Notes: a model not told the origin generated them from the letters alone. 25,117 nt of DNA from Patescibacteria group bacterium (GCA_038056915.1 JBBUEO010000023.1:1-25117), one strand, 5' to 3'; shown: positions 1-25,117, numbered from the stretch's first letter. Made by a program: numbers and translations.

Positions 1-186
1 ACAGCGATTTTTTATCCCCTGCCGATTAACAGCCAGAAACTCTATCAAAATATAGGCTACAAAATGAACACCCCAATGGCCGAAAAAATTTCCAAAGAGG
101 TCATCTCTTTGCCGGTTCACCCGGGGGTAAAAGAGAGAGATTTAAGATATATTGTAAGGACTTTTAAGGAAATCGCTGGAAATTAA
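1..186 (+). CDS. DegT/DnrJ/EryC1/StrS-family PLP aminotransferase, C-terminal fragment (5' truncated by window)
   Basis: Not in the ORF track. Frame 1 translated by hand: TAIFYPLPINSQKLYQNIGYKMNTPMAEKISKEVISLPVHPGVKERDLRYIVRTFKEIAGN*, TAA at 184-186. This matches the family C-terminus (xxYPxP...AExxxxxxxSLPxxP) also seen in the two complete paralogs in this window. Confidence 0.85.
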   Translation, partial: TAIFYPLPINSQKLYQNIGYKMNTPMAEKISKEVISLPVHPGVKERDLRYIVRTFKEIAGN

Positions 187-190
187 AAAA

Positions 191-940
191 ATGTTTTATT
201 GGGAAGAGAAAGCGAGAAAAAATCCTAAAATTAGAACTTCGCCCGACATTGGTTGTGATATTTTAGAGAAATCCTTTATCACTAAATTTCTAAAAAAAGA
301 TCAGACGGTTTTAGATGCCGGTTCAGGAGACGGCAAGGCTACTGCATATTTTGCTTTAAAAGTTAAAAAAATTATTGCTTTAGAACCTTCAAAAACTCTC
401 CTTGAGGGGTCAAAAAGAATTTTTAAAAGAAAAAAAATCAAAAATATCGAAACAATTGAAGGTTCAATTTTTGATCTTAAGACAAAATTATCCAATAAAA
501 AATTTGATGTTGTCATCACCAAAAGAGTTCTAATTAACCTCATCAATTGGACCAAACAAAAGCAGGCAATTACTGAGATCGCTGCGACTTTACCAACTGG
601 AGGATTATATTTATTGACAGAGGGTTTCGAAGACACATTTAATAATCTTCAGCGAATAAGAATTCGATATGGGCTTTCCAAAGATCACATAGTGAAATAT
701 AATCATTATCTAGATCGAAAAAAATTCGAAAAAGAAATTTTAAAATATTTCTCAATTGTCGATCAAAATAATTTAGGAATTTATTATTTTTTAAGCCACT
801 TCTACTATCCTCTTTATATCAAGCCGAAAAAACCAAAATATAATTCAAAATTTAATAAAATCGCGGTTCAGATTGGCCTAAAAGAGAAAATTTTAGAAGA
901 ATTCGGCTATATCAACTTCTACGCGTTAAAAAGAAAATGA
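191..940 (+). CDS. Class I SAM-dependent methyltransferase
   Basis: 249 aa; motif I VLDAGSGDG, acidic residue after beta-2 (IALEPS), FDVV segment; ATGA overlap with the next gene. Confidence 0.85.
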   Translation: MFYWEEKARKNPKIRTSPDIGCDILEKSFITKFLKKDQTVLDAGSGDGKATAYFALKVKKIIALEPSKTLLEGSKRIFKRKKIKNIETIEGSIFDLKTKLSNKKFDVVITKRVLINLINWTKQKQAITEIAATLPTGGLYLLTEGFEDTFNNLQRIRIRYGLSKDHIVKYNHYLDRKKFEKEILKYFSIVDQNNLGIYYFLSHFYYPLYIKPKKPKYNSKFNKIAVQIGLKEKILEEFGYINFYALKRK

Positions 941-3501
941 AAAAAATTCTAATTATCGGTGCTGGCGAAGGAGGAAAAAGATTATTAGGAGAAATTTTAA
1001 GAAAATACCCGAATTATCAAGTGGTTGGTTTTTTAGATGATAAAAAAGAACTTCAAAACCGATCAGTTAGCAATTACAAAATTCTTGGGAAAGTCAGCGA
1101 TCTTAAGCGGGTCGTTGCCAAATTTCGGATTGATGAAATTTTAATTGCCATTCCTTCTTTGCGCGGCAGTAAGTTGGCTGTCATAATTCAGCTTATCAGC
1201 AAAACTATGTTGCCATTCCGGATTTTACCAGGGGTATTTGAATCAATTGATTATTATCAAAAAAAACAAGTTGATATTGGCAGGTTAAGAGATATTGAAC
1301 TGACTGATCTTTTAGACCGCCAGCCAATTCAAATTAATCTCAAAGCAGTTTCAGGATATCTCAAGGAAAAAGTCATTTTGATTACCGGTGCTGGCGGTTC
1401 GATTGGTTCAGAAATCGCTCGTCAAATTTCCGATTTCTCCCCTAAAAAACTTATTTTAATTGATATTTATGAAAATAATTTATATGAGTTAGATCAGGAA
1501 TTAGCTTCAGTTTCTCGAGAGTCAATTGTCTGCGATATTAAGGATTTATATTCTCTAAGTAAAATATTTAATAAACATCAACCAGCAGTTATTTTTCATG
1601 CGGCTGCCCATAAACACGTGCCTTTTATGGAAAATGAGCCTCAAGAAGCAGTTAAGAATAATATTTTAGGGACTGACAATTTAATCAATCTCGCAATTAA
1701 AAATAAAAGCGAGAAATTTATTTTTATTTCCACTGATAAAGCTATCAACCCGACTTCAATAATGGGAGCAACTAAAAGGTTTTCAGAAAATCAGATTCTT
1801 TCAGCTGTAGTAGAACAGCCTATTTTTATCATTGTACGTTTTGGCAATGTTCTCGGCAGTTATGGCTCAGTCATCCCTTTATGGAAAAAACAACTTTCTC
1901 GAAATCAACCCCTGACAGTTACTCATCCAAAGATGAAAAGATATTTTATGACTATCCCCGAAGCAGTTCAGCTAGTTATTCAAGCCGGCGGGATGGCTGA
2001 CAAGACTTCAATTTTTGCCCTAAAAATGGGCAAGCAGTATCGAATTTTTAATTTAGCAGAAGATTTTCTTAAGCTTTCTGGCTCAATGGTTGGTCAAGAT
2101 AATCAAATTGTCATTACCAAGCCGCGGCCAGGCGAAAAGCTATCAGAGACTTTATTTGAGGAAGGTGAAAAAATTTCCAATACCCCACATAAGATGATAA
2201 TCAAAATTAAAGCTCAAGAAAATTCTCGTGATTATCCCCCCAAAACCTTAAAAATATTTAAAGATAAAATTAATAATCTTGGAAGAGATGAAATTATCAG
2301 CCTTCTAAAAAAAGCCATTCCTACTTATCTACCCTATCAAGAACTTGCTCAACCAAAAAAAATTGAAAAGGTGATTCCTTTTTCGCCACCTTCTATCGGT
2401 GAAGAAGAAATTAAGGCAGTTGGTCAGGTCTTAAAAAGCGGCTGGCTGACAATGGGACCTGAGGTTTTAAAGTTTGAGGATCATTTCAAAAAGTTTTATA
2501 AAACTAAAAATGCTCTTGCTGTCAGTTCTGCCACTGCTGGTCTTCATTTGGCTCTGGTTGGTCTCAACATTAGTCATAGAGATGAAGTAATTTTACCATC
2601 TTACACCTTTGCTTCCTGTGCCAATACGATTGTTTGGACTGGGGCTAAACCGGTTTTTACCGATATTAAAAAAGAAGGTTTCTTAATTGACCCCGAAGAG
2701 ATTAAGCGAAAAATCACTCATAAAACCAAAGCAATTATGGTTGTTCACTTTGGCGGCCAGATGGCTGAAATGGACGAGATTGTCAAAATCGCTCGTCAAA
2801 AAAACTTAAAAATTATTGAAGATTGTGCCCATTCCTTAGCTGCCACTTTTCAAGGGAAATTAGCCGGAACCATTGGAGACGTTGGAGTTTTTAGTTTTTA
2901 TCCAACCAAAAATATCACCACTGGCGAAGGCGGGATGGTAATAACCAAAGATGATCAATCGGCAGAAAAAATTCAAGTTTTACGTCTTCATGGTATGAGC
3001 ACCGATGCTTTTAATCGTTACTCTTCCAAAGGTAGGTGGTATTATGAAATTAGCCAGGCTGGTTTTAAATATAATATGACAGATATCGCCGCTGCTATTG
3101 GGATTGTTCAATTGACTAAACTTAAGACAATGGATCAGCTACGTCTTAAAATAGCCCAAACTTATTTAAAAAATCTCCAAGGAGTTCCCGGATTGACCTT
3201 ACCAATTTCCTTACCTGAGCGCAAAAATGTATGGCATCTTTTTCCGATATTAGTCGAACCAAATTTACGAGAAAAACTAATTGATGCTTTAAGAGAATTT
3301 AATGTGTCAAGCAGTGTCCATTTTATTCCATTGCATCTTCAGCCCTTTTATCAAAAAAATTATGGCTATAAAAAAGGTGATTTGCCGGTTTCTGAAGAAG
3401 TTTTTGAAAGAGAAATATCGCTGCCCATTTATCCAAAACTTACAATTTCTCAAGTAGAATATATTTGTCAGGTGATAAAATATTTTATGGAGAATCAATG
3501 A
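937..3501 (+). CDS. Fusion of a PglF/CapD/WbpM-type UDP-HexNAc 4,6-dehydratase (no TM anchor) and a DegT-family sugar aminotransferase
   Basis: 854 aa with no internal stop. N-terminal Rossmann-like domain (IIGAGEGG, VVGFLDD), then an SDR domain (TGAGGSIGSE, HAAAHKHVP, STDKAINPTSIMGATKR, VRFGNVLGS, RPGEKL). From about aa 479 (nt 2371) an aminotransferase follows (IPFSPP, SGWLTMGP, IEDCAH, SFYPTKNITTGEGG with the PLP lysine, SLPIYP). Confidence 0.93.
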   Translation: MKKILIIGAGEGGKRLLGEILRKYPNYQVVGFLDDKKELQNRSVSNYKILGKVSDLKRVVAKFRIDEILIAIPSLRGSKLAVIIQLISKTMLPFRILPGVFESIDYYQKKQVDIGRLRDIELTDLLDRQPIQINLKAVSGYLKEKVILITGAGGSIGSEIARQISDFSPKKLILIDIYENNLYELDQELASVSRESIVCDIKDLYSLSKIFNKHQPAVIFHAAAHKHVPFMENEPQEAVKNNILGTDNLINLAIKNKSEKFIFISTDKAINPTSIMGATKRFSENQILSAVVEQPIFIIVRFGNVLGSYGSVIPLWKKQLSRNQPLTVTHPKMKRYFMTIPEAVQLVIQAGGMADKTSIFALKMGKQYRIFNLAEDFLKLSGSMVGQDNQIVITKPRPGEKLSETLFEEGEKISNTPHKMIIKIKAQENSRDYPPKTLKIFKDKINNLGRDEIISLLKKAIPTYLPYQELAQPKKIEKVIPFSPPSIGEEEIKAVGQVLKSGWLTMGPEVLKFEDHFKKFYKTKNALAVSSATAGLHLALVGLNISHRDEVILPSYTFASCANTIVWTGAKPVFTDIKKEGFLIDPEEIKRKITHKTKAIMVVHFGGQMAEMDEIVKIARQKNLKIIEDCAHSLAATFQGKLAGTIGDVGVFSFYPTKNITTGEGGMVITKDDQSAEKIQVLRLHGMSTDAFNRYSSKGRWYYEISQAGFKYNMTDIAAAIGIVQLTKLKTMDQLRLKIAQTYLKNLQGVPGLTLPISLPERKNVWHLFPILVEPNLREKLIDALREFNVSSSVHFIPLHLQPFYQKNYGYKKGDLPVSEEVFEREISLPIYPKLTISQVEYICQVIKYFMENQ

Positions 3502-4196
3502 AAATTTTAGTTATTGCCGCCCATCCTGACGACGAGGTTTTGGGCTGTGGCGGAACACTTTTCAAACTCTCTAAGGATATGAAGAATCAACTTTTTTTCG
3601 CATTCGCCGCTGATGGAGTTATGGGGCGGCATCGTCTTGAAGAGAAAGAAAAATTTTTGTCTGATATTGAAAGACGACGTCAAGAATCGGTTTTAGTGGC
3701 TAAGATTTTGAAAGCAGAGATATTAAATAAACAGGATAAGAATTATTACCGATTTAATGACCAGAGGTTGGCTCAAGAAGATTTTAATAATGTTGTTGGT
3801 TGGATTAAAGACAAAATTGAAAAATCTAAACCAGATATTATTTATACCCATTTTGTTGGAGATTTTAATATTGATCACCGGATTGTCGCCGAAGCGGTAT
3901 TGGTTGCCGCCAGACCAAGCAAATTCGAGTTTGTTAAAAAAATATATGCCTTCGAGGTCAATATGGCTGATACCAACCAGGGGTCTGCTGTTCAACTGTT
4001 GCCATTTAATCCCAATGTTTTTGAAAAAATAAGCATCAACAAAACTTTGGGGAAGATTGGATTATTCAAATATTACAAATCAGAACAATGGGCCACTTGG
4101 CAAGCAGATATTGAAACTTTGGCAAAATATCGGGGGACAAATTCTGGCTTTGACTTTGCCGAAGGATTCTTACTTCTAAGGCAAAGAAATGATTAA
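3498..4196 (+). CDS. PIG-L/LmbE-family metal-dependent de-N-acetylase
   Basis: AHPDDEVLGCGG and H-x-x-G-D-x-N-x-D-H motifs. Start moved from 3465 to ATG 3498, which forms an ATGA overlap with the upstream stop (232 aa). Confidence 0.9.
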   Translation: MKILVIAAHPDDEVLGCGGTLFKLSKDMKNQLFFAFAADGVMGRHRLEEKEKFLSDIERRRQESVLVAKILKAEILNKQDKNYYRFNDQRLAQEDFNNVVGWIKDKIEKSKPDIIYTHFVGDFNIDHRIVAEAVLVAARPSKFEFVKKIYAFEVNMADTNQGSAVQLLPFNPNVFEKISINKTLGKIGLFKYYKSEQWATWQADIETLAKYRGTNSGFDFAEGFLLLRQRND

Positions 4197-5058
4197 AATC
4201 GATTGCCCATTATGTAGTGGTCACTCTTTTCAGGATCGTTATCATAAAGACAATATGACAGTAGTCGAATGCAACAACTGCGGCTTAATTTTTACTAATC
4301 CTCAACCCGGTCAGAGAGAACTTTTCAAGCATTATAATAAAAATTATTATTTTTGTCCCAATAAAGACCCGAAAGATAATAGCCGATATTTTGATTACAA
4401 CACCCGCTATTTGAAAGGCAATGAACGCCAGCGATTTACTGGCATCTTTGAAAAATTGGCTAAATTTAAGCCGCAAGGGGGAAGACTATTAGATGTCGGT
4501 ACTGCTTCTGGTTTTTTTATTGAGGAAGCCAATAAGCGCGGCTGGCAGGCCGAAGGCGTAGAAGTTTCAAAATGGGCGGTTGAATATGGCAGGAAAAACC
4601 TTAAAGTAAAAATATTTCAGGGCGAGCTTTCCCAGGCAAAATTTAAGTCAAATACCTTTGAGGTGGTAACCTTTCTTGATGTTTTAGAACATTTCCAGAA
4701 CCCCTTGGCTGAGCTTAAAGAAGCCTCGAGGATTCTTAAAAAAAATGGTTTAATTTATATTGAGACTATTAATTTTGATAATTTTATAACCCACTATTTA
4801 ATCGGCAAAAAATATAAATATATGGTGCCTAAATTTCATTTATTTTATTTCGGCCGTCGGCAACTGCGTCAGCTTCTTGATAAAGCTGATTTTAAAATTC
4901 TCAACGAGCAACTGACTTCCTCATCAGTCGGAGATTATGAATATGAAGGATTATCAATGTATTGGGCCTATCTAAAAAAAATATTCACTTCATTTGGACA
5001 AAAAGAAACCAATTTTGCTTTTAAGGATTTAATTAAAATTTATGGACAAAAAGATTAA
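4189..5058 (+). CDS. Class I SAM methyltransferase with N-terminal CxxC...CxxC zinc ribbon
   Basis: CPLC...CNNC at the N-terminus; LLDVGTASG, GVEVS and DVLEH motifs; typical of glycan-cluster methyltransferases. Confidence 0.9.
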   Translation: MIKIDCPLCSGHSFQDRYHKDNMTVVECNNCGLIFTNPQPGQRELFKHYNKNYYFCPNKDPKDNSRYFDYNTRYLKGNERQRFTGIFEKLAKFKPQGGRLLDVGTASGFFIEEANKRGWQAEGVEVSKWAVEYGRKNLKVKIFQGELSQAKFKSNTFEVVTFLDVLEHFQNPLAELKEASRILKKNGLIYIETINFDNFITHYLIGKKYKYMVPKFHLFYFGRRQLRQLLDKADFKILNEQLTSSSVGDYEYEGLSMYWAYLKKIFTSFGQKETNFAFKDLIKIYGQKD

Positions 5059-5536
5059 AATTATTTCTTTGACCAAGGGAAAGTTAAAGGAAAAATTTGA
5101 GGAATTTATAGAAATTGATCGTCTGCAAATGGAGGGTTTTGAGAAATGGCAAAGAAAAAATTTTTTTCTCGAACTCCCTTTAAAATTTCAATTGTCTTGT
5201 TTAGCTGAAAATAAAGATCAAGTAGTTGGTTATAACATCGTCTCTCGAAAAAATAACTTAAGCCACATTCATCGGATCGTTGTCCATCCTGACTTTACTG
5301 GTCAAGGCATCGGCTCAAAAATGCTTAAATTTTCTCAGATAAAAGCTCAAGAAAGAGCTTTAAAGAAGATGGTGGTCGAGACCTCCCGAAAGAAAAACTT
5401 ACAAAAATTTTATTTAAAAAATAATTTTAAAAAAATGACTAATTTTGAGCAAAAAAAATATGTTCAAAATAAACCAGTCAGTCTCCAAAAGATATTTTTG
5501 AAAAAATATTTTGTTTTTTATAAATATTTTAAATGA
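5042..5536 (+). CDS. GNAT-family N-acetyltransferase
   Basis: 164 aa; acetyl-CoA motif A IVVHPDFTGQGIGS and motif B KFYLKNNF. Confidence 0.85.
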   Translation: MDKKIKIISLTKGKLKEKFEEFIEIDRLQMEGFEKWQRKNFFLELPLKFQLSCLAENKDQVVGYNIVSRKNNLSHIHRIVVHPDFTGQGIGSKMLKFSQIKAQERALKKMVVETSRKKNLQKFYLKNNFKKMTNFEQKKYVQNKPVSLQKIFLKKYFVFYKYFK

Positions 5537-6237
5537 TTTCTAAAAAGTCTCAAAAAATCGTTGCTATTCATCAGCCTTATTTTATGCCCTGGCTGGGGTT
5601 TTTTGACAAAGTTGCCAGAGCAGATATCTTTATTGTTTTAGGAAATGCAACCTGCGATTGGCAAAGTCGATCAGTCCTTAGCCGTAATAAAATTAAAACC
5701 CCAGCAGGAGCAAAATGGCTGACAATACCGATACACGCTGATCTTAAAACAAGAATTAAAGATGTCAAAATAGACGAAAATAATAATTGGCGAAAAGACC
5801 ATCTAAAAACTTTATTTTTCAACTATAAAAAGGCGAAGAATTTTTCAGAATTATATCCTTTGATTGAAAATATTTATAAGGAAAAATTTCCAAGATTAAT
5901 TAATTTAAATCTGGAAATTATAAAATTATTTATGCAACTTTTGAAAATTAAGACGCAAATCATATACGATGAGGATTTGAAACCTCGAGGTCAAAAAAAC
6001 GATCTGCTCATAGATCTTACTAAAAAAATGAAAGGAAATATTTATCTTTCTGGAGTTGGAGCAAAAAATTATATAGATCCGATTAAATTTAAAAAAGCTG
6101 GCATCAAGGTTATTTGGCAGGATTTCAATCATCCAGTCTACCAGCAACCTTGGGGCAAATTTATACCTAATCTTTCAGCTATTGATTATCTTTTTTGTGA
6201 TGGTCGTCCGCTTGGAAAGGTCTATGAAAAATTTTAA
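5533..6237 (+). CDS. wbqC: WbqC-family protein (proposed glycyl/aminoacyl transferase onto amino sugar)
   Basis: AIHQPYFMPWLGFFDK, RNKIKT..G..WLTIP, YLSG.GA..Y and NLSAIDYLF are recognisable WbqC-family motifs. The symbol denotes the family, not proven orthology. Confidence 0.88.
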   Translation: MISKKSQKIVAIHQPYFMPWLGFFDKVARADIFIVLGNATCDWQSRSVLSRNKIKTPAGAKWLTIPIHADLKTRIKDVKIDENNNWRKDHLKTLFFNYKKAKNFSELYPLIENIYKEKFPRLINLNLEIIKLFMQLLKIKTQIIYDEDLKPRGQKNDLLIDLTKKMKGNIYLSGVGAKNYIDPIKFKKAGIKVIWQDFNHPVYQQPWGKFIPNLSAIDYLFCDGRPLGKVYEKF

Positions 6238-7459
6238 CTGGTTGATCATAGACTGTTTGAAGAGGCCAACCGCGCCTGGTGATGTGAAGCTTATAGCATT
6301 TATCATGAATAATATAAGCATTAGTTCTAATTGTTGAAGGTATTCTACTTTTTCTTTTTGGGTAAAAACCGCAAGTAATCAAAAAATCTCCTTCACTTAG
6401 ATAAATCGGATCCCAGGTGATTAATACTTTGCCGGTTTTTTTAAATTCTCCCAAATTTTGATTAAATTCACTTGATAAATAGCTGGTAGCATATACGCCA
6501 TCAGATCTGGTAAATAATACCCAGGCGCCGACATCTTTCAAGGGTCTCTCTGTTTTATAAATAATTTGGATTGTCATTTTGTCATTTTGGTAAATCGAAT
6601 AATTCTCTTTTCCAGTTTTATCAATGACTTTGACTTCTAAAATATCAATCGGACCGTTTTTCCAAATTCTTTGGCCAAGTTCTTCTTTTTTTTCTCTTCG
6701 ATTTGTTTTTTTAAGTCTTTGGCTTATTTCAAACATCATATCTCGTTCGTAAGCTTGACAAACATCAAAGACCGGCCCATCCATAATCACTTTGCCTTTT
6801 TCTAAATAAATTGCCCTTTGGCAAAGTTTTTGCACTAGAGGCAATGAATGGGAAACAAAAAGAACCGTTGCCCCCGAACGGCACATTTGGGTGATTTTTT
6901 CTAAGCACTTGCTGACAAAAATCATATCACCAGTCGCTAAAGCTTCATCAATGATTAATATTTCCGGTTCAACCGCTGTCGCTACTGAAAAAGTCAATCT
7001 CGCCTGCATGCCCGAAGAATAGGTTTTAAACGGTCGGTCAATAAATTCTTCGAGCTCAGAAAATTCAATAATCGAATCCATTTTTTTTATTATCTCTTGG
7101 CGTGACATGCCTAAAACCATTCCGCCGTTTAAGATATTTTCCCGGCCAGAATATTCTGGATTAAAGCCCAATCCCAATTCTAAGATGGCTGAGATTTTAC
7201 CCTTAACTTCAATTCTTCCAGAAGTTTTATCAAGGGTGCCGGTGATAATTTTTAACAAAGTAGATTTACCCGATCCGTTTCGGCCGATAATCCCGACGAC
7301 TTCTCCTTTTTTAAGTTCAAAGGAGACATCATTTAAAGCCTTAAAATCTGAATGATATTTTTTATGGATTAAAACTTCTTTTAAAAGGTCCAAGGGGTGT
7401 TTGTAAACTGCAAAAACCTTGGTTAGATTTTGAATTTTTATAACTCTTTGATTATTCAT
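6179..7459 (-). CDS. wzt: Polysaccharide ABC exporter ATP-binding subunit with C-terminal Wzt_C-type domain
   Basis: Walker A GRNGSGKST, signature YSSGM, Walker B ILIIDE, H-loop VSH. An extra C-terminal domain of roughly 170 aa is beta-rich. The gene is adjacent to wzm. Confidence 0.93.
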   Translation of the reverse strand: MNNQRVIKIQNLTKVFAVYKHPLDLLKEVLIHKKYHSDFKALNDVSFELKKGEVVGIIGRNGSGKSTLLKIITGTLDKTSGRIEVKGKISAILELGLGFNPEYSGRENILNGGMVLGMSRQEIIKKMDSIIEFSELEEFIDRPFKTYSSGMQARLTFSVATAVEPEILIIDEALATGDMIFVSKCLEKITQMCRSGATVLFVSHSLPLVQKLCQRAIYLEKGKVIMDGPVFDVCQAYERDMMFEISQRLKKTNRREKKEELGQRIWKNGPIDILEVKVIDKTGKENYSIYQNDKMTIQIIYKTERPLKDVGAWVLFTRSDGVYATSYLSSEFNQNLGEFKKTGKVLITWDPIYLSEGDFLITCGFYPKRKSRIPSTIRTNAYIIHDKCYKLHITRRGWPLQTVYDQPVKIFHRPFQADDHHKKDNQ

Positions 7460-7462
7460 TTT

Positions 7463-8260
7463 TTACAAAATGTTCGCTAAAAGATGTTTGCTTTTATGAA
7501 AAGCTCTTATTCCCAAAGAGAAAAAAATAAGCGAAAATAGACCAAAAATTAAAAAACTATAGGGATGATTAATTTTTCCTGTATAAATAATATCTTTATA
7601 AATATAAATTAAGTGGCTCGCTAAATTAAAATTCATTAAAAAAATAATTTTTTGAGGCAACATACTTTCAATGTAAAGAATCGGAGTAGCAAAAGTGAGG
7701 ACTGTTAAAATTACTGTCATAAGTTCGCCTAAATCACGAAAATATACTCCAGCCAATGAGAGTAAATAGCTAAGACCAAGAGTAAAGAGGATGTTGAAAA
7801 TAATCACTAACGGTAAAAGGAGCATCATCAAAGAAAATCTATCTGGCATAAATATTGATAAAATAATAAAATAAATTATCAGGCCGATAATAAGAGAGAT
7901 AAAGCTTGGCAGGATTGAGCTAAGCGGCAGAATCTCAATTGGAAAAATTGATTGTTTGACTAAAGAGGCCTTGGAATAGATAGAAGTGATACTTTTGTTG
8001 ATACCTTCACTAAAAGCAAGCCAAGGAATTAAGCCGGCAATTGCAAACAGAGCATAATCTTTAGACGATGATTCAATAGAAATTTTAACTTTAAAAATAA
8101 AGGTAAAGACAACGGTATAAAGGACAATTAAAAACAATGGCTGCAAAATTGCCCAAAAAACTCCGAGATTCGAACCGGCATAGCGGTCGGTCATTTCCTT
8201 ATAAGTCATTCTGAAAATTAAACCGCGATTCAGATATAAACTTTTTAAATAATTCTTCAT
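7463..8260 (-). CDS. wzm: Polysaccharide ABC exporter permease (ABC-2 type)
   Basis: 265 aa with several hydrophobic segments; RYAGSNLGVFWAILQPL and FATPILY motifs typical of Wzm/TagG; directly upstream of wzt. Confidence 0.93.
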   Translation of the reverse strand: MKNYLKSLYLNRGLIFRMTYKEMTDRYAGSNLGVFWAILQPLFLIVLYTVVFTFIFKVKISIESSSKDYALFAIAGLIPWLAFSEGINKSITSIYSKASLVKQSIFPIEILPLSSILPSFISLIIGLIIYFIILSIFMPDRFSLMMLLLPLVIIFNILFTLGLSYLLSLAGVYFRDLGELMTVILTVLTFATPILYIESMLPQKIIFLMNFNLASHLIYIYKDIIYTGKINHPYSFLIFGLFSLIFFSLGIRAFHKSKHLLANIL

Positions 8261-8284
8261 TATTTTTTATCTTAGGTAAAATCA

Positions 8285-8313
8285 ATTATAATCACTCCTT
8301 ATATTAAAAGCAA
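8285..8313 (-). promoter_or_regulatory. Putative sigma70 promoter for wzm-wzt
   Basis: On the - strand: TTGCTT (8313-8308), a 17-nt spacer and a perfect TATAAT (8290-8285), ending 25 nt upstream of the wzm ATG in the divergent intergenic region. Confidence 0.5.
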
Positions 8314-8357
8314 ATAGAACTGTTTACAAAAACAAGGGAATATGCTTTAGTTTTATT

Positions 8358-9407
8358 ATGAGAGTTTTACATTTGCCAATTGTTATTTGCAACCAGCCCT
8401 GGGAAATTTCCCGGGCTTTAAGAAGAATTGGTGTTGAGGCAGATTATATGATCCTTGACGATAATGATGCTGGTTGGGTTATGCCGGGTCGGGCCGATTA
8501 TAATCTTAATGTCTATCATCGTTCTGGCAAAGATTATCCTTATAAAATATTATTTGACAAGCAGAGTTTTTTTCTTAAAGCACTTTTTAAATATGATGTT
8601 TTTCATTATCATTCAAATTATCCGATTTTCGATAACTTTTATGATTTGAAAATCTTAAAAAAATTGGGTAAAAAGATTGTCGTTTCTTATTGGGGTTGCG
8701 ATATCCGTTTAAGAAGTATCAATTCAAAATATCAATACAGCAGTTGCGATTTTTGTATTGTTTCCTGTCGAGAAAAAGAAAAAAACCGGCGCAAAAATAT
8801 TTTTGCCCGATATGCAAATTTAAAAATTGCTCACGGTCCGGAATTGTTGGAATACGCTCCACCAAAAAGTATGTTACTGCCCCTTTTCATTGATACTAAT
8901 TTTTGGCAGGCCTCATCGAATTTTCCCAAGAAAAAACAAGAAACTTTTAAGATTTTTCACTCTTTTGGAAATATGAAAGATCGTGGTGATATTAGGAGCA
9001 CAAAAGAGATCAGAAAAGCAGTTTCCCAGCTTAAAAAAGAAGGCAAAAAAATTGATTTTGTCTTTTATGATAAAGTGCCTAACCGCGAGTTAAAAAAATT
9101 TTACGAGCAAGTAGATATCGTTGTCACCCAGCTTAACTATGGCACCTATGGGTTAACTGCCCTCGAGGGTATGGCCTTGGAAAAACCAGTCATCGCCTAC
9201 ATCAGAGAAAAATACAAAAAATATTTCCCGGATTTGCCTATTATTGATGCAAATCCTGATAATATTTTAAAAGTTTTAAGAAGGGTGATTGAAGATAAAA
9301 ACAAATTAGCAGAAATTGGCAAAAAAAGTCGCCAGTTTGTTTGTCAATATCATGATTCAGAAATTTTAGCCAAAAAACTTTATCAAATGTACAAATCTTT
9401 GTATTAA
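8358..9407 (+). CDS. GT-B (GT4-like) glycosyltransferase
   Basis: C-terminal DIVVTQLNYGTYGLTALEGMALEKPVI donor-binding motif (the first Glu of E-x7-E is replaced); similar to the protein at 23891-25117. Confidence 0.8.
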   Translation: MRVLHLPIVICNQPWEISRALRRIGVEADYMILDDNDAGWVMPGRADYNLNVYHRSGKDYPYKILFDKQSFFLKALFKYDVFHYHSNYPIFDNFYDLKILKKLGKKIVVSYWGCDIRLRSINSKYQYSSCDFCIVSCREKEKNRRKNIFARYANLKIAHGPELLEYAPPKSMLLPLFIDTNFWQASSNFPKKKQETFKIFHSFGNMKDRGDIRSTKEIRKAVSQLKKEGKKIDFVFYDKVPNRELKKFYEQVDIVVTQLNYGTYGLTALEGMALEKPVIAYIREKYKKYFPDLPIIDANPDNILKVLRRVIEDKNKLAEIGKKSRQFVCQYHDSEILAKKLYQMYKSLY

Positions 9408-9415
9408 TATTTACC

Positions 9416-10870
9416 ATGAAAAAAAGTAAAGTTTGTATTTTAGTCAGCAATAATTTAAAAGCCGATCCCCGGGTTAGCCGCCAGCTGGAGACTATTCGTC
9501 AGCAAGATTTTCAAACCCTGGTTTTAGCTTGGGAAATTGCTCCCCAAAGTTATTTACCCCTGACAATTACTGATCAAGGTGATCAAAAAATTTATCAAGG
9601 GAGATTTACTATGGGATCATCAATTTACATTTTTAAAAATCTTAATCTCTGTTTGGCGATTTTCAATCTTCCTTTTCTTATTAAAGGGATAGCTTGGCTA
9701 TTGTTTATTTATCTACTTTATCCAATGAAACAAAAAGTAGTCAATTATCTTTATCCAATTAAACAAAAGTTGGTTAATTATCTTTATCCAATTAAACAAA
9801 AGGTGGTTGGCGAGAAGCAGTTCTTGAATCAAATTCAAAATCTGCCCCTTAATTCATCAAAAAAAAATATTAAGAATCACCGGACTTCTAAGCCCGGGAC
9901 TTTTCTTGACAATCTCGGTGGCAAACTCGCCGAATATAAATATTTATCCTTATATTATTGGAAAATCTTTAATTTTATGACTATTTATGGAACTAAATTT
10001 AAGCCCAAAATAGTATATGCCAATGATTTAGATACTTTATTGGCCGGTTACTGTATTAAGAAAAAAACCGGAGCAAAACTCGTTTATGATGCTCATGAAA
10101 TTTGGACAGAACAAGGTTTAGAAATACCAAAACCGTTTATTCTTTTTTTTAAAATGATAGAACAAATCCTCATCAAAAGAATTGATGCCTTTGTCACTGT
10201 CAATCAATCAATTATTAAGGAAATTAGCCGCCGCTATCATTATCAATTTAAAGTCCCGGCTGTGGTTATATACAATTGTCCTCTGTATCAAAAAAGCCGC
10301 TTTCGTCCATCTCAAAAAAAAATTAAGATTCTCTATCAAGGCCGCTATTCCCCTTATCGAGGTCTTGAGCAAACAATTGAATCTTTCCGTTGGCTTGACA
10401 AAAAATATAATTTCTATTTGCGGGGAGTTGGTGATGAGATGACCAGGATAAGACTTCAAAAATTAGTCCAAAAATTTCACCTCTCTTCAAGGGTCAAATT
10501 TCTGCCTCCAGTAGCACCTGATCAGTTGGTCAAAGAGGCCCGCTTTGCCGATATCGGTGTCGTCAGTTATCTTCCAGTCAATATTAATAATCGACTTTGT
10601 ACTCCCAATAAAATCTTTGAATATATGATGGCTGGTTTGGTTTTGGCTTGTTCGGATTTGCCAGAGCTACGAAAGATTGTCAAAAAATACCAAAATGGTG
10701 TTCTCTTTAATCCCGATAATCCTCAAAGCATTGCCCAGGCTCTAAATCTATTAGCTAAAGATCCTCGAAGGTTAAATCAAATGAAAAAAAATTCTCTCTT
10801 AGCTGCCCAAAAAATCAATTGGCAAAATGAGCAAAAAAAATTAATTAAACTTTATCAAAATTTACGATGA
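9416..10870 (+). CDS. GT4 glycosyltransferase with long N-domain insertion
   Basis: DPRV, ANDLDTL, VYDAHE, YQGR and PNKIFEYMMAG motifs; hydrophobic stretch followed by an 11-aa tandem repeat in the N-terminal domain. Confidence 0.9.
   Translation: MKKSKVCILVSNNLKADPRVSRQLETIRQQDFQTLVLAWEIAPQSYLPLTITDQGDQKIYQGRFTMGSSIYIFKNLNLCLAIFNLPFLIKGIAWLLFIYLLYPMKQKVVNYLYPIKQKLVNYLYPIKQKVVGEKQFLNQIQNLPLNSSKKNIKNHRTSKPGTFLDNLGGKLAEYKYLSLYYWKIFNFMTIYGTKFKPKIVYANDLDTLLAGYCIKKKTGAKLVYDAHEIWTEQGLEIPKPFILFFKMIEQILIKRIDAFVTVNQSIIKEISRRYHYQFKVPAVVIYNCPLYQKSRFRPSQKKIKILYQGRYSPYRGLEQTIESFRWLDKKYNFYLRGVGDEMTRIRLQKLVQKFHLSSRVKFLPPVAPDQLVKEARFADIGVVSYLPVNINNRLCTPNKIFEYMMAGLVLACSDLPELRKIVKKYQNGVLFNPDNPQSIAQALNLLAKDPRRLNQMKKNSLLAAQKINWQNEQKKLIKLYQNLR
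9716..9808 (+). repeat. In-frame 33-bp tandem repeat, about 2.8 copies (LYPMKQKVVNY / LYPIKQKLVNY / LYPIKQKVV)
   Basis: Units at 9716-9748, 9749-9781 and 9782-9808 (partial), each beginning ctttatccaat(g/t)aaacaaaa. Confidence 0.95.
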
Positions 10871-11994
10871 TTAAAGATCGAGACATTATTTGTCTGAGTT
10901 TTTCTGATTGGAGAAGAGAACTTGTTTCCAATCGCTATCATATCCTAACAAGGTATGCTAAAAATAATCGAGTTTTTTTATTTGAAAGACCAATTTATTT
11001 AGGCGATTGGCACCGTTGGCAATTTATTTTTAAACCAGTCCGATTTGAAGAAAATATTTATATGATTGCTCCTCTTGGCATTGGGATTGATAATCGAGTC
11101 TATGACCGTTATCTTTCAGAGGCGATGGCTTATTTTGGGATTCAAAAGCCAATTTTTTGGTTTTATAATTTTTACCTCTCTCGGCTAATTGACTTTTTCC
11201 AACCGACTTTAAGCTGTTATCATTGTACCGAAGATTATTACAATTTAACTTACATCACCAGTCAAAAAGAAAGTATTGAGCCAGCCCGTCAATTGATTAA
11301 ACAGGAAGAGGGAAAACTCTTAAAAAAAGTTGATATAGTCTTTGCCGTTTCCCGATATTTAAAAGAAAAACATCAAAAAATCAATCCCCAATGCTATCTA
11401 ACAGAAAATGCTGTTAATTACCAATCCTATCAGCGAGCCCAAAAAAAATCTCATAAAATCTTTGGTCAGAGACTAGTCTTAGGTTATTGCGGCAATCTTT
11501 CATCAAAAGTCAATTTTCAACTTCTTTATCAGTTGGCGAAAGATTTGTCTGAATGTTATTTAGTTCTGGCCGGTCCTATTGTTGTTAAAAATACCCGTCT
11601 TGAGAAACTAAAGAAATTAACTAATGTCAAATTTATGGGTAACCGGCCATTTTCCGATTTACCGTTCTTGATTGGCGAATTCGATGTTTGTCTGATTCCT
11701 TACATTCAAGATCAATGGTTTGTCAGAACCGCTCAACCCTTGAAGCTTTTTGAGTATTTAGCCAGCGGTAAACCGATTGTTTCAACCAGAATGGATTGTT
11801 TAAAAAAACTTCAAGATGTTGTCTATCAATCTAATAGTGAGGCGGAATTCATCGCCAAGACAAAGATCGCCCTCAAAGAAAAAAATCCCGAATTAAGAAA
11901 AAAGAGAATCTTGCTCGCCAAGAATAATACCTGGGATCAGCGCTTCGCATTTATTAATCAGAAAATGGAAGATTTTATAAATAATAATGAGTAA
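10867..11994 (+). CDS. GT-B (GT4-like) glycosyltransferase
   Basis: YHCTEDY, ENAVNY, GYCGNL, FDVCLIPY and PLKLFEYLASGKPIVST motifs. Confidence 0.9.
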   Translation: MIKDRDIICLSFSDWRRELVSNRYHILTRYAKNNRVFLFERPIYLGDWHRWQFIFKPVRFEENIYMIAPLGIGIDNRVYDRYLSEAMAYFGIQKPIFWFYNFYLSRLIDFFQPTLSCYHCTEDYYNLTYITSQKESIEPARQLIKQEEGKLLKKVDIVFAVSRYLKEKHQKINPQCYLTENAVNYQSYQRAQKKSHKIFGQRLVLGYCGNLSSKVNFQLLYQLAKDLSECYLVLAGPIVVKNTRLEKLKKLTNVKFMGNRPFSDLPFLIGEFDVCLIPYIQDQWFVRTAQPLKLFEYLASGKPIVSTRMDCLKKLQDVVYQSNSEAEFIAKTKIALKEKNPELRKKRILLAKNNTWDQRFAFINQKMEDFINNNE

Positions 11995-14527
11995 ATTTTC
12001 TTTGATTTATTATAATAGCCATAATAGCCAAATTTTTTCTGATGAGAAAAAAAGAGTAATCAAGGAAGCCCAAAAGATTTTAAATCACAATTTTAAAATA
12101 CTCTCAAAAAATATCCACTTTGGCAAGAAAATTAATTGGCACAGCAATTTTGCAGGCAAAAATTGGCCGATAGAACCATATGAGAAATTTCGCACCCAAA
12201 ACTACGATTTCGATTCTAAAAAATATCTTGGTGACATTAAACTCCCCTGGGAACTAAATAAACATCTCTACCTGCAGGACTTAGCTAAGGCCTATTTAAA
12301 TACTCGAGATGAAAAATATTCTCGAGAGTTTGTAAGTCAAATTGAGGACTGGCTTCAAGAAAATCCCTATATGGTCGGTGTCAATTGGACAGAAGGCTTA
12401 ATTGCTTCTCATCGAGCGATTTCATGGGTAATTGCTTTAAGTAGCTTTGTTAGTTCGTCGAATATAACCAAGCAATTTTTAAAATCTATCTATTGGTCTT
12501 TATTCCAACATACTCTATTTATTGAAAAAACTTATGAATTTGATTTAAAAGCAAGTAATCATCTTCTGGGAGAACTCTGCGCTCAGATTGTTTTATCAAT
12601 CTTTTTCTCAGAATTTAAAGATTCCCATAAAAGAATGGCCGAGGCGATTAAATATTTAGAAAAGGAACTTAATTTACAGGTCTATAAAGATGGGGTTGAC
12701 TATGAGCAATCAACTAGCTATCAAAGGGTTATTTTAGAATTTTTATATTTACCTTTGATTTTAGCCAAGCGGGAAGAACTTGTTCTGCCAAAGAAAGTTT
12801 GGAAAGTTGCCGAAAAAATGACAGAATTTATGATGCATATGACCCAGCCAAATGGTTCTATACAGCCAATTTCCGATGCAGATGGCGCCCGAGTTTTTAT
12901 TTTGGGAAATGATATTAATGATTTCCGACCCCATTTAAATTTAGCTGCCTGGTTATTTAATCGTGGTGATTTCAAATTTGTTGGACAAAATCATTTCTCT
13001 GAAGTAATTTGGTTTATGAAGCCGGAAGAAATAGAAAAATTACAGAAGATTAAAGCCTTCCCGCCAAAGCAGACCTCGGTTGCCTTCACCGAAGGTGGTT
13101 ATTGGGTCAGTCGTCAAGGTTGGTCTAAAGACTCTTTATGGCTATTTTTTGATTGTGGTCATATTGGGATGGGGCAATGGCTTAAGGATATATCTGTCGG
13201 AGTCCATGGCCACTCAGATACATTAAATTTTGGCTTGAGTCTCGGCCAAGAGACCTTTTTAACTGACAAGGGCTCCTATTGTTATACAACTGAAAAACCT
13301 TTCCATCAGTATTTTCGAAGTTCAAGAGCTCATAATCTTCCGATTGTTGATGGTCAAGATGAAAATTTGATCGATCAGCGTCCCTGGCATATTCGTCAGC
13401 TTGCTGAACCCAAAAATACTTTCTCTTTTTTTAGTCGAGATTATGATTATTTAAAAGGTCAGCATACTGGATATCGAAGATTGGCAAAACCCGTTCTCTG
13501 CCAGCGGGAAATCCTTTTTCTTAAGAAAAAGGATTTTTTGATTTTAAAAGATACTTTTCGTGGTTTGGGGAAACATCAGATTAGCCAATTTTTCCATTTC
13601 TTGCCAGAAATAGAAATCAAGCCAGGAACCGAGTTCATTCAAACGATAAGTAAAAATCAAACATTGGTTATTCAGCCTCTTTTTGAAAATGATATTGAAA
13701 TTATCAAGGGTCAAACTCATCCTCCTGAAGGTTGGTATGCTCCTAATTTTGGTAAGAAGTTGCCTGCGCCAGTAGTCAAAATAAATTTTAAAATTGAAGC
13801 CCCCCAATCTTGTTATTATTTAATTTCTCGGGGTAAACAAGAGATAAATAAAGAAAAAATCATTAAAATTTTTGAAGAAATAACGAATAAGGTTAAAAGA
13901 CCAAAAATAGTCATGGTTGATAGACAAGAGGAGTCAGCGAAAAAAATTCAAAAGAAAGCTCAGAAGCTTTCTCAAGATGGTTTTCAGGTAGCCTATCTTA
14001 AAATTAGTGATTATATTGATCAATCATTTTCAATAAAAAAAATTTACCGCCTAATTAAAGCAAGGAATAAAAGTCAAATTACTAATCTTTATTTCAATCT
14101 TTATGCTAAGAATCGAATCTTAGCTCATCTTTTAAATATCATAGGCAAATTGAAAAAAATTATTTCAAGAAGCCCCAATCCTCCTCGGAATATCTCGACA
14201 GAAAAAGATTGGCAAAGACCAGCCCTCCCTGTGATTGATAAGAATTGGAATTTAATTAATTATTATTTCTTTAATCAGCAAATTTTAAGAGAACTTAAGT
14301 CATTTGAACCAGACCTTATCCTTCTTTTTGGATATGAGGCTTTGTTGGCCAGCTGTTTGACTCAAAACTATTGTCAAGCTAAAATTATTATTGCCCCTGG
14401 TAATCATTTGTTTAAGTTTAAGAAATCGTTTTTTTTAAAAAATTATCTTAAAATTTTATTAAAACAAGTTGATATTCATTTGAAAAAAAATGACGACTTA
14501 AAAAAATTTTATCAAAAATATCCATAA
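11987..14527 (+). CDS. Heparinase II/III-like (alginate-lyase-fold) protein with about 210 aa extra C-terminal domain
   Basis: WELNKH, NHLLGE, DGVDYEQSTSYQ, DADG, HGHSDTLNF and YFRSSRAHN motifs are typical of the heparinase II/III-like proteins found in polysaccharide loci. Confidence 0.88.
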   Translation: MSKFSLIYYNSHNSQIFSDEKKRVIKEAQKILNHNFKILSKNIHFGKKINWHSNFAGKNWPIEPYEKFRTQNYDFDSKKYLGDIKLPWELNKHLYLQDLAKAYLNTRDEKYSREFVSQIEDWLQENPYMVGVNWTEGLIASHRAISWVIALSSFVSSSNITKQFLKSIYWSLFQHTLFIEKTYEFDLKASNHLLGELCAQIVLSIFFSEFKDSHKRMAEAIKYLEKELNLQVYKDGVDYEQSTSYQRVILEFLYLPLILAKREELVLPKKVWKVAEKMTEFMMHMTQPNGSIQPISDADGARVFILGNDINDFRPHLNLAAWLFNRGDFKFVGQNHFSEVIWFMKPEEIEKLQKIKAFPPKQTSVAFTEGGYWVSRQGWSKDSLWLFFDCGHIGMGQWLKDISVGVHGHSDTLNFGLSLGQETFLTDKGSYCYTTEKPFHQYFRSSRAHNLPIVDGQDENLIDQRPWHIRQLAEPKNTFSFFSRDYDYLKGQHTGYRRLAKPVLCQREILFLKKKDFLILKDTFRGLGKHQISQFFHFLPEIEIKPGTEFIQTISKNQTLVIQPLFENDIEIIKGQTHPPEGWYAPNFGKKLPAPVVKINFKIEAPQSCYYLISRGKQEINKEKIIKIFEEITNKVKRPKIVMVDRQEESAKKIQKKAQKLSQDGFQVAYLKISDYIDQSFSIKKIYRLIKARNKSQITNLYFNLYAKNRILAHLLNIIGKLKKIISRSPNPPRNISTEKDWQRPALPVIDKNWNLINYYFFNQQILRELKSFEPDLILLFGYEALLASCLTQNYCQAKIIIAPGNHLFKFKKSFFLKNYLKILLKQVDIHLKKNDDLKKFYQKYP

Positions 14528-14537
14528 AAGAATTCTA

Positions 14538-15674
14538 ATGAGTAAATTTCAGGTTCTAAATAAAATTCATCAAGCATCAAGTTTAACTATAAAGAAGGCT
14601 AAAAATAATGTATTTGCCTACACCGGCAAAGCAGATTGGCCCTCAACTATTTATCTTTCCATCAATAGCATTTGTAATTCCCGCTGTAAGATGTGTGATG
14701 TCGGTCAGGGAATCCGTTCATCTCAATTTTTTCGCAACCTAAGAATCAATGGCGATAACCCTGTCGAACTTAAGCTTTCGCGTTTAAAAAAATTGGTTGA
14801 CGAGGTCAAATTTTTTAAGCCGCTTATTTCGGTGATTTCAACCGAACCATTGCTTTATAAAGATCTTTTCAAATTTGCTCGCTATTCTCGGAAAAATGGT
14901 TTAGAATTTTCAATTACCACCAATGGTATCCTTTTAGAAAAATTTGCTAATGATTTTGTCAATAACGATGTCAATTTTCTTTGGGTTTCCATTGACGGAC
15001 CACCAAAAATCCATAATTTTATTCGGGGAATCCCCGGAATTTATCAAAAAGCTACCACTGGCGTTCAAAAAATCCAAAAATTAAAGCAAAAACTCAATAA
15101 AGCCAATCCAAAAATTGGCATTAACTTTACCATCTCAAACTATAACTACAGTAAGATTGTTGAATTTATGGATGCAATAATGCCGCTTAAGCCCGACACA
15201 ATCTCAATTTCCCATTACAATTACGTTACTTTAGAAATGGCGGCTGAGCATAATCAAAAATATGGCCATATTTGTCGGGCAACGCCCTCATGCGTCTCGG
15301 CAGTCGATTTAAAAAAAATCCAGCCAAAAATCCTTCTAAAACAGCTTCAGGAAGCAAAGATTAAATATGCCCAGAAAGTCAATCTGGGGTTTGCTCCAGA
15401 TTTAACAACTCAAAAACAAATTTTTGATTTTTATAACAATTCTCACGTAATTGTCGCTAAAAAAGCCTGCCGGGCGCCTTGGGAAATCGCCCAGATTTTA
15501 GCTAATGGCGATTTCACCATCTCCACCCGCTGTTTTAATATGAGCTTGGGTAATATTAACAGGCAGACATTTAAAGAAGCCTGGAATTCTCAAGAATTTA
15601 GAGAATTTCGCCGAATAATCAATCAGCATAAAATGTTTGTTCCGGCTTGCACCCGCTGTTGTGCGGTCTTATAA
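14538..15674 (+). CDS. Radical SAM enzyme with C-terminal SPASM/twitch-type domain
   Basis: CNSRCKMC (CX3CX2C), EPLL, TTNG, VSIDG and HNFIRG motifs; C-terminal CRAPW...C...GN...WNS...CTRCC. Confidence 0.92.
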   Translation: MSKFQVLNKIHQASSLTIKKAKNNVFAYTGKADWPSTIYLSINSICNSRCKMCDVGQGIRSSQFFRNLRINGDNPVELKLSRLKKLVDEVKFFKPLISVISTEPLLYKDLFKFARYSRKNGLEFSITTNGILLEKFANDFVNNDVNFLWVSIDGPPKIHNFIRGIPGIYQKATTGVQKIQKLKQKLNKANPKIGINFTISNYNYSKIVEFMDAIMPLKPDTISISHYNYVTLEMAAEHNQKYGHICRATPSCVSAVDLKKIQPKILLKQLQEAKIKYAQKVNLGFAPDLTTQKQIFDFYNNSHVIVAKKACRAPWEIAQILANGDFTISTRCFNMSLGNINRQTFKEAWNSQEFREFRRIINQHKMFVPACTRCCAVL

Positions 15675-16891
15675 TGCGATATACGAATATTTTTTTTATT
15701 CCTTCTTGGTACCCGTCGAAATTCAAGCCAGCCGCCGGTTATTTTATCAAAGAACAGGCCATTGCTTTAGGCAAATACTGTCCCTCTTGCCGGCTGGCAA
15801 TCAGTCTTTGGGGCGATCAGGATACCAAGATTAGTTTTGAAAAGCCAAAAGAGGTTTTCCCTCATTGGCTTAATTTTTTATTAGCCAAACCCTATCAAAA
15901 AAAATTATCCCTTAATGTTTGGGAGATTTGCCAGCCAGCCCTAGAATGGAGTCCAAGAATTTTCAAGGGAAATATTAAAGCAATCATTCGAGTAAACCGG
16001 CAAAATTTTTTTCAAGCTCAAAAAAAAATTGGCAAAATCAATCTAATCCATGCCCATATTAGTTTTCCTGCCGGCTACGTGGCAATGAAATTAGCTCAAG
16101 ACTATCAGATTCCTTATATAATTACCGAACATTATGGGCCTTTTCCCCAGGCGCCCTTTGATCAAACAAAGTATTTTAATTTGATTAAAGAACCGCTTAA
16201 AAATGCTAATAATATCATTGTTGTCAGTCCGGTTTTAAAAAAAACCATCTCAAAATTAAATGTTAAAAAAATTGCTGTTATTGGCAATCAAGTAGATGAA
16301 GATTTTTTTGTCCTTAGGAAAAATCCAAAAACTGAATTTTTTAGATATTTTACCGCTGCTGATATTACCCCAACTAAAGGGATTGCTGATCTAATCGAGG
16401 CAATTAGAATTGTAGTCAACCATAATCGACAACTTGAATTTCGCATTGCCGGAGAAGGAAAATTTCTGGGATATTATCAAAAGATTACTTACGATCTTCA
16501 AAAAAATGGACATTTAAAATGGTTGGGATTTTTGTCAAGAGATGAACTTCGGCGTCAATTACAAAACAGCCAGGTTTTTATTTCGCCTTCGCATCATGAA
16601 TCTTTTGGCTTGGCAATTGTTGAGGCTTTGTTTTGCGGCCGGCCAGTAATCGCCACCCGTTCTGGTGGACCAGAAAGTTATTTAAACACTCGTAATAGCA
16701 TTTTAATTGACATTGGTAATATCAAGCAATTAGCCAGAGCAATATTATCAATAAAAAATCATTATCAAGATTATCATTCCTCTTTAATCAGAAAAGAGGC
16801 TGTTACTAAATTTAGTTCGAAAATAGTTGCTAAACAAGTTTTGAGTTTATATTATCAGACTATTAAAGGATCTTTAAAGCGGGAGAATTAA
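15674..16891 (+). CDS. GT4 glycosyltransferase
   Basis: IPSWYP, IHAH, ITEH and PSHHESFGLAIVEALFCGRPVIAT motifs. Start moved from 15647 to ATG 15674, which forms a TAATG overlap (405 aa). Confidence 0.92.
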   Translation: MRYTNIFFIPSWYPSKFKPAAGYFIKEQAIALGKYCPSCRLAISLWGDQDTKISFEKPKEVFPHWLNFLLAKPYQKKLSLNVWEICQPALEWSPRIFKGNIKAIIRVNRQNFFQAQKKIGKINLIHAHISFPAGYVAMKLAQDYQIPYIITEHYGPFPQAPFDQTKYFNLIKEPLKNANNIIVVSPVLKKTISKLNVKKIAVIGNQVDEDFFVLRKNPKTEFFRYFTAADITPTKGIADLIEAIRIVVNHNRQLEFRIAGEGKFLGYYQKITYDLQKNGHLKWLGFLSRDELRRQLQNSQVFISPSHHESFGLAIVEALFCGRPVIATRSGGPESYLNTRNSILIDIGNIKQLARAILSIKNHYQDYHSSLIRKEAVTKFSSKIVAKQVLSLYYQTIKGSLKREN

Positions 16892-16897
16892 TTTAAT

Positions 16898-18805
16898 ATG
16901 TGCGGAATAGCTGGGATAGTAAATTTAGATATGAAACCGGTTGAGAAGAAAATTCTCATCAAGATGACACGGGCGCTTGCTCATCGCGGGCCGGATGATG
17001 AGGGATTTTTAATTGATAAAAATATTGGTCTTGGCCATCGGCGGCTTTCGATTATCGATTTGACAGCCTCCGGTCATCAGCCGATGTTTTATGATGGCAG
17101 GAATTTGGCGATTGTCTATAACGGGGAAATATATAATTATTTGGAGATCAAAAATGATCTAATTAAAGAAGGGTATAAATTTAGGTCTAAAACCGACACT
17201 GAAGTCATCTTGGCTTCATACAAAAAATGGGGTTTTGACTGCTTAAAATATTTCAACGGCATGTGGGCGTTTGTTATTTATGACAAGCGAAAGAATCTTC
17301 TTTTTGCGTCAAGAGACAGAATCGGCGTCAAGCCTTTGTATTATTATAAAGACAAACAAAATTTTATTTTTGCCTCTGAGCCCAAAGCAATTATTAAGCA
17401 TCCAAAGGTCAAGACCCGGCCAAATGATAAAACAATTTGGGATTTTTTAATCTGCGGTTTGGTTGATCATTCGGAAAATACTTTTTTTGACGGCATCAAA
17501 GAATTAAGACCAGGGCATTATATTAAAATTCAAAATTTAAAATTCCCTGCGAATGCAGGCATGAAAATTCAAAAATACTGGGATTTGGATCCAAAAAAAC
17601 AGCCGATTTATAAAAAAGATCAGGATTATGCCGAAAAATTCCGCGAGCTCTTTATTGATTCAGTAAGACTGCGGTTAAGATCTGATGTCCCGATCGGCAC
17701 CTGTCTTTCCGGCGGTCTGGATTCGTCGGCAATTGTCTTAGTGGTGAACAATTTTCTTAAAGAAAAAATAAAAATAAAACAGCTTGGCAAATGGCAAAAA
17801 ACCTTCTCGTCAGTTTTTGATGATAAAAAATTTCCTTATTGTGATGAAAGCAGATTTATTAAGGAAGCCATCAAAAAAACCCAAGCCAAGCCTCATTATG
17901 TTTTTCCCTCGGGTCAAAAACTCGTAAGCGAGATTAAAAAGCTGGTTTATTTTCAAGACTATCCCTTTTCTTCCACCAGCATCTATGCCCAGTGGAATGT
18001 TTTCAGATTGGCGGCCTCTTCCGGCATTAAAGTTATGCTTGACGGTCAGGGTTCTGATGAATTTTTAGCCGGCTATCATCCTTTTTTTGGCATCTATTAT
18101 GGTCAGCTTTTACGCGAATATAATTTGCCAAGATTTATTTATGAGATTTTCCAGTATTCCCGTCATCACGATTACTCTCTCTTTCTCATCTTTAAAGATC
18201 TTTTTTATGATTTATTAAGAAAAGGTTTTTTGGGGTTTAATTTGCCTATTTTTTCTAAAAATCAAATGGAGGAATATAGTCTTTTTTGTCCAGAGTGGCA
18301 ACAAAAATATCAAAGCCCTAAAGCCCTTATGCCAACAGGGAATGTTTTTAAAAACGGCATTCACAGCGGTCTTAAAATGGGATTGCCGTCGCTGTTAAAA
18401 TACGAAGATCGGGATTCAATGGCTTTTTCGATTGAGTCCAGGGTGCCGTTTTTAGATTATCGGCTAATGGAGTTTATGTATTCCCTGCCAGATAATCAGC
18501 GCATTCGTCACGGTCAAACCAAATGGGTGATGAGGGGGGCACTCAAGGGGATTTTACCGGAAAAAATCCGCACCCGCCAGGACAAAATCGGTTTTGCCAC
18601 TCCGGAAGAAATTTGGATGAGAGGGGGGTTAGGTCAAGACATGAAAAAAATTTTTTCGTCAGAGCAATTTAATCGCCGCGGCTATTTTGTCCCGGGTAAA
18701 GCATTGGAAATGTTTGAAAAATATCTTGGAGGAAAGATCGGCAATTATCAATTATTTTGGCGGCTTTATTGTTTGGAAATGTGGTTTAGGGTTTTTATTG
18801 ATTGA
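16898..18805 (+). CDS. asnB: AsnB-type glutamine-dependent amidotransferase (likely uronic-acid amidation)
   Basis: N-terminal MCGI (Ntn Cys), HRGPDD, NGEIYN, PP-loop SGGLDS, GQGSDE, ESRVPFLD. The symbol denotes the family; the glycan role is inferred from context (WbpS/WbqG-like). Confidence 0.93.
   Translation: MCGIAGIVNLDMKPVEKKILIKMTRALAHRGPDDEGFLIDKNIGLGHRRLSIIDLTASGHQPMFYDGRNLAIVYNGEIYNYLEIKNDLIKEGYKFRSKTDTEVILASYKKWGFDCLKYFNGMWAFVIYDKRKNLLFASRDRIGVKPLYYYKDKQNFIFASEPKAIIKHPKVKTRPNDKTIWDFLICGLVDHSENTFFDGIKELRPGHYIKIQNLKFPANAGMKIQKYWDLDPKKQPIYKKDQDYAEKFRELFIDSVRLRLRSDVPIGTCLSGGLDSSAIVLVVNNFLKEKIKIKQLGKWQKTFSSVFDDKKFPYCDESRFIKEAIKKTQAKPHYVFPSGQKLVSEIKKLVYFQDYPFSSTSIYAQWNVFRLAASSGIKVMLDGQGSDEFLAGYHPFFGIYYGQLLREYNLPRFIYEIFQYSRHHDYSLFLIFKDLFYDLLRKGFLGFNLPIFSKNQMEEYSLFCPEWQQKYQSPKALMPTGNVFKNGIHSGLKMGLPSLLKYEDRDSMAFSIESRVPFLDYRLMEFMYSLPDNQRIRHGQTKWVMRGALKGILPEKIRTRQDKIGFATPEEIWMRGGLGQDMKKIFSSEQFNRRGYFVPGKALEMFEKYLGGKIGNYQLFWRLYCLEMWFRVFID
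17525..17576. repeat. Intragenic heptamer run (AAAATTC-type) with embedded CCTGC-GAAT-GCAGG hairpin
   Basis: AAAATTC AAAATTT AAAATTC CCTGCGAATGCAGG CATG AAAATTC AAAAAT; encodes KIQNLKFPANAGMKIQK. Confidence 0.6.
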
Positions 18806-18811
18806 ACATGG

Positions 18812-18958
18812 AAACATAGCCTTGTGGTATCCCTTGCTTCTAGCCTCCCTAACCAACCTACTCGGTCTCTTCCGAATAACCTCGCGCCTGGCTCGGTTAT
18901 ATCGGGGCGAGACCGAGACCGGCATTTCGCTCGGGACACCACTTCGGCTATATTGTTT
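18812..18958. other. GC-rich 147-nt intergenic rod-shaped hairpin with central asymmetric bubble (structured ncRNA or REP/MITE-like element)
   Basis: Nested pairings: AAACA/TGTTT, TAGC/GCTA, GTGGTATCCC(18824-33)/GGGACACCAC(18933-42), CTCGGTCTC(18861-69)/GAGACCGAG(18909-17), CCGAATAACC(18872-81)/GGTTATATCGG(18895-905). Confidence 0.75.
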
Positions 18959-19014
18959 ATAATCTTTATTGCAGGAAATAAAATTATAGACTATATTTAA
19001 AACTTAGAGGTCAA

Positions 19015-19980
19015 ATGAATTTTGCTAGAAAAAAAATTTTTATCACCGGCGGGGCCGGTTTTATTGGCTCTCATATTGTTGATGAACTTCTTTTAGAAAA
19101 ACCGGGACAAATTGTGGTTTTTGATAATTTTATCCGCGGCACTAAAGAAAATCTTAAAGAGGCCTTGAAATCAAAAAAAGTCAAAATTATTAAAGGCGAT
19201 ATCACTAATTTTTCTCATCTTAAACGAGCAATGAAGGGGACAGATTTTATTTTTCACGAGGCGGCTTTATGGCTTTTGGAATGTGAAGATAAACCCCGCC
19301 AGGCGATTAATATCAACATTATTGGCGCTTATAATGTCTGTCAGGCGGCAATTGACAACAAAGTCAAAAAAATTGTTGCCGCTTCTTCCTCAAGCGTTTA
19401 TGGCGACGGTCTTTATTTTCCGACTGATGAGAACCATCCTTTTAATAATTATCTCTTCTACGGCGCCACCAAGGTGGCAAACGAGCAATTCTATCGGGCT
19501 TTTTGGAAGCGTTATGGCCTAAATTACGTGGCTTTGCGATATTTAAATGTTTACGGACCGCGTCAGGATTATCGTTCGGCCTATATTTCGGCAATTATGA
19601 ACTTTATCAATAAATTGGCTAAGGGCGAGCCGCCGATAATTTTCGGCGACGGCACCGCTACTATGGATCTAATTTATGTTGGCGATGTTGCCCGGGCTAA
19701 TATTTTGGCTCTAAAATCAGCGGTGACGAACGAGGCATTCAATGTTGCTTCGGGTAAAGAGACAACTGTTAAAGAGCTGTTAGATATATTAGCCGATCTT
19801 ATGGGCAAAAAAGAAATTAAACCGATTTTTCAACCTCGCGACAAAAAACTGGTTTCCCGCCGTTTTGGCGACGCTCGCAAAGCACGAAAAATGTTGGGCT
19901 TTCGAGCCGAAACCTCTGTTCGAGAGGGGATGAAGAAAGTGATAGAGTGGAGAAATAAAATAGAAAATTCTAAATCCTAA
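19015..19980 (+). CDS. Extended SDR NAD-dependent epimerase/dehydratase
   Basis: TGGAGFIG, ASSSSVYG, catalytic YGATK, LRYLNVYGPRQ. Confidence 0.93.
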   Translation: MNFARKKIFITGGAGFIGSHIVDELLLEKPGQIVVFDNFIRGTKENLKEALKSKKVKIIKGDITNFSHLKRAMKGTDFIFHEAALWLLECEDKPRQAININIIGAYNVCQAAIDNKVKKIVAASSSSVYGDGLYFPTDENHPFNNYLFYGATKVANEQFYRAFWKRYGLNYVALRYLNVYGPRQDYRSAYISAIMNFINKLAKGEPPIIFGDGTATMDLIYVGDVARANILALKSAVTNEAFNVASGKETTVKELLDILADLMGKKEIKPIFQPRDKKLVSRRFGDARKARKMLGFRAETSVREGMKKVIEWRNKIENSKS

Positions 19981-20117
19981 TTTCTAAATCCTAAATAAAT
20001 CCCAAATCATAAATTTTAAAAAATTAAAATCGTTAGGATTTCGAAACCTATGGTTTTAAACATTAGAATTTTGAATTTAGATATTGTTTAGAATTTAGTA
20101 TTTCGTGCTTAGGATTT
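19965..20117. repeat. Heptamer-periodic imperfect inverted repeat, copy 1 (153 bp)
   Basis: Left arm AAATTCT AAATCCT AATTTCT AAATCCT AAATAAATCCC. Right arm, reverse-complemented: AAATCCT AAGCACG AAATACT AAATTCT AAACAATATCT. Includes the upstream stop codon (19978-19980). Confidence 0.9.
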
Positions 20118-20124
20118 AAAAACT

Positions 20125-21294
20125 ATGAATATTCCTATTACCAAACCATATTTTGATGACAAAGAAGCCCGAGCGGTGGCGGAAGTTTTAAAAACCGGCT
20201 GGGTGGTTCAGGGACCTAAAGTAACGGCCTTCGAAATTGCCATTTCCAAATTTACCGGGGCTCCATATTCAATCGCCACTTCTTCTTGTACGACCGGTCT
20301 TCATCTTTGCCTTCGTGCCTTGGAGATCGGTCCGGCTGACGAAGTCATTGTCCCAGCTTTTACTTTTATTGCATCAGCTAACGCTTGCGAATATGTTGGG
20401 GCTAAACCGATTTTTGTTGATATCGAACTTGAGACTTTTAATCTTGACCCGGAAAAAATCACCGAAAAAATCACCAAAAAAACGCGGGCGATTATGCCGG
20501 TTCATCTTTTTGGACTGGCGGCCAATATGGGAGAGATTTTAAAAATAGCCCGGAAATTTCGCTTAAAAATAATCGAAGATGCCGCCTGCGGCATCGGCAC
20601 GAAATACCTGCCTAAGGGCAAGGCAGGCCTTAACCGACATGTTGGTACGATTGGCGATATGGGAGCTTTAAGCTTTCATCCCCGAAAATCCATTACTACG
20701 GGCGAGGGCGGGATGGTGATGACAAAAACAAAAAATTTGGCCGAAAAAATCAAATCCCTTCGTGATCATGGAGCAGTAACTTCGGATTTAGCGCGCCACA
20801 AAAAACAAAGTCATCAATTATCGAAATATCCATATCTTGGCTATAATTATCGTCTCACTGACATCCAGGCCTCTATCGGTTTAGAGCAGGTAAAAAAGCT
20901 TAAAAAAATTCTTAATTTGAGGATCGAGAAAGCCCAAAAATATAATCAAACCTTTAAAAATCATCCATATTTACAGCCGCCGTTTATTCCCGCTTATTCT
21001 AATCATGCTTATCAGTCTTATGTTTTGTTGTTGAAAAAGAACTCGCCTTTAAAAAGAGACGAGATCGCCGAACATCTATCAAAAATCGGCATCGCTGTCC
21101 GTCAAGGAACCCAAAATGTCCCCTTGTTGGATTTTTATCGAAAAAAGTATGGCTTTAAGAAAACTGATTTCCCTAATGCTTTATACGCCGAAAAAAATAC
21201 TCTCACTATCCCTTTGTATAGCCAGATGACAGAAAAAGAACAAAATTATGTTATAGAAAATATCCTAAAAATTTTTAAAAATCCTAAATCCTAA
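20125..21294 (+). CDS. DegT/DnrJ/EryC1/StrS-family PLP sugar aminotransferase
   Basis: GWVVQGP, SSCTTGLH, IEDAAC, SFHPRKSITTGEGG (PLP lysine), GYNYRLTD, TIPLY. Confidence 0.95.
   Translation: MNIPITKPYFDDKEARAVAEVLKTGWVVQGPKVTAFEIAISKFTGAPYSIATSSCTTGLHLCLRALEIGPADEVIVPAFTFIASANACEYVGAKPIFVDIELETFNLDPEKITEKITKKTRAIMPVHLFGLAANMGEILKIARKFRLKIIEDAACGIGTKYLPKGKAGLNRHVGTIGDMGALSFHPRKSITTGEGGMVMTKTKNLAEKIKSLRDHGAVTSDLARHKKQSHQLSKYPYLGYNYRLTDIQASIGLEQVKKLKKILNLRIEKAQKYNQTFKNHPYLQPPFIPAYSNHAYQSYVLLLKKNSPLKRDEIAEHLSKIGIAVRQGTQNVPLLDFYRKKYGFKKTDFPNALYAEKNTLTIPLYSQMTEKEQNYVIENILKIFKNPKS
20607..20627. repeat. 21-nt in-frame palindromic insertion CCTGCCT-AAGGGCA-AGGCAGG
   Basis: Perfect 7-bp stem with a 7-nt loop. 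Removing it restores the family-length GTKYLNRHVG segment. Confidence 0.7.
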
Positions 21295-21399
21295 TTTCTA
21301 AATCCTAAATAAATCCCAAATTATTAATATTAAAAATTTAAACATTAGAATTTTGAATTTAGATATTGTTTAGAATTTAGTATTTCGTGCTTAGTATTT
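21279..21399. repeat. Heptamer-periodic imperfect inverted repeat, copy 2 (121 bp)
   Basis: 21284-21321 is identical to 19970-20007 (38 nt). 21337-21399 matches 20055-20117 at 62/63 nt. Includes the upstream stop codon (21292-21294). Confidence 0.92.
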
Positions 21400-21413
21400 G
21401 GAGCAAAGCAACC

Positions 21414-23213
21414 ATGTGTGGAATCGTTGGCATTTGGCAAAAAAACCCCGTCCCCCAAAAAATCATCCAAAAGATGACGCGGATTTTAGCTCATCGCGGC
21501 CCAGACGATGAAGGAATTTTAATTAATAAAAACATCGGTTTGGGGCACCGGAGATTAAGCATCATTGATCTTACCCCCACTGGCCATCAGCCGATGCTAA
21601 ATGAAGATAAAACCCTGGCAATTGTCTATAACGGCGAAATTTACAATTTTCTCCATATTAAAAAACAACTTCAAAAAAAAGGTTATCGTTTCCGTTCGAC
21701 TTCTGATACCGAGGTCATTCTTTATGCATATCAAGAATGGGGCAAAGATTGTGTCAGACATTTTAACGGCATGTGGGCCTTTGTAATTTACGACCGAAAA
21801 AAGAAGACTTTTTTCGCATCCCGCGATAGAATCGGCATTAAACCGCTATATTATTATTTTGACCAAGAAAAATTGATATTAGCATCAGAAATTAAGGCGA
21901 TTTTAAAATATCCCGGTTTTAAGCGGAAGGTTGATTTGGCGGCTTTAAATGAATATTTTACTTTTCAAAATTTTTGTTCAGACCGAACTTTATTTGATAA
22001 AATTAAAATTCTTCTTCCGGGAACAAATTTGTTTTACAATGGAGATCAGTTAAGAATTGATAAGTGGTGGCAGCCAATTTTTCAAGCTAAAAAATGGTCC
22101 CAAAATGAGCTTAAAGAAATAATTGTCAGTACTTTTCGAGGGGCGATTGATCGTCATTTAATTTCCGATGTGGAAATTGGTTCCTTTTTATCCGGGGGGA
22201 TGGACTCGGCTTCAATAGTTGCTTTGGCTTCGGAAAAAAACCAAGATCTGCGGACTTTCACTTGCGGTTTTGATCTGACAAATGTTTCCGGCATGGAGGG
22301 AGCATTTGATGAGCGAAAGGACGCGGAAATTGTTGCTAAAAGATATAACACCCGCCAATACGAAATGGTTTTACATTCCGGAATGATGGAAAAATCAATG
22401 AAAGATTTAGTCTGGCATCTGGAAGATTTGCGCACCGGCATCTGCCATCATGAATATTGGATTGCCAATTTAGCCGGTCAATTTGTTAAAGTCGCTTTGT
22501 CCGGGGCAGGCGGCGATGAACTTTTTGGCGGCTATCCGTGGCGATATAAAATTATTAAAAATATTCAAAAAAACGGTCAATTCGATAAAATTTATTATGA
22601 TTATTGGTCAAGATTAGTAAAAGATAATGAAAAAACTGATTTTTTTAATAAAAAAATAGCCAAAAAATTTGATTTTTCCAATCCCTTTTTTGAGTATCGA
22701 AAAATTATCGAGCCGGTTGATGAGCTTTTGCCTCTTGATAAAGCTTTCTATTTTGAGCAAAAAACCTTTTTGCCGGGGATATTGCTTGTCGCCGACAAAT
22801 TATCAGCCGCTTTTTCTTTGGAAGAGAGAGTGCCTTTTTTGGATCAAGAAATGATAAATTTATCATTGACAATTCCGGCAGCTTTGAAAGTTCAACAAGA
22901 AACTGGTAAAGTAATTTTACGCAAAGCAATGGCGAAAATCTTGCCCAGAGAGATTGTCAATAAAAAGAAACAGGGCTTTTCTCCGCCAGACGCGAGCTGG
23001 TATCGAGACGAATCCCTGCCTTATATAAAATCAATCATTTTAAGCAAACGAGCGTCGGCAAGACAATATTTTAACCCAAAATTTCTTGAGAAAATTATCC
23101 GCGAACATAGTTTGGGTCAGAAAAATCACCGACTTTTGATTTGGTCATTGCTTTCATTTGAATGGTGGAATCGGATTTTTATCGACGGTGAAAAAGTCGA
23201 AGGACATTCTTGA
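21414..23213 (+). CDS. asnB: Second AsnB-type glutamine-dependent amidotransferase
   Basis: The real start is ATG 21414, since the Ntn Cys must be near the N-terminus (MCGIVG); the ORF-track GTG at 21387 lies inside the repeat. Motifs HRGPDD, SGGMDS, GAGGDE, EERVPFLD; 599 aa. Confidence 0.93.
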   Translation: MCGIVGIWQKNPVPQKIIQKMTRILAHRGPDDEGILINKNIGLGHRRLSIIDLTPTGHQPMLNEDKTLAIVYNGEIYNFLHIKKQLQKKGYRFRSTSDTEVILYAYQEWGKDCVRHFNGMWAFVIYDRKKKTFFASRDRIGIKPLYYYFDQEKLILASEIKAILKYPGFKRKVDLAALNEYFTFQNFCSDRTLFDKIKILLPGTNLFYNGDQLRIDKWWQPIFQAKKWSQNELKEIIVSTFRGAIDRHLISDVEIGSFLSGGMDSASIVALASEKNQDLRTFTCGFDLTNVSGMEGAFDERKDAEIVAKRYNTRQYEMVLHSGMMEKSMKDLVWHLEDLRTGICHHEYWIANLAGQFVKVALSGAGGDELFGGYPWRYKIIKNIQKNGQFDKIYYDYWSRLVKDNEKTDFFNKKIAKKFDFSNPFFEYRKIIEPVDELLPLDKAFYFEQKTFLPGILLVADKLSAAFSLEERVPFLDQEMINLSLTIPAALKVQQETGKVILRKAMAKILPREIVNKKKQGFSPPDASWYRDESLPYIKSIILSKRASARQYFNPKFLEKIIREHSLGQKNHRLLIWSLLSFEWWNRIFIDGEKVEGHS

Positions 23214-23217
23214 GAAA

Positions 23218-23332
23218 AAATCCTAAATCCGAAATCCTAATTTCTAAACAAATCACAAATAACAAACTTTTAAAATTTGAATCATTGGAATTTATAATTT
23301 GTTTAGGATTTAGAATTTAGTGCTTAGAATTT
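23218..23332. repeat. Heptamer-periodic imperfect inverted repeat, copy 3 (115 bp, diverged)
   Basis: Left arm AAATCCT AAATCCG AAATCCT AATTTCT AAACAAATCAC. Right arm, reverse-complemented: AAATTCT AAGCACT AAATTCT AAATCCT AAACAAATTAT. Confidence 0.85.
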
Positions 23333-23340
23333 GGGGTTTT

Positions 23341-23907
23341 ATGGCTATTCTAAAATCTCACGGCACAGGAAAATTTAAAAGAGGTGATTTTCGAAAAATC
23401 GGTAAAAATGTCATTATTGAACCGGAAGTTTTAGTTTTCCATCCGGAAAACATTGAAATCGGCGACAATGTTTATCTTGGTCATCGGACGATCCTGAAAG
23501 CATATTATAAAAATAAAATGATAATTAAAGATAATGTTTGGATCGGTCAAAATTGCTTTCTTCACAGCGCCGGCGGGATTATTATCGGTCCGCGAGTGGG
23601 GGTTGCTCCCGGAGTGATGATGCTTGGTTCCCCTCATGATTTAAGTCAAGATAATTTAGGACCGATAAATGAACTGCCGTTAATTTATAAGCCGATTGAG
23701 ATTGAAGAAGGTTGTGACATCGGCATCGGGGCAATTATATTGGGAGGAGTAATTGTTCGAAGGGGCACTCAAGTCGGCGCCGGGGCAGTGGTGGCCAAAT
23801 CTACCCGACCGTTCTCAATTTTTGCCGGGGTGCCGGCAAAATTTTTAAGAAGGAGAAAAAAAACCAGTAAAAAACAAGATAAAAATACTTATGAAAAAAT
23901 TAATTAA
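23341..23907 (+). CDS. Left-handed beta-helix (hexapeptide) O/N-acyltransferase
   Basis: Hexapeptide repeats IGKNVI/IGDNVY/IKDNVW/IGPRVG, then IGIGAIILGGV, GAGAVV and AGVPAK. Start moved to ATG 23341 because the GTG at 23320 lies inside repeat copy 3 (188 aa). Confidence 0.9.
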   Translation: MAILKSHGTGKFKRGDFRKIGKNVIIEPEVLVFHPENIEIGDNVYLGHRTILKAYYKNKMIIKDNVWIGQNCFLHSAGGIIIGPRVGVAPGVMMLGSPHDLSQDNLGPINELPLIYKPIEIEEGCDIGIGAIILGGVIVRRGTQVGAGAVVAKSTRPFSIFAGVPAKFLRRRKKTSKKQDKNTYEKIN

Positions 23908-25117
23908 AATTATTGGCAATTTTTTTCGATTTTTGTCAGTCGGCCTTTTTTTATTTTTTTGCCCTTGGCAGCCATATTTGGTTGGGTTAGATTTCTTATA
24001 AAAAGACTTTTTGGACTTAAGCCAACAATTTGTTTTTCATTTTTGGGGATTCCTATGAATTTTCTTTCCGCTAAAGCCGTCAGAACTCAAAACTACCTAG
24101 CTGATGTTTATTTTTTGGATTGCCCGGCAGTTTTTATCCCCATGAGCTGGGGCTATAACTTAAGTCAACATCGTTTTTTAAATTTCTTTTTGAAACTGAC
24201 TGATTATTTGCCTTTGTTCTGTTTTGCCCTTTTAAAATACGATATTTTTGAATTTTGTTTTCGGGGCGGATTTTTAATGAATTCGTATTTACAAAAAATT
24301 GAGCCTCAACTTCTAAAAATTTGCGCCAAAAAAGTCGTAATTTATGGTTATGGTTCAGACTGCAAAATTTTATCAGAAGTAAAAAAACAGGGACGATTTA
24401 ACAATGCCATGGATCGAAGCGGCAAAGATGAAAATATTGATGATGAAATCGTTTGTAGAAATCTTTTGCGAGCTAAAAAATACGCTGATGTTTTAATCGC
24501 CGGCGGTGATTTGATCCATTTTGGCCCCAAAGGAATTATGCTTCCCTTGGCCGCTGATTTAGCGCCTTGGAAAGTTTTGCCCACAAATCACAAAAAAGTC
24601 TTGACGATTGTTCATGCTACCAATCATCGAACCCATAAAGGTTCGCGATTTATTATCTCAGCGGTTGAAAAACTTATGACAAAGAAACTGCCGATTAAAT
24701 TTCTCTTAATCGAAGGCAAAAGTTTTAGAGAATGTCAAAGACTTTATCAGGAAGGCGATATTTTTATTACAGATGTTATTACCGGCTGGCATGGCTTGAC
24801 CGCCATCGAAGCCATGGCCTTAGGCCGGCCCGTGATTTCCTATATCAGAAAAGATATTTGGGATTTTCATAAATATTATGCTCGTGATATTCCTTTAATC
24901 AGCGCGAACCCGATTAATCTTAAACAACAAATCATCCGTTTGGTCAATGATTTTACGTTAAGAAGGCAATTGGGTCAAAAAGGAGCCGTTTATGCGAGAA
25001 AATACCATTCTTTAGAATTTGTCGGCAAACTTCGGGTTCTAATTTATGAACATCTCTGGCGGGGCAAAAAAATCAATCAAAGGATTTTTGAGAGAGAGGC
25101 GAAAAGACGGAAATTAA
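23891..25117 (+). CDS. GT-B (GT4-like) glycosyltransferase, apparently frameshifted near 23946-23960, 3' truncated by window
   Basis: Not in the ORF track. Frame 1 is open from 23908 to the window end and encodes KYDIFEF, KKVVIYGYGSDC, IVHATNHRTHKGS and GWHGLTAIEAMALGRPVISYI, paralogous to 8358-9407. ATG 23891 is in frame 2 and stops at 23999-24001. Confidence 0.8.

Follow-up and report, generated by a model that had tools for sequence, protein, structure and literature searches.

The closest described systems are the 23S rRNA IVS of Coxiella burnetii and Leptospira, which have an inverted-repeat stem of about 28 bp composed partly of tandem heptamers, and a long form with a PF05635-family ORF in the loop (PMC4990558). 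RNase III excision has been demonstrated for the Coxiella IVS: the enzyme cuts in the middle of the 28-bp terminal stem, with its tandem heptamers, beside the PF05635-family ORF (PMC4990558). Heptamer arrays have been reported elsewhere, as GGGNATC arrays dispersed in Xanthomonas and Nostoc (PMC4692102) and as four to five tandem heptanucleotides, some in hairpin pairs, in Geobacter metallireducens (PMC2700814). In these two papers the arrays are read as G-quadruplex formers or regulator sites, and no associated gene is named. REP/BIME palindromes, integron attC sites and MITEs offer further points of comparison.

The DNA analysed is a stretch of 25,117 nt from a Patescibacteria group bacterium (GCA_038056915.1 JBBUEO010000023.1:1-25117), referred to as the window. 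Within it, imperfect palindromes of 115-153 nt fill three consecutive gene junctions. The initial annotation of the window had the coordinates and arm layout of these three copies right; we reproduced its distances to the next ATG (7, 14 and 8 nt for copies 1, 2 and 3), and a profile search likewise found no copy in the first 19 kb. The features are listed below; G007 is a relative from another genus with a syntenic cluster.

19015-19980, + strand: NAD-dependent sugar epimerase/dehydratase gene (Pfam PF01370; 69% identical to the G007 orthologue); its last codons and stop lie inside copy 1
19965-20117, + strand: copy 1, gene-less heptamer-armed hairpin element, 153 nt (full-length nhmmer match; fold -30.8 kcal/mol, z -4.4; loose contig ends at both termini)
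19965-19992, + strand: copy 1 left arm, AAATTCT AAATCCT AATTTCT AAATCCT (sequence, heptamer census), holding the epimerase TAA
20090-20117, + strand: copy 1 right arm, four inverted heptamers including the odd unit CGTGCTT (sequence; 20/28 complementary to the left arm)
20125-21294, + strand: DegT/DnrJ/EryC1-type aminotransferase gene, with copies 1 and 2 on either side (Pfam PF01041; 67% identical to the G007 orthologue)
21279-21399, + strand: copy 2, gene-less element, 121 nt (92-98% identity to copy 1; fold z -1.4)
21279-21306, + strand: copy 2 left arm, four heptamers (sequence), with the DegT stop codon inside at 21292-21294
21372-21399, + strand: copy 2 right arm, four inverted heptamers (sequence), with the next gene's GGAG ribosome-binding site directly outside
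21414-23213, + strand: asparagine-synthase-like amidotransferase gene, between copies 2 and 3 (Pfam PF00733 and PF13537)
23218-23332, + strand: copy 3, gene-less element, 115 nt (fold -20.5 kcal/mol, z -3.2; loose contig ends at both termini)
23218-23245, + strand: copy 3 left arm, AAATCCT AAATCCG AAATCCT AATTTCT (sequence, heptamer census)
23246-23266, + strand: copy 3 inner left core, AAACAAATCACAAAT... (long/short-form alignment; covariation with the right core)
23305-23332, + strand: copy 3 right arm, AGGATTT AGAATTT AGTGCTT AGAATTT (sequence, heptamer census)
23341-23907, + strand: hexapeptide-repeat acyltransferase gene, 8 nt 3' of copy 3 (Pfam PF00132)

Each left arm has four AAATCCT-like heptamers followed by an AAA(C/T)AAAT core and an AT-rich centre, and each right arm has four inverted heptamers, the second from the right end being an odd unit (AGTGCTT or CGTGCTT). 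Copies 1 and 2 differ little from each other in sequence (92-98% identity), copy 1 having some 30 nt extra in its centre; copy 3 is 75-78% identical to either and is the nearest of the three to the family consensus. The figure of about 30 of 43 complementary arm positions given for copy 1 in the initial annotation was recovered exactly (30/43). Loose ends of metagenome contigs from two studies fix the termini independently, on the left at 19965, 21278/21279 and 23218 and on the right at 20117 and 23332; for the right terminus of copy 2 (21399) no loose end is reported in these contigs.

We consider it probable (at about 0.72) that the window repeats are gene-less miniatures of a hairpin-armed cassette with a PF05635/TIGR02436 gene, that is, IVS-type inserts. 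In the full cassette this gene would be flanked by two arrays of four AAATCCT-type heptamers in inverted orientation, the same build as the ORF-bearing IVS of 23S rRNA. The miniatures would have kept the two arms, the leader together with a few initial ORF codons, and the 3' trailer.

We found the same arms and core around a TIGR02436/PF05635 four-helix-bundle ORF in three long forms (L065, L044 and L035) and in a long form of this genome itself (C26:15746-16117). The link to four-helix-bundle genes, which the initial annotation had mentioned, is correct and proved to be the key. Short and long forms can be aligned along the arm and leader, through the first 20 or so nt of the ORF, and again along the 3' trailer; in copy 3, the inner left core shows homology to the 5' leader plus the opening codons of the long-form ORF. 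As the short forms retain the start of the ORF, they appear to have arisen from the long form by deletion. The C26 protein shares 55-60% identity with the proteins of L035, L044 and L065 and at most 45% with three other paralogues in the same genome (those giving a match), and no matching arm was found near any of its five same-genome paralogues. Arms of AAATCCT type flank four of four more homologues (Omnitrophica, Methanophagales, Euryarchaeota and Liptonbacteria), and are present at 8 of 11 relatives' genes with at least 50% identity versus 3 of 19 below 50% (P = 0.004). Among 41 genomes, 27 have both element and PF05635, one has the element only, three the gene only and ten neither (P = 2.6e-6, a value which treats kin as independent, which they are not), and the best identity per genome correlates with element count (Spearman 0.73). 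A reverse derivation is also conceivable, with the gene captured by hairpins already in place.

Full-length copies of the AAATCCT family also lie inside the 23S rRNA genes of six relatives (five in G036, three in G012, two in G027, and others in G024, G029 and G022). The position at a helix tip, as in the rRNA IVS, was verified in at least one relative, G024, where the element occupies a 146-nt insert in a hairpin loop. Because the same element sits within relatives' 23S rRNA, we regard the window copies as selfish inserts and not as gene-shuffling boundaries.

The family comprises about 36 loci in this 583-kb genome (nhmmer), of which 29-31 are at least 80 nt long, a length class equal to 85% of the detection profile. 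It is present in 28 of 41 relatives, and a 36-nt family signature was found on more than 120 contigs from many bacterial phyla, archaea and viral contigs, some of the cross-phylum matches being on short contigs that could be mis-binned. Such a patchy distribution is shared with the rRNA IVS and is expected for horizontal spread. Unlike the rRNA IVS, the window copies are ORF-less and lie between protein-coding genes, in mRNA spacers, and the family is multi-copy (about 36 per 0.58 Mb), with a single sequence family across Bacteria and Archaea. Co-directional genes flank 58 of the 66 scored copies, with medians of 6 nt past the stop and 13 nt ahead of the start. In 10 relatives the groES|groEL spacer measures 7-52 nt; in about 17 of the 30 it is 74-169 nt long and contains heptamer palindromes. 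Both filled and empty states occur inside one genus. We found no published description of this element class.

A filled and an empty state can also be compared at the epimerase|DegT junction, which spans 145 nt with copy 1 here versus a TAATG overlap in G007. We suggest that the miniatures inserted at gene junctions of an O-antigen-like operon; this junction, the only one with an orthologue in a relative, is an overlap there. Every heptamer brings a stop codon, which is TAA in one arm and TAG in the other, and the upstream frame is therefore ended in any phase; 162 of 170 element strands have stops in all three frames, and copy 2 gives DegT its final four codons (NPKS) and stop, the G007 orthologue ending in ...LFNQ*. 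The element ends just 5' of the downstream ribosome-binding site, leaving it intact. In the operon transcript it is predicted to fold into an imperfect hairpin of 45-55 bp, the 28-bp heptamer stem of which is, by analogy with the rRNA IVS, most likely cut by RNase III; the gene for this enzyme is present here, and excision of the Coxiella type is the candidate process for the window elements. Such cutting would explain why neither operons nor rRNA genes are disabled by carrying the element. The role as an mRNA hairpin, listed in the initial annotation as an alternative, is the best mechanistic guess. The four-helix-bundle protein may have a role in moving or keeping the element.

MITEs, Correia/NEMIS, RUP, ERIC and Rickettsia palindromic elements are small intergenic palindromes. 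Like them, the window element is short, ORF-less and multi-copy with inverted ends; as in MITEs, it has an apparent origin by internal deletion from an ORF-bearing parent with the same ends, its insertions, placed at the ends of genes, are able to provide stop codons, and sites are filled or empty among relatives. The MITE-like process also mentioned in the initial annotation fits in these respects. Unlike in MITEs, the arms are arrays of 7-nt units and not unique inverted repeats, the ORF-bearing parent encodes a four-helix bundle and no recognisable transposase, and same-genome copies are as diverged as those from other phyla (arm identity about 66%), which makes a simple recent burst a poor fit. 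No target-site duplication, direct repeat or conserved target motif was detected in the flanks of 85 copies, no known transposase or other enzyme was found between the arms besides the four-helix-bundle gene, and the metagenome contigs over the window copies showed no empty-site variant. We therefore infer movement, which is unobserved, from the distribution.

It is unlikely, but deserves weighing, that the hairpins are instead intercistronic processing or stability modules that serve the host by uncoupling cistrons, vertically inherited and kept by selection. The very precise placement between stop codon and ribosome-binding site fits such modules, as do the filled groES|groEL spacers, around which flank motifs are common to families (G000, G001, G003 and G018), suggesting an old, inherited insert. 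Equal identity within and between genomes would be expected under constraint to a consensus, and the inner stem covaries: a C/T position in the left core and a G/A position in the right core form C-G 81, T-A 6, T-G 6 and C-A 10 times (P = 0.003), whereas the outer stem does not covary. Against host modules, one sequence family recurs at unrelated junctions, in 23S rRNA, and across Bacteria, Archaea and viral contigs; it is absent from close relatives and from whole lineages, and its presence follows the cognate gene. The elements point with transcription in 32 cases and against it in 26, and folding is no better on the sense strand. The z values listed above, all against dinucleotide shuffles, amount to a moderate excess only; copy 2 is barely better than its shuffles, a point against the IVS-type reading.

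We think it rather improbable that the heptamers are mainly arrays, on either DNA or RNA, to which a protein such as the four-helix-bundle protein or a nucleoid protein binds, with the palindrome as a by-product. The heptamer is 97-99% invariant at positions A1, A2 and C6, yet in-register complementarity of the 28-nt arms is 19.4/28 versus 20.1/28 when heptamer order is permuted (85 full-length copies). As permuted arms pair slightly better, the outer stem reflects the shared unit without unit-by-unit compensation, and the outer arms are not optimised for pairing, which also counts against the IVS-type reading. Each four-helix-bundle subfamily has its own distinct heptamer unit, and there are almost always four units per arm, a strong preference shared with the published 7-nt arrays (PMC4692102, PMC2700814). 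Those arrays too lie between co-directional ORFs, no more than tens of nt from stop or start, in dozens per genome; unlike them, the present units form inverted pairs and are tied to a four-helix-bundle subfamily and to rRNA inserts. The covariation of the inner stem as a helix argues against a pure binding array, as does G012, in which all elements lie within 23S rRNA, yet no PF05635 match was found; moreover, the rRNA relatives of the family are processed as RNA hairpins (PMC4990558).

Mobilisation as REP/REPIN-type palindromes by RAYT, a Y1 HUH transposase, is very unlikely. REP/BIME are similarly intergenic palindromes within operons, thought to act as mRNA hairpins, and PF01797 weakly matches seven ORFs here (about 225 aa each), of which one is about 290 nt from an element on contig C17. 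The elements, however, are built of heptamers with AAATCCT-type ends, lack the conserved REP head (no REP-like tetranucleotide was found), and at 100-160 nt are 3-5 times the length of REP (20-40 nt). The initial annotation had proposed looking near RAYT/Y1 and recombinase genes: PF01797 is only weakly associated (19 of 28 element-positive versus 5 of 13 element-negative genomes) and is absent from the high-copy genomes G032, G033, G040 and G029, and no integron integrase exceeded its cut-off, whereas the association with PF05635, for the four-helix-bundle genes named in the same proposal, is far stronger.

The reading favoured in the initial annotation, in which the elements are recombination sites bounding exchangeable glycan-gene cassettes, is already largely refuted and scarcely credible, since most copies have housekeeping neighbours both here (GroEL, MraW, RuvC, H+-PPase and pilus genes) and in other phyla, with no glycan family in the 25 listed for 108 flanking proteins there (which include every family matched by at least two). 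Of the roughly 30 flanking genes annotated here, 9 are sugar-related, and the elements resemble integron attC sites as imperfect palindromes of similar length, 3' of single genes in a co-oriented array. However, sequence and not structure alone is conserved across phyla, the flanks include rRNA, and by eye there are no RYYYAAC/GTTRRRY cores, as the initial annotation had said; the termini are AAATYCT and AGRATTT, and the sole GTT motif is internal (GTTTAGG). In this genome (81% complete), the best match to integron integrase TIGR02249 lies on another contig and reaches 95.6 bits, where the cut-off is 265; control genomes likewise gave only below-cut-off matches. Cluster content departs from G007 right after DegT, at copy 2, but no element lies at the right edge of this variable segment (AcT|GT, 23908-23958), and the content of the G007 cluster varies without any. 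No metagenome contig has a joint cleanly skipping a gene between elements. The near-identical copies 1 and 2 enclose exactly one gene, DegT, which would suit cassettes; on the IVS-type reading these two copies are a recent local duplication. The run of three filled junctions, a further point for cassettes, exceeds chance: genome-wide there are five adjacent filled pairs versus 0.63 expected (P = 0.0004) and one filled triple (P = 0.016).

Three short, gene-less elements occupy successive gene junctions of the window. Their coordinates and build, as described in the initial annotation, were confirmed by reading the sequence, as were the distances to the next ATG:

19965-20117, copy 1, between the epimerase and DegT genes, 7 nt before the next ATG
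21279-21399, copy 2, between the DegT and AsnB-like genes, 14 nt before the next ATG
23218-23332, copy 3, between the AsnB-like and acyltransferase genes, 8 nt before the next ATG

In all three copies the left arm consists of four AAATCCT-like heptamers, followed by a core, AAA(C/T)AAAT(C/T)(A/C)CAAAT, an AT-rich centre and a mirrored core (ATTTG/TTTAG); the right arm holds four inverted heptamers, with an odd unit, (A/C)GTGCTT, second from its right end. Tandem Repeats Finder gave a period of 7 on both arms of copies 1-3. The annotation's count of 30 complementary positions among 43 in the arms of copy 1 was obtained again on recomputation, and genome-wide nhmmer agreed with it that the first 19 kb are free of copies. 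Identity is 92-98% between copies 1 and 2, and 75-78% between copy 3 and these two.

In four groundwater metagenome runs, which come from two studies, contig depth on the three elements is 10-80 times that of their flanks. Hundreds of loose contig ends are scattered across the window, and the best-supported are element ends, at 19965, 21278/21279 and 23218 on the left and at 20117 and 23332 on the right, with none reported on the right at 21399. These loose ends confirm the termini and show that the element is present at many further loci in those samples. Chimeric joins can arise at such repeats; in the window, depth is even across all three junctions, and synteny with a relative (G007) supports junction 1. 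No contig joint cleanly skipping an element was seen in the metagenome DNA contigs over the window.

A search for a transposase between arms set 0.3-4 kb apart found none; what it found instead was a four-helix-bundle ORF. Three elements of 463-485 nt, from three unrelated organisms, share the arms and core of the short element and enclose a homologous ORF of 116-120 aa, which matches TIGR02436 ('four helix bundle protein') and also PF05635 ('23S rRNA intervening-sequence protein'). The annotation had mentioned a tie between heptamer repeats and four-helix-bundle genes, and these long forms bear it out. The window's own genome (G000) holds one ORF-bearing copy, on contig C26:

C26:15607-16157 (L180:8608-9158 in the fetched locus), region of the ORF-bearing copy
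C26:15746-16117, its intact 123-aa gene

The left arm of this copy reads AAATTCT AAATCCT AAATACG AAATACT AAACAAATCACA, after which the ATG follows at once. On its 3' side a complete short element stands in place of a simple right arm, and the structure looks nested or duplicated. Short and long forms align over the arm, over the leader plus some 20 nt of the ORF, and over the 3' trailer; on the simplest reading of these alignments, the short forms would be products of internal gene deletion. In the long form on a Kryptoniota contig (L035:2397-3677), the ORF is open in frame with an upstream folD-like gene through the heptamer arm, a possible read-through fusion. The ORF-bearing cassette is also present in two archaeal contigs (L240 and L243), from Methanophagales and another Euryarchaeota MAG, and in Methanophagales it lies between two glutamate-synthase-like genes on the opposite strand.

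We found that arm type follows protein subfamily. With the three long-form proteins the C26 protein shares 55-60% identity, and with the three other G000 paralogues that gave a match at most 45%. One of the G000 paralogues lies at C22:1016-1306, and the C26 subfamily counts more than 7,900 homologues. An AAATCCT-type arm was found near none of five G000 paralogues, three of which have other inverted heptamer words visible in their flanks, and at all four further homologues (Omnitrophica, Methanophagales, a Euryarchaeota MAG and Liptonbacteria). Among relatives' genes, such an arm accompanies 8 of 11 at 50% identity or above versus 3 of 19 below 50% (P = 0.004), the best identity of a genome to the C26 protein tracks its element count (Spearman 0.73), and in 41 genomes the element and PF05635 occur together in 27, the element alone in one, the gene alone in three and neither in 10 (Fisher P = 2.6e-6), although such co-occurrence statistics overstate independence, as kin are not independent.

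The short element also lengthens the 23S rRNA genes of six relatives, within which it lies in one to five copies:

G036 (L295), five copies
G012 (L288), three copies
G027 (L300), two copies
G024 (L284), element in 23S rRNA
G029 (L287), element in 23S rRNA
G022 (L299), element in 23S rRNA

The G000 assembly, which is 81% complete, contains no 23S rRNA gene, and the rRNA copies described are those of relatives. The insertion site was mapped in one of the six, G024, in which covariance-model alignment places the element in an insert of 146 nt standing in for a hairpin loop of 6 nt near model position 282-288, the mode of seating of classical intervening sequences (IVSs). G012, with three full-length copies in its 23S rRNA gene, is the sole genome with the element but without a PF05635 match. 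The link of the element to rRNA intervening sequences is direct. In Coxiella, the IVS has tandem heptamers ahead of a PF05635-family ORF, and its 28-bp terminal stem is cut in the middle by RNase III (Warrier et al., PMC4990558); the four heptamers of an element arm amount to 28 nt. PF05635 ORFs are also present in rRNA inserts of candidate-phyla-radiation (CPR) bacteria (PMC11270868). RNase III is encoded in G000, at C4:2508-2900; that it cuts the element, how the element moves and what the protein may contribute are inferences.

A heptamer-density scan of G000 (583 kb in 42 contigs, the window being the whole of contig C23; the runs listed for the locus are groundwater metagenomes, with no RNA run among them) was too noisy, with 118 clusters against about 20 in shuffles, and iterated nhmmer was used instead. 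This identified about 36 loci, of which 29-31 reach 80 nt or more (85% of the detection profile length) and which together make up 0.6% of the genome. Nearly all copies are intergenic, flanked by genes for GroEL, MraW, RuvC, H+-pyrophosphatase, PilM/PilO and M23 peptidases as well as sugar enzymes. Filled junctions cluster: adjacent filled pairs number five where 0.63 would be expected (P = 0.0004), and the one triple is that of the window (P = 0.016). By these statistics the run of three is real, and, taken with how closely copies 1 and 2 match, it suggests local duplication. Contigs C1, C32, C34 and C40 terminate in or beside a copy; such elements thus break metagenome assemblies. Rfam, searched over the elements at E up to 1, gave chance-level matches only, and the flanks of 85 copies contained neither a target-site duplication nor a target motif.

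Beyond G000, 28 of 41 genomes from its class gave matches, as many as 32 in a single genome. A 36-nt pattern of four heptamers plus core matched at least 120 contigs in a species-level genome collection, and 29 viral contigs. Among the matches listed were many CPR groups, a Thermoplasmata archaeon, Omnitrophota, Planctomycetota, several 'Deltaproteobacteria', Nitrospirae, Gammaproteobacteria, Elusimicrobia, Chloroflexi, Bacteroidota and Acidobacteriota; all genomes are metagenome-assembled and short contigs may be mis-binned, and several of the listed contigs are 100-474 kb long. Arm identity is about 66% both within G000 and against copies from other phyla. About 96 of some 150 fetched loci hold a full-length copy, many with several copies between successive genes, as in the window. 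Most well-placed copies (58 of 66) lie between co-directional genes, with a median spacing of 6 nt past the stop and 13 nt ahead of the start, and their orientation relative to the genes is mixed (32 versus 26).

Heptamer positions A1, A2 and C6 are invariant in 97-99%, the commonest units being AAATCCT, AAATTCT, AAATCCG, AAGCACT and AATTTCT. Each unit brings a stop triplet, TAA on one of the arms or TAG on the opposite one, so that all three frames are closed on 162 of 170 element strands; in the cases read, the downstream ribosome-binding site lies directly outside the element. Folds of most full-length copies, though not all, have z of -3 to -8 versus shuffles. Complementarity of the arms is no better than with permuted heptamer order: over 28-nt arms, in-register pairing was 19.4/28, below the permuted 20.1/28 (P = 2e-7). 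The inner stem, however, covaries (C-G 81, T-A 6, T-G 6, C-A 10; P = 0.003). Thus the inner helix is maintained as a helix and the outer arms as arrays of a word. The recurrent mismatched unit in the arms may limit DNA palindrome instability, or may shape recognition by a protein or RNase. The antisense fold is slightly more stable than the sense fold (35 versus 22, P = 0.02), so the mRNA strand is not singled out. The annotation's other suggestions, a putative MITE-like process, mRNA hairpin or protein-binding array, are good leads.

A bolder reading, to which we give a probability of roughly 35%, is that PF05635 proteins are putative sequence-specific partners of their own heptamer arrays, with one 7-nt word per subfamily, and that they move or maintain their own cassette and, in trans, gene-less miniatures. 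If so, this would be a transposase-less class of mobile hairpin elements common to Bacteria, Archaea and their viruses; it would account for 23S rRNA intervening sequences and for the overabundance of heptamer repeats among prokaryotes, and would give a function to a very large protein family of unknown role. To our knowledge, intervening sequences and their small ORF have had no explanation in more than 30 years, and the same holds for the surplus of 7-nt repeats that bacterial genomes contain. The locus joins both puzzles in one sequence family, found in rRNA helices and between ordinary genes, with and without the four-helix-bundle gene, in hosts from CPR bacteria to methane-oxidising archaea. 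Such elements could be mistaken for regulatory RNAs or recombination sites. In a limited full-text literature search we found no description of the whole element, only pieces of it, such as the Coxiella IVS (PMC4990558) and heptamer arrays without a linked gene (PMC4692102, PMC2700814). The window adds the high-copy miniature family with shared arms, its presence in both rRNA and operon spacers, filled and empty junctions between genera, and the quantified pairing of protein subfamily with arm type.

The filled and empty junctions were seen by comparison with G007, which belongs to another genus of the same family and in which GT4, AsnB, a single additional gene, epimerase and DegT follow one another in a syntenic cluster. 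Identity to the window's proteins is 45-69% for those shared, and 67-69% for the two whose genes flank copy 1. Epimerase and DegT overlap in G007 (TAATG) and are 145 nt apart in the window, with copy 1 between them. The stop codons of these two genes lie inside copies 1 and 2, respectively, and elements thus append residues of their own to gene ends: DegT ends in ...LFNQ* in G007 and in ...FKNPKS* in the window, where NPKS and the stop are encoded by copy 2. No element occurs in the G007 cluster, in which all listed spacers are 0-57 nt.

The annotation had proposed a cassette-boundary recombination system that shuffles glycan genes, and in its favour the gene content does depart from that of G007 from copy 2 onwards, just past DegT. 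Against it, no element marks the opposite edge of the variable segment, the G007 cluster varies without any, and no integron integrase was found in G000. The family is also genome-wide, with housekeeping flanks: the 108 flanking proteins in the fetched loci are of this kind (FtsX, T2SS, MreB, MraW, PBPs, FtsA, MurJ, ribosomal protein S13), with no glycan family among the 25 listed, which include every family with at least two of the 108. The cassette-boundary proposal is therefore not supported, and the gene difference starting at copy 2 is ordinary glycan-cluster variability. Between DegT and the shared glycosyltransferase, the window (21295-23958) carries AsnB-like and acetyltransferase genes, and G007 (L238:8398-11055) an SDR-like gene and two others.

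A second junction, groES|groEL, has a spacer of 7-52 nt in 10 relatives and heptamer palindromes of 74-169 nt, with several unit types, in about 17; both states occur in one genus (120 nt in G001, 20-22 nt in G007 and G008). Across families these spacers (L193-L222) show at least six unit types, e.g. AAAATGC, AGAAGCT, ACTTTAA and AAATTTC, and some palindromes of different families have flank motifs in common. The spacer is either a hot spot or a site of old inserts turning over their units.

Mobilisation by RAYT (Y1 transposase) has at best a weak association with the element. Seven G000 ORFs of about 225-240 aa have weak Y1_Tnp (PF01797) matches, and relatives have up to ten:

C11:6442-6717, Y1_Tnp-like ORF
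C16:353-586, Y1_Tnp-like ORF
C6:3040-3333, Y1_Tnp-like ORF
C17:5011-5235, Y1_Tnp-like ORF
C21:13504-13806, Y1_Tnp-like ORF
C38:7643-7924, Y1_Tnp-like ORF
C8:1940-2170, Y1_Tnp-like ORF

These ORFs may belong to another repeat system, perhaps small GC-rich hairpins. No reverse transcriptase (PF00078) was found in G000, so a resident retro-mobility route is without support. TIGR-Tas arrays have a longer period and variable spacers, and this identity was set aside given the dispersed single hairpins here.

Several elements have a short GC-rich hairpin (5-8-bp stem, 3-nt loop) directly at one end:

C8:35485-35500, abutting hairpin in G000
C8:37930-37943, abutting hairpin in G000
C21:19399-19417, abutting hairpin in G000
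L034:3706-3892 and L007, abutting hairpins in fetched loci

In L034 the two flanks are mutually reverse-complementary, loop included, so the palindrome runs beyond the element. Similar hairpins are inserted within some copies (C3:8795-8939, C21:11897-11983). In G000, several copies are followed on the right by the motif TTTAGGT(T/C)AAT(T/C)AG (C40:20-43, C40:3909-3935, C26:1833-1857), which recurs in L111 flanks, from another organism; it may represent a preferred target or belong to a longer subfamily. Finally, at window position 23945 the T-run is longer by one T in contigs of runs X1, X2 and X6, which cover both studies (about 60-65% of depth in X1 and X2); the extra T bears on a frame shift suspected in the last glycosyltransferase gene and could reflect either a population variant or a homopolymer error.
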